From: Leucoraja erinacea | Lineage: Eukaryota | Reading direction: 5' to 3' | DNA: 64,000 nucleotides | NCBI RefSeq assembly: GCF_028641065.1 | Contig: NC_073384.1 | Span: 44,392,001-44,456,000 of the forward strand | Part shown: piece after piece, positions 1 to 64,000 of the stretch | Position numbering within the stretch: position 1 is the first letter of the stretch | Layout of the letters: each line of letters opens with the position of its first letter | Translations under genes and position numbers: made by a program | The notes under the pieces: model-generated | Databases searched by the model: none | Told to the model about the DNA's origin: nothing | Seen by the model: only the letters and a program-made list of their open reading frames with translations

Positions 1-364
1 CTTTGAAATAATTTCGCGTACTTTGAAATAATTGTTTGCGATTTCCACACTTGTTTAATGTTTAATTATCAAAGATTGGTGAATTTATTTGAAGTTTTTG
101 AATTTCCAGCACATTTGTACTTTGAATAATGATATCTGTAGCATTGTATTATCAGAATTCACTTTAAAGAAGTTCATTGTGGAGATTTCAGCTTTGAAGA
201 TCTTTAACATGACTTTTTTGAGAATGCGTGAAAATGCGAAATTCCAGGATAGATAGATCTATACATTGTTAGATGTTAAAGAAATCAATGGATGTAAGAA
301 AGTGACATTGAGGTAAAAGGTCAGCCTTGCACGTAGTGAATGTGGAAGCAGGCAAGTGGGGCTG

Positions 365-1140
365 AATGTAGGTACAAGAATCTGCAAACGCTATTTTACA
401 CAATAGGACAAAAACTGCCGGAGTATCTCAATGGGTCAGGCAGCATCTCTGGAGAACATGGATAGGTGACGTTTCAGGTCGGGACCCTTCTTCAGGCTGA
501 TTGTAAAGCGAGAGAAAGAAAGCTGGGAGAAAGGAGATGCAGGACAAAGTGTAGCAGGTAATAGGTGGACACAGGCAAAGGGGAGTTTTGATAGGCCAAA
601 CCAACAAAGGCCAAAGATTAAAGGAGAAAGTGTGAGAGGAATGAATAGTTGCAACTTGTGAAGCAGAGGAAGGAATGTAGGAGGAGGGAAAGTGGGAAGG
701 GTGGAATAGGTTCCAATCTAGGTGGGGCAAAGCAGATGGTGAGGAGGGGAGGGCTGTGGGGAAGAAAGGAGGGGGGGGGGATTTCTAAGAGGTCACCTAA
801 AATTGGAGAATTCACTGTTCATACTATTGGGATGTAAACTACGTAAGCAGAATATGAGGTGCTGTTCCTCCAGTTTAAGTGTGGTCTCATTCTGTCAATG
901 GAGGAGGCCCAGGACAGTGTGGTCAGAATGGGAATGGGAAGGGTTGAAATAGTTGGCAACATAGAGATCAAGTAGGATTGACAGACCAAGTGCAAATGCT
1001 CAGCATTGGTTTTTACCCAAACCACACCCCCTTCCCCCTACAACCACAGGAGTTGTAACTCCTGTCTCTATATTTCCCCCCTCATCTCCCATCCAGGGAC
1101 CCCAGCTGTCTTTCCAGGTGAGACAGAGGTTCATGTGCTC
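365..1140 (-). mobile_element. Penelope-like retroelement 3' fragment (GIY-YIG C-terminal remnant plus terminal repeat with hammerhead-like motif), with a short inverted piece at ~1020-1140
   Basis: Reverse complement of ~464-497 gives CTGAAGAAGGGTCCCGACCTGAAACGTC. Bases 840-920 resemble the 'KLEEQHLIF' tail of the Penelope endonuclease also seen at 44840-44870. Confidence 0.7.
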
Positions 1141-2117
1141 TATGTCAGAAGAGGTTAATGAGTTAATCCAGGCCACATCCTGATTGATAGCTGTATCAGC
1201 TATAATGAGAGATTGAAAAAACGTTGTTTTCTTTTATGGTTGGAGTCCATTTTACTGGGTGGAAATATCAAATACTGGATGGCACAGATTTAAGGCAAAA
1301 TGAGAAATATTTAAAACAGATTTGCAAGTTTTTTTTATCATTAAGAATAGAGGTGCTCAAAAGACGCTGTCAGGGAAGGTGATAGAAGCAGATATGATAG
1401 CCCCATTTAAGAGGCCCTTTAGACAGATCAAGACTGTAATAGAGAGATGCAGACCATGTACAAGCAGATAGGAATAGTGTAGATTGGCTTCATGGTCAGT
1501 GCACACCTGGCTGGCCAAAGGACATGTTCCTGTACTGTTCTATGCTCATGATCCAGTTCAAAATGATTATGAAGTACTCAATCTATGTCCTTGCCTAGCT
1601 GTTCATGGTACTGCAAATTCTCAGGTGGTAGGATCAATAATTGTCCATATCTAGCTGTTCTTTAAAAGGTGGTGCTGCCAGTGATACAATCAAGTGACTT
1701 GCTTGGTTACCTCAGAGGGAGACCACACTGGGGTGGAATGCAGTCAAAATATAGTCAAAGGTCATTAGTGAGGCAATTTGGCTATTACAAGAATCCATCT
1801 GCTTCATGGTCACTTTTACCAGTATCAAGAAAGTTAAAGACAATATTTTATGATTTAACTCTTGGTATGTGGATTGCTAAATGACTAAAATAGCCATGGT
1901 GCTATGATATTATAAAATAGCTTTTAATATATCTTGAAAATGTGTCAGTTTATGGGAGAAGTTAATTATATATTCACCGCTGCACATATATTAACATTGT
2001 AACAACAATGCTAGAATTATTACTATTGATAGTAAAATATTGTCCAGTATGATTCCCAAAAATGTTAATTGATAAAGTAATTTTAATAAATGTAATTTTC
2101 ACTTCTCTTTTATGCAG

Positions 2118-2271
2118 AATCAGACAATGTAACAGCTACAGCTGGTTCAAAAGACATCAACTATAACAGATTGGTGATAGGCCTGGTGTTGGGACTAGGA
2201 ATCCCACTACTACTACTTCTGCTTGCTTTATTAGTTTTCTGTTGTTGCATTAGAAGGAGAGTAAAAGCAGA
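2118..2271 (+). CDS. Internal exon of an unidentified type I single-pass membrane protein (transmembrane exon)
   Basis: Acceptor ttctcttttatgcag|, donor |gtaagt. Open frame SDNVTATAGSKDINYNRLVIGLVLGLGIPLLLLLLALLVFCCCIRRRVKA: N-V-T sequon, hydrophobic helix, Cys cluster, basic stop-transfer. Phase 1 in, phase 2 out. Confidence 0.85.
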
Positions 2272-2354
2272 GTAAGTATAATCATGACCTGGAAATTCAT
2301 TCTCATAATTCCAAAGAGAAAGATTGCAGTGCAACTAAAAATTGGCTCAATCTG

Positions 2355-2652
2355 AAACATAGAAACATAGAAAATAGGTGCAGGAGTAGGCCATTCGGCT
2401 CTTCGAGCCTGCACTGCCATTCAATATGATCATGGCTGATCATCCAACTCAGTATCCTGTTCCTGCCTTCTCTCCATACCCCCTGATCCCTTTCGCCACA
2501 AGGGCCACATCCAACTCCCCCTTAAATATAGCCAATGAACTGGCCTCAACTACCTTCTGCGGGAGAGAATTCCAGAGATTCACCACTCTCTGTGTGAAAA
2601 AAGTTTTCCTCATCTCAGTCCTAAAAGATTTCCCCTTTATCCTTAAACTGTG
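2355..2652 (-). mobile_element. CR1 LINE 3' end
   Basis: Minus ORF HSLRIKGKSFRTEMRKTFFTQRVVNLWNSLP is the CR1 ORF2 C-terminus; (TTTCTATG)n tail. Confidence 0.9.
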
Positions 2653-3299
2653 ACAGTTACAGTAACTGTTACAGGAAGTTTGCATACATTTCCAGCTGTC
2701 TATGCATCCACTGTGAAATATGACTTCTGAGATTTCACAATATTCTAATTTCCCCTAGCCCATTTTTTTTCAGTGTAAAATTCCCCCAAAAATATAATTA
2801 GTACTTCAACAGAAATACACGGATCTCATCATAGAATAACCAGATTAGTTCAACTGAATCTTGCTTTTTAAAGTGCCTGCAGTTTTTGTCCTCACTGATA
2901 TTTGTGACCCTCTTAAATACTCTTCATATTCTTCATTATCTTCTTTGCCTGTAGAGATCAAGGTCACAGTTACTCTTAAGTGTTCCAGCCTCAAGATCAT
3001 TGCAGGTTTCCACTGCTGAACTCTGCTCCACTTTACAGTTTGTGATATATTGTTTCATTAGGAACATAATCTTAATTCTACACTCTAGAAGAGAAAATTA
3101 CACCTACTCCTCCTCTAGACTAAAAGAGTAGACAAAATAGGAAACTTCTTTGGTGTTTAAGTATGGAGTAAAGAACTAGCAAAGTATGTAAAGGATAAGA
3201 GATAGTAATGCTTTTTAAAAAAACAGATATACATTGATCAAGTTCATGTCCTTGCTGAGACCTCCCTGGCAATCCCGAGCTGGAGCACCTGGAACTGTA

Positions 3300-3471
3300 G
3301 ATAGACATAAAGTGCTGGAGTAACTCAGTGGGTCAGGCAGCATCCCTGGAGAAAATGAATAGGTGACGTTTTGGGTGAGAACCATTCTTCACCTATTCAC
3401 ATCGCCTGACCTGCTCAGTTAATCCAACATTTTGTGTCTATCTTCGGTGACCAGTTCCTTCCTACATAACC
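3300..3471. mobile_element. Short fold-back Penelope-derived element
   Basis: Two inverted copies of the 'agacacaaagtgctggagtaactcag...ggcagcatc' terminal repeat; flanking duplication GGAACTGTA at 3291-3299 and 3472-3480. Confidence 0.65.
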
Positions 3472-4605
3472 GGAACTGTAACCTTGCTAGCATTACTCCT
3501 CATCAGCTTGACCTGTGCGATAAATTGTGAGATAAACAATACTCATATCTCTGAAACCACCACATTTAAGATGGATCCAGGATTAATTATCAAATGAAAG
3601 CAATTTGGAATTCATAGCTTTAACACAGTTGTGAAATTATAGTTCTTAAACTGCGAAAAATATAATAATCCAGTATATGTCATGTGGTACTTGAATTATG
3701 CACAGGTCTCAATAGCATTTATACTGTAGGTACAAATTCTCAAATGAAAACTTGAAAGGAAATGTATAGTTAACAGAGTGAAAATAAGGTATGTGAAGTA
3801 TGGGGGGAAAAAGGGGGAAAGTGTTTAGATTAGGGTATCAAAGGCACGATCAAAAAAAGAGAATTTAGAGGATGCTTTTGAATGGATTGACGAAACCTGT
3901 TATCCAGAAGCAAATTTAGCCCATCAAATAGAACATTTATAAATAGTTAAACAACATTTGGAATTTTGAGGTGCAAAGGTAGAGTTTGATGCGCCTGTGT
4001 GCTTAAGAAGAAGGTCCTGTTCTTGAGGAACTGTCATTAAAATACAGCATGTACTTGATAAAGTTGAGAGGAGAAATCTTTATCAATGATGCAACGAATG
4101 TGCCGTATTATAGTACCAGAGAATCATGATAGGGTAGATTCTGAAAGTGGACGCTAGAAGGGGGACAACGGCGAAGGAATTACTCAGATTTCTAAAGCAA
4201 ATATATTCCCTACTGTACAATTATTACCAAAGGAAATACATTCAGTACTGTACAATTATAGAACCATTTAAAATGCGCAATATCTGAAATATAACGTAAA
4301 TTATAAAACATTACATATTATTTCATAGTCATAGCATCATCCAGCACGAAAAAAAACATGCCCTTCGGCCCAACTCATCCAAGCCGACCAAGATGCACCG
4401 TCTAAGCTAGTCCTTTTTCCCATGTTTGGCCCATATCCCCCTAAACCTTCCTATGCATTTACCTGTCCAAGTGTCTTTGGACAGGTTCAACAGCCAGTAG
4501 GTTCTAAAGGCATATGATAATGTCATTCTCTAATTCATTTTATATGATCTGCTATTTAATCTAATTGGAAAAGTAAGATGTTTTCCATTTCCATTGTGTT
4601 TACAG

Positions 4606-4714
4606 CATCGCTTCAACAGCAAATGGGTGTGTACATCAAGGGAAATCGTTACAGCCTGATTATCATGTTAAAACTCCTGTTTATAATGTACATCATCTAC
4701 CTTCATATATATAA
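4606..4714 (+). CDS. Terminal exon (cytoplasmic tail) of the same membrane protein
   Basis: Acceptor ttgtgtttacag|, phase-compatible with the 2271 donor. Reads (D)IASTANGCVHQGKSLQPDYHVKTPVYNVHHLPSYI*, stop TAA 4712-4714. AATAAA at 4763 and 4876. Confidence 0.7.
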
Positions 4715-6279
4715 GATACAGCATGCAGATACACCTGAAGAAACTTGAATATGTTCTATGGAAATAAATAATAAAGATTATATAATAATGAAAATATTTA
4801 GGTGTTATATGTAACCTTTTCATGTATATGTTTACAATATGGGACAGAGTACTTATCAACTGAAACATTTAGATAAATAAAGCAATTACTTCCAACCTGT
4901 GTGTGTTATGGACCTTCTGAAAATATTAAATGATTCTTGTGAACCTCCATTCAATCTGAGATTAGTCTCAGTGGCCATTACAACATAGAATTTCACAGAT
5001 GACTTTTACCTGCATCTTTGTTCAAGCTGCCCTTTCAAATATATAGGTACTAGATGTCATTCCTCTGGGATCCTGTTTCCCTTTTCATTTTTAGATAATC
5101 TGTTCTGCAGTAAAATCATAGAATATTTTGCAAATATTTCCATTTGTTTACCAGCCTAATTCTATCAGAAATATAATTTCCTTGATTTGCATTGTATTTG
5201 TTATCAAATTAAGATAATGTTCTATCGAGCCAATCTAGTTTAATTGTTTAAGTTTTTAGTCATCAATAATTCACAAAAGTTTAGGTTTAGCAGAACCTTT
5301 TAACTTACTGTGAAAGCATTAAGTCATGTGCAATCCAATATCTATATTAAAAAAAGCTTTTTCTATCTGCCGCAATGTTTGCATGCCATCTGACTAATGT
5401 CATCATTCTTTCTCCAAGTTTACAGACAGATTTTGTAACTTTCTAATTCTAATGTAACTTTCTAATGTTTATCTATTATTGTTTAATTTTGTGAAAATTT
5501 GAAGGTATGTACATTTCACAGCCTCCATTTTAATTATCTCCAATATAAGTAACAAAGTGTTATTTTAGACTTGATTTTGTTTGTCTTTTCTTGTCCCAAT
5601 TGCTCCCGTTCTGATGTTACGTGTGCTTTGACATTGCACAATCCTGGTAAAGCATAATAAACTGTTGATGTACAGCGGGTCAATAAACGTTTTATTCAAG
5701 AGTAAACTTTACTCACGCATAAAATCCACCGCATTATATACCAACGAATGGTTCATACATGAAGTAAGTACCATTCTTGAGTTTCACACGGGGGAATGCA
5801 CAACTGAAATTGGGGAAGACCAAGTCCTAGGGTTGTGGTCATGGGTGAGAGATCTGGTAGAGGGATGAATGGGTGTAGGTCAGATTTGATGCAGAGTTTG
5901 AGGGCTGGGCTGGTAAAAGGAACAGGCCGGAAATTTGTAAAGGGGCTCAGGCTGGTGAAAGGTTGAGAGGGGGGAGGCATAAATAATTTGTATATTGCCA
6001 TAGAATTTGAATACATCATAGTCACTCCCAGCAAAGTTGATGTTGCAAAATCTTTGAAACAAATATCTCTTAATGGGAAATTGGATAAACTGTTGAACAG
6101 GCCAGTAAGTAAAAATATATATATTTTACTCACACATTCTGGCCTTACAAACAATGTTTCATGCATTATAATCGCTGGGTTCATTATATCCTATTGGCAG
6201 GATAGATGCGCCACAGGTGGTGGTGCACTGTTGAAACAGGCAGGAGGAACTAACCTTGAGGGTCCTCTACGGTAGACAG

Positions 6280-7480
6280 GCAAGAATCTCCTGATACTAC
6301 GTACAGCCCTTCCCCAACTGATAGATCAGTGTTCCTCAAACTTGAACAATATTTGGAAGAAGCAGTGAAAGTAGCACATCATTTACTCTGGTTAGACTAG
6401 AGCACGTCAAGTCTTATAGCCAAGAGCATCTTCATATCATTTTCATTATCTAAGCTGGCTGAGTCCTATAGAAATAGCTGCCAAGCTGCGCCTGCAACAA
6501 GTAGTGAGTCTGGGTGGAGTGACACCTTGGGTCTTGTCATGTCTTCACATCAGGAACTGCTCCGTGGCGTTCTGTGATACTCGCAATCTGCTGAATGTTT
6601 CAAAAATTTGGTAGATCAAAATTGGGCATCTATGTGATGCCGTGGACATCAGCAGAAACATAAATGTACACAATCACTATCTAAATCTAGGTCTGGAACA
6701 CCTCTCTATCATAACAATCACAAAAGGCAACAAACCTGGCTCAATGCAGACCAGTATGGTAGGTACAGCAACAGGCATCTAAAAATAACATGCTGACCTG
6801 GCAATGCTGCACCACAGCACCACATACGCTATAAACTACAAAAACAGCACGACATTGACAACGTTTAGACTTTTTAGACTTTCGAGATACAGCGCTGAAA
6901 CAGGCCCTTTGGCCCACCGAGTCCGTGCCGACCAGCCATCACCCAGTATACTAACAGTATCCTACACACTAGGGACAATTTACAAGTTTAGCAAAACCAG
7001 TTAACTTATAAACCTGTATGTCTTTGGTGCGTGGGAGGAAAATCGAGCACCCAGAGAAAATCCACGCGGTCACAGGGTGAACGTAAAAACTCTGTACAGA
7101 CAGCACGTGTGGTGTGGAATGAACCTGGGTCTCTGGTGCTGTAAGGCAGCTGATCCACTGCTACATCGCTGTGTTGCCCGTTATACGATTCCTCAACCAA
7201 TGAATCAGATCAAAGTTCAGAAGAATTGGCAGATCAATTTATGAATGATGGTGGAAGATTATAGAGCTAACAGGAGAAAAATAATCAAAAAATTATCCCA
7301 ATAATCCCAATACTCTCCGAGCACTGCATGTCAGTGATAAGGACAGAGCTAAAGTATTCGTAACCATACTCAGCCAGAAACGTTGAGTGGAAGATACCCT
7401 ACCATCATGAAAGTCAGTTTTCAGTCCAATTCAATTCACATTATGTGATATCAAAGATCTTCCTGCCATTATAAGATCTG
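6280..7480 (+). mobile_element. Old degenerate LINE remnant interrupted by a V-SINE
   Basis: Degenerate LINE-like coding texture on both sides of the SINE at 6864-7180; no intact ORF. Confidence 0.4.
6864..7180 (-). mobile_element. tRNA-derived V-SINE (HE1-like)
   Basis: Reverse complement shows a tRNA-like head (gctgccttacagcaccagagacccaggttcattcc), a V-domain (gtggattttctctgggtgctcgattttcctcccac) and a short tandem-repeat tail. Confidence 0.8.
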
Positions 7481-10400
7481 AAGGGGGAATATTGACCAAT
7501 GATTGTACAATTTTCAATTCGATTGGCAACTTCTTGAGGAATTAAATAAAAACAAATAATGCTCAAAACACTCAGCAGATCAGGGAGCATTTGTGGACAA
7601 AGAAGCAGTCAACATTTCAGGTCAAAGACCAATCTGAAGAAGATAAAATAACTTAGTATCAATCTGCTTGGAGGTTGGGTTGGGATGGTAGGATAAAGGG
7701 GATATCTCTAATACGATGAGACCAGGATTGCTGATTGATAAGCTGTAAATGTGATACTCAAAATGCTGTGAGCAACATTCTATTTATACACAAGTATTTC
7801 AGTGTCTCTGTGATCACTATGCCTATAGATCACCATGATCACATATGACTACATATTACTATCATAATAACCCTTATCCATAATAACCCTCATCCATCCA
7901 ATCACTTTTTGTATTCATAGGTCCATTACATCGGATTAGTTCATTCAGTATCTTCTTTCCTACTGTGTGTCATTACTTTTCTCTTGACTTGCTTAGTCAT
8001 TTTTGCTTCAGTGGTTTCTTTGTGAAAACAGGGACAATGCATCTATTCAGTATCCCATCCGTTCCAGTATAATCCCCAGTAAATTTAGTTTATTTATTAC
8101 TTAATTCAGGACAAGGAGATTGCATTATTGAGAGTGTTCTAATATATGTTCATTGTGTGTATATGTATAACTGGAGGTTGTTGGTAAATCGGTAACAACT
8201 CTGAATATAAAACGTTATTCTGAAATAACTTACTTAAACAAAAGTGTAGAAATTTATACAATGCAATCATTTACTTTGTAACCAGGATCCAAACTGTAGT
8301 CAATGAAATGGGTCCAGCATGACATCACACATTAGACAAGAGAGATTTTCTTTGAAATAATCCAACTGAAAGATGATATATTTATGGATTATTATTTTTT
8401 TAATTAATGTGCCCCACTTTATAACAGAGGAACCAATGTTGTTTTTCACTACCTTGTTCATATCAGTTTTACAAAATGTAGCAAATGCTTGGCATAAAAT
8501 ACATTATTCCTAACAAGGAACATTTGTAGGGAGGGAATTCTTCAAAACTGTTACTGTAGTTAAAAGTGTGGATGCAAACTCATTTATAGTTTATAGTTCT
8601 ATAAAGATATCAAATGTGAAATTGAAAAACATCCTGCTGTAATTTAGGGTGAGCTCGAGTAGGCAGCGGCTGAGGTGAGCAGCAAACTGATCTAATGTTG
8701 TCAATGGAAGACTGAAGAAATAAATCCCTGGCCTTGTTTACATGCTCCCAATCAATTTCCCACTAGAACTGGAACTGAGCAGCAGGCAATGAAATGGGTG
8801 GCAGGGAATTGCTGCAATTCCTGGTTTTTGGCTAGTGAATGGATTATGGGATAGTCTCACATTTTGGGAGAGGGAATGGAAAACCCGAGGTAATGACCAC
8901 ATAAAGCATCATTATTTTTTTCCTGGGGAAAGAAGAAACATGTACCTGTCTGAGCTTCTCCCATTTCTAAAATTATTTTCAGCTAACTTCACTTGTGAAA
9001 AAAACGCAATCTCTCTCAGGCTGGTTGGCTGGAATATTATATATTTGAACCATTGCTGTGACTAATTAATAGCAGAGGTCCATTTTATCTGTGTATAAAA
9101 TTAAAGTCTGTGGGAAGATTGTGGTGGGATGTTGAATGGGTTCTTCCTCTGAGCTAGTTACATTTTTCGGTTTAATTAGCTGCATTTTAGTTGATTTGAA
9201 TACCCTGGCAGCTAAAATCTCCAAATGATACACATGCTTATCGAGAAAACTTGACCAATCTTATCCTTTTGTTACAGCACCGGGAGAAAAACAAGGTTGA
9301 GGGTTATAGTGCTTAAAAACTTTAGATAACTATTGCACCCACTACTCCAGAAATTTTAAATAACAAGGACAGTAGAATCCAGAATACAACCTGCACTGTA
9401 AAACTGATTCAAACAAATATTTCTGACATCTTAATGTGCTGGTTACTTGGTTGGGACTAGTGGAAATTTAATTTATTTAACAATATTTTGCGGCCATGAT
9501 CAGCCCAGTATTACCAGATAAAAATAAGCTAAAATTCTTTCTTCCTACAGATAGAAATGTTCAGGTTACTGAAACTAAAGTCTCTGGAGCTAATCTAGAA
9601 GCAAGTTGAATGCTGTGAAAGTAACACCATAAGCTTCTATAAAAGAATTAGTTGCGCCAAATTTATACTATCCTTTATAATGTCCTGTTCTTTTTTGAAG
9701 AGTTGAGTGATTACATTGAAAAATAAGACAGAAAAGTGGAAAGTGGTCCCGTTGCTGCAGTCAAGAATATATTAATGATACGTAAGGTAATCAGGTAATA
9801 AGGTCTCCTTTTAAGTGTTCTAGAAAAAAATATTTTGAGGACAATGCTTAAAAGGTACACTTGAAAGATAATAGTCATTTCTGATAATCACTTAAGCTGG
9901 TCAAATGGGGTTTTTGGAATAACAGTTAAGTCCAGGTTTCAAATGTGACTTGCCTTTCCTGAAAGTTGATCCATGTACTTAGTTTTGCATCAAATATCAA
10001 AGATATTTATATAAAGGATTTTATTTTTTGGCCCTTGGTTTTGCGCTTTGCCTCTGCCGAAATAATATCCGACTTAAAGCTGCCACAAATGATGCGTGCA
10101 GATCTATGCAGTTCCTTTTACTAATGGATACTGAATAAAAAGCTGTATTGATGTTCTTAGGAGTTAGAATATGTGCAGAAAGGTCACCTACGTGTAGGGG
10201 CGCCAAAATTTTGCTGCAGCGTCTTTGTAAGCGCCACTTTAAAGTAGCCTAGTATTGACATATTCTTTCCAGATGAATTTACACAGAGTTTTACTATTTC
10301 AGGTACAATGCAAGCATGATATATATTTGCCTGCCTAGCTGGGAAGAATACAAAAAGGTGTTGCTGAAGACAGTCACTGAAGAGAGCAATAGAAGAGCGA

Positions 10401-10715
10401 TACCATAATTTAGATGGAATATACAGAATAAGAAGTCCATTTAAGGCACTGGTTTTATACCTATATTTATACTCCTTCCTCCCTAGTTCAACGAATCATG
10501 AGCTTAAATTGTTTTAATTCTATCAGTGGATTTTTCATATAATTTACATGAGCCCCTTGCCTCCATTCCACAGCAAAGTATCATGTTCAGCTTTAGCATC
10601 ACTGCTGGCCAAAGATACTAGAGCAAGAGCAAGATAGACCATTCGGCGAAAAAGCCGTAGTAGGTCATGGGTAAATTTTAACGGCATCTTAGTAACCTGC
10701 TTCACGATTAGCGCC

Positions 10716-12456
10716 ATGGCGCCCACATTTACAACCACAAGCTCAGCTTACTGTTCTGCTATAAATTGCTCAAATCGCCAAAGTAGACAACCCCACCTAT
10801 CTTTCTTCAGGTTCCCCAATAACAAAGAAAGGTGAGAAAAAATTATCTGTCGCTATTATTCTGTTGTGAAAATATTATTTTCTGTTCTCCCATCAATGGT
10901 CATGGGGAAATTAGGTTTGTCGGTACATGAGAAAGTTATTAGAAAGTTTTTAAAAAATAGATCTAGGCTTACCACAATAATAAAGTTATCAATTTTTACA
11001 CTGCTGTACATTTTTGGTTTTGTTCCTGTTGTAAGGCATGCATGCTAGTGTAAGAAGATTTTAATAAGCTCTTCTATATTTAAGGTAAATTGACATATTA
11101 GAGGAAAAATGCATCTTCAATATACAGGTCTCTCCCCACCACTGAAAACAATTGCACTTAAGTGATATATCGCCCATTCTGCAGGTATGTAGCTATAATC
11201 AAATTTGTCCTTATAAGTTAATCCTATTTGATATTTTCTGTAATTTCAGATGTCGACAGTGGGTCCAGCATACTCGTCGATAAGGTCTCCTACACCGAAC
11301 TCCGGTGTACTTGTCAAACAACTGCCGTCTTTGTTCTGAACACTTCGAACTTGACCAGTTTTCCAACAAGCAGACCAAGAACAGGCTAAATTGGAATGCA
11401 GTTCCAACGTTCTTTGACATCCCTAACCCGCCGAAACGTCTGTCTTCCCAACGCAGGTTACTCAAGAGAAAGAATGAGAACCTATCCTCACCAAAGCCTT
11501 CAAAGCAGCAAAGAGGTAGGCCTATTTGCAAGTATTTTTTTTCCCTTTTAAAATAACATTTATTTTCTCACTTTGGCAAAATTACAAATTTGCATACTAA
11601 CTGATACAATTGGAAATGGTACAATATGTAATAGCATGTATGGCACTTCTATTTTCATTTGTGAAATGTTCACAAAACTATAATCACACATAAGGCCACT
11701 TGGTGTAGGTTAATAGAATGTGCACTGTATTTAAACATCCATTTAAAACTTCCTCAAGCATAATTTAGACAACATTTAAATGATTTAATGGGACTTCAAA
11801 AAATCAAGATCATGATTTTCTTTTGGTAGACTGAAATTGGTGCATCACATCTATTTTAAATGATAATTAGTAGTAGATGCTGCTTTATTTACATGTATGC
11901 TAAATTTATTTAATTTGTATACTTCTCATTTTCCCCCCCTTCTCATTTTTTTTTGTCTTGGCAGTGTCACACAACGTACAGGCCGGACATTGTTACTGTT
12001 TAGCTGCAGACCAAATTCATGAGAATGAGCCCAGCAGTGTTTCTCCAACTCCTGATGCACATGATCTAAAATTCACCCCAAAATGTAAATGACAGCAGAG
12101 CTCTGAAGAAGGAAAGACAGCGTACTTTCCGCCTCAAAAAAAAAGTACAACAGATTAAACTAACAATGGAAAGGGATACTAAAGAAAGAAAAACAATTAG
12201 TGACTTGATCAGAGGAGCTGGTGAATTTTTACAAGAACCAGCACGGTCTTTCTTTGTGTCATAATTGCGGAATGCGTCAGGACGTAGAAGAGCAAAAGGA
12301 AGACGATGGAGTTATTCAGACAAGGTAGTTGCCTTGTCCCTCTACCATCAGATTGCCTTTATGGTTTATGTACATCATCTGAGAAATAGAATAAAGAGAG
12401 AAATAGAGCATTGCCTTAAATCAAAGTTGCTTCTGATCCATGAGAAGGAACTTTGA
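10716..12456 (+). pseudogene. Spliced THAP-domain P-element transposase pseudogene (exons 10716-10831, 11250-11515, 11965-~12456)
   Basis: Kozak gcgccATGG. MAPTFTTTSSAYCSAINCSN..LSFFRFP|RCRQWVQHTRR*..RLCSEHF..NAVPTFF gives the C2CH THAP motif and AVPTIF-like box. Exon 3 has GRRWSYSDKVVALSLYH, typical of the P-transposase N-terminal region. Introns are GT-AG and phase-compatible. In-frame TAA at 11281-11283, frameshift near 12090, stop near 12262. Confidence 0.88.
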
Positions 12457-12746
12457 AATCTATTTATCTCTATCTTACGTTTATATATTATTATATATTT
12501 ATATATAATAAGTTAAATTTGTGCATAGTGTGTGTTAGAGCAATACAAGGGAAACTGCACAAAAGACAGGGATGGGGAAGGATGGGAGGGAAATGGGCAG
12601 AAACAGATAGATTAAGCAGGGGGAAAACATTTTAAAAGAAAATTAACAAAATATGTGAATTGATAGATGAGCTATATCACACACGTACTGTTCCCCTACA
12701 ACACTGATTACACTGCGAGAGGCATAACGGAAGTCAGGTTGAAAAT

Positions 12747-13894
12747 TGGATTGGATTTGGATTGGATTCAATTTATTGTCATTGTCTCATAAGAGACAAC
12801 AAACTGGACTTTCCTTATACAGGTGCACAACCTTTTAACATTTTCCGAAAAAGCACAAGATACAGAAGTCCACGACACAACATCCCCACAGCGGCACCAA
12901 AGTTCCCCACTGTGAGGGAAAGTCCCCAGTCAGCCTCCATGCTGATCGGGTCCCAGATGTTCACCCGCGTCGGGTAGCTCCGACCCCGAGCACCCTGTAG
13001 GCGCCGCTACGGCCCCAGCTGGCCCGATGTTCAGGCCCTGGGATACCAGCGGGGTGCGGGCAATGCCTTACCGGGGAAAGATGGAACCCCGAGCGTCGTT
13101 GTACGGGAGAACATGCAACCCTCAGCGGCCTGGATCCTCTAAATCAGCTCCGGAGCTTGCTGCACGGCCCCGGTAAGGCCACCGGTAGTCGCTGCGATGC
13201 CGCCGACTCCCGACGAACGTCCGGCCACAGGCTGAGCTGGGCGAAGATTCACGCCTGGTCGGAGCTCCAACTGGCGCCCCCGACAAAGGCTCAAAGAATT
13301 AAAGTTTCCCCCGCGATGTTGGTCATCCCTCCAAACTAACCGCGACTTGGGAGATCAGTCCGGGGAGGAGGCACAGCTCCGCGCTACCTACCTGTCGATG
13401 AAAGCATGTCCAAAATCCGACAAGTGTCTGGTCCCAAGGCTTTCGGATAAAAGGTTGGAGTCATAAAACAAAGGGTCCGATCCCCCAGGTGAGGCATCGA
13501 TCTTCCGAGATGTTTCACCCGTGGTCCGCGATGTTGAATCCTCAGCGGCCTGGCAAATCAGCCACCTCCCACCGGGAGCTCCACAGGCTGAGCTGGGTCG
13601 GTCCCCCCGACAAAGGCTCAAAGGACTCCGCGATGTTGGTCAGCGCCGGAGCTCAGTAAACCACAGCTCCCATGTCGATGCAGCAGGCCCAACACTCCGG
13701 TAGGTAGGTATCCAGCACTGCTGGAGCTCTGGTCGGTCCCGGCAGGAAAGGCCGCACGAATCCAGTAGGTAGGCCGCGAGGGGGGGGGGGGAGCGCGAGG
13801 ACGCGCCTCGAATAATAATCGCATCCTCTCCAGGAACCGACTGAAGTAAAATACTAAAGTGGTGGCTGCTCTGTTCCGTTGCGTACTGCCACTC
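12747..13894 (-). mobile_element. GC-rich non-coding retroposon nested inside the P element
   Basis: Minus-strand tail GACAATGACAATAAATTGAATCC(AATCC)n resembles the Rex-Babar tails at 21230 and 29890. CpG-rich body has an internal duplication (~13120-13330 vs ~13540-13640). Confidence 0.65.
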
Positions 13895-14009
13895 AGTGCA
13901 TTGAATGATTCAAGAGTGGTCAATCTTGCTCTGCTCTAGTGTCTTTGCTGCTGGCTGACATATACTAACTGAAAGATAACAAAACTTTTGGAATATTCAA
14001 TATCCCTGT

Positions 14010-14185
14010 TGCAGGTATAAAACTTGGTGAAGAGAAACTTCAGTAACAAATTCACAATCTCGTCTGCCGTGGCATTCCATGAGACATGACTAATGACATA
14101 ATCAGGATCATCTTCAAGAAATGAGTCAACTTTAATAGTGGGACTTCAGTAGGGCCTCCCTGCAATCTACCACAAAAGTCCCATA
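14010..14185 (+). mobile_element. Old RTE-like LINE RT remnant
   Basis: Degenerate match to a recalled IITIFKKG...GNYRGISL motif (atcatcttcaagaaa...gggacttcagtagggcctccctg). Confidence 0.35.
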
Positions 14186-15329
14186 CGCATGCTGCAAGTA
14201 TAGATCACTGAAGTGTTATAAATTAACTGCAGATTGTCTTATTACTCAATGATTAACATCTATAAACAGTTTAGAAAACAGTCAATTACAAAGATTATGA
14301 AAATAAAACAGTTTATAAAGTGCTCTCATAAACAATTGGCAAATGGTCCCCAAGTGCACTCTTATGAAAACATTGAACCCTCCGGCTCTATTACAATGGC
14401 CACGCTCTAATTTCACTCCTGCTATCGGGAAGACGGTATATCAGTCTAAAAACTGTAACCTCCAGATTCAAGAAAGGCTTCTTTCCACCAACCACCAGGC
14501 TCTTGAACTCTACAAACACCAACTAAACTATGAACTATGTGCTTTCAACTGTCTTGGTTGCAACTTGCAATCACCAACTCTAGGTGGCAACATGTAAAGC
14601 GATTGATGGCGACCCGTTGTAAGGAAGTGCTCATGACTCCAGAGGTGCTATGACTTCCTGCTTCCATGCTACTTCCAAGTCCATGCCCCTTGTCATTTCA
14701 GAGAGACAAGCCTGACAGGTTGCACACCAACTCAGTGCACATCCATATCAACTTTGTCAGGAAAGTGTCCTAATGTCATCTAAGTCCTCAGGTATAGTAT
14801 AAATGCACAGATGTTTCCTCCAATCAGTCCCTGAATCGGTCAGGCAGCATACTGGTTTATCTCTCCGGGATGTGTTCCCTCAGCCTAACCTGAGTCCCTC
14901 GTCCCTCTCAGTGCCACACTCTGAGGTGCTCTGTGGGACATCCGGGGCAATGATATATTGTGCTCATCACCATATTTCTATATTCCTTTGTCTCCACTGG
15001 TCCCCTCCCTCCAGTATCCCTGTGACTGCTCCTACTCCATCTCCTCCTCCTCATGCATGGAGAAATAATGTGATATCCCTTTTGGGTACATTTCACAAAA
15101 GAAAACACAGGACAATTGCACATGTAAGCAGTGCCAGAGGTACACTTATGCAGCATGGATGGCAGTGATGGTAGATACACAACCAAATCAAAGGGAATAC
15201 GGCAACCAAATTGTTAGTTAACATACTTGCAGATATGGATGTCACCTGTCAAACAACTGACACCCTTTTGTACTTTGCAGGTCCCATTTAAACATATGAT
15301 TCTGGGTATAAATTACAAGTTCATAAGTG

Positions 15330-16930
15330 ATAGAAACAGAAATAGGCCATTGGGCCGATCGAGTTTACTCCACAATTCAATCCTGGCTGATCTATCTTTC
15401 CCTCTCAACCTCATTTTCCTGCCTTCACCCCATAACCCCTGACACCTTTATTAATCAAGAATCTATCTATCTCTGCCTTAAAAATATACATTGACGGCCT
15501 CCAAAGACTTCTGCGGCAATGAATTCCGCAGATTCATCACCCTCTGACTAAAGAAATTCCTCCTCATCTCCTTTCTAAAGGAACGTCTGTTTATTATGAG
15601 GCTATGGCCTCTGGTCTTAGACACTCCCACTAGTGGAAATATCCTCTCCACATCCACTCTATCCGGGCCTTTCACTATTCAGTAAGTTTCAATGAGGTCC
15701 CCCCTCATCTTTCTAAATTGCAGCGAGTACATTCCCAGTGCGTCAAACGCTCATTATATGTTGACCTAATTATTCCTGGGATCATTCTTATAAACCTCCT
15801 CTGAACCTTCTCCAGCACCAGCACATCCTTCCTCAGATATGGGGCCCAAAATTGCTCACAATACTCCAAATGCAGTCTGACCAGCACCTTATAAAACCTC
15901 AGCATTACATCCCTGTTTTTATATTCTAGTCCTCTTGAAATAAATGCTAGCATTGCATTTGCCTTCCTTACTACCGATTCGACTTGCAAATAAACTTTTT
16001 GGGAATCCTGCACCAGCACTCCCAAGTCCCATTGCACCTCCGATTTCTGAATTCTCTGCCCATTTAGCAAATAGTCTACGCTTTTATTCTTACTACCAAA
16101 ATGCATATCTCCACACTTTGCTATGCTATATTCCATCTGCCACTTCTCTGCCCACTTTCCCCAACCTGTCCAAGTCCTTCTGCAGAGTCCTTGCTTTCTC
16201 TACACTACCTGCCCCTCCACCTATCATCGTACCATAGGCAAACTTGGCCACAGAGCCTTCAATCCCCTCATACAAATCATTGATAGACAATGTGAAGAGT
16301 TGTGGCCCCAGTACCAACCCCTGCGGAATACTGCTAGTCACTGGCAGCCAACCATTCCTTTATTGCCACTCTCTGCCTTCTGCCATCCAGCCAACTTGCT
16401 TTCCATGCTAGATTCTTCCCTCATATACCATGGGCTCTCATCCTCCTTAGCAGCCTCACGTCAGCACCTTATCAAATGCTTTGTGAAAATCTAGGTAAAC
16501 AACATCCACCACCTCCTGCACCCACACACAACTGACTGACTTCATCCACTTCACCACCAACTTCCATCCGGCACTCAAATACACCTGGACCATTTCCGAC
16601 ACTTCCTTACCATTCCTTGACCTCACCATCTCCATCGCAAGGGATAGACTTCTGACCGACATACACTACAAACCCACTGACACATGGCTATCTGGACTAC
16701 ATGTCTTCCCACCCTGCCCCCTGTAAGGACTCCATCCCCTACTCCCAATTCCTCCGCCTACGGCGCATCTGCTCCCAGGATTTTTTATTTTTTCTATAGA
16801 TGCTGCTGCACCCGCTGAGTTTCTCCAGCAATTTTGTGTACCATCCACTTACTTCTCCTTTGTCTATCCTGCTATTTACTTCCTCAGAAAATTCCAACAG
16901 GTTTGTCAAGTAAGATCTGTCCTTCACAAA
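15330..16930 (-). mobile_element. CR1 LINE (RT to 3' end), degenerate, interrupted at 16510-16841
   Basis: Minus ORFs LTNLLEFSEEVNSRIDKGE / VDVVYLDFHKAFDKV / IPQGLVLGPQLF / KFAYGT / LEYCEQFWAPYLRKD / FRKEMRRNFFSQRV. Confidence 0.9.
16510..16841 (+). mobile_element. Penelope RT fragment fused to its terminal repeat, inserted in CR1
   Basis: Translates DFIHFTTNFHPALKYTWTISDTSLPFLDLTI..TDIHYKPTD..YLDY..SHP..CKDSIPYSQFLRLRRICS (PLE RT). Flanked by CATCCAC at 16503-16509 and 16842-16848. Confidence 0.85.
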
Positions 16931-17609
16931 TCACTCCAACAATTTGTTAGATATGTTTTCGGTCATTTTCACCTTTTTGTGTGATTGAACCAATATGGAC
17001 CAAAAACCACATTGCATCAAAAATGTTGAATTTTAATTTATCAAGCTTTATCTCTGGAAATATCTGAGGCATTGTGCTTTAATAAATGTTATAGGTAATT
17101 TTCCAAAACTAGCCCTTCAAGAACTGTAGGCTTTGGCCATAATGATACTAGTACAAAACAGTCGTTGTGCCCATGTGACTGAGAAAACTTTGCAGAACAG
17201 ATTATTTAACACGTTTTGTAGTTTCACTTATAGCAACTAGATGGCACTGTTAACTTTCCAATGGTTTTGCAGCACTAACTGGCTGTTAGAACTATTTTTT
17301 ATTATTAGTTACAGTACAGAAGCTTCATCAATTTATTCCGCAGAGCTCAGTTCAACAAATAATATTAGCCCAAGGTAACTAATCTTAGCAGCCACTTGAT
17401 TTATTTTGGCTTGAAAAGTTATTTGGACATCACCTCAGTTTCTGATTGGCATAACTAAAACCAGTACAAAGAAAATATAAAAAATGTTCAGCTAATGTCT
17501 TAAAGCATTTAATTTTAGTGAAGAACATCACAGATCATGCCATTTCATTTACAGGCACTTTTACGTTCCAGTTTTCACCACCCTAACAAAGGAATAAAGA
17601 CAAAGAACA

Positions 17610-18275
17610 AAAAAAGACACAAAGTGCTGGGGTAACTCAGCAGGTCAGGCAACATAGCTGGAGAATTTAGATAGGAGGCTTTTCACCTTGAGACTTTTCT
17701 TGAGACAGATTTTGGTTGGGGACGAGAAAGGTGGTAGAGGGGTGAGGGTGGGACAAAGTCTGGCAAGTAATAGGTGGATACACTTGAGGGGAGGTTTTGA
17801 AAGGTAGCTAGATGGTTGGACAAAGACCAGAGATGAAAAGTGTGAGATAAGGATAGAAGAGGTATGACTTGTGAAGCCAGAGGAAAGAATGTTACAAAGG
17901 GATTTTGGAACGCTGTGCAGGATTCCCAAAAGTTAATTTGCAGGTTGAATTGGTAGTAAGGAAGGCAAATGCAATGTTAGCATTCATTTTGAGAAGATTA
18001 GACTATAAAAAGCAGGGATGTAATGCTGAGGCTTTATAAGACACTGGTCAGACCATATTTGGTGAGCAGTGACCACATAAAGTGAGCAGTTCTGGGCCCC
18101 AAATCTGAGGAGGGATGTGCTGGCGTTGGAGTAATCGAGAGGAGATTTATAAGAATGAATCTGATGAAGACTGGGATTCTTTGGGCAACTATTCATGTCC
18201 AGCAGGCATTGGCAGATAGAGCACAAGTGTTCGGCGAAACGGTCGCCTAGTCTACACTTGGTCTCGCCAAGCAAA
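17610..18275. mobile_element. Penelope fragments (-) around a CR1 fragment (+, ~17910-18160)
   Basis: Minus ORF GETKCRLGDRFAEHL (GIY-YIG); terminal repeat at 17615-17700; CR1 'aggaaggcaaatgcaatgttagc' on +. Confidence 0.7.
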
Positions 18276-18809
18276 ATACAAAGAGCACCTGTGATATATG
18301 CAAAAATTCAGTATTTGATAATATGACAATTTACAATTATAGTTTTTTTTTAACTTTTAAAAAGCCTGGCACAACAGTCTGTCTCCTGATTCAATTTGGA
18401 AATTAATAGGCTGCCTGGCAGGATATGAAGGATTGGGCTGGAATGGTGAAGGGTAGTTGTTCCTTTGTCTGGTGAAGGAAAAAGATCTCGCAATTGGGTT
18501 GGTGGCAAAAGTTGGCCTCATGACTGAAATGTATTTTGCAACAGATTGGTTAGTTTGTGGGTACAAGATAAGATTTTAACTTGAGGAAGATCAACAGCTG
18601 AGGCTTAATCAGGCAGGTTCCTTTCAAGTTATGCCTTGTGTGCTGTGAATGCATGGTTCTGTATGAATGGTCAATACTATCTATAGGCCACAGATATGTG
18701 GACCAAAAATATAGATTTTTCTAAAGGATGGTAACTATTATCCCGAGTTAGGCTCCAGTTAAGCTCCAGCCTTAGTGACAGCTCTGCCGTTCACCACCTG
18801 AACCTGCAG

Positions 18810-19400
18810 AGATGATAAACACAGCCCAGTCCATCACGGGCTTGTCACTTCCTTCCATCCAGCATCTTCATAGCATGTTGCATCGGGAAGGCTGGATGCC
18901 TTCCACCCTGGCCATTCCCCTTTCTTTCTGCTACCTTCTGGGAGAAGATACATGAGTTTGAAAGACTGGATGTCCAGGCTTAAAAACTGCATTTACCCCA
19001 CTGTTATCAAACTTCTGAACCAATCACCCCTTTCACACTCCCTTCCTGGAGGTGCTGCTACATACATTTACTTAATTCTACCTCATTCAGCTATTCTGTT
19101 ATTGTACTTTGGTGATTTTGTGCACTACTTCAGATTGCTGGACAGTTTTGCACTGTTTAGTTAAGTTTAGTTTAGAGATACAGTGTGGAAACAGGCCATA
19201 CGGCCCACCGGGTCCGTGCCGACCAGCGATCACCCGTACACTAGTTCTATCCTACACACTAGGTACTAGGTACAATTTACAGAAGTCAATTAATCTACAA
19301 ACCTGTATCTATCATTGTCCTGTATATTATTTTCTCCATGTGCTTCACGCAAAAAAGGAGTTTCAGTACACCCTGGAGTATATGACAGTAAAATACACTT
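18810..19400 (+). mobile_element. Rex1/Babar LINE 3' remnant with a partial V-SINE tail (-, ~19155-19310)
   Basis: LPSGRRY..SRLKNCIYPTVIKLLN motif; 'gtttagagatacagtgtggaaacaggcc' SINE tail. Confidence 0.6.
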
Positions 19401-21229
19401 AATCTGAAAGAAAATACCCACTGGTGACTATTGTTCACTGGAAAGCTTTCTGACTCCTGAGAGAATATGGATCTTCTCCGCACGCCCACCTAAGCAATTG
19501 ACCACACGCTATCCCAGGCCACTTAAGATGGCATCAAAGTGCTTCAATGCTTTTTTAGTGTTTGCTTCCTATAGCCATTTTTCAAAACATTTTTCAAAAT
19601 TTATGAGTTTTAATGCTATTATTTTGGCAAAGCACAAACTTACGATATAATGCCTTTTTATTCAGTTTTGTATCATTATTGATTATAATTCTGCAGGATT
19701 GATAATTTTCTGGAAACTATTAAAAACTCTGCTTTAAATAGTGTGCCAAAACGATCGCAAAAAACGCATATGCTGCATAATTTATTAATGCTGATTCATT
19801 TCAATGGATATCAATATTCGAGAGCACAGAAAATTACTAATAACATGCACACATCTCACACTGAAATTAATTTAAAAATACAGGTCAACCTTGCAATTGT
19901 TTACATTTTCTAAATATAGCTTTGTTTCCTATTCTGAATCTCTGGCTCCATTTTTCTTTTCATTGTGAATTGTGATTAAAGATCATGGTTGCAACAGTTT
20001 GCACTGCAGTAACTCACCAAAACTCTTTGGACATCACCTTCCAAAAGCATACAACCTCTGTCAGTTACAAGCGCAGTCAACAAAAGCATGGAAACACCAC
20101 TACCTGGAAATTGCCCTCCGTCATACACCATCCAGGGTTAGAAATATATCACCGTTCCTTCACAGGCATTGTGTTAAAATCCTATAAACCCCCTCCTAAT
20201 TGCATTGAGAATGCAAGGATTAAGCACGTCAAGAATTGCAGCAGTACACCACCATTTTCTCAAGGGCATTTAGGGTTGGGAATTAAATGCAACATCCCTT
20301 GAATAAATAAAAAATATTATATAATTTAGCAATTTTATTGACAACTTATTGAACTGAAGTTGCTTCAAACACTATTGGAATACAGATTCAACTGCAGGAA
20401 CATTGGAGACAATGGATATTTAATGATTGCAAGGTTTCAGAATGTTTTCCCAATAGATCAAGACATTTTTTCTATGACAAGAAAACTTGACCACAATTAG
20501 ATATGTTACCAGTCAAGTCAGAAAACTCATGAGGTAAGATTAAAATGCATAAAAGTGGGGAAAGGCTACAAAAATTAGCAAGGATAATTTAAAGTTCAAA
20601 AATTGGTTAATTGGAGAACGGTTAAAAAAGGCCAGTGTGAAGCTTTGATACTTTCATACTGAAATTTTTGATTCTTGCAAGTGATATTAATGGAGCCTAA
20701 TGATTGCTTAAAGATAAATCAGGCAACTTGATGATCACTGAGCAAGGCAAATGGTATGGAATTTCTGTTCCTGTTTTCCTCTGTGAACACGAGTCTTACC
20801 AACAATTCCAAAGGAGCCTACCATCAAAAAGTTTTTTTTTAAAAGCATACTTTATTACATACTTATAAACTGAGGTGTAAGCACATCTCTATAATTATAA
20901 AACTGTGTGTGTGTGTTTGTGTGTGTGATCACATCTTCTCAAAAAAACAACGCGCAAACGGTAACATTTTTACATATTCCGGCATCGATTCCGAAATCAT
21001 CATTTCTGAAAAATTCATGCATTATTTCTCGAGTTATTAATCAAAATGTTCACAAATCTGAAGAAACGTTGAAAAAAAATCAGCTGGCTTTGGCTGATGA
21101 CATCACAATGGATCTGCCTGCCTACCGTCCTTGCTCGCGCTGCGAGTGACATCACCCCCCCCCCCCCCCCCCCCCCCACCCCTCCCTACCTCCCCGTTAT
21201 TCAAAAGTTGGCCATCAACTGAAGAACAA

Positions 21230-22163
21230 AGATTCAGATTCAGATTCAATTTTAATTGTCATTGTCAGTGTACAGTACAGAGACAACGGAATGCATTTAG
21301 CATCTCCCTGGAAGATGGACAGACTCAATGGAGGGGAGCGAGAAACCGGGGATGCGTTGGGCAATTTTCACCACCCTCTGCAATGCCTTCCGGTCGGAGA
21401 CAGAGCAGTTGCCATACCATACTGTGATGCAGTTGGTAAGGATGCTCTCGATGGTGCAGCGGTAGAAGTTCACCAGGATCTGAGGAGACAGATGGACCTT
21501 CCTCAGTCTCCTCAGGAAGAAGAGACACTGGTGAGCCTTCTTGACCAGAGTTGAGGTATTGTGGGTCCAAGAGAGGTCATCGGAGATGTTGACTCCCAGG
21601 AACCTGAAGCTAGAAACACGTTCCACCTCCGTCCCGTTAATGTGGATGGGGGTGTGCGTGCCGCCTCTGGACTTCCTGAAGTTTACAATGAGCTCCTTGG
21701 TCTTCTTGGAGTTAAGGGCCAGGTTGTTGTCAGTGCACCATGCTGCTAAGTGCTGGACCTCCTCCCTGTAGGCCGACTCATCGTTGTTGCTGATGAGGCC
21801 AATCACCGTTGTATCATCTGCATACTTGATGATGGTGTTAGTACCATGTACAGGTGTGCAGTCATAGGTGAAGAGGGAGTAGAGGAGGGGGCTCAGCACA
21901 CAGCCCTGTGGAACGCCGGTGTTCAGGGTGAGGGTTGAAGAGGTGTGCTTGTCTAACCTAACAGACTGGGGTCTGTTGGTTAGAAAGTCCAGTATCCAGT
22001 TGCAGAGGGAGGGGTCGATGCCCAGGTTACCGAGTTTGGTGATCAGTTTTGATGGTATAATGGTGTTGAATGCTGAGCTGTAATCGATGAACAGCATTCT
22101 TACGTAAGTGGCTCTGTTGTCGAGGTGGGAGAGGGCGGAGTGAAGTGCCGTTGAGATGGCATC
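21230..22163 (-). mobile_element. Rex1/Babar LINE, 5'-truncated, with ~200-bp internal 3' deletion
   Basis: ORF 21297-22097: [50 protein letters not shown]; (TGAATC)n tail. Confidence 0.92.
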
Positions 22164-22299
22164 TCAAAAAAATCATCTCAAAAGATCATAGCTGAAGACT
22201 GCCTGCATTCCACGCGCTGCGAGTGAATGTCGAACAAGTCGGGCCCTGTACTAGAGCTCTCGGGTCCGTGTCTGGTCGGGTCAGTCTCGGATCGGGTTC

Positions 22300-22672
22300 C
22301 TCTCCCGCTCCCCTCCTGCTCCTCTCCCCCCATCCTCCTCCTCTCCCCCCTGCCCTACCCTCCCTGGCTTCTCTCCTCTCCACCCCTCCTCTACCCCACA
22401 TTCCACCCCTCCCTCTACCCCCCCTCTCCCCCCTCCCTCCTCCCCCCTCCCCCCCCTCTCTCCCCCCCTTCCCTCCCTCCCCCCCTCTCTCCTCTCCTCC
22501 CCTTCCCTCCCTCCCTCCCTCCACCAGCTCCTCCTCCCCCCTCCTCCCTCCCTCCCCCTCCCCCCCCTACCCCCCCCCTCCTCCCCCCCCCTCCCCCCCC
22601 TTCACCCCCCCCCCTCTCTCCCCCCCCCCCCCCCCCCCTCCTCCCCTCCCCCCCCCCCCATCCTCCTCCCCT
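22300..22672. repeat. C/T-rich low-complexity tract (G-quadruplex potential on - strand)
   Basis: Nearly pure C/T with many C-runs; generates spurious Pro- and Gly-rich ORFs. Confidence 0.9.
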
Positions 22673-23017
22673 GACCTCTAGATCATGATTTCCTTCACCT
22701 AAGGAAATTACCTTGTGCATTAACCATATCTATTCCCCTCATGATTTTATACACCTCTATAAGATCCAATGGTACTAATGGTATACCTTCTCCTGCAAGA
22801 CCAAGGAAAATGTGTCAGTGAGTATCACATACTGTTTTTGCCTAACATGGACATCAATGCTGAATAGCTGGAAGGGTGACAAGCTATAAAAATGTGTGAG
22901 ACTTGGAGATGGGAGAAGTGTGAGAAAAATGTGTTGAAACATATTTTATGCCAAGATGGCCCCCTCACCCACATCTCATCTGAATCCCATAGTTTTGCTC
23001 TCACTCCCGTCAGCATA

Positions 23018-24125
23018 GACGGAATATAGAGTTCCTCTGGTCTTCACTTTTCACCCCATCCGCCACCCTATCCAACACATCATCCTCCGACATTTCCATC
23101 ACCTCCAATGTGATTCCACCACGTCACATCTTCCAATCCCCACCCCTTTCCGCAGAGACAGCTCCGTCCACAACTCCTTGGTTCATTCCCAGCCCAAATA
23201 ACCCTTCCCCCAGGTACTTACCCCTGCAACAGCTAGAGCTGTAACACCTGTCCCTATTCCTCTTTCCTCACCTCTCAACCCGGTTTCTGATGTGGCTTCC
23301 TGTACATCAGTAAGGCCAAGTGTAGAATCGGCGGCTGTTTCTCCATACACCAATTTAACTCCTTTTCCCATTCCTATATGGACCTTTCCAGAGTGAGGCC
23401 ACACGCAAACTGAAGGAAAAAAACTTCATATTCTGCTTGGGCAGCTTACAACCCAAGTATGAACACCGAATTCTTCAATTTAGGGTATACTAATCCTTCC
23501 CGGTCTCCCTTCTTCCTCCCAACATACCCCCTCCCCCTCCCCATAGTCTCCCCTGTGTCCCACCTGGACCCATATCTATTTCTCCCCTCCCCCTCTCCTT
23601 CATCTGCTATTCTTTCCTCTTGCTTTACGAGAGTTAGATTTAGCTCTTTGGGCTAAAGGAATCAAGGGATATAGGGAAAAAGCAGGAACGAGGTACTGAT
23701 TTTAGATGATCAGCCATGATCATATTGAATAGCGGTGCTTACTCGAAGGGCCGAATGGCCTACTCCTGCACCTATTTTTCTATGTTTCTATGCAATTCAC
23801 AACACTTCAATCTTTTTGTCCCACACCTTCTGTATTTCCTTCTCTGGCCTTTGTCCACATCTCCCTATCAACCCTTCTCCCCTTCCCTCACACACATACA
23901 AACACCTGTATAAGCATATTACTTGTCAGGCTTTGTCCTCCCTCTTCTCTCTTCCAACTTTCTCTCCGAGAAGATGCCGAGAAGTGTGTTCAGCTCTGGA
24001 ACAACTTCTAATCTTGCATGTGGACTCGATAAGAAGATCTCCAGAGATGCTGCCCGAACCACTGAGCCACTCCAGCATTTTTTGTCTTTGTTTTGTAAAC
24101 CAGCATCTTCAGTTCCTTGTATCCA
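23018..24125 (+). mobile_element. Penelope 3' fragment with a nested CR1 tail (~23630-23792)
   Basis: RVPLVFTFHP-like start; 'cagagtgaggccacacgcaaactga' endonuclease tail; terminal repeat 24040-24125; CR1 tail tttctatgtttctatg. Confidence 0.7.
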
Positions 24126-24364
24126 CAATATCATGCCAAGTCCTGACTGATGGAAATTGTTGGTAGGTGAATGAGGAGGCTGATGTATTTCATCGTGCAG
24201 GTTGAGAGGTTAGAAGTTCACTTATAGATGACATTTGACGTAAAATTTAGTGACACAGTGATGAGATTACAGAAATACTTGAAACATTGCAATCATATCA
24301 ATTGGCAACACAGTTGACACCAGGATGCCCTCCCATTGATTACTCTGCTTTAGTAATTTTGATT

Positions 24365-24545
24365 TTGGAATAAATATTGATCAAGGTATTTTTAACAATA
24401 TCCTTGCTCTGCATCAGACAATGCCAGGACTTTTTATGCCCCACCTCCCCGAGAGATCCCTCAATGATATAGAATTGTCAAGTTGTGTGTTCAGGTTTCT
24501 GGAGTGGCACTTGAACACAAAAAAGACTAACCTGGAGGCAAATGT
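24365..24545 (-). mobile_element. Ancient DeuSINE (SacSINE1/AmnSINE1-like) remnant
   Basis: Degenerate resemblance to a recalled consensus (tgctct..atgccagga.tttt.atg.ccacct; tctggagtgg.acttgaac). Confidence 0.45.
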
Positions 24546-25399
24546 TTTTCCAATTAACGCATGGAGTGTGTAAGTGCTCTTTTATTTCTGAGAAAACATC
24601 ACCTGGTAATTTCAGACCTTTCAGCTTAATCTCAGTGATAGTGAAGATATAGGAAAGAAATCTGAGGGACAGAATGAATGATCATTTGGAAAGGACAGAT
24701 CTCATCTGAGATATGGTCTACCTATGATAAAGCCATATCAGAACAATCTGACTGAAAATTTTGAAGAGATAAAAAAGTAAATGAATGAGGATAATGTAGC
24801 AGTGGCCATTGATGTGGACATAATTTAGGCCTTTGACTGCCTCAAAAGATTAGAGGCCACATGGAATCCAGGTTTAACAGATTAGATTTATAATATTTAT
24901 GAATGGCGGTGCAGGCTCGAAGGGCCGAATGGCCAACTCCTGCACCTAATTTCTATGTTTCTATCCCTTGAGTTTATAACAATGCGAAATAATTTTATTT
25001 AAACATATGAAGTTGTCACAGCATTAAACTATTTGTTAGATTTATGTTTCCCTGTTCTGGAGCTGTTTTCTCAGAATTCATTGCCTTGTCACTGTTCTGA
25101 ATTCTGATCCCTAATTTTGATAATGAGATGAGAAGATATTTCTTCACCCAGCGAGTATTAAATCATTGAAATTCTCGACCCAAATGAATTGTGGAAGCTC
25201 AATCACTGAGTAAATGCAAGAAAAAAAATTGGTGTATTTTTTTTTAAACATATTGTGATTTATGGAGAGAAGTGGCACAAGATAAGGATCAGCCACATTC
25301 TTGTAGATAGTACACGAGGTTGAATGGTCTACTACTGTTTCTATTGCTAATGCTCTTTATCCCGAAGATATTGGTTGAAAGGGGAATTAGCAGCGGTGA

Positions 25400-26316
25400 G
25401 GTGTTTATGGTTCCATACACTCACGACTGTGTGGCCAAATTTGGCTTTAACTACCTACAAGTTTACAGATGACACCACTGTGGTAGTTGGATTATGAGCA
25501 ATGACAAGACAGAATACAGGAAGTAAATAACTTAATAACATGGTGTCAAGCCAACAACCTCTTTCGCAATGGCAGCAAAGCAAAGGAGCTAATTATCAAC
25601 TTCAGGAAACATGGTAGAGTACATGCCCCAATCAGCATCAATGGTGCTGAAGTGGAAATGGTTGAGTGTTATGTTCCTTGCCGTTAATATTACCAACAAT
25701 CTGTGTGCACCAACCACATTGGAGCACCAGCCAAGAAGGCACACCAACACCTCTACTTCTTGATGCCACAAAATTTGGCATGTCTCCAATGACTCTTACA
25801 AACTTCTACAGATGCATCATAGAAACAATACTGTTGGGGTACGTTGCGGCTTGGTTTGGGAACAGCTCTGCCCGGACTGCAAAAAATTGTAGTTATGGAT
25901 CCATCACACAGGCAAGACTCTCCATTGACTCCAAATATGCCTCATAATGCCTTGGAAAAGCAACAACATAATCAATATCTTGTCCCATCCTGATCATTCA
26001 CTCTTCTCCCCATTCCCATTTGGCAGAAGGGACAGAAGCTTGAAAGCATGCACCACCAGACTCAGCAACAGCTTCTTGTCCTCTGTTATCAGGCTTCTGA
26101 ATGGTCCTTCCATAAGATCTACTGTCCAATCTACCTCTACCCCATTGTGGACATTGGATTTTGTCTATGTGACTGGTGCCTACAATGCTGAGAACTATAT
26201 TCTGAACACTTTATTCCTCTTGATTGTATTGTATTATTTGATATGATTGAATAGCATTGACAACACAACATTTCAGTCCCTCAGTACATGTGACAACAAT
26301 AATAAACCTAAACCTA
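25400..26316 (+). mobile_element. Rex1/Babar LINE 3' fragment, degenerate
   Basis: KFTDDTTVV-like start; LTNFYRCIIETIL..AAWFGNS; TTRLSNSFLSSVIRLLN; tail aataaacctaaacctaa. Confidence 0.85.
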
Positions 26317-26699
26317 ATCTTATTCAGTCTAGCAAGGAAGCCTTTTTTTAAATCAAATATTTCAATGATATGATTCTCTCGAAATGTATCCAGAATTTAA
26401 AAAATGCTTTGTTGTAATCTTCTTGCAGAACCTATTTTAATAAAGCTTATTCTGTTAAGCATAAATTAGCAATGATAATTTTCAATTAGAGGAATATCAT
26501 AATGCACATTCAATTAGCATGTTAATTAATTATCCAGTGCTGCTCACAAGCTATCTTCTGTCAGTCTCAGGCATCCTCTCTGATCGTCCAACCATGGTGT
26601 TAACTTGGTCCAATATTTCCTACTTAAGAGATTTGACAGAAACATATTTTTCAATGTGTTCTTGTGCGTGTGTTATTGGCAATTTATTGTTCATTTTTA

Positions 26700-26990
26700 A
26701 TTGCAACATTGAGAAGGCATTTAAGAATCAAACGCACTGGTCTTGAGTCACATATAGGTCAGACCGGTAAGCGTAATCAGAAGAATGTTAGCAGATTGTT
26801 TTTTAATTATAGTCCATTAATTCCATGGTTATCATTGGTGAGACTAGCTTACTTTATGATTCCAAATTTATTTAATTAGTTGAATATAAATGTCCCAATT
26901 GCCATGATGGGATTTAAGATTATGTCTTTGGAACAGTGGTCCAGGTCTCTGGCTGCTAGTTCAGTAACTTAACCATTGCACCACACATGG
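26700..26990 (-). mobile_element. Old elasmobranch tRNA-derived SINE remnant (related pieces near 60690-60820 and 63780-64000)
   Basis: Reverse-complement head gtggtgcaatggttaagttactgaactagcagccagagacctgg; core 'gagtcacatataggtcagacc'. Confidence 0.5.
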
Positions 26991-27652
26991 AATCATCTTT
27001 AATCATACATTAACACCTTTAAGAGATGAAAGAAAAAAAAAACATGAAAAATACAGAAAGCTGTCAGCGCTTCTTAAGTCCATTTAATTTCATGTATCTG
27101 GTTTACATTGTATTCATTCAAATACCTGTGGCTGCATTCACTGTGGTGAAACACTTGGAAGAATGTACAGATAAATATGCACAAAAAAAGATAAAGAGAC
27201 ACTGAAGTAAAATGTTACGTTTGTGCCAATTACTGTCAGCTACTTTTGTTGTTGTTTGTCAAGGACAAAAATCAGGGCAAAAGAATGCTGAAGTCACAGC
27301 CCACAGCAGGTAAACATCTTCCATTTAGGTGTGGTTCAGTTTATGTGTGTTATCATACAATTACATATGAGAAAATATGCTTATTCACATTAATGATTTT
27401 GTGGATGTTGTTAAGAATATCAGCTCAGAATTCTGGGCATGGAAAGAGCATTACAGCAAGTAATTCTATGGTGAGAATTTAAAGTAACGTGGAGAACAAA
27501 AGGAAGACGTACAATTATATAGATCCTGTCATAAGCTCAGGACATTCCAAAGAACCTCACAGTCAATGAAGTGTTCTTGAAGTCAAATAACTTTTGCAAC
27601 TAATTTATGCACTGCAAACATTCTCATCAGGAAATAACCACTGTTTCGTGGG

Positions 27653-27825
27653 ATAGACACAAAATGCTGGAATAATTCAGCGGGTCAGGCAGCATCTCTG
27701 AAGAAAAGGAATAGGTGACTTTTCAGATCCAAACCCTTCTTCAGACTGGAAGGAGTCTGAAGAAGAGTTTTGACCCAAAACTTCCCCTATCTCTGATGTA
27801 AACCAGCCTCGTGGTTCCTTTCTAT
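27653..27825. mobile_element. Short fold-back Penelope-derived element with two opposed hammerhead-like motifs
   Basis: cccttcttcagact...agtctgaagaagag inverted pair; TSD ACTGTTTC(G/T)TGGG at 27640-27652 and 27826-27838. Confidence 0.7.
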
Positions 27826-28029
27826 ACTGTTTCTTGGGTTATTGATTAGGGGATTAACATAATCCAGGACAGGTACTGTCTGTCCACCCCTCTATATCTC
27901 TCATAATTTTATATACTTGTATCGTCCAGGTTAATAAGCCTCCTACTCGCTTCTGAAACAACGATTTTTATAACAATTTTTATAATGGCAAAACATCCCA
28001 AGGCACTTGACAGTTCATTTTTTGATAGA

Positions 28030-28560
28030 ACACAGAATATAGCACAAGAACAGGCACTTTGGCTCACAATGTTTGTGCCACATTAAACTGATCTCATCTG
28101 CCCGTACATGATCCATATCCCTCCATTCATTCCACCACCATGTGCCTATCTAAAAGCTTCTTAAACTCCACTATCATATCTGCCTCTGCCACAGCCCCTG
28201 ATAATGCATTCCAAGCCCTCACTACTCTGTGCAAAAAAACTTGCCCCACACATCCCCATTAAACTTTCCCCTCCCACCTTATAGCAATGCCCTCCAGTGT
28301 TGGACACTGCCACCTTGAAAAAAAAGATTCCGACTATCCACCCTATTTATCCCTATATAATTTTGTATACTTCTATCAAGTCTTCCCTCAAGTTCTGATG
28401 CTCCAGAAAAAACAATCCAAGTCTATCCACTCTCCCTGCAGTTGAAACCCTTCAATCCAGTCAGCATTCAGGTAAACCTCCTCTGTGCCCTTTCCAAAAC
28501 GTCCATATCTTTCCTGTAATGTAGAGACCAGAAATGCACATGAATTGCAAAGGTAATTGA
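28030..28560 (-). mobile_element. Older CR1 LINE 3' fragment
   Basis: ctgccacagcccctgataatgcattccaagccctcactactctgtg is the reverse complement of a CR1-type RVV.AWNALP..V motif. Confidence 0.7.
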
Positions 28561-29434
28561 CCAAAAGCTTGATCAAACTGCTGGCCTTTGAGGAACTTCT
28601 TAAAGAAAGAGAGGTAGAGATTCAGAAATATTTAAATAGATTCCGAAGTTTAAGTGCAGAAAGCGTGGCTATCAATGGATGACAATTAATCTTGGAGATG
28701 ATCAAGGGACCAGAAATTCGAAGAGCAGTGGTATCCTTGAGGTTTTTTTAAGTATGAAAGAAACTAAAGAAATCTAAAGCAATAAGGGCATGGGAAAATT
28801 TGAAAACAAGCGCGAGAGTATTAAAAAAAAATAAGGTGTTGTTGTAGTTTAAAAACCAAAGGAAGATAAGTGAACAGGTCTGGTACCTGCCAGGATGTAG
28901 TACCGAGTTTTGGACAACCTCAAGGATAGTAATGAAGGAGACCAACATGCAGTGTATTGAAATGATCATTCAGAGAGAGCAGCAGCAATGAGACAGGGGC
29001 AAGGTCATGCAATATTAAAGGTGGAAACAGGCAGCATTATGATGCCACATACATGTTATCTGAACCAATATTAGAAGCAAATATGATGTAAAGATCATGA
29101 ACCGCTTGATTCCGTTTTGAACATGTCTGAATGGGGTTTGGAGTCATTGGCTCTGGAAGAATATTTGTAATGGGCATCAACGTTTTCTGATGATAAAGTT
29201 AGATGGCATTGTGGGCAAGGAGGATGCAGAGGGGTTTTAGAAAGAGATATCAGGTTGTGCATAAATGGGTATCATCTGTTCAGGCAGCATTTGTGAAAAG
29301 AGAAATTAAGCTAATGTTTCAGGTCAAACACAGTCTTCAGAACTCAGGAGAAAAAACAAGCAGCTTTTTTATGTTGCAGGGTGAGTTGGTTAGGACAATA
29401 TCTCTGATAGGGCAATGCCAGGATTGCTGTAGAG

Positions 29435-29439
<5 letters not shown>

Positions 29440-29504
<65 letters not shown>
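29440..29504. repeat. (GT)n microsatellite, ~32 units
   Basis: Perfect dinucleotide run. Confidence 0.98.
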
Positions 29505-29505
<1 letters not shown>

Positions 29506-29887
29506 CAAGGGAGGCGCACACACTCTCACAAGATTCTGCCTGACCCACTGGGTTACTCCAGCACTGTCATTTTTTGCAGATGATGGAATCTTTTACAAAA
29601 AAAATAAAAAGCGCTGGAGGAACTCAGCAGGACAAGCAGCATCTCTGGAAGGAAATGGCCAAATTATGTTTTTGGTCGCAACCCTTCTTCAGACATATCT
29701 GTAAATTAGCTCACCTGAATAATGGAGAGAATGAGATCCTCTGTTCAGAAAGCTATGAAATGAGGGCTTACCATATTAAAAGGTGTGCACTATACTAGGG
29801 CTGCAGGACATGCCCAACAGGACTGAGTCAAGCTTCTATCTCAATATCTCCACTCCTTCACTAAGTTCCATTCGTACGTCATACTCT

Positions 29888-31268
29888 TAGATTCAGATTC
29901 ACATTCAACTTTAATTGTCATTGTCATTGTACAGTACAGAGACAACAAAATGCAGTTAGCATCTCCCTGGAAGAGCGACGGGGGGTGATTGGCAGTCACC
30001 GAGGTACATTGTTGAGTAGAGTGACAGCTGCAGGGAAGAAGCTGTTCCTGGACCTGCTGGTCCGGCAACGGAGAGACCTGTAGCGCCTCCCGGATGGTAG
30101 GAGGGTAAACAGTCCATGGTTGGAGTGAGAGCAGTCCTTGGCGATGCTGAGCGCCCTCTGCAGACAACGCTTGCTTTGGACAGACTCAATGGAGGGGAGC
30201 GAGGAACCGGTGATGCGTTGGGCAATTTTCACCACCCTCTGCAGTGCTTTCCGGTCGGAGACAGAGCAGTTGCCATACCATACTGTGATACAGTTGGTAA
30301 GGATGCTCTCGATTGTGCAGCGGTAGAAGTTCACCAGGATCTGAGGAGACAGATGGACCTTCTTCAGTCTCCTCAGGAAGAAGAGACGCTGGTGAGCCTT
30401 CTTGATCAGAGTTGAGGTATTGTGAGTCCAAGAGAGGTCATCGGAGATGTTGACTCCCAGGAACCTGAAGCTCGAAACACGTTCCACCTCCGTCCTGTTG
30501 ATGTGGATGGGGGTGTGCGTGCCACCCCTAGACTTCCTGAAGTCTACAATGAGCTCCTTGGTCTTCTTGTGGCTAAGGGCCAGGTTGTTGTCAGCGCACC
30601 ATGCTGCTAGGCGCTGGACCTCCTCCCTATAGGCCGACTCGTCGTTGTTGCTGATGAGGCCAATCACCGTTGTATCATCTGCATACTTGATGATGGTGTT
30701 AGTACCATGTACAGGTGTGCAGTCGTAGGTGAAGAGGGTGTAGATGAGGGGGCTCAGCACACAGCCCTGTGGAACGCCGGTGTTCAGGGTGAGGGTTGAA
30801 GAGGTGTGCTTGTCTAACCTAACAGACTGGGGTCTGTTGGTTAGAAAGTCCAGTATCCAGTTGCAGAGGGAGGGGTCGATGCCCAGGTTACCGAGTTTGG
30901 TGATCAGTTTAGATGGTATAATGGTGTTGAATGCTGAGCTGTAATCGATGATCAGCATTCTTACGTAAGTGTCTCTGTTGTCGAGGTGGGAGAGGGCAGA
31001 GTGAAGTGCCGTTGAGATGGCATCCTCCGAACTCCTATTCTTGCGGTAGGCAAACTGATAGGGATCCAGTGTGGGGGGTAGGCAGCCTTTGAGGTGTGCC
31101 AGGACCAGGCTCTCGAAGCACTTGGTGATGATGGGGGTAAGTGCAACTGGGCGGAAGTCGTTAAGGCTTGCCGCAGTGGAGTGTTTTGGCACTGGCACGA
31201 TGGAGGTGGTTTTAAGGCACGTGGGGACAACTGCTTGGGCAAATGACAGGTTGAAGATGTCAGTCCAG
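29888..31268 (-). mobile_element. Rex1/Babar LINE, 5'-truncated, with uninterrupted 400-aa RT-to-C-terminus ORF (29996-31198)
   Basis: [47 protein letters not shown]; (TGAATC)-like tail; TSD ACGTCATAC(T/C)CT at 29876-29887 and 31269-31280. Confidence 0.95.
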
Positions 31269-34087
31269 ACGTCATACCCTCATACCCGCCATCTAATTCC
31301 ACCCATCGCCTATCAGCCTATCTCACTCCCCTACCTATATACTGGCTATCGTCCCTCGACACTCTCAATCTTGATGCAGGGTCTCAGCCCAAAACATCGA
31401 CCATCCCCTTGCCTCCTCAGATGCTGCTTGTTTTTTTTTTACAGTTTATTTTTTTGTTCTCAGATGGTTGACCTCCCTTTCTGATAGACACAAAAAGTCA
31501 GTTACCTGAAGCTGTATAATTCAATATTGATTCTAGAAGGCTTCAATGTGCCTTGATATAAGATGAGTGGCAAGTTTTCATTGGACTTTGTCATAAAGAC
31601 ACAGGCAGCCACAGACAGATAGGTCAGATGGGAATGGGAGGGAGAATTAAAGTGGCAGGCTACAGTAAGCTTCCCACAGATGCTGCCTTATCTGCCGAGT
31701 ATTTCCAGCATTTTCTGTTTTTATTTCCAGCATTTTCTGTTTTTATTTCTAATTTTAGCAAATGTAATTTCTTCATTTTTGACATTTTCTGTATAATTTT
31801 TATATTTTATAAATATTCCACAAAAGAATATAATATCAATGCTGTTTTTTTTAAAATCTCGTCTCTATTGTTTGCCCTTTTGCTCTCTATCTTCAGCGTT
31901 TACCTTTTCGTTTTACTATTTACTAGCGTTCCCATTTGAATTTTGCGAGGGCGGGTAGTTTTCTTTCAAATACTAGTCCTTAGTGTCCGTGGCACCATGA
32001 ATGGATTTTTTTAAAAAACATGTCATCAACAACTTTAGCCCTTGTACCTCTGCTGCCTCGCACTTTCACCCTGGCGCAGATTTGTTTCGTCGATCCATTC
32101 TCCTTAAAACTGATAAATGTCAAATGCTAAGTCGGGAATTGCCTATTGTATGTGATTGTTCGGGAACAGGGGGGTTTCAACTCGGCTTGCTTCCCATTTG
32201 TGATGGTGCTCCCTCTACCCTCCCGCTCGAAATCCGAATACAGGAAAGTCTTCCACTGTGTTCACGATAGACACTGTCCACTGCTCCTACGCATGCGTGA
32301 TGTTTCCACCCTAGTTACTGCATTGCACCACTGACTCACGGTAACAAACATCACCCAGCAACCGAACGCAGACGGGAGAAGTTCGTCTCCAGTTCAATAA
32401 CATATTATAAAACAGATAAATAATAAATAACTCGGCAACATATTTTGACATAATTGTTAGCCTTTAGCCACATTTTGCTAGGGCAAAATGCACAACCTGA
32501 GAACTTGAAAAATATCATACTTTACATCACTGAGCAGGCTCTTCGTTTACACTGTGCCTCATTGCTGTTGAAAGTTATGCAAAATCAAAAATGAGATAAT
32601 ACCAGAATCCATTGTGCAAAGTATGACATATTCAAAATCTTTCCTTCCCTGTATGCATTCACTTATCAAAGCAACAGAAAAGTTTTAAAGGATAAAGCAA
32701 TTATAATTTTCACAAATAAGCAATTATAAATATACCAGTTACTTTAAAATGTGTTTCATATTAGTTTGCTGGCATGCATCATAAAATACGTACATTCTAT
32801 CATTAATGAATGAACAATATTTGTGAATCAGAAAGATACAAAATGTCAGGAATAAGGCTAAATTTAGTTTGACATTGTCTGCATGAAATGTAATCCAATA
32901 TTGTCATTTCAGCAAATCTATCCAATTGAAGCATTGTGGTTCAGGACTTCGTACAACTTAATATCTGCCTTTGCAGAAAGGGGGAGAAATTGCCTTGATC
33001 ATAATAGTTCTGTAATTGAAACTGTGAAAAGTGAACAATGGTGTATGTCTACTCAAACAACTATGATATATGCACTATACTAAATGTGTTTGAAATTTTC
33101 ACAAATATAAACAGTAAAGTACTTCAGAATAGTAAACACATAAAATACCTGATTATTTAAACCTGTAAGCTTCATTGATAATTATTAGGGACAATTACCA
33201 CCATCTTTATGTTTAAGGCTTGATAACCTACCAAATGAATTGCATAATTTGAGCCTCTGCTTCCTTAATATGAAATATTTATACAAATCAAACAAACGTA
33301 CTTAAATACAGAAAATGTTAGTGCAAATTGGCATCAGCCAAAACATATGCACAATATACTGCTGACAGTTAACTGGATAAGATGCATTGACTGATCAGCT
33401 TGTGTGTCCAGTGTGCATCACCTTGTGCATTTTGACTGCTTTTTCTTAGGTTTTGGATAGCAGTCAATTTACTACAATTTTGTCCAAAAGGATTGGAACT
33501 GTTGCCCAGATTTGTCTCTTCTCTGGTATTTTCAAACTATGTTTTAGAACAAAACAATGACTTTCCTGTTCAGTTACAGAGCCACAAATTGCCAGATTTA
33601 TTGCTATCAATTTCAGGATTTACCATAAACCTCTCACTCTGGGTTGGCTCTGCAATAAAAGAATGACATTGTTGATGTGGATCAGCAGAAACAACCACCC
33701 TCAAATGGCTGGGGGTGGGGGGGGTTGAACTCAGCAGTTCAGGCAGCATCTGTGCAGGGAATGGACAGGCAACATTTTGAGTCGGGACCTTTCTTCAGTC
33801 ACCCCAAAATGACAGATACATTTCAGATTTTGTCAATTACTCACACTCCAGTCGATTATGAGCAAGTACTGCAGATCTACCTAACTTTGGTATTAGATTA
33901 TCACTTGTCACCAATTTTGTACCATCAGTCTTATCACATGCTCATTATGATAGCTATTGATTACTTCCTTACTCAAGAAGTGGATATTAGCATGTTGGTC
34001 ATTGGACAAATGATAGGTTTTGTGCATTATTAAGAGGCAATGAGTGAAAACTCCTTCAAAATGCATAATGAGCAATATAAACTAAAA

Positions 34088-34335
34088 TGACACAAAAATC
34101 TGGAGTAACTCAGTGGGTTATACAGCATCTCTGGAGAAATGGAATAGGAGACGTTTCGGGTCGAGACCCTTCTTCAGACCAAGAGTCAGCTGAGAGGGAA
34201 ACTAAAGGTATGAAGTTTTGGGTCAAAATGTCACCTATTCCTTTTCTCCAGAGATGCTATCTGACCCACTGAGTTATTCCAGTTTATTGTGTCTATCTTC
34301 AGTTTAAACCAGCATCTGCAGTTCCTTCCTCCAGA
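34088..34335. mobile_element. Short fold-back Penelope-derived element with an intact minimal hammerhead motif (- strand 34146-34180)
   Basis: Reverse complement GGT-CTGAAGA-A-GGGT-CTCG-ACCC-GAAA-C-GTC; inverted terminal repeat copies. Confidence 0.75.
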
Positions 34336-34994
34336 AAATTAAAATAAAATGTGAGCATATTCATCTCAGTAGAGCAACTAAAGGATGGCTTTGTGATGAA
34401 GGCCTCCTGCAGCAACTTTTCAACACTGCATGACACAAGTTACGAACAGCAGCTACTAATTTTTGAATTCAAGTTTCCAAGTAACACATTCTAATAGCTG
34501 ACATCCAAACAAACAGATTTTTTTCAGATCAGACAATGAAGTGCCACACCAACTAACCTTGTTGGAGAAGTCTTATGTCAAAATGCCATATATTAAAGTT
34601 AACTTTTTGAATGTGGTTAAAGATTAATATGAATACTCAATTTAGTAACAAACTTGCAAAGCAAAAATTTGGAGAAGATGTGCAAAAATGTTAAGTTGCA
34701 TGTTACGTTGATTATGCATTATGGCTCACTCCTAGTGTAAATGGTCATAGTAATGTTTGGAGTTTGTTTGGTTGTTTGTTTGTCTTTTTGCACAAAGTCC
34801 GCGAGCATTGCCACTTTTCATTTCACTGCACATCTCGTATGTGTATGTGACGAATAAACTTGACTTGACTAATAATTCTGATCTATTTGCCCTCTATGCC
34901 ACTGATCACATTTAAGTAACAGTCATGGATCAGTTGGAAGTCAAGATTGTGGATTCCATTCCAGAGACTCGAGTACAAGAACAGAGGATGACAC

Positions 34995-35285
34995 AGAAAC
35001 ATAGAAATTAGGTGCAGGAGTAGGCCATTCGGCCCTTCGAGCCTGCACCGCCATTCAATATGATCATGGCTGATCATCCAACTCAGTATCCTGTACCTGC
35101 CTTCTCTCCATACCCCCTGATCCCTTTAGCCACAAGAACCACATCTAACCATTAAATATAGCCAATGAACTGGCCTCAACTACCTTCTGTGGCAGAGAAT
35201 TCCAGAGATTCACCACTGTGTGAAAAATGTTTTTCTCATCTCGGTCCTAAAAGATTTCCCCCTTATCCTTAAACTGCGACCCCCT
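34995..35285 (-). mobile_element. CR1 LINE 3' end (near-identical to 2355-2652)
   Basis: Same sequence family and (TTTCTATG) tail. Confidence 0.9.
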
Positions 35286-36959
35286 GTGACACCTGAATCC
35301 AAAACTAAATGAGTGGAATATTGTCAGAAATCTGTGAGAAATATCCATGGGATTGTAATTTAAGTTATTTTATGAATCAGGCATTGTCCTCCATAGAGCA
35401 TCAAATGTTGAGAGATTTTATAAAGATCATGGCAGAGTTAGGGAGGGTAATAGGAGAGAAACTGTCAAGAGTCAGTGGTCACATATTTGAATTCAAAATA
35501 TCCAGAGGAAAATATTTTTATGCAGATGGTAGTTATGACGTAATAAAATTCCTCAAAATGTGGTAACTGTACATTCATGTGTGGCCTTCTAGATAGGAAA
35601 TGAATACATGTTCAAAAGGGCTGTGAAGAAATAACAAGGAAACATAACTGAGTTATTGACAGCAGAAGTTTAAAATTTACAATATTTAAAAATAGTTTAA
35701 ATAGTAAGAATGCAAAATGTTTCATACAACAAAGTAAGTTAACTGTAAAAAACAGAATTGAGACAGTCCAACTCAATTCTATGACATAAACAGATATTGT
35801 TTGGAAATCTACAACAGTACAACCCATTGCTTACAAGACGTTTATTGGCAGAAATAGGAGGAAGGTGAGGAACAAAACATCAGACTATCACTCAACAGCA
35901 TATAGTGTATTTTTTTTGTAACTTTACAAGTATCAATAGCTAACAAGCAACAATTTGGTTACAGAAAGCAAGATATTCAGTTCCTCCCTCTTAAATAATC
36001 TTTCCACATTAATTTAGGAAAATACAGTGGATGGAGAAAATAAGATAATTATGCAAGGAGATATGCAGATGCTTAACTACCTAAATAAATGTGATTACTG
36101 TATATGCACTTAAAATTAATTGTGACACAATAATATTAGGACCTCAAAGTTGAAGCAGCTCGTTTTGACTCAAGTCATTAATAAGTTGCCGTTATCTGTG
36201 GCACACAATTCTAAGGCCCCAATCTTGTACTACCACATAATGTGTGTGCGCTGAAACATGAAATATCTACAGTGCAGAATTGTAACATTAAATAGTACTT
36301 TACATTTTTCTAAACGTTAAATTACAGCAATTTGTGAGATGTGTATTATTTCCTAACATTTAACAGGTGTCTTGCTATTAAAACAAATCGATTCAGAAAC
36401 CTGCTTAGAATATTACTAGGCAGTAAACCAAGCCAAACAACAAAGTTAAAGGAATGAGATCTTACAAACTGCAACAGTTTTAATCTTCAAGGAAATAAAA
36501 CTAATCGTGCCATATTAAAATATCTCCAGAAAATATTCAGCAACCGTGCACATATTAAAACAGGCCGAAGTTACAAAACTATATAAGAAAATTATAAAGA
36601 ATTACAAAGACGTCAGGCAAAAAATTGTTTATAATATTAAAAATCTTCAACTGGCGAATACCAACCGTAACAATAAAGATATACACGTGCATCTTTAACA
36701 GGAACCACGGCCACATGAACTTAATCCCAACTCCATTCCAAGTTAAACTACTGAAAACTTTGTTACGAGAAAATAAAATGTATAACACAAGATTTCTGCG
36801 TTCAAGTCACTACTCCAAGTGAATTAATACAGATGTCATATATTATGGAAGAAAATAACATTTTAAAACAATCCTCTATGTAGCTTGTACCAGGAAAATC
36901 AATAGGAACAGGTTAATATGTTAATACTGCAATGTGCATGTTAAATCAGCATCTATCAC

Positions 36960-38380
36960 GTCTGAGTCGCTCCTTTTTTTTCGCTTTACTACACCAAGCG
37001 CTGCACTGCGCCGAACCATGCCACACCACGCCGTAGTGCGCTAAGCAACCACCCCCTTCATGTGAAGACCGACAGTAAAAAGCAGTGAATAACAGAAGGA
37101 AGCAAGCGGACGCCAGGCAACGCCGCTACCCCGCACATTGACGCATTGCAGGTATGGCCCAGCCAATCAACGGCCGCAGAGGCACCGGCCGCTCCAGCGT
37201 CATGTGGGCTTCGTCTGCCTCCGCAGGAGTAAAATAATCCGCCCTAGCTCTTCGGGGCAGCTACAGAATTGGGCCACTTTATTCGGCCGAGGATAGAACT
37301 GGATTATGGAATCGAGCTGGTGACTTGATGTATAACCCATACAAAGACGGAGCTTTGGGTTGCTTCTGCAATAGTGGGGATGTCGGTTGGAGGAAGGGGG
37401 GTGGGGAGAGAAGCTGATCCGCGAAGATCGCGGTGGGCGGGGCCTGGGCGGAGGGATACGGGACAGAGAGGAGTTAAGCAGCCGCGGTGAGCGGGGGTGT
37501 TTATAGTCAGTGGCCGTGAACGTCTGAGGAGTTAAGGCGCCAGCGAACAACCGGTGATAAGTTAACGTAGCAAAATGGTGAGTTCTGCTCCACATCGGGA
37601 GTCTCTAGTCTACTATTTCCCACCTCCTCCTCCTCCTCCTCTCCCTGCGGTGCGGCAGGATAAGGTGGATGTTTCCAAACGTAGCCGCAGATATATAGAC
37701 GAGACTTTTTTTTGCTTTTCCGCCCTCCCGGTCGGCGGCGTGGGCTGGGAGTTTGGAGGGAGGATGAGAACCGCTGCAAAACCCACCGCGGCCCATTCGC
37801 CTCGTCTCGAATCTAATCTTAGCCTTCCCGTCCCCGCTATGAAGGCGGGTGATGGGCAAAGCGGGGAGTCGTTACATATCCGGGATGCGTGTTTTAAAAA
37901 AAAACCGATACTACCCGGGGCGTGTCACGTTCGGGTCACATCTTTATTTTAAATGTTTATTTTAATGCAGCCGCCGTGACCTTACCGTGTTTTTTTTTCC
38001 GCGGTGGTGGTTGCGTCCGCCCGCCCGCTCTCGCCGACCCTCCAATTCAAACTGCGGTAACGGTTCGGGCCGTTAATCGAACGCGAGACAAAGCTCAACG
38101 GCCGCGGGCGGGAGATCGAACCGCAGGGGCGCGCGCCAGCCACGGAGAGCGCGCGCGGTGACCCCCCACCCCCCCAGCGCGGCCCGGTAGGGCGGTGAGG
38201 TTAAGGGCTCTCGGACACGGTACAGGAGGGATGCAGACAAGGGAGGGTAGCTAGCTCTCCGATGACGGCTGATTTTAAATTATCAGCACTTCCGGCTGCA
38301 GACGCGCAATGCAGAAGTGAGGGAAGTGGCCACCGCAGCGCTTGGATCCGTCATCTGCAGCCCCGCTGCATGATGTTGGC
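36960..38380 (+). promoter_or_regulatory. CpG island / calmodulin promoter and first intron
   Basis: High CpG density; CRE-like TGACGCA 37139-37145, CCAAT 37163-37167, GC box GGGCGGGG at 37435; surrounds the ATG-only first coding exon. Confidence 0.85.
37575..37577 (+). CDS. CALM2: Calmodulin exon 1 (ATG only)
   Basis: gcaaaATG|gtgagt, the conserved ATG-only first coding exon of vertebrate calmodulin genes. Confidence 0.88.
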
Positions 38381-38499
38381 GAACTGACTTTCTTGAAAAA
38401 TAAAACTTGCCCTCTAACGCACTAATTTTGATGTGCATGTAACTTAAAGGTGTTTTGTGAAGAAATCTGAAACGTTTGTCCTACATCTTTTCTGTTAGA

Positions 38500-38815
38500 A
38501 ATAGAAACATAGAAATTAGGTGCAGGAGGAGGCCGTTTGGCCCTTCATTGTGATCATGGCTGATCATCCATGGTCAGTAACCCGTGCCTGCCTTCTCCCC
38601 ATATCCCACGATTCCGCTAGCCCCCAGAGCTCTATCTTAACTCTTTTTAATTCATGCAGTGAATTGGCCTCTACTGCCTTCTGTGGCAGAGAATTTCACA
38701 ACTCTGGGTGAAAAAAGTTTTTTTCGCATATCAGTTTTAAACCAAGATTCGCTATAGATCTTTGGTTTTAAATGACCTCTCCTTTATTCTTAGACTGGTT
38801 CTGGACTCTCCCAAC
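38500..38815 (-). mobile_element. CR1 3' end in calmodulin intron 1, carrying a 23-bp insertion
   Basis: agaaacatagaaattaggtgcagga tail; same family as 2355 and 34995. Confidence 0.85.
38742..38764. mobile_element. Probable P-element excision footprint
   Basis: CCAAGATTCGCTATAGATCTTTG between 8-bp direct repeats GTTTTAAA (38734-38741, 38765-38772); termini resemble the CAAAGAT TIR ends. Confidence 0.65.
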
Positions 38816-39405
38816 AGGTGGCGATTCTGTCACCTCGCTTGGTTTTCCTTGTATTTTATGGGGTTTTTTGGGGGGGGGGTTGGAGGATGAGCGAGGTTGT
38901 CATTGAAGTCTACTGAGGTCTGACTGCTGGCTGGGTGGAATTTTGGGATTTTACTTTTCCAGTTTCAAGCTTTGTTCCTCTTGCCTCAGTGACCATTTAC
39001 ACTTCAATGGCTTTTGACGTATTTAACGAGCTGCTTTGAAACTGCCCTACTGGTGATGAAGATCAAACTTTTTAAAATCCCAATAAGTGAATTGGAACTT
39101 AATTTGAATATGTTATGTTAAGTATACGGTAGTCAATGCTTCTATGGTGAAACTGTTTTCTAGAGAATTTTGTGTTGGTAGAGGGTTAATGTGTATAGAA
39201 ATAGGTTTTGGAAACTTACACCCTGGTTTTGTTTTGCCTATTGAATTAGTCTTAATGTCAAATTATCACAATACGTGATCTGAAGAAAATCCTGAAAAAT
39301 TCATTGTAAATGTTGAGGTATTTATTAACACAAAGTATGTTATCTTAAAACTTTAGTGTCTTTAATTGGAGTGCAACATCTTTAAACTAAGCTGCTTAGC
39401 TTTTT

Positions 39406-39578
39406 AGAGGTAGACAAACATGCTGGAGAAACTCAACGGGTGAGGCAGCATCTATGGAGCGAAGGAAATGGACAACGTTTTGAGCCAAAATCCTTCTTCA
39501 GACTGAAAAAGCCTCACCCACTGAGTTTCTCCCAGCATTTTTGTCTACATCTGATTTTCCAGCATCTGCACTTAAACA
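39406..39578. mobile_element. Short fold-back Penelope-derived element
   Basis: Inverted terminal copies; 14-bp TSD CTGCTTAGCTTTTT at 39392-39405 and 39579-39592. Confidence 0.75.
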
Positions 39579-39739
39579 CTGCTTAGCTTTTTGTTTGACT
39601 TTATTAAGTGTTTTGTAAACTTGAGATTCCCCATGGAGAGTAATTTTGAGATTTATTTGTTCGACCCCTCTAAATTTGTTAGTCTATTATGGCTATCTTG
39701 CGTAAGGAAAGTGTGTAATTTGCAAACGTTTGTTTTTAG

Positions 39740-39770
39740 GCTGATCAACTAACAGAAGAGCAGATTGCTG
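39740..39770 (+). CDS. CALM2: Calmodulin exon 2
   Basis: tttttag|GCT GAT CAA.. ADQLTEEQIA, |gtaagt; 31 nt. Confidence 0.97.
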
Positions 39771-40777
39771 GTAAGTCTAATTAAGCTTCCCTATCTGAGG
39801 AGAAGAGGAATGCTCTTAAATAAATGTGTGACCCAGGAAGTGTTTTTACTGTCTTGTTGAATTATGGGATCAGTAGATTATATCTCAGTTTTTGAGCACC
39901 TAGACTTGAATTATTGCTTAATGGTTTATTTGAGATTCATGATGTGTATAGTTCAGTTGGGGTTTATGAAAGGAACAGTACCAAGCATTTTCTGGTGAAG
40001 TTTGAACAATGTTTTTTATTTCACCTTTACTGGGTAAATTGAATAATTAAATAGGAGGAAAGTTGAATTTCTGGTGCTATATACTACTTGGTGTAGTTTA
40101 GCTTCCTGGAAGACATTTGCATAATTGATTAAGTGCATTGGCAGTGTGGATCTGCTGAGACGAGAGTACAGTGTCAACATATAGACAGTACCTGTAATGG
40201 TTGAAGGATATGGGGCATCTTGGTTGACATGGGCGAGTTGGGCTGAAGGGCGTACTGCCATGCTATATATCTCTATGAACAATAATCCAAGTATTTCTGA
40301 AGAAAGGTCTTGACCTGAAAAGTCACTCATTCCTTCTCTCCAGAGATGCTGCCTGTCCTGCAGAGTTACTCCAGCTTTTTGTGTCTCCCTATCTCTAGTA
40401 TTTTGAATGACTGGATGGCCTTAGTGCTTTTTGACAAATCAAAATTCTGGTATGGCCCAAACTGCTGCAGTAGTACAATTTGATTTTTATTTTAATTATT
40501 CAGGACCACAAAGAAGTCCACAGCATTTTAACTGTTAACAGTAATGAGACAAAATACACACAAATGTACAAATGCTGAAATCTTGAGGTTAAAAAAAACT
40601 GCTGGAGGAGCTCAGCCAGTCAGGCAGCATCTGTGGTGGGAAATAGACAGATGATACTGGGTTGTGACTCTTCTTCAGAGTTGGTGCAAGGATGTAATTT
40701 AAGTGATGGAGATTAGATTTACCAATGATATATCAATTGTTAACATGGATGTAAAGACTTCTTGAAGCATGGGTTAA

Positions 40778-41023
<246 letters not shown>

Positions 41024-41048
41024 TAACTTGAGTATTTGGTTTCACTAA

Positions 41049-41195
<147 letters not shown>

Positions 41196-42106
41196 TAAAC
41201 TTGCATACTAAAGATTCTTTATGCTTTCTTTGGCATATCTAAAATGCTAACAAGTTGGATTTTATCTGTATTGTTGCTCTTGGTATACAAGACTCACTTT
41301 TGAGTACACACTTTGTTTTGGATTGAGCCTTAACTTTAGGATACTTCCAATATAGGCCTCTGGTGGTTTGTTTTCATAGCCATGTATTAAACGTGGTTGT
41401 TATTGGTATGGAATGTGGTAACCGTTATACGCAGTAATGGGAGACTCCTGGTTGAAAGAACCAGAGCACCTGGTTGAGCAACCTTGCTCTGAAACAATAA
41501 CATTGGACCTTTTGAGCAGATAGGATCTGTTAATCTTAAAGGTGGTGGGTAATTTGTACAAATCAGTTACATTGTTCTTGTGGACAAAGCTCTATTAATG
41601 TTCAGGTACAGAAGTCTGGATGGATGTTTGTGTTGCACTCGCTGGGAATAGTGGTGTAATTTCAAGCTCTTGAGCATGGTAATTTGGATATAGAAATCAG
41701 AACCACAAGGAAGATTGCTTATAGGCATTTAACAAATTTGATAGATGAATATGTGTTGGACAGAGACCAATTGATTAGATTTTTTTTGGTGTTCTTAACA
41801 TGGATGTTGACTAGAGAATACACAATTTGGGGGGGGGGGCAGTGCCTCAAAATTGACATTAGCCACTGAGGACTGGTTTTTTATGATTTTAGTTCTTTAC
41901 CACTGAAGGCTTTGTTTTTGAACATGATTGGAATGGAATTGTGGTAGGGATCAGCTATGATCTTATCCATTATAACGTATGCTCCACCTGGCATACTGCC
42001 ACTTGGTATGGGATTTTAACTTGTAGAAAGTTGTTTTTAACATTTCAACCCTTTCCCTTAAGACTATTAAGTACTGATATGTTCTGTATCTTTAAACTTA
42101 GAATGA

Positions 42107-42295
<189 letters not shown>

Positions 42296-43419
42296 TGATT
42301 TGTTTCAGATGGTCTGCAACCTTTGGCAGAATGACCCACCGAGTCTGTGCTGACTATCATTAACTTGCATGTTTACAGTAGTCCCTTAAGGTGTGAGGAT
42401 AATATTTTACTATCTGATGTTGATTGCCAAATGTAAATCGCTATCAACCAAGTAACCTGAGGTATTCCTAGTTGAACTCTATGATGAGGCAGTTTACATT
42501 AACCCCCAAAAGTTCCTTGAATCAATAAAATATTTCAATTTGTTTAACTGCTTTTGTGCTTTGAGAATGCATCAAGGGGATTCCCAAACTATCATTGGCT
42601 CATCAACTTAAATATGTTGGTAGTGTAAGGAAGTGAGCATTGGATTTTGTTTGAAAATGTAACTGACTACCTATGCATTCTTTACCAAGTTAAAAAACGT
42701 GTCGAGTTGTGAAACTTGCTAAATAACTTGTTGACTTCGACTGAGGTTGTTTGGAAATTAGTAATGGGATACTCAATGTAAAATATATTGTTTAATGCCT
42801 GGAGTGTTTCATGGGAAAGAGTTTTCATCACTTGCTTTCTAGGCCATGAAGTCAGTAGTAGAATGATGCATTTTATGCTTGTACTATATTTATTTGCCAT
42901 AACATTTTAAACTCATTTTACTAACCATGTTGGATTGCATGGATCATCCCAATCAGCTTTAACTGATACTTTTACTGATGCATCTTAACAGTAATACCCC
43001 TTGGCTTTCTTGGTTGCATTGGAATTTTTAATGAAAATTTAACTAAAATTGCAAATTTACATTCTAGTATTGTGTGCAACTGTTGTACTTGAGTGAGTAC
43101 CTTGCAACCAATAGGATTGATTATAATAAACCAGGAGCAAGACTGCTTCAATGTCTTGCAATTTTAATTTCAAACTGATTTAAAATTTTCAACAAATTCT
43201 CCCTTGATTTTATTGGTAAGATGAAGTTTGCAAAACTATTTTCTTCCCCCAAGGTACTTTGTGGCACTTAAAACTAATTGGGAGATTGTAAATCTGACTT
43301 TTTGAAATGGGTTTTGAGGTGGTAATGTAGAGGCAAGTTGAAACTCAAACAAGGCATTAATTAGGTTACTTGGGTCTTGCTGTTTGAGCAACTCATGATG
43401 TTTCCTCCTTCCTTTACAG

Positions 43420-43448
43420 AGTTCGTACAGATGATGACTGCAAAGTGA
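43420..43448 (+). CDS. CALM2: Calmodulin exon 6 (EFVQMMTAK*)
   Basis: Total CDS is 450 nt, giving the canonical 149-aa vertebrate calmodulin. Paralog assigned from the CALM2-type 3'UTR and STPG4 adjacency. Confidence 0.95.
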
Positions 43449-44070
43449 AGATCTTGTACAGAAAACTGTTAATTTTCTTGTAAAAAAAAAACATTGTTTA
43501 TTTGCCTTCCTTTGTTTGTAATTTCTGTAACGTTTCTCTCCCTGCCCTAACTGTAAAACATTTGCATGTATAGTGGGTAGAGTTAGTCCGTTACTTTCTT
43601 TCATTATCATCTTGTCATTGTTTTCCTTTGCATTTGAGAAGACTATTGGTGTAACAAGTTGCATGTGGCTTTATCTTGAAGTGCATCAAAGCTCTTCTAC
43701 ACATTCAAAGCTACAAAAGAACATGTGGTTTAACGAGGGATCATCTGGATATGTTGCTATGAGGAAATGGCTGACACGTGATGCATTGCTGTTAAAATGC
43801 AGAGTTATCACTGCATGGAATGAGGACAAAGCTTAAAATCTCTCAGCATTGCACTACTGCAAAACGGGTGTATCATCCAGGTACTCGTACACTAAAACCT
43901 ATTTTGTATTTGCTGTTCCATACAAGGAAGCATTCATGTTTTCTTACTGTGCTTTCAAAATTTTGTTTAGCCATTGAGTTCTCTCTGAAATCTGCTTTGG
44001 CACAAAACATGCCTGAAATCCATTCCAAGTTGTATATTTTTTTCCAATAAAACTACAATTTACCCAAAAC
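43449..44070 (+). other. CALM2: Calmodulin 3'UTR with polyadenylation signal AATAAA (44046-44051)
   Basis: Blocks resembling the recalled mammalian CALM2 3'UTR (TTGCACTA.TGCAAAACGGGTGTAT.ATCCAGGTACTCGTACACTA; ATCCATTCCAAGTTGTATATTT..CCAATAAAA..TACAATTTACCCAA). Confidence 0.85.
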
Positions 44071-44659
44071 AGCACTCTTGTTATTGACATTTATTCCTGA
44101 AATTCAGTGACTCAGTAAATTTTGGAATCTGCTATACTAATTACTTGTGATCTTGGGTAAATTATTTGCTGTCATACCAATTTGTCTTAAATTTGTGGAG
44201 GTAACTCTGATTACCATTTTGTTAGTGTTTAAGTCCATTTTAGGAATTATAGATAGAATTTTCATTTTTAATCTGTGTCAAGGAACTGCCAAAACCAAAT
44301 GCTAGCCTTGCATTCGTAGGTTATAATGTAATTGTATAATTGATGTATGGAGTTGATCAATGATGTGCTGAATTTCTATTGAACTCGTTGATTATTTTAG
44401 GATTGCTTGCATTCCACTAGTTGATACAATGATGGTGATGTTAAATACTCTAATGCTAATGTTAGTTTGCCTTTATTGTGTTTTTTAGTTAATGTATTGA
44501 AAAATTTGGGTTCTTTGACAGTGGCACAATCCCCTATGAGCTGTGGGTTTTTGAATTCTGTGAATAGTACAGAATTCAACCACATGAAATTTGATTTGAG
44601 TATTTGTTTTTACAATAGGTTTAGTGATTTTCATCTGAAATTAGTACTAAGTCTAAATT

Positions 44660-45110
44660 TAAATAATATTGGTGAGACCAAGCACCGGCTCGGAGATCAT
44701 TTCGCTGAGCACATTCGCTCCGTCTGCTGTAACCAACCTGGTCTCCTGGTTGCTCAGCACTTTAACTCTCCCTCTCATTTCCAAATCTGACTTTTCTGTC
44801 CTGGGCCTCCTCCATTGTCAGAGTGAGGCTCGGAGCAAATTGGAGGAACAGCACCTCGTATTTCGCTTGGGCAGCGGTATGAACATTGACTTCTCTAACT
44901 TCAAATAGCCCTTGCTTTCCCTCTCTCTCCATATCCTCTCCTACACAGTTCTCCCACCAGTCTTACTGTCTCTGACAACATTCTATCTCTGTCCTGCCCA
45001 CTCCTGTGACATCAGTCTGAAGCAGGGTTTCGACCTGAAACATCACCCATTCCTTCTCTCCAGAGATGCTGCCTGGCCTGCTCAGTTACTCCAGCATTTT
45101 GTGTCTACTC
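44660..45110 (+). mobile_element. Penelope-like element 3' part (GIY-YIG endonuclease plus terminal repeat)
   Basis: IGETKHRLGDHFAEHIRSV..LLVAQHFNSPSH..RSKLEEQHLVFRLGS; hammerhead-like CTGAAGCAGGGTTTCGACCTGAAACATC at ~45016-45043. Confidence 0.88.
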
Positions 45111-45377
45111 TGGAATAATTAACTGGCATGAATTCTCAGTAAAAATGGACTGACAAGTTTATTTACGAAGCTTTTTTAATTGTGAACTTGATGTCTGTGA
45201 AGGATTATACTTGTGGGTAACAAAGGTAATGTCATAGTGTACAATGCACTATTGATGGATGTGAATGCTTGGGGTGATGTGCCAGACAAGAAGGTTGCTT
45301 TGTACTGGTTTGTCAAACTAGGTGGTTGGCAGCTTACTTAAATGTATTCCATCACATTCCATCAGATGGTGTAAAGC

Positions 45378-45582
45378 AAGGGTTCCCAACCTGGGGTAAA
45401 TTTACCCCAGGGGGTAAATTTCGCCTAATAAATTTGTACATTTGATTCTGGATTTGTTAAAAACAGTATTTTACATTTTTCCTCTTTGTTGGTTGCTTTA
45501 TTTATGGTAGAAGTGTAAACTCAAATTTCCGAACAAATCAGGGCAGGGGTAAATTTACTTCCAAAAATTGCCAGAGGGTAAT
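45378..45582 (+). mobile_element. hAT (Charlie-type) MITE, truncated by a CR1 fragment (~45583-45875, -)
   Basis: CAAGGGTTCCCAACCT terminus; repeated GGGGTAAATTT subterminal motifs; palindrome CCTGGGGTAAATTTACCCCAGG. Confidence 0.6.
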
Positions 45583-46162
45583 CAGTACCCCGTCCTGGCT
45601 TTTCCCCCATATTCCTTGATTCCCTTAGCCCTAAGCTAAATCTAATTCTCTTGAACATCCAGTGAATTGGTTGGCCTCTACTGCCTTCTGTGGTAGAGAA
45701 TTCCACAGATTCACAACTCTGGGTGAAAATGTTTTTCCTCATCTCAGTCCTAAATGGCCTACCCCTTATTCTTAAGATGTGACCCCTGGTTCTGGACTCT
45801 TCTCTCTTTCCCCCCCCCCCCCAACGCCTGGGGAATATTTTTCCAGCATCTACCCTGGCCACTCCAAGAATTTTGTATGTGTTGCTGTGCACTCCAATAA
45901 CTAGGTTTGATCCAGTCTGGGGTGTTGTCTTTGTATTATTCTCGGCCTGGATGCTATGGTTTCTCCTTCCATCTCAGACCATTTAGACAGCAAGTTAGCA
46001 GATGGTTTCTGTGACCTGAGCACATGGTTTCATGGCGCTTAATATTTGAGGATTCCCAAACCCCACTTTCCCCACGTCTGTACAACACACCAGCAATATA
46101 TTGTGGATCTTTTGGATGTGGTGGGGAACCTCTTGCAATAAATTTTGCACATCCTCTGGAAT

Positions 46163-46803
46163 GTAATCACAATCACAATAATACTTTATTAGCCAAGTAT
46201 GTTTTGCAACATACAAGGAATTATTTGCCAAGTCAGTCATACAAATAAAAAGCAACGGAACACACAATACATTTTAACATAAACATACACCACAGTGACT
46301 CCTCCACATTCCTCACTGATGGAACGTGAAAAAAAAGTTCAAATCCCTTCCAAGTTCTGGTGTCGGGGGGCCTGGAGCCCTCTGTTGACGGGATGATCTT
46401 GACTCCCATAGACGTCATTGGGGCCCTCTGCATCGGGGCGATCAGCTCGTGCATTGGGGGGGATGTCAGCTGGTTGAGCCTCTGCGTCGTTGGAGCTCCT
46501 GACCAGCCTCTCCCGAGACTGCGAGCTCTTGATGGTCAAGCCGCAGTTGGAACATTTCCAGGCAAGAGATCGGCTCCATTGATGGTAGGCGGTAGAGCGT
46601 CCTTGAGATGTGACCCGAAAATTAATCGCATCTCCGGCAAGGTAAGAAACAGAGAAAAGTTCCCCCCGACCCACTCCCCCTCGCGTAAAACAAACTGGAG
46701 AACATTTACATAAACTTTTAACACGCACTAAACATTTTTTTTTAAAAAGTCAATAAAACACAGACTGTTGGTGGGGCTACCAATCGTGCGGTACCCCTGG
46801 TGG
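46163..46803 (-). mobile_element. GC-rich non-coding retroposon
   Basis: Minus-strand AATAAA plus (TTGTGA)n tail; GC-rich body with the same layout as 12747-13894. Confidence 0.55.
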
Positions 46804-47121
46804 GATATACCGTTAATACCGTAATGTAAATGGCAAACCATGTTGATCCAGCTTGTTTGCTGCTGTTATACCCCTCATAATTTTAAATGGCTTGCATCAC
46901 AACTCCTGTTACCTCTGTTGCTTGGAAAATGGTTCACTCTCCTCCAACTGAAACACTCCATCCCAAGCATTATTGTTGTGCATCATCTCTGCACACTCCA
47001 GGGCTATCAATATTTCTAACAGCCGATGACTAAAACTGCATACAATACTTCCAACTGAGGTGTTACCAATGCTTTACAAAGTTAAACCATTGCCTTCCAT
47101 ATTCTCATTCAATTCGCCTAC

Positions 47122-47772
47122 TAATGAGCCTATCCCACACGCAATTTTTTTTCGCTGACTTGCCAACATCCATCATAGTCGCAGCAGGTCGTCGAAATTT
47201 TTCAACATGTCTACTGAACTTAGTCTGTTCGAAAGTCTACCATCCGGCAGACGTTACAAGGCCTACACCCACACCTCCAGACTTAGGAACAGCTTCATCC
47301 CCAGAGCTATAGCTGCTCTGAACTGGTCCTGCTGAGTGCCTCCCCCACCCCATGAACTGTCTCCCTCGGATGGTCACGTCGACCCAGCACAGACCTATTT
47401 GCGCTTTATACTGTTAACTTCTTTTTAATCTTGTTTCTTTGGGTGTCTACATTTTTAGCTAATTAAGTTATTACATCGGATGGAAGTTGCATTCCAAATC
47501 TCCTACCTCTGCAATGACAATAAAAGATTTTTTATTATTATTATGTTGAATACAGCGGTGACCAGAACAAGGTACGACTCTGGGCAACTACTCGTAACCA
47601 TACAGGCTTCACCCTGTGACATGTCGCCCGTGTGTCGCCTGTATGGTCGTGAGTAGTCTCCTCAGTCGCCCAAAGAGTCATAGCGTCTTTCTGGTCGCCG
47701 CTGAATTTTCCACATGTTGAAAGTTTTCGGCGACCTGCAACGACCTATGACCGGTGCCAGCAGTCGTCGAAT
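47122..47772. mobile_element. Palindromic PIF/Harbinger-like MITE with a nested Rex-Babar 3' fragment (~47211-47543, +)
   Basis: Terminus resembles GGGCCTGTCCCAC; long internal inverted symmetry; nested LPSGRRYKAY..SRLRNSFIPRAIAALN with a (TTA)n tail. Confidence 0.6.
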
Positions 47773-47901
47773 AATGAGCAACATCCCATATACTACCTTA
47801 ACATTATGCAACTGTGCTGCTACTTCTAAGGAACTGTGGCATTGTTGACCAATCTCACAGACTAAAACTAGTCTTTACCCTGTTAACAATTCATCTGTAA
47901 C

Positions 47902-48174
47902 AGTGTTGCAACTGCAGAGTTGCTGCCTTACAGTGCCAGATACCCAGGTTCGATGCCAGGTTCGATTCTGACTACAGGTGCTGTCTGTGGAGCTTGTACG
48001 TTCTCCCCGTGACGTGCGTGTGTTTTCTCAGATCTTTGGTTTCCTCTCACACTCGACCTACAGGTTTATAAGTTAATTGGCTTGGTATAAATGTAAAAGT
48101 ATCCCAAGTGTGCTGGCTGGTGTGGGTTCGGTAGGCCGAATAGCCTGTTTCCACATGGTATCTTTAAACTAAAC
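47902..48174 (+). mobile_element. V-SINE
   Basis: gagttgctgccttacagtgccaga..ccaggttcgat head; V-domain; taaactaaact tail. Confidence 0.8.
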
Positions 48175-49199
48175 TTGTCTGCTGCACCCACATTTGGATC
48201 ATTCATGTATATAACAGCATTGACCCTTGTGGAACACTAATCAAAGGCATCTAGTCGCAAAAACAACCCTTGACCACCACCCTCTCACCTATTACCAAAC
48301 TAATTTTGGATCCAATTTACTAAGTTGCCCTGCAATTGTGGGGCCCTAACCTTTTGGACCTTATCAAAGTCCAATCACTACTGTTACCTCTTCCTAGAAA
48401 TTCAGAAAGGAAGATGTGCAGTGAGAGTCTTAGTTGAGATTTTAGATAGTTATACTGCTTGGAAGTGGGCCCTTTAGCCCATCTTGCCCACTCTGGCCAA
48501 CATGTCCCAGCTACACTAGTCCCAACTACCTGCATTTAGCCCACATCCCTCTAAACCTGTCCTATCCACGGTGATAAATAAAAAATGATTGGCTTTAGTA
48601 GATACATTGCCTGATTATAGATGAGAAGCAGCACAGTTTGCTGAGAAAAGCAAGCAGTCAGGGTAATCTTTCGAACATCTAAATTTGGAGTGTCAGCTGA
48701 GGGTTGAAAGGTTGCAGATTTTTGTTAAAGTAGTGATCAACCCAATTAATTAAAATTGAGCAATGGGAAGAGTTCGAGAAACCAAGTACAAAAATAGGCC
48801 AAATGTGAAATGATCAGAGAACGCCAGCTGGTAAAAGGCAGTATATGAAATAATGGGTCAATGAGAGAAATATAGTTGTGTTATATGTGGGCATTTAATG
48901 CATTTGATCAGATAAGATTGCTTCAAGATCTAAAGGCCATGGAATAATGTTGGCCAACAGAACATCGAAACTGAACGGGCTTTTTTCAAGTGACGGGAGA
49001 TGTATAATGGTTTCCCTGGAGTCAATGGGAAGATTACCGATTCTCTTAATAATTGAACAGATTTTACGTATACGAAGTGAAAGTGTAGTAAACTGAAGAT
49101 AAATAGATTGGTCTCTTTTTTTCTGTTGATAGCTCATATAACTGAGCCATTTTACTTGATGTCAGTTACCAGATCTTTTGATGCAACCGATCGTCTTTG

Positions 49200-49330
49200 G
49201 GGTTTGAGTCGCGCTTCGTGTCATTTACAGAAATACTGACCCACACTCTACTTTCATTGCGACGAGGAAGTGTGCGTTCAGTTGCGCAGACCGGAAATCC
49301 TCTGGCGCCAAATCCTCCGAGCAAGTCGTG
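49200..49330 (+). promoter_or_regulatory. Candidate promoter of the STPG4-like gene
   Basis: Local CpG cluster with ETS-like GGAAGT/CCGGAA and E2F-like TGGCGCCAAA, ~600 bp upstream of the ATG. Confidence 0.4.
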
Positions 49331-49909
49331 AATGTCTATGTTGTCCTTAAAGAAACTCTTCGAAGGAGCATTTACATCACTACAAGAAAACAGTCCTTAA
49401 ACTTCTCGAAGCAACATCTATAAACACTGCAAGAAAAATAATTGTTTAAGACTTTGAGTTTTAATAATTTCATCTAACCAGTGGCCAGTGTGAGGAAGAT
49501 GTTGGTAATTCGATTTTAAACGAAACTACAAGGACAGGAGCTGATCGTAGTCTAGGTTACTTGGCGAGGGAGGAGACCGCTGGCAGAAGTAATTGTATCC
49601 ATAAAAAGTTGCAAGTACGCGTCACAATGGGTTCATCGCTGACAGCAGTGAGTTTTCTTAGCCATGTTTAAAGGCAACACTGCAAACTCAATTATTTTAA
49701 ACCGACGATTATACGAAAGGACTGTGGACTGTTATCACAGATTAATCGCCGATTATTTTTAATCAGCATATTCTTGCGATTGTTTTTGTTTGAACATTGG
49801 TGGTCATTAACAACAAAAATGCTCCCAAACTGGCAGTGAAGCTTCAGTCTGGGGATAAGGAAAACCCAACCAGTTGAGCTGAGTTTGTAAATAGAACCTC
49901 GGTAATGCT

Positions 49910-50038
49910 ATGAACATGAATACAGTCGCTTCCAACCCTCCTCCTGCAAAATTAACGAAGAAAAAAAACAATTTAAACAACAAATTGAAAGTAAAACCCA
50001 AAGATGTCAATAACGTTAAAAACAATCGTAATCGTAAG
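49910..50038 (+). CDS. STPG4: STPG4-like coding exon 1
   Basis: MNMNTVASNPPPAKLTKKKNNLNNKLKVKPKDVNNVKNNRNRK|gtaata; phase 0 fits the next exon; not recognisably conserved. Confidence 0.6.
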
Positions 50039-50149
50039 GTAATAGGAAATTATGAATTTTCTAAAAAGGCAAAGTTTTGGGTAGATTGTAATGCTACGTT
50101 CATTTGAGAAATTCATTAACCCTCAAATTATTTTCACTGATCGTTCCAG

Positions 50150-50218
50150 CAAAAGAGTAATTCGCGAACAGAAGACCAGGAAGCAACTAAAGGAGGGTGG
50201 TGGCAAAAAAATGTTAAT
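50150..50218 (+). CDS. STPG4: STPG4-like exon 2
   Basis: ttccag|QKSNSRTEDQEATKGGWWQKNVN|gtaagt; matches the recalled STPG4 'GWW' motif. Confidence 0.8.
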
Positions 50219-50419
50219 GTAAGTGTAGAAGGCATTGGAAATAGAACTAAGAACATGTAAGTGAGCATAACCAAATCTGCATATTAGTAAGGTTGTCATT
50301 TATACAATATCTCAAAGACCATTTAATGCAAATCTGGCACAAAGATAAACCATGGACTTGATGAGCCAAATAGTCTAATTCTGCTCCTGTGACATGATAA
50401 TAGGACAGCTTATGATGAT

Positions 50420-51035
50420 AGAAAAGATACAGAGTGCAGAATCTAGTTCTCAGCATTGTAGCACATCGGTTCCACAGACAGAGTCCAATGTTCACAATGG
50501 GGTAGAAATGAATCGGACGGTACCTTAGCCTGTCTGTCCAGAAGTCCAATAGCAGAGGGCATAAAGCTGTTCCTAAGTCTGGTGGTGAGTGCTTTCAAGC
50601 TTCTGTGCCTTCAGCTGGACGGGTGCAGGGAGAAGAAGAAATGTAGTTGATCAATAGTGAGGAATCTGGTCCATGCGATGGACTGGGCTCCAACTACAAC
50701 TCTGCAATTTCTTACAGTCTTTGGCAGATCTGTTCTCAAACCAAACTGTGATGTAACCTGACAGTATATTTTGGATGGTGCATCTGTCGAGATTTGTTAG
50801 AGTTATTGGATATGTACCGAATTTCCTCCGTCTCCTCAGGAAGTAGCAGTGTTGGTGCACCTACTTGGCTGCCACATTAATGAGGCTGGTCCGCAACAGC
50901 TCATTAGTGATATTAACGCCATGGAACTTAAGGCTCTAAACCATTTTCAGTTCGGCATCATTGATCCTGTTTGGAGCATGTACTCCACGCTTCCAAAAGT
51001 CCATAACTAGCTTTTTCATCTAGCTGACATTGAGA
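50420..51035 (-). mobile_element. Rex1/Babar LINE 3' fragment
   Basis: HQHCYFLRRRRKFG..LTNLDRCTIQNILSGYITVWF. Confidence 0.8.
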
Positions 51036-51504
51036 GGTTATTGTCTGTTATGCTGCTCACCTCAAATGGAAACTTTTAAAGCTGACTCTGCCAAAATATT
51101 ATATTATTTTAAAGATAACCGAGTCAGCTTTCTTTCCACCAGAGTCCATTCATCCTTCACTGAAAAGTATACTTTTGAGGTTCTCATATTATCTTTGTAT
51201 ATCTTCCCTGCACTGTCCCCAATGTCTTCATGTTTGATTATATAGTATGGTCACCTGAACTGTCCACCCTAATTTTCTAATGTGTGAAGATCATTCATAG
51301 AATAGTGCAGCAAAGGAAGAGACCCTTCTGTCCACAACATCTGAGTCAACTATAATATAGTTAGTCCCAAATACCCACACATGGTCTGTAATCTTCTTTT
51401 GCCTACTTATTCATGTAGTTGGCTAAATGTCTCTTCAATATTGCTATCATATTTGCTTCAACATTCCAGGCACATACCACTTGCTGTATAAAAGAGCTTC
51501 CTGA

Positions 51505-51953
51505 AGAGCTACCCTGCTTGAAATGGTATGAAACTGCATTTGAATGTGTTGGCCTTGCACCCTGCATGAAATGGTATGAAACTGCATTTGAATTTGGTGG
51601 CTTTGCACCCTGCAGGAAATGATATGAAACTGCACTTTAATTTGGTGGCCTTGCACCCTGCTTGGTGGCATGAAACTGCACTTGAATTTGGTGACCTTGC
51701 ACCCTGCATGAAATGGTTGGAAACTGCATTTGAATTTGGTTGCCTTGCACCCTGCTTGCGATGGAGTTTCAAGGAATAGCCGTGAGCCAACTGCCAGCCC
51801 ACCAGCCGTGAGTGAGCTGCCAGCACATCAGGCTTGAGTGACTGAGCTGCCACCCCAAGAATCCATATTGGAATTGATGGAGAGGTGGAATATTGCATTG
51901 GGGACCAGCTCTCCTGTGTGAACATGGGACCCAACGGGTCCCACTTAGTCTAG
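51505..51953 (+). mobile_element. Helitron-like 3' end carrying a minisatellite
   Basis: Hairpin TGGGACCC-AAC-GGGTCCCA (51925-51943), then CTAG (51950-51953) followed by T; sits within an older CR1-like fragment. Confidence 0.7.
51512..51760 (+). repeat. 48-bp minisatellite, ~5.2 copies
   Basis: CCCTGC unit starts at 51512, 51560, 51608, 51656, 51702, 51750. Confidence 0.95.
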
Positions 51954-53192
51954 TAACTAATATACCTCTGTCAGGTTGCCTCTCAGCAAAACAGTCCAAA
52001 TGTTTCCAGTCTTTCCTTGCATCTAATACTGTGCAATCCAGGCAACATCCTGGTAACCTTTTCTACACCCTCTCCAGAACCTCCTCATCCTTCCTTAGTG
52101 TGGTGACCAGAACTGCACACAATACTTCAAATACAGCCTAAATGAAGTGTTAGTTCATAGTAAATGAAGTTTAATTGTCCAAATGACAATTAAATATACT
52201 CTTGGTTATACAGTGGCCATTTATCTTCCTGACTTTTGTACTTAATGCCCTGACTGATGAAGGCATACACGCTGTACACCCTCTTTATGATGCTATCCAG
52301 TTGATCTGTGCTTCTGGACTATGGGGGGAGGCTTTATCAAAGCTTTACAAAAGTCCATGTAGAAAACATACACTGCCATTTTCATCATTTCCTCAAAAAG
52401 CAATCAAATATATGCCCCCCCCCCCCCCAAATCTACGCAAGACTCTACTGACTTTCCCTAATAAGTCCCTGGTTTCCCAAATGCGAGTATGTATTTCAGC
52501 AGAACCTCAAATCTTACATTGACTGAGCTTCACAGGCAATGTTTTAAGTAAAAACAAAGTATTGGAAACGTTGCAAATTGAAAGTAATAAAAAAGCCGAA
52601 CATGCTGAAAATATTCAGTTTTCATATGCTGAAAGAAAGTTTGACAGCAACTGCAGAGTAAGAAATGTTTCAAGTCGGTGATCTCTAGGCAAAGTGAGGT
52701 CATGATATAGAGTGAATAGTAGCTATTAAGGTTAAAAGGGAATGTTAGTACAAAGAATACAGTTAGAATATATGAAGAACAAATCAGAAAGCAGTATATT
52801 TGAAGAAATTGAGTTTTGAGGAGAGTTCTAAAGGTCGTGAGAGTAAGAGCTTAAAGTTCCCATGAGTAGAATTGCATTATGAAACGACCTCGGAGCTGCT
52901 GGACTTTTAAAGTAATTGTATTTAAAATGATTTAAGTATTAATTATTAATTTAGGCATACATATTATATTATACCAAATGTGGATTTTATGTCTGCTTGT
53001 AAGATTTAGTTCTGACATCCAATTCCAGTTAAAATATTAATTGATTTTCTTCTACTAGCCTATGGTGTGGTTGCAACAAATGCTGTTTCTATTTCCATAT
53101 TTTCTACATGGATTTCTTAAAATCTAATTTAGATCTTTAGTATAAATTCTTGTATTGACAGCTTCAATTCAGCTCATGTTATTTGCTTCCAG

Positions 53193-53447
53193 GAGACGCC
53201 ATTTCCTGGAAAATATTCCTCAAAACTTTATACCCAAGAAGGACTTCTAAATCCAGTGAAACGAACATTTAATTTTGAAAGGAAAGAGAAGAGCAGTTCC
53301 AGTACATCAACATCACAGTCAGGTGCACAGCTGACCAATTCTGTTCCGAGCCCATTACCCTTAACTGAGGTGCGGAGGAATACGTCTCCTTTGAGAGTTC
53401 TTAGAAGCACTACCAGACAGAAAACCGTGCACCCTGTACCTCAAAAG
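53193..53447 (+). CDS. STPG4: STPG4-like exon 3
   Basis: ETPFPGKYSSKLYTQEGLLNPVKRTFNF resembles the recalled human DTPIPGTY..LLNPV..TYNF; AG/GT boundaries; 255 nt. Confidence 0.85.
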
Positions 53448-53499
53448 GTATGGACATATGAATTTATTCTTCAATCAACTTAATGTTGCTGTAATAAAT

Positions 53500-54200
53500 A
53501 TGCGAAACAAGAGTAGTAGGTAACTTGGTCCTTCGAGCCTATTCATCAGGATCACATCTGACCTACCTCAAGCCTATTTTCATGCACTTTCCCCCATATC
53601 CCTCAATCCCCTTGCTATCTAGAATTCCATTATTCGCTGTTTAAGTGAACTCAATGACTGAGCCTCCACAGCACTCCTAGGTAGGGGATTACAAAGATTC
53701 ACACTATCCACATCCTCATCTCAGGCCTAAATGGCAAATCTGTTATTCTGAGAATGCCACCTAAGATTATAGACCCCAGCCAAGGGAAATATCCTTCCTG
53801 TGTCTGCAAGTTTTGGACTTTTAACAGAATTCTTCTCCTCATACAGCAAGCCACAGCTATCACAACCCCAACTAGTTTTGTATCGTCAGCAAATCTAGAA
53901 ATATAGCATTCACTCATTCCAGTCAAATTGTTGATATAGGTGGTGAATTGCTGCATTATCAATCCCTGTTCCACCCAACTAGTTTGTTCCTATTGTTTGC
54001 TTAATCAATTCTCAATCCCAGGTCAATCTCATCTCTATGTGCTCTATCTTTGTTGACCAACATCTCGTGTGGGCCTTTATTGAAACCTCTGTACAAATCC
54101 AAATACACCATATATGCTGGGCCCACTTATCCATTCTACTAGTCTCATCTTCAAACCACTCTATTAGATTAGCAAAACTTGTTTTTCTATTAATCCAGCC
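53500..54200 (-). mobile_element. Old CR1 LINE remnant
   Basis: ISRFADDTKL; NLIEWFEDETSRMDK. Confidence 0.7.
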
Positions 54201-56899
54201 AGACAGACCCTCCTCATTCCTATCGTTCATTTCAATGTTTTTGTTATTGTATCTTGTAATATAGATTCCAATATTTTCCATACAAATAGTGTTAGCTATC
54301 AGGTCCTTAACTAATGGGGTCTTACTTTCTATCTTCCATTTAATCTTACTTTCTAAATTCCTTTTCCACAGAAACAATTCCAGAATCTATAGTGTTTTGA
54401 AGGATAATAGCCAGAACATTCACCTTCTCTAACTCTGTTCTTCTGGGATGCAGATCATTCAGTGGTTTAGATTTATCCGTTTTTTGCTTCAGCAACTTTT
54501 TCCTAGTACTACTTTTTAACTAACACTTATTTTCTCCAATTTCATATTTTCACTTGAACCTCTGTCTCTGGTAATTCTGGTAAGTAGTAGGTGTCTTCTA
54601 CCGTGAAGGTGTTTAATTCATCTGACATTTCTTATTCTGCATTACAAATTCTCGGGCCTCTGAAAGGAACCAGCATTTGCATTGCATATCTTCATTATAC
54701 ATCCAGCTGTTATAGTCTGTGGGAAAAAAAGTGAACTATCAAAACCTCAAGAAAAGACGTGCCTGTTAACTCAGAGCAAATGGTTTGCAGCTGATATTTA
54801 TACTAGTACTACCTATTTATTCTGAGTTGCAACAAAGTGAATAATATTCTAGTCAGTCTCTAATTATTCTTTTATTACTTTCTTGCTTGGCCTCTATTAA
54901 TTAGAATTTGGCAGAAGATAATTATTTCCCATTTGTAATCTTTTCATAGAATAATTATTTCCCGTCTGTAATCTTTTCTCTTAAGTATTTTATATTTTCT
55001 CTAATGGATGCTAGAGGTGTTGGCTCACTGGTGCTGTTTAAGTTTCTCCTAAACAGTCACTCCTCGCTTCAATTCCATTGTGCTAAACAGCCATTCTTCA
55101 GGTGTGACCATGTATGATGAACGTCATTGTACTTTTTTTCCCAGCATCTGAGGAGGAAAAACAGCAATCAGCGCGTAATCCTGTTCTCATCCAGTGTCAC
55201 TTCCTTGCAAAGATCACTAGGTAGCAATAATTCTTTGGATTGGGAATGAAGGAATAACAGTGTTTCCATTGCTACCTTGTATCCAATAATCAACCTATCT
55301 GAACCTCTTCCTATCTGAAGTTGAATAGCTGTTTTATAAAACAGTTAATTAACATTATCATTCTACACTATAAGCAAATCTCTAGTCCTTTGGATGTAGT
55401 GTTAACTCTGATTCACCACATACAGATGCTTCCTGACCTGTTGCACAATTTCAGAATTTTCTCTTCAGATTCCAGCATCGGCAATGTTTTGCTTTTGAAA
55501 TGGATTATTCAACCTATTTCTCTGCAATTATATCTGCATCTGAGGATAAACCCTAAATCACTGTCACATATTTATTATGCTAACACAGCATTCTAAAAGC
55601 TGAAGACAATCCATGTTTCCTTCTCATCGTATTTTCAAAGTTATTCAGTATTTTTAAGAGCCTGTTTCTCCATAAAACAAAGTGGCTGTTTATTAATGCC
55701 TATGTCCCTGGAATAGTCACCAATTTCCATTGCCATTATTGCGTGTTTTATCTTTTGCAAGGTCAGCTACAACCAAGCTTTGGGCCTCAGTTACTCTAAA
55801 CTCACTAAACACACCATCTGGTGGGAACACACCACTATCCATCAGAAACAGATAGAACTAGGATGTCATTTCTCTATTCAAGGCTCCACCTGATTCACTG
55901 TGCTGGACCGGGACTCCAGATGGAAACATTGCCACAACATAAGTGAAGTAAGCAGGGACGGGTCAAAGGAGCAGCGTCTGTATTTCAACATTAAAATGGA
56001 GAGATAGAGCCACCCCACACACTGCAGAGTCTGATGATTCCTTTCATGGTGCAATGTTTTAAAATGCACCCACTGGATCTTGGTGCTTTCGGCTTTCTGC
56101 CTTTTGGTTTTCAGCTGAAACATGTAACCTTTGTTTTTACTATTTTTGATTCTAATTCACAGGGCAAGAGTTTTCACCATGTTGCATATTATAAAATTTG
56201 TAGCGGTTCAGTTTGGCTAATCCATTTTAATGAGAGTGAGATATTGGAGCTGCCAATTAGCTTTCATTCACTTACACAGTTGAATGAGTAATTTTTTGGT
56301 ACTGTAAAATATATAATTTATAATTATTTTGTCATGCATGTTTGAGACGTGGTCACTTCAGAATAGCAGATCATTTGATTAGACTCACTCCTAAACATAC
56401 TGTAATTTTTTTAAAGTGCTGGAAAGCGGGTCAGCAGCATCTCTGGAGAACATGGATAGGTCCTAAACATACTGTGGTCTGGTGCGAATTAAGATTGTCA
56501 TATTACTTTGGGCAATACTGAGCTGTTTTGTAAGTTGAGTCAATTTCTCTTTAATGACTGGATACACAGCCCAAAGCTCCACAGTGGACAAGCCTGACAT
56601 GCATTAATTTGCAGCATCTGTCATATTTAGTCATCCAGAAGCAGAGAAAAATAATATGCTGCAGTAGAAGTAAACCCTTCACAGGCATCTTCATCAAGAA
56701 AAAAATACTATGTTGTTTCTGACTAGAGTCTTGTGCTGTCATGTTTTGGAAAAAGCATCATGGTAGGAACAGAATTGGATTGAAGTGAACATTACGGATT
56801 TACAGCCACGATAGGATAGGGTTCCATATTTAATTAAAGCAATTGTGTAGTACAATTTATCGGTATGAAAACTCTGCAGTAAATTGGAGGTATTTGCTT

Positions 56900-58010
56900 T
56901 ATTTGATAAGCCAAGATCAGATGCATCAGTGCATAAAACATTCATTAGAATGCACTTGGAGTACCGTGTGTAGTTCCAGTCAACCAAATTTAGGAAGGAT
57001 GTTGTAATAAGGGGAATACTGAGGGGTTTGCCTGGATCAGAGGACTTTATTTGTGGGAGAGATTGGATGGGCTTGGCTAGTTTTCCTGGAGTAAAAGAAG
57101 CTAAGGGTAAACTGGAAGAGGTATATAATATTATAAGAGGCATAAATAGGGTAGATAGTCTGAATCTTTTTCCTGTGGTAGGGCTATCAAACATTAGGCA
57201 TTGAAGTGAGATGAAGGAGTTTAAATTCTAAAGATGTGCCCTTTTATTCTGAGGCGGTGTTGTCTGCTCCTAACTCTCCCACGAGTGTAAAACTCCTCTC
57301 CACATCCACTCTATCTAGGCTTTTCATTATTTGGTAGGTTTCAATGAGATTCCCCCCTCAAGCTTCTAAACTCCAGTGAGCATAGGCCCAGAGCCATCAA
57401 ACGCTCCTCATATGTTAACCCTGATATGTAATTTCTTTGTCAAAGGACATTGTTTGTCAGCATAGGAATCGGCTCTTTGGTCCACCATGTCCATCTGCTG
57501 TAATTTCATTTGCCTACCTTAGGTCTGTATCCTTCAATGTCTTGTCTATTTAAGTGTCTGTCTAAGTATCTCTTAAACATAGTGATTGTGCCAGATTCCA
57601 CCACCTCTAGCTAACGCATTGCCAATATCTATCACCCCTTGAGAGTCGAGACAAGAGTCAAGGGCATTTTATTGCCATATGTCCCAGATAGAACAATGAA
57701 ATTCTTACTTGCCGGGTAAACAAGCTCAGCCTATCCAGTTTCTCCCCCAAAATTGTCCTTCAATCTATGCATCATCCTGATGAATCTCCTCTGCACTCTC
57801 TCCAGCACATTCTTTCTATAATGTGGTGATTAGAACTGCACACAGTACTCCAAGTGTGGTCTAACTTTATGTTGTAAAGTTGCAACATAACATCTAAGCT
57901 CTTATATTCTGCACCACTCCATCAACCTGTTCTGCCAATTTCAGGGAACGATGGACTTGGACACCAGGTCACTCTGTTCATGAACATTCTTCAGTGTCCC
58001 ACATTTACAT
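56900..58010. mobile_element. Cluster of degenerate CR1 fragments on both strands
   Basis: CR1-type LEY.V.F motif on +; ccacatccactctatctaggc and ctgcacacagtactccaagtgtgg on -. Confidence 0.6.
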
Positions 58011-58079
58011 TTACCCCGGTTGTTGATCAGAGCCACCTGTGGTGCTGCTAACTTGGCTACAGTTGCTGCCTTTCTCTGA

Positions 58080-58420
58080 GACACACCACCACCTGCAATA
58101 GTATTCCCTCACTCGCAGCCCCCCCCCCCCCCCATACTCGCACAGTAGTCGTCCTGCTAGCTCCATTGTTTGCATCCATATATCCCTTCGTTATCACTCC
58201 TTCCACAGCCAACAATGGACTATTGTGGGCTCCACCTTTCCTTGGTCATCAGTGCCGGCTCTGATTTGTACTGAACCTTATCATGCTTCTACTTTCCCTC
58301 TCCCCTGATTCTCGGTCTGAAGAAGGGTCTCAACCCGCAACGTCACCTATTCCTTTCTTTCCATAGATATTGCCTGACCCGCTGAGTTACACCAACGTTT
58401 TGTGTCTATCTTCGGTATCC
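58080..58420 (+). mobile_element. Penelope terminal-repeat fragment with hammerhead-like motif
   Basis: GGTCTGAAGAAGGGTCTCAACCCGCAACGTCACC at ~58315-58348. Confidence 0.65.
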
Positions 58421-58732
58421 AAACCATAAACTGTTTGAGAGGGGAATGACCAGAGGGGATTCCTGCATTCTCTGCCTGTCCTGATGGTCATCCAACTTAA
58501 TTATTTCTATAACAATGGCAGGACCTTCTGTCTAAACGTACTATCTATCATATTTTCTACATCCCGGATACTTCACGGTGAGTCCATCTGGAGACTCAGC
58601 TGCTCTCTACAGTCTGAAAGGAGTTGCAACTGGATACAGTTCCAGCTGGTAGAATCACTAGAATCTTTGGAAGTGTCCCTGATCTCCCACATCTGGCAGG
58701 AGGACATACCATTACTCTAGCTTTCCATATTT

Positions 58733-59016
58733 CTTTTAGAAATACAGCATAGAAACAGGCCCTTCGGTCCACCAAGTCCATACCGACCAATGATACACTA
58801 GTTTTATGCTACACGCTAGAAACAATTTATTGAAGCCAATTAACCTACAAACCTGCACCACTTTGGAATCTGGGAGCACCCGGAGAAAACCAATGGAATC
58901 ACAGGGAGAATTCCTAACAGACAGCACCCATAGTCAGATCCGAGGTCTCTGGTGATTGATCCGAGGTCTCTGGTGCTGTAAGGCAGCAACTCTGCCATTG
59001 CGCAACTCTGCCACCC
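58733..59016 (-). mobile_element. V-SINE
   Basis: Same family as 6864-7180, with an internal duplication of gatccgaggtctctggtg. Confidence 0.8.
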
Positions 59017-59157
59017 CCATATCCTTGATCTACAGTCACTGCTACTAAACTAAGAGTAACAAAATCTATCCTTGTCACCAGATTTGGATAAGGTCCAAAA
59101 TAACCAGTTAATTCCATGATGTATTGATCCCAGAAACGGTCCCAAATTAATTCCATG

Positions 59158-59221
59158 AACTTGTTCTCAAACGCTACATTTTCCTGTTAATAACAAGAAA
59201 ATGTAGCTTTGAGAACAAGTT
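59158..59221. repeat. Near-perfect 64-bp inverted repeat
   Basis: AACTTGTTCTCAAA(C)GCTACATTTTC-C-TGTT AAT AACA-A-GAAAATGTAGCTTTGAGAACAAGTT. Confidence 0.9.
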
Positions 59222-60178
59222 TATTTCCTACAAGCTTTTCCTATTTTTCGATTAATTCTCCCACCAATTTTGGTGTTTTCAGTTGGGACCATAGGGTCAC
59301 GTCACATCTAGTCAATTGTTATCTTCACCCTATCTAGCTTTACAGAGTGTGGAGACAAAAACATCTCAGCAATTTTAGTGATCTAACTGGTTACCTTCCC
59401 TTTACTAAGAAATAAGCACAGAAATTATTTGTGTTTAAGAAATTTGAATGAGAAGTACGTAATAAGCTCAATTCAGAACATGGTTATAAGTCTTTCACTT
59501 CTTTGGAATAAATTTGGATGATCTACAAGAAGCTCTGATACAAAGCAATTACATGGTAGAGACATTACTACATTGTCACTGGGATGAGTTCATGCAACGT
59601 TGTTAGTCGAACACTGGTGAATTTCCTGTAATGTCCTTCCACAGTAAGTCATAGGATGTGGAGTTTTATAAAGGCAACAAAATGTTATACCATATATAGC
59701 AGAATGTAGCTGTAATTTCCTTTAAATCTGGTGATTCTTGAAATAAATTGTTAATTTGTAGATTAGAAGCTTTATTTGATTAATTTACCTGTTAATCAGT
59801 GGTGGCTGTAGGCTCTGTTTAGAGGCAACACAAAAGCACTGCAAGTCAACATTGGAATGCATCTGTCAAAGTGCATAAAATGAATTGTTCCAGTGTTAAG
59901 AACTACTGTGAAGTAACTTTAGACCTTCTTATATCTGCACTTCATTTGAAGATTGTAATTACTTTTAGTTTATTTTGCTGGTGGAGTAAATTAAACTGGA
60001 ACCTATGCAAATTTACCTATAGTCAAGAATGAAACAGAAACTGTACAGGAAGTAAAATCTTGCAGGAAATGAATAATAGCACATTTAGTAAGCCAAACAA
60101 CTTTAGACAATAGGAATTATTAATAACACGGTAAATTTATCTTCCATTTTGTAAAGATTTATCAATGAATTTTTGCAG

Positions 60179-60240
60179 GACAATCTTTCCGTGCAATCAT
60201 ACAACTTAAGATCTCCTATATTTGAAAAGCCATCAGCCAA
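60179..60240 (+). CDS. STPG4: STPG4-like exon 4
   Basis: ttttgcag|DNLSVQSYNLRSPIFEKPSA|gtaagt; phase 0 in and phase 2 out fit its neighbours. Confidence 0.7.
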
Positions 60241-60862
60241 GTAAGTGTGGCTTCACTCTTCAAGAAAGGTACAGAGCTAACAGGGTTAAACAAGTTACAG
60301 CTGTGAAGTCATTTTAGATAGATCAAATTTTGGTTTCTTCAGACATATTACACTGTTCTTTTCTCCTTGAAAGCAATGATACCATCATTTACTATCATCT
60401 TGCTGTTGCCATCTCTCAAGATGCCTTGCTTCATGTAACCACTATTGCCTCCTTTGCTAATACTGATCATATGTCCTGGTTTAGCCATAGTTTCCCATTC
60501 ATTTAAAAAAAAACCTCATTCTAATTAAATCATGATTACACAATAAACAATAATTTACCTCAATCCATAATTTACCAACATCAGCGGATCTGAGTTTTAA
60601 AGTGAATTCTGCAGTGAGAATGATCTTAAGCTTTTGTTAAATGTAAACTTTTATAATTTTATCCCAAAGTTAAAAAAAAAAAAAAACATTTATGGAAAGT
60701 GGGCATCAGTGGCAAAACTAACATTTATTTCCGTCCCCTGAATATCCTTGAGAAGATATCTGTGGCTTGCACAATGGGCCACATAAATATTAGTAACATA
60801 ATGGCCAGACGGGTAAGAACATAGATCAGAGCACAGTACAGCTTCGATTCACAAAGTCTGTG

Positions 60863-62145
60863 TCAAGAGTCAAGAGTGTTTTATTGTCATATGTCCTGAA
60901 ACGGAACAATGAAAGTTTTACTTGCAGCAGCACAACAGATATGTAAACATTGTACTCTGAAAAACCCATAATAAACATCAAAATAGTTCAATATATATTT
61001 TTCAAAAACCCCACAGATAAATAAATCAATGACAAAGGACATTTATTGTCATATACACCAATTGGTGTAGTGAAATTTGAGTTGCCATTGCAGCACACCA
61101 ATAAAATAAACGCAACATTAAAGAATTTAACATTAAAACTAAAAACATCCCACTACAATGGTTCCCACTGTGTGGGAAGGCAGCAAAGTCCCGTCCTCTT
61201 CCTCTTGTTCACCCATGGTCGGGCCTATTGAGGCTTCCGCAGTCGCTGCGAAGGTGGCCTGATGTTTCAGGCCCTCTCGCCGGATGATGGAGCTCCGGCA
61301 TCGGAAGAACACTCTCAGCGGCCTGGAGTGTCTGGAACGGACGCTGTCTACCAGAGACCGCGGCTCCCGAAGTCCACAGGCCGCACTGGTCAGAGCTCCA
61401 ACACTGGTAATCTCTGCGAGAGATCACAGGCTCCGCGGTGTTTAAAAGTCAGTGCCACCCATGACTGGACGCTCCGCGACCACAGCTCCGCTATGTTAGA
61501 GTCGGTGGTCTCAGCATTCTGGAGCTTACCACACGGCGGCCCTCGGTAAGGCATCGCCCGCTCAGCGATGGTGCTTCAGCGCTGCGCCGCCGCCGAAGCT
61601 GAAGTTCTGGCCGCTCCCGGCAGGAAACGCTGGTCTAGTCCCGTTGGTAGGCCGTGAGGAAGAGGCGAAGATGTGGCTCGGAGGAAAGGGACTGAGAAAA
61701 AACAATTTCCCCCTTCCCCCCCCCCCCCCATATAAAAAGACTAGAAAACCTCCAAGCCAAAACACACTAACACACTAAAAATAAAAAAAGGTTTATAGGA
61801 CGAAGAGTTGCAGGCAGGGGCGCCCCCACTCAACTCCAATAAAAGTGCAAAGTCAAAAATAATACCCCCGAGATGACATAGTTCAGTCTATTTGGAGGCT
61901 GAAGTGTTTAATAGCCTGATGGTTATAGGGAAGAAGTTGCTCCTGAACCTGGATGTTTCTGTTTTCAGGCTCCTATACCTTCCCAATGGCAGGCGTGAAA
62001 TGAGAGTGTGATCAGGGTAGTGTGGGTCTGATGATGCTGGCTGCCTTTTTGAGGCAGCGACTCATGTAGATCCCTTCGATGGTAGGGATCTACATGAGTA
62101 CCCATAATGCACTGGGCAGTGTTCACTACTTTCTGCGATCTTTGT
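60863..62145 (-). mobile_element. Rex-Babar 3' fragment with a nested GC-rich retroposon (~61035-61830)
   Basis: (CAAGAGT)n tail at 60863; QKVVNTAQCIMG on -; nested GC-rich body with a GACAATAAA tail. Confidence 0.7.
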
Positions 62146-62679
62146 TCCTGCCAATATAATATCATAATGCCAAGATAAACTGCCCTCATCTGCCTGCATG
62201 TGATCTATATCCCTCCGAATCGAAGGGATGGCAGATTTCCTTCGCTCAAGAACATTGGTGAGCCCGGTTGATTTTATGATAATTCCTATAAAGAGTATCC
62301 ACAATTGTAGTTATAATGTTTATTATGATATTAAACATTATTCATTGAAATATATGCTAAATTAAAATGATGAATTCATTTGACTAGTGACTCAGTGATA
62401 TCATTCTGCAAATAATGAAGTACCATTATCAATGAGTTTAGCTTCACATGTCTTCTGCTCTTTTCATTGCAGCAGTAGCTCTGGATCATTTAAATGTAAA
62501 ATCTACTTAGTTGTTCAATTCAGTGATACAATTCTGCTGATAATCCTAAACAATTTGACCTCTACTGTTTGGGAAATTGGTATTTTCTGTTGGAATTCAA
62601 CAAAGGTAATTTGGTGATTCTGATGATTTGAGCATTAAAATTAACGATGATAGTTAACAATCTTGTACATTTCTTGCAG

Positions 62680-62767
62680 GGTTAGTAAAGGCGGTTTCTT
62701 TTCACCAACCAGTCAAGGTTCATTTCGATCGTCTGTCAAGCGTTTTCCAACCATTTACTTTGTTCCT
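62680..62767 (+). CDS. STPG4: STPG4-like exon 5 (alternative in-frame start at 62713); gene continues beyond the window
   Basis: SFRSSVKRFPTIYFVP|gtgagt resembles the recalled human VFRSTVQRFPTTYFIP. Confidence 0.85.
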
Positions 62768-64000
62768 GTGAGTACCATGTAATATCACCAGTTGCTCACT
62801 TTAATGATCAGTTTGAAGTGGACAAGGCTTTTTCTTGAGTAAAACACGCAGTGTGCTGTAGTAACTCAGATTTATTCAGTAGTAATCAATAGTTGTGCAT
62901 CATCTGCTTCATCAGTTTATTAGGACATAGATAGTTAAAATTCAGTTTGAATGATTGCAAGGACATTTATCACTATTGTACAATGGGTCATCAATTAATG
63001 CAGGGTGTATCATTGCTGGGTGGCTCATAGCAGATTCTGCTGCACCTGGTAGCTGTGAAGAAATATAAAGTAGGCAAACATTTAGTTTAAGATATGAGGT
63101 TGCTTAAGCTAGAAATTAGTACCGTGGTTAGTGTATTAGTGTTTAAGTTGCGCTGTGGCCCTGTCCTAGTATTCTGAGTAAGTGGATTTTGGAGTCAAAT
63201 CTTTTCTGATGAATTGAACATTAAAATCAGCAATGAATACTCTTGTGCAGCACAAAGGGAAGGCATCTTGTTGGGTTTGGACAAGGTAGGCCGATGGGCC
63301 TGTTTCAGTGCTGTATAACGTTATGACTGGTTCATATGCTGAAGTGGGCCATGTACAATGAGTTTTTATTTCATTTTGAGGGTGGAAGGGTGTGTAGATT
63401 ATGATACATTTGCAGCCTGGGAATAGGATAGATCACAGCAGCAATGACCACAATTCTGATCATGTGGAGATAAGGAGATAAAATGATGAGGTGAAAGTGA
63501 GCGAGTTATTTCTTATCATAAAAGGTCTTTTGTACAAAGTTAAAAGGGCAAGTGCTATAGATATAATAAAATTGAGTTAATGGAAAATAGATAGTGCACC
63601 TTTGGCCTACATTTTACTCCACCTTTTCTTAAAAAGTGAAAGTGTACCATACAGTAAGTATAAACATGCTGTCCTTTGCACCAAGCTAAGAGTAAAGTTG
63701 CCTAACAATTACATCATAAACTCAGCAATTTATTTTATGTATACTTTTCAAAAATGATCAAGGATTGTTAAATTTGTTCATGGGATGTAGAAATTGCTGA
63801 GTTTGCAGGACCAGTCTTTGTTGTCCACCTCTAATTTCTCTTGAAATGAGTGGCTTGCTTAGCTATTTCATTTGTTTTCATGAGGCAGATGTTCCTAAGG
63901 CCTGGTTTCATGCCAGATCACATAAGAGCCACATTTCCTTCCCTGAAAGATGTTTAAAGCTAGATTTTGTTTTAATATCAGTCTAGTAGTTTCATGTCAC

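Follow-up and report, generated by a model that had tools for sequence, protein, structure and literature searches.

An old, internally deleted P element in the skate Leucoraja erinacea and its much younger relatives

Among vertebrates, P transposases have been described chiefly in the form of the domesticated THAP9 and of zebrafish Pdre/THAP9. A 64,000-nt stretch of the Leucoraja erinacea genome (contig NC_073384.1, positions 44,392,001 to 44,456,000 of the forward strand; the whole of it is called the window here, and positions are counted from its first nucleotide) holds a transposon that a sequence-only reading had described as a mobile P element of a cartilaginous fish, with a spliced THAP-transposase gene and fairly recent activity. 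The locus raises the question of whether it belongs to the P superfamily at all, and, if so, whether this copy or any of its relatives has moved recently. The proposed cartilaginous-fish host is supported, the host being a skate: RAG2 is 98% identical to a cluster of Amblyraja radiata, 83–85% to other rays and 74–81% to sharks.

The element spans positions 10610–13947 and is enclosed by two copies of CTGCTGGC on the + strand (10602–10609 and 13948–13955). They are identical, so the perfect 8-bp target site duplication (TSD) that had been claimed is present; at a given pair of ends an exact 8-mer would occur by chance with a probability of about 2e-5. The terminal inverted repeats (TIRs) comprise 35 nt on the left (10610–10644, + strand) and 34 nt on the right (13914–13947, − strand), and 31 of 35 aligned positions match, with 3 substitutions and 1 indel. 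Both begin with CAAAGA, as had been read, but their length is about 34 bp and not about 31 bp. Next to the right TIR, a subterminal region (13851–13913, + strand) matches the right ends of loci L021, L122, L138, L141 and L143.

Between the ends lie the remains of a three-exon gene on the + strand. Exon 1 (10716–10831) starts with ATG, encodes the first half of a THAP domain and aligns to exon 1 of L062, a full-length relative; exon 2 (11250–11515) encodes the second half. In the Pfam THAP search exon 1 was under the cut-off (E 7.6e-4) and exon 2 over it (E 1.1e-6). Intron 1 (10832–11249) and intron 2 (11516–11964) are both bounded by GT..AG, which bears out the canonical splice sites of the earlier reading; the second is GC..AG in young copies, and the homologous introns of L062 are both spliced in RNA reads. 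What is left of exon 3 (11965–12352), as judged from alignment to L062 and from a model of the intact exon, covers a linker, a predicted coiled coil and the start of a helix-turn-helix (HTH). It is followed by a 3' non-coding remnant of the element (12353–12740), recognized by blastn to the elements on contigs C956 and C1188 and to L021, L034, L036 and L141.

That this copy carries a working gene is not supported. A premature TAA at 11281–11283 ends the spliced frame at codon 50, inside THAP, so an intact window gene was rejected, and the copy now would make at most a 49-aa stub. Exon 3 has a +1 frameshift near 12080 and a further TAA at 12262. Transposase homology stops at 12352, before the RNase H domain, with loss of all of the catalytic region. 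Compared with the 10.5-kb copies described below, an internal stretch of about 7 kb is missing at the junction that leads into the 12353–12740 segment, a figure which partly reflects nested insertions in those 10.5-kb copies themselves. The interval 12742–13846 (1.1 kb, entered without a strand) is a GC-rich, high-copy interspersed repeat that is not P-related; 3912 candidates were counted genome-wide, and the top non-self matches among the best 40 are 71–80% identical. From its short tandem tail it is likely to derive, as a minus-strand fragment, from a non-LTR retroelement. It was inserted into the element later, and a search for a TSD around it found none. An Rfam search of the window gave no matches.

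Since the catalytic region is deleted from the window copy, the class of the transposase was read from its full-length relatives, in which the RNase H fold and the DDE residues are found. The long exon of L062 had a single match among PDB sequences, 6p5a, the Drosophila P transposase (E 1.3e-42), and carries four Pfam P-transposase domains over the cut-off, the GTP-binding insertion domain PF21788 at E 5.5e-16. An AlphaFold model of this exon (76-row alignment, pLDDT 85) was closest to 6p5a (E 1e-26, TM 0.85); Hermes (4e-5, TM 0.30) and RAG1 came next, at 4e-5 or worse. The predicted equivalents of the D230/D303/E531 triad are D315/D405/E633 in the 882-aa ORF. Among the eight GTP-contact residues given in the account of PMC7776569, seven are identical (the equivalents of D528, K385, V401, S409, F443, D444 and N447) and that of K400 is R; the S409 equivalent, S386, is invariant. 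Pfam matches and exon joints in RNA place the N-terminal THAP on the same spliced gene, although in the window copy it is broken.

Sequence, Pfam domains and predicted fold thus all point to a P transposase: the skate family is a member of the P superfamily, as had been proposed, and the relatives with a P catalytic domain that this proposal called for exist. A hAT or other non-P element with an acquired THAP domain, which would share the 8-bp TSD (hAT elements make these too, and Hermes and hobo favour GT....AC-type targets according to PMC2577343), is extremely improbable given these searches, the GTP-binding insertion and the lack of any match to hAT or BED Pfam families in the L062 long exon at E<0.01. 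In a quick tree of 77 rows the skate proteins form one clade, at a support of 100, with six unnamed sequences and a P-transposase fragment of Merluccius polli (P0217; 59% identity over 194 aa); the other named rows of this tree, which was made without THAP9, Pdre and Galileo, are molluscs.

TIR-bounded copies are present elsewhere in the 2.19-Gb skate genome in large numbers. Neither of the two outcomes named beforehand as contradicting the earlier reading, a lack of such copies or a non-P transposase in full-length relatives, was seen. The left 291 nt of the element gave 42 non-self matches of 72–86% (best 40 of 1155 candidates scored), and the right 122 nt gave 39 of 75–82% (best 40 of 250 candidates scored). 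At these 39 older right-end loci, paired TIRs were accompanied by a perfect 8-bp TSD in 16 cases, by one mismatch in 8 (hence at most one in 24/39), by two in 4 and by at least three in 7; the remaining 4 had no TIR pair. When TSD lengths from 4 to 12 were compared at 33 sites, which had been pre-selected for an 8-bp match, only a length of 8 gave exact duplication. A Pfam search of the genome returned 38 GTP-insertion and 40 RNase-H-N matches, several within loci tied to the window element. In a check for a separate THAP9-like gene, 39 of the 40 RNase-H-N matches (best candidates) coincided with DNA matches of the family, and the one left over sits within a group of tandem copies on C633. One copy, on C956, is 10,519 nt long and has both TIRs and a perfect TSD. 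A stationary, THAP-less ORF, L067, was also seen; it is near-identical to a 32-member protein cluster.

Is the window copy itself recent, as had been suggested? Its distance to the nearest fetched relatives is K2P 0.074–0.096 (about 7–10% diverged). The best near-full-length non-self match of its first 291 nt is 82%, and in the coding part the element is 82–85% identical in nucleotides to the C956 copy over the first 1.74 kb beyond the left end. A recent and potentially functional insertion would agree with the perfect TSD, the recognisable TIRs and the canonical splice sites. However, perfect TSDs persist in 16/39 other older copies as well, and such an insertion would have to accommodate the stop in THAP, the frameshift, the second stop, the catalytic deletion and an old nested repeat, together with a K2P of 0.07–0.10 to the nearest relative as against 0.003–0.005 within young subfamilies. 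The evidence already contradicts this reading, which we regard as very improbable. The window copy is an old, dead pseudogene and an ordinary fossil.

Recent mobility is shown instead by a different subfamily, much younger than the window copy. Its 34-nt TIR is matched exactly at 205 places in the genome and the reversed control at none, and about 100 very young elements are estimated from this count; in these copies the TIRs are perfect over 34 nt. Among the 100 of the 205 matches that were listed there are 41 pairs and 18 single ends. Forty of the pairs were fetched, and 37 are flanked by perfect TSDs, all of them different (one of the others has 2 mismatches and two have 5); the 41st, L154, also has a perfect TSD. 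These insertions support another part of the earlier reading, namely that the family is mobile and multi-copy, its 8-bp TSDs being distinct.

Two non-coding types were distinguished among the young copies. The first, of about 3.5 kb (24 copies), has a median pairwise divergence of 0.34%; in the second, of about 4.2–4.7 kb (16 copies), the median is 0.53% for the 15 measured, and the last 1.5 kb is common to the full-length C1188 copy with 5–12 mismatches. C1087, the contig that carries L062 and its intact ORF, differs from 17 young copies by 1–14 substitutions over a 3,350-nt block. No two young copies are identical in the blocks compared, the nearest pairs having at least 1 substitution in 1.5–2.1 kb. 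Because substitution rates of elasmobranchs, like those of cartilaginous fish at large, are slow, a divergence of 0.3–0.5% may still mean a few million years.

The pooled young targets read R-GTC..GAC-Y. Enrichment is strong in the core (G1 40/74, T2 45/74, C3 39/74, each P<1e-7) and is also seen for a purine at −1. The reading resembles Drosophila GTCCGGAC and corresponds to the core of the palindromic Drosophila motif ATRGTCCGGACWAT, both described in PMC2577343; the flanking A/T of the 14-bp motif (A at −3) was not enriched at the skate sites (23/74, P 0.21).

Six full-length copies are near-identical (99–100%). An intact 882-codon ORF, with predicted splicing, is found in L062, L064 and L066, while L061 has a +2 frameshift, exon 2 of L063 has suffered deletions and the start is missing from L065. 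The dN/dS of L062 against all 14 non-identical copies tested is 0.15–0.37; it is 0.17 between L061 and L062 (14 synonymous and 8 non-synonymous changes) and 0.18–0.21 against a second subfamily. Not one of the six (0/6) unites an intact ORF with two TIRs and a TSD. On C956 the perfect TSD goes together with a +2 frameshift; on C1087 and C1296 the ORFs are intact and both ends are missing; and C1305 has mismatched flanks. In C1188 and C1305 the left TIR differs from the young TIR at 2 positions.

All six copies lie on unplaced contigs, around which the assembly may be incomplete or chimeric. C1188 and C1305 share their left flank at 98.6%, and C1296 and C1305 their right flank at 98.9%. With three copies sharing flanks in this way, some of the full-length copies may be segmental duplicates, haplotigs or assembly chimeras and not insertions, and a count of six fresh insertions was rejected on account of the shared or mismatched flanks. 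A possible identity of the right flank of C1305 with the L186 locus was also considered and set aside: with a similarity of only about 94%, this is a repeated target at a different site.

Expression was followed with oligo-dT reads (about 5% of one run) mapped to L062, and the results speak to the family and not to the window copy. The first L062 intron (GT..AG) was skipped in 124 reads and the second in 138, with the predicted GC donor in use. However, the abundant spliced RNA cannot for the most part be transposase mRNA. At position 4516, 125 reads depart from the L062 reference, and in 98/155 reads exon 1 is one base short, a frameshift. The junction sequence at L062:4516 occurs 19 times in the genome and marks a 6-kb deletion class, in which the same exon-1 shift of −1 is found in 9/9 readable copies; these frameshifted deletion copies are the source of most reads. 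Both TIRs, together with perfect TSDs that differ from one another, are present at three of 11 deletion-class loci; a fourth has a 7/8 match. Read depth on L062 is about 1–8 on the catalytic exon versus about 190 on exon 2. Over the catalytic exon the RNA reads nevertheless exceed the unique intron background, and a gap-free 1.66-kb contig from a run presumed to be RNA spans L062 5034–6697; none of the 11 differences listed for this presumed-RNA run makes a stop, although one may lie outside that listing.

In its anatomy the deletion class resembles Drosophila KP, which is likewise abundant, transcribed and internally deleted while keeping the THAP exons and the 3' end. In contrast to KP, which encodes a 207-aa repressor as reported in PMC7776569, the skate class is frameshifted in exon 1, and a repressor is unlikely from most of its members. 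Most deletion copies cannot make a whole THAP domain because of this −1 frameshift; among the 9 that are readable, the frame is restored in L156 alone (179 aa), and even there the middle of THAP remains out of frame. A KP-type repressor protein was therefore set aside as unlikely.

These observations bear on another reading, in which the intact or spliced sequences represent a THAP9-like host gene that was domesticated, or else a KP-like repressor, with the TIR-bounded copies as no more than its fossils. In its favour, one or both ends are missing from the intact ORFs, which occur as duplications in place, dN/dS is below 1, the KP-like deletion copies dominate the RNA, and the L067 ORF mentioned above is stationary. 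On the other hand, the 3' block of the intact copies is almost letter-identical to dispersed, TSD-bounded insertions, unlike what a long-domesticated gene would present; purifying selection is also expected on a propagating transposase, and the exon-1 frameshift in every readable deletion copy speaks against a repressor. On balance, domestication appears unlikely.

A stronger rival is that the family became extinct recently: the burst was real, its mobile source is gone, and the intact ORFs have been left stranded by segmental duplication. It would explain why no complete autonomous element was found among the six near-identical copies, why RNA depth on the catalytic exon is low and why no young copies are identical in the compared blocks, and the slow rates of cartilaginous fish may place the burst a few million years back. 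P elements can be mobilised in trans, and a helper needs no ends of its own. Ends on a skate helper would thus be unnecessary, and extinction also has to contend with three ORFs that are open across 882 codons and with RNA over the catalytic exon above intron background, including the gap-free contig from the presumed-RNA run. We treat recent extinction as a real possibility, somewhat short of probable. That the family is still transposing, with a spliced and fully active 882-aa transposase of immobilised helpers mobilising non-autonomous elements of 3.5–6 kb in trans, can likewise be put forward only tentatively.

Whichever of these holds for the present day, we think it quite probable that the copy in the window is old, internally deleted and non-coding, and that the youngest members of its family inserted very recently, likely moved in trans by an intact 882-aa transposase encoded elsewhere in the genome. 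P elements transpose by a GTP-dependent cut-and-paste reaction with long 3' overhangs of 17 nt. By homology with Drosophila P, the skate THAP domain would bind subterminal sites, and the transposase would pair the element ends with GTP as a cofactor, excise the element and join it, at a stagger of 8 bp, to a target of GTC..GAC-like sequence; incomplete gap repair at the donor site could then yield internally deleted copies. For the young non-autonomous copies, the most likely mover is an L062-like spliced THAP-DDE transposase acting in trans. The window copy probably arose by such gap repair in an earlier wave and then acquired the nested retroelement and point mutations.

The comparison with Drosophila melanogaster P (6P5A/6PE2) can be drawn over the whole element. 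THAP, coiled coil, HTH and a split RNase H with a GTP-binding insertion are shared, as are the DDE residues, 7/8 GTP contacts, a spliced gene, TIRs of similar length, an 8-bp TSD with a GTC..GAC core and many internally deleted, non-autonomous copies. In contrast, the skate protein (882 aa) is only about 25% identical over the core; its gene has two introns (one of them GC-AG in young copies) and not three; the TIRs are 34 bp and start with CAAAGA, versus 31 bp in the fly; the full-length copies reach 10.5 kb owing to nested repeats; and the A−3/T+3 flank is not enriched. Zebrafish Pdre/zfTHAP9 is likewise a vertebrate P-like system with 8-bp TSDs and deleted copies, but as far as it is described in PMC10983969 and PMC7776569 its TIRs are 13 bp long, its homologous sequences number about 50 and there is one full-length gene, whereas the skate has 34-bp TIRs, about 100 young elements and several intact ORFs. 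Human THAP9, which is domesticated, has the same domain order (PMC7776569) but is a single copy without TIRs or deleted copies, whereas the skate family is multi-copy and TIR-bounded. Galileo differs in its very long foldback-like TIRs, as given in PMC3688188, versus 34 nt in the skate.

Vertebrate P elements are already known from the zebrafish (PMC10983969, PMC7776569), and P elements were noted in platyfish and coelacanth in the survey of Chalopin et al. 2015 (PMC4350176). None of the papers listed in a literature search describes skate or shark P elements. The main text of two skate genome papers contains neither 'P element' nor 'transposon', and that of the THAP9 survey PMC10824691 neither 'fish' nor 'shark'. 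An automatic DNA/P annotation of the family may already exist in Repbase/Dfam. The skate family is new within a superfamily that is already known.

The locus itself is ordinary; its use is that it points to a young P family of a vertebrate in which intact and spliced transposase genes are found. The elephant shark, the one such species in the Chalopin survey (PMC4350176), is described there as poor in DNA transposons and dominated by retroelements; the skate, also a cartilaginous fish, shows a burst of DNA transposons that is young. According to PMC10983969, the assays reported for the zebrafish THAP9 protein showed excision but no integration, and in the same study the fly P enzyme gave no integration in human cells. 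What the skate offers is a natural P transposase of a vertebrate, its predicted catalytic and GTP-binding residues intact, along with the cognate 34-bp ends, and the genomic evidence is that these ends were integrated very recently. The family is a good candidate source of a P transposase that is able to integrate in a vertebrate, and it lets both the completion of transposition by such an enzyme and the losses of THAP9 be tested directly. If the family is still transposing, it would be a native vertebrate P system that acts on its own ends in excision as well as in integration, as zebrafish THAP9 failed to do.

Locus L067 (L067:4374-6572, corresponding to about 15,877,200-15,879,400 of C3 in the skate genome, G000) carries a P-transposase frame that runs for 733 codons and is stationary. 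At the nucleotide level it is about 79% identical to the young subfamily, the recently inserted, near-identical copies. The catalytic DDE triad is retained in this frame, and two changes were observed at the residues that match the GTP contacts of the Drosophila P transposase. The right TIR is present, while neither the THAP exons nor a left TIR were found in the 14 kb searched upstream. When the predicted protein was compared with a cluster of 677-aa proteins (32 members), it differed by 2-11 residues from the 15 members listed. L067 is a candidate domesticated gene.

A second full-length subfamily (L068-L071, L074, L075 and L077) lies on C8 (74.41-74.43 Mb), C4 (36.18 Mb), C996, C1530, C1132 and C1300; its copies are about 80% identical to L062, a copy with an intact transposase frame, and their longest open frames reach up to 586 codons. 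On C8 two of these copies are arranged in tandem, with about 12 kb between them. Separately, at least five partial P-transposase matches occur in tandem on one unplaced contig (C633:222,000-246,000). In the window itself, three open frames on the minus strand, of 427 (29996-31279), 288 (21297-22163) and 164 codons (15705-16199), resemble fragments of LINE reverse transcriptase.

Several insertions (L129, L137, L140, L142, L160 and L025) occupy the identical position of a common short repeat, with the flank CCCTTCT; this position is a target hotspot. Contigs C1188 and C1305 have a common left flank, which in C1188 stops about 90 bp sooner, precisely at the TIR, and this looks like either an adjacent deletion made by the transposase or an assembly join. 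Intron 1 of the full-length copies (L061:7404-7514 and equivalents) carries short hairpins of two facing TIR-like halves, CAAAGAT...ATCTTTG, which are likely to be collapsed mini-elements or excision footprints.

In Merluccius polli, a P-transposase fragment (P0217) with 59% identity to the skate protein is embedded in a teleost protein annotated as O-GlcNAcase. The tree placed it within the skate clade, and it is a possible lead to horizontal transfer.

Internally deleted copies of 6 kb (L153-L166; C1, C12, C13, C20, C35 and unplaced contigs) have a common −1 frameshift in exon 1. Most of the spliced RNA of the skate P family derives from this class, which is similar to KP, the internally deleted, repressor-encoding P element of Drosophila.

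What the first reader, a model, noticed from the sequence alone, without database searches (positions are those of the whole stretch)
38734..38772. Probable P-type excision footprint (TIR stubs between 8-bp TSDs) in calmodulin intron 1
Seen: a CR1 tail is interrupted by 23 bp flanked by GTTTTAAA duplications. The right 15 nt read CAAAGATCTATAGCG on the minus strand and the left end is CCAAGAT, both resembling the CAAAGATACTAGAGC TIR of the element at 10610. Known: Drosophila P transposase makes 17-nt staggered cuts, so repaired donor sites keep up to ~17 nt of each TIR. Inference: a related subfamily inserted and excised here, which would show the same cleavage chemistry operating in this lineage.
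Basis: partly seen in the sequence, partly recalled or inferred. Interest (0 to 1): 0.7.

Follow-up and report, generated by a model that had tools for sequence, protein, structure and literature searches.

The report
Probable P-transposon excision scar
A 31-base scar inside a calmodulin intron of a skate-like fish looks like what is left when a relative of the fruit-fly P jumping gene cuts itself out; it is a neat fossil of a known process, but one scar cannot show that the cut was the same 17-base cut as in flies.

Summary
GTTTTAAA (38734-41) + 23 nt + GTTTTAAA (38765-72) interrupts a LINE 3' fragment in calmodulin intron 1; 5 of 5 paralogous copies that cover the junction lack it. The insert fits two stubs (7 nt left, 16-17 nt right) of the 31/32-bp TIR of the element at 10610-13947, better than 0 of ~20,000 random 23-mers. 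That element is P-superfamily: exact 8-bp TSD, THAP domain, and an 85%-identical match over 41 aa to a P transposase. New here: both insertion sites have the same flanks, ATCA-N8-TGAC, as a 14-bp P-type target palindrome predicts. The scar is also in a second species label. Best reading (~0.7): a related P subfamily inserted, excised, and the TIR overhangs were end-joined; fly P scars of this shape are published. Not shown: the donor family (no genome, no filled allele), and the 17-nt stagger. One scar gives only a lower bound of about 16 nt, and aborted gap repair gives similar products. A new natural example of a known scar type; modest interest.

The parts
38734..38741 (.). left copy of the 8-bp target-site duplication GTTTTAAA
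   Evidence: paralogs carry a single GTCCTAAA-like 8-mer here
38742..38748 (+). left TIR stub CCAAGAT (6 of 7 identical to TIR positions 1-7)
38749..38764 (-). right TIR stub, 16 nt (17 if the junction T at 38748 is shared); aligns to positions 1-17 of the 10610 TIR with one gap and 2 mismatches
38765..38772 (.). right copy of the 8-bp target-site duplication
38730..38733 (.). left target flank ATCA, identical to the left flank of the element at 10610
38773..38776 (.). right target flank TGAC, identical to the right flank of the element at 10610
38501..38816 (-). host repeat: 5'-truncated LINE 3' fragment (CR1-like; clade name recalled), very high copy
   Evidence: depth in the millions; longer paralog encodes RT
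37578..39739 (+). calmodulin intron 1 (exon 1 ends in ATG 37575-77; exon 2 39740-39770 encodes ADQLTEEQIA)
10610..13947 (+). defective P-superfamily element used as the reference: 32/31-bp TIRs, 8-bp TSD CTGCTGGC (10602-09, 13948-55), THAP exons and the start of the HTH region, in-frame stops, no catalytic domain seen

Best explanation
Excision footprint of a P-superfamily transposon. (1) Shown: 31 bases were added to an already inserted LINE fragment, as 8 duplicated bases plus 23 new ones. (2) Strongly inferred: the inserting element was a P-type relative of the element at 10610, which chose a TCA-N8-TGA site and made an 8-bp TSD. (3) Inferred: a transposase later cut the element out, cutting one strand at the element tip and the other well inside the TIR, so each donor end kept a long 3' overhang of TIR sequence. 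(4) Inferred: end joining trimmed the left overhang to 7 nt, kept 16-17 nt of the right one, and joined them, perhaps over a shared T. (5) Shown for one other species label: the scar predates that split. The stagger is at least about 16 nt if no repair synthesis took place; exactly 17 is not shown. The scar is most likely neutral, about 1 kb from either splice site.
For: Insert absent from 5 of 5 covering paralogs. Two-stub fit to the 10610 TIR scores 15, reached by 0 of 20,000 random window 23-mers and 0 of 5,000 shuffles; the right-stub score plateaus at TIR positions 15-17 and then falls. The reference element is P-type: THAP PF05485 E=1.4e-8; 35 of 41 aa identical to P0008, which carries the P HTH, RNase H and GTP-binding domains. 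Both sites read ATCA-N8-TGAC; TCA-N8-TGA occurs at 4e-4 and ATCA-N8-TGAC at 2e-5 per position in this window; fly P uses a 14-bp palindromic target, TSD plus 3 nt each side (PMC2577343 section 6). Fly P leaves 17-nt 3' overhangs and asymmetric junctions such as 8+2+16 or 9+2+14 nt between intact TSDs (PMC2895639 passages and Table 1). A random internal deletion would leave 17 nt or less at both ends with probability 0.016 (200-bp element) to 6e-5 (3.3-kb element). A 110-nt contig of organism C at single-copy depth spans 38695-38797 with 1 other letter and 1 gap.
Against: No full-length element with the stub's termini was found: none in the window, no whole genome held, 0 matches in viral contigs, and the 9 metagenome and 2 prokaryote-genome matches lack a partner TIR and look like chance. 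No filled or cleanly empty orthologous allele appeared among the rows shown (tables cut; 4 of 24 listed runs laid). The stubs differ from the only TIR at hand (left: 1 mismatch in 7; right: 1 gap and 2 mismatches), so a sister subfamily or decay must be assumed. n = 1. The flank match is partly built into the host repeat (3 of 5 paralogs have TCA on the left, 0 of 5 have TGA on the right), and its extension to 4 nt was noticed after the fact. Zebrafish THAP9 left larger flanking deletions, not neat stubs, in S2-cell assays (PMC10983969 passage).
Confidence: 0.68

Rival explanations
1. P-family remnant, but not a plain record of the cut: after excision the gap was partly refilled from the sister chromatid and then end-joined (aborted SDSA), or an intact element collapsed by internal deletion. 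Stub lengths would then say nothing about the stagger.
For: Most recovered wild-type fly products are SDSA plus end joining (PMC2895639 passage). Same TIR, TSD and target evidence as the best explanation.
Against: Both stubs are 17 nt or shorter, which random deletion rarely gives; synthesis tracts have no reason to stop at 16-17 (inference).
Confidence: 0.17
2. Scar or micro-element of another 8-bp-TSD transposon, or another framing of the duplication (7-bp TTTTAAA with CC...GG ends; TTAA; TA).
For: The target is AT-rich and nearly palindromic, so 2-, 4-, 6- and 7-bp framings are formally possible, and the 7-bp framing gives CC...GG ends with one indel.
Against: Only the 8-bp framing gives symmetrical TCA/TGA flanks and puts CAAAGAT at the tip, in register with the P element. 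hAT elements cut by flank hairpins and are not expected to leave long TIR stubs; piggyBac and Kolobok termini do not follow TTAA here (recalled knowledge, not tested).
Confidence: 0.08
3. No transposon: a templated or fold-back insertion made during break repair inside the LINE fragment, with a chance likeness to the TIR.
For: The 47-nt region folds as a hairpin, z = -4.25; a 13-nt piece of the insert resembles sequence about 130 nt upstream.
Against: The best local template score (9) is reached by 654 of 2,000 shuffles; the hairpin is what two TIR stubs in a palindromic target give; the TIR match is beyond chance.
Confidence: 0.07

Closest known systems
Drosophila melanogaster P-element excision junctions (P{wa} assay, PMC2895639; passages and Tables 1-3 seen)
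   Same: Intact 8-bp TSD on both sides, TIR stubs of 17 nt or less, asymmetric lengths, short or no microhomology.
   Different: Those are experimental products of a known element (tables from Rad51 mutants); this is one old natural scar in a vertebrate with no donor element in hand, and TIR and target sequences differ (TCA-N8-TGA versus ATR-N8-WAT).
P-element transposase chemistry (review PMC7776569; passages seen)
   Same: 31-bp TIR, 8-bp TSD and THAP domain of the reference element match the fly P plan.
   Different: The 17-nt stagger is measured for the fly enzyme; it was not measured here.
Zebrafish Pdre / zfTHAP9 (PMC10983969; passages seen)
   Same: Vertebrate P-like elements with 8-bp TSDs and internally deleted copies; the enzyme excises Pdre2 and fly P.
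   Different: 13-bp TIR plus 12-bp subterminal repeat, different termini; the passages report larger flanking deletions and give no cleavage offset for the fish enzyme.
Galileo (P superfamily; PMC4168063 passages seen)
   Same: Palindromic target motif extending beyond the TSD.
   Different: Mostly 7-bp TSD and long TIRs; the word footprint does not occur in that main text.

Membership tests
P superfamily (reference element 10610-13947) | 8-bp (or 7-bp) TSD | tested here: met
   CTGCTGGC on both sides
P superfamily (reference element 10610-13947) | TIRs with CA...TG ends | tested here: met
   32/31-bp TIRs starting CAAAGA, 2 mismatches and 1 gap between them
P superfamily (reference element 10610-13947) | N-terminal THAP domain | tested here: met
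   PF05485, E 7.6e-4 (exon 1, below cut-off) and 1.4e-8 (exon 2, above cut-off)
P superfamily (reference element 10610-13947) | P-type transposase core (HTH, RNase H, GTP-binding insertion) | tested here: inconclusive
   The window piece itself had no Pfam hit and the core seems deleted; its last 41 aa are 85% identical to P0008, which has all four P domains
P excision footprint (38734-38772) | Both TSD copies retained | tested here: met
P excision footprint (38734-38772) | Insert made of head-to-head TIR stubs of a P element | tested here: met
   fit to the 10610 TIR beyond chance, with mismatches
P excision footprint (38734-38772) | Each stub no longer than the cleavage stagger (17 nt) | tested here: inconclusive
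   7 and 16-17 nt, but n = 1 and the exact TIR is unknown
P excision footprint (38734-38772) | 14-bp palindromic target shared with the family | tested here: met
   TCA-N8-TGA at both of the 2 sites
P excision footprint (38734-38772) | Full-length donor family with the same termini | tested here: inconclusive
   not found, but no genome of the organism could be searched
P excision footprint (38734-38772) | Filled allele at the orthologous site in a relative | tested here: inconclusive
   organism C has the scar; no spanning contig shown for A, B or D
P excision footprint (38734-38772) | 17-nt staggered, GTP-dependent cleavage by the transposase | not testable with these tools
   needs a cleavage assay or a genome-wide scar census

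The most novel reading that the evidence does not exclude
Skate genomes hold many such scars of the CAAAGA-terminus P families, with retained TIR length capped at 16-17 nt. That would be a natural, genome-scale record that the 17-nt staggered cut is conserved in a vertebrate P transposase with its own TCA-N8-TGA target motif, and a way to read cleavage offsets from genomes without biochemistry.
Probability: 0.45. Interest if true: 0.5.

Novelty: new member of a known kind. Interest (0 to 1): 0.3.

Why it matters
The 17-nt stagger is a hallmark of the fly P transposase; the passages read on zebrafish THAP9 give no offset for a vertebrate enzyme. Natural scars could supply that number cheaply. 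This single scar points to a family and a search pattern (TCA-TSD-CAAAGA...TCTTTG-TSD-TGA) with which the question becomes testable in skate assemblies. By itself it settles nothing and probably has no effect on calmodulin.

Tried and rejected
TIR pattern searches: viral contigs 0; metagenomes 9 loci and prokaryote genomes 2 loci, none with a partner TIR, judged chance. Loci encoding the P transposase P0008: none confirmed in viral contigs (4 candidates) or prokaryote genomes (63 candidates). Contigs laid on 38300-39400 from 4 of 24 listed runs: the host repeat broke the unitigs; joints 38722 to 38765 (X1) and 38723 to 38767 (X5) skip the insert but have short sides (21-22 nt) and unknown letters between, so they are probably paralogous copies and were not counted as empty orthologs. 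No further scar of this family in the window. Local-template origin rejected. Earlier-findings look-ups by sequence and place were blank. Ten literature searches (listings only, apart from the five papers cited) showed no report of natural P scars or of this TIR family in cartilaginous fish; the library lacks most subscription journals and repeat databases, and no supplements were read, so this is weak evidence of absence. I recall, with no call behind it, an abundant skate MITE whose TIR begins like the right stub; the one search for it found 0 papers, so it stays an unverified lead.

Full report
Observation. The window reads GTTTTAAA at 38734-38741, CCAAGATTCGCTATAGATCTTTG at 38742-38764 and GTTTTAAA at 38765-38772. 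It lies in calmodulin intron 1: exon 1 ends in ATG at 37575-77, exon 2 (39740-39770) encodes ADQLTEEQIA, and later exons encode EF hands. The host is a short minus-strand repeat fragment (about 38501-38816) of very high copy number; a longer paralog in the window encodes a LINE reverse transcriptase. The name CR1 is recalled, not tested. BLAST found 7 non-self matches in the window; the 5 that cover the junction all lack the extra 31 bases and carry a single GTCCTAAA-like 8-mer. Both 8-mers at the site share the same TT in place of the paralogs' CC, so the duplication copied this site's own sequence.

Organism. No genome is held. The closest named relatives of the window's transposase piece come from the skates Amblyraja radiata and Leucoraja erinacea, so the window is probably from a skate (inference).

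The reference element. 10610-13947 has TIRs of 32 and 31 bp starting CAAAGA and an exact 8-bp TSD CTGCTGGC. Its exons encode a THAP domain. The third piece had no Pfam hit of its own, but its last 41 residues are 85% identical to P0008, a 566-aa protein with the P-element HTH, RNase H N and C parts and the GTP-binding insertion. The copy is broken by in-frame stops and no catalytic region was seen. It is a defective P-superfamily element with a fly-like plan (31-bp TIR, 8-bp TSD; PMC7776569 passages).

Does the insert come from such ends? Scoring it as a left stub plus a right stub against the 10610 TIRs gave 15, reached by 0 of 20,000 random window 23-mers (draws on the stub and TIRs skipped) and 0 of 5,000 shuffles. 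The left stub is 7 nt with one mismatch. The right stub aligns to TIR positions 1-15 to 1-17 with equal score (one gap, one or two mismatches) and then falls off. Since the left 7 nt already use up part of the 23, the right stub cannot exceed 16-17, so this plateau is weak evidence for a cap. The specific pattern arose 0 times in 60 simulated windows at one mismatch per end and 5 times at two; a TIR-blind pattern arose 0 in 40 and 6 in 100.

Independent support from the target. Seen as empty sites, the element sits in ATCA-CTGCTGGC-TGAC and the scar in ATCA-GTTTTAAA-TGAC. TCA-N8-TGA occurs at 4e-4 per position in the window, the 4-nt version at 2e-5. Fly P recognises a 14-bp palindrome, the TSD plus 3 nt each side, most informative at its ends (PMC2577343, abstract and section 6). 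Caveats: two sites only; the host repeat often has TCA on the left (3 of 5 paralogs) though none of 5 has TGA on the right. Of the possible framings of the duplication only the 8-bp one gives symmetrical flanks and a CAAAGAT tip.

Other species. The run search listed 24 runs under four species labels; one run of each label was laid. The run of organism A had 0 differences in the unique flanks. In organism C one 110-nt contig at depth 31, like the single-copy flanks (25-38), spans 38695-38797 with 1 other letter and 1 gap, with more than 31 letters on each side of the insert: the scar is shared with that species label. For A, B and D no spanning contig was among the rows shown (89,867 pieces and 17 joints not shown). 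Two joints that skip the insert have short sides and probably come from paralogs. No filled allele was seen. The state in B and D is open.

Mechanism. Fly P transposase cuts at the 3' tip and 17 bp inside the TIR on the other strand (PMC7776569), leaving 17-nt 3' tails on the donor (PMC2895639). Its junction tables show both TSDs intact with asymmetric stubs such as 8+2+16 and 9+2+14 nt. The 7+16 scar fits that class. Shown: the insertion, the duplication, the TIR likeness, the target match, presence in a second species label. Inferred: a sister subfamily as donor, excision, end joining. Not shown: the stagger. The same paper says that most wild-type products come from incomplete synthesis followed by end joining, which uncouples stub length from the cut; and zebrafish THAP9 left larger flanking deletions in S2 cells (PMC10983969). 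Random internal deletion is disfavoured (0.016 to 6e-5). A local-template origin has no support (654 of 2,000 shuffles score as well); the hairpin (z -4.25) is expected from inverted stubs.

Missing piece. No element with the stub's exact termini was found in the window or in the collections that could be searched, none of which is expected to hold skate DNA.

Comparison and novelty. It works like a fly P donor-site scar and most testable features are met, so I file it as a probable new member of a known kind. Ten searches listed no paper on natural P scars in cartilaginous fish; the library is incomplete and no supplements were read. An unchecked AI note from another genome describes thousands of P-like scars with family-specific lengths (e1-7810740); it is a lead that makes the genome-wide test attractive and lowers the surprise of one more scar, but it is not support.

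Verdict. Observation confirmed; P-type excision footprint likely (about 0.68; any P-derived remnant about 0.85); the claim of the same 17-nt chemistry is compatible with the data but unproven. Interest 0.3.

Noticed in passing
window 10716-12351; proteins P0002, P0003: The P family's THAP-linker-HTH region is close to a Priapulus caudatus protein (75% over 94 aa to the window piece; 68% over 247 aa to a skate copy), about as close as some skate paralogs (70-87%). Possible horizontal transfer between marine animals, or contamination; the one search on it listed no paper on this by title.
   Followed up: partly
window 12741-13830: A GC-rich stretch of about 1.1 kb sits inside the P element where the catalytic region would be; 62 nt of it match 61598-61659. 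Not identified.
   Followed up: no
window 41656-41685: GTAATTT + CAAGCTCTTGAGCATG + GTAATTT: 7-bp repeat around a 16-nt insert with CA...TG inverted ends, in a later calmodulin intron. Could be a scar of another P-like family, but chance gives 7-21 such hits per 100 windows.
   Followed up: partly
proteins P0004, P0006: Leucoraja erinacea gene models join this P family's THAP region to a B-box (TRIM55-like) protein: exonisation of a P copy or an annotation artefact.
   Followed up: no
window 21316-21615 and 30177-30476: Two 96%-identical copies of a reverse-transcriptase ORF (288 and 427 aa, minus strand), a young LINE family.
   Followed up: no
window 51476-51758: Tandem array of about 46-48-bp units.
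   Followed up: no
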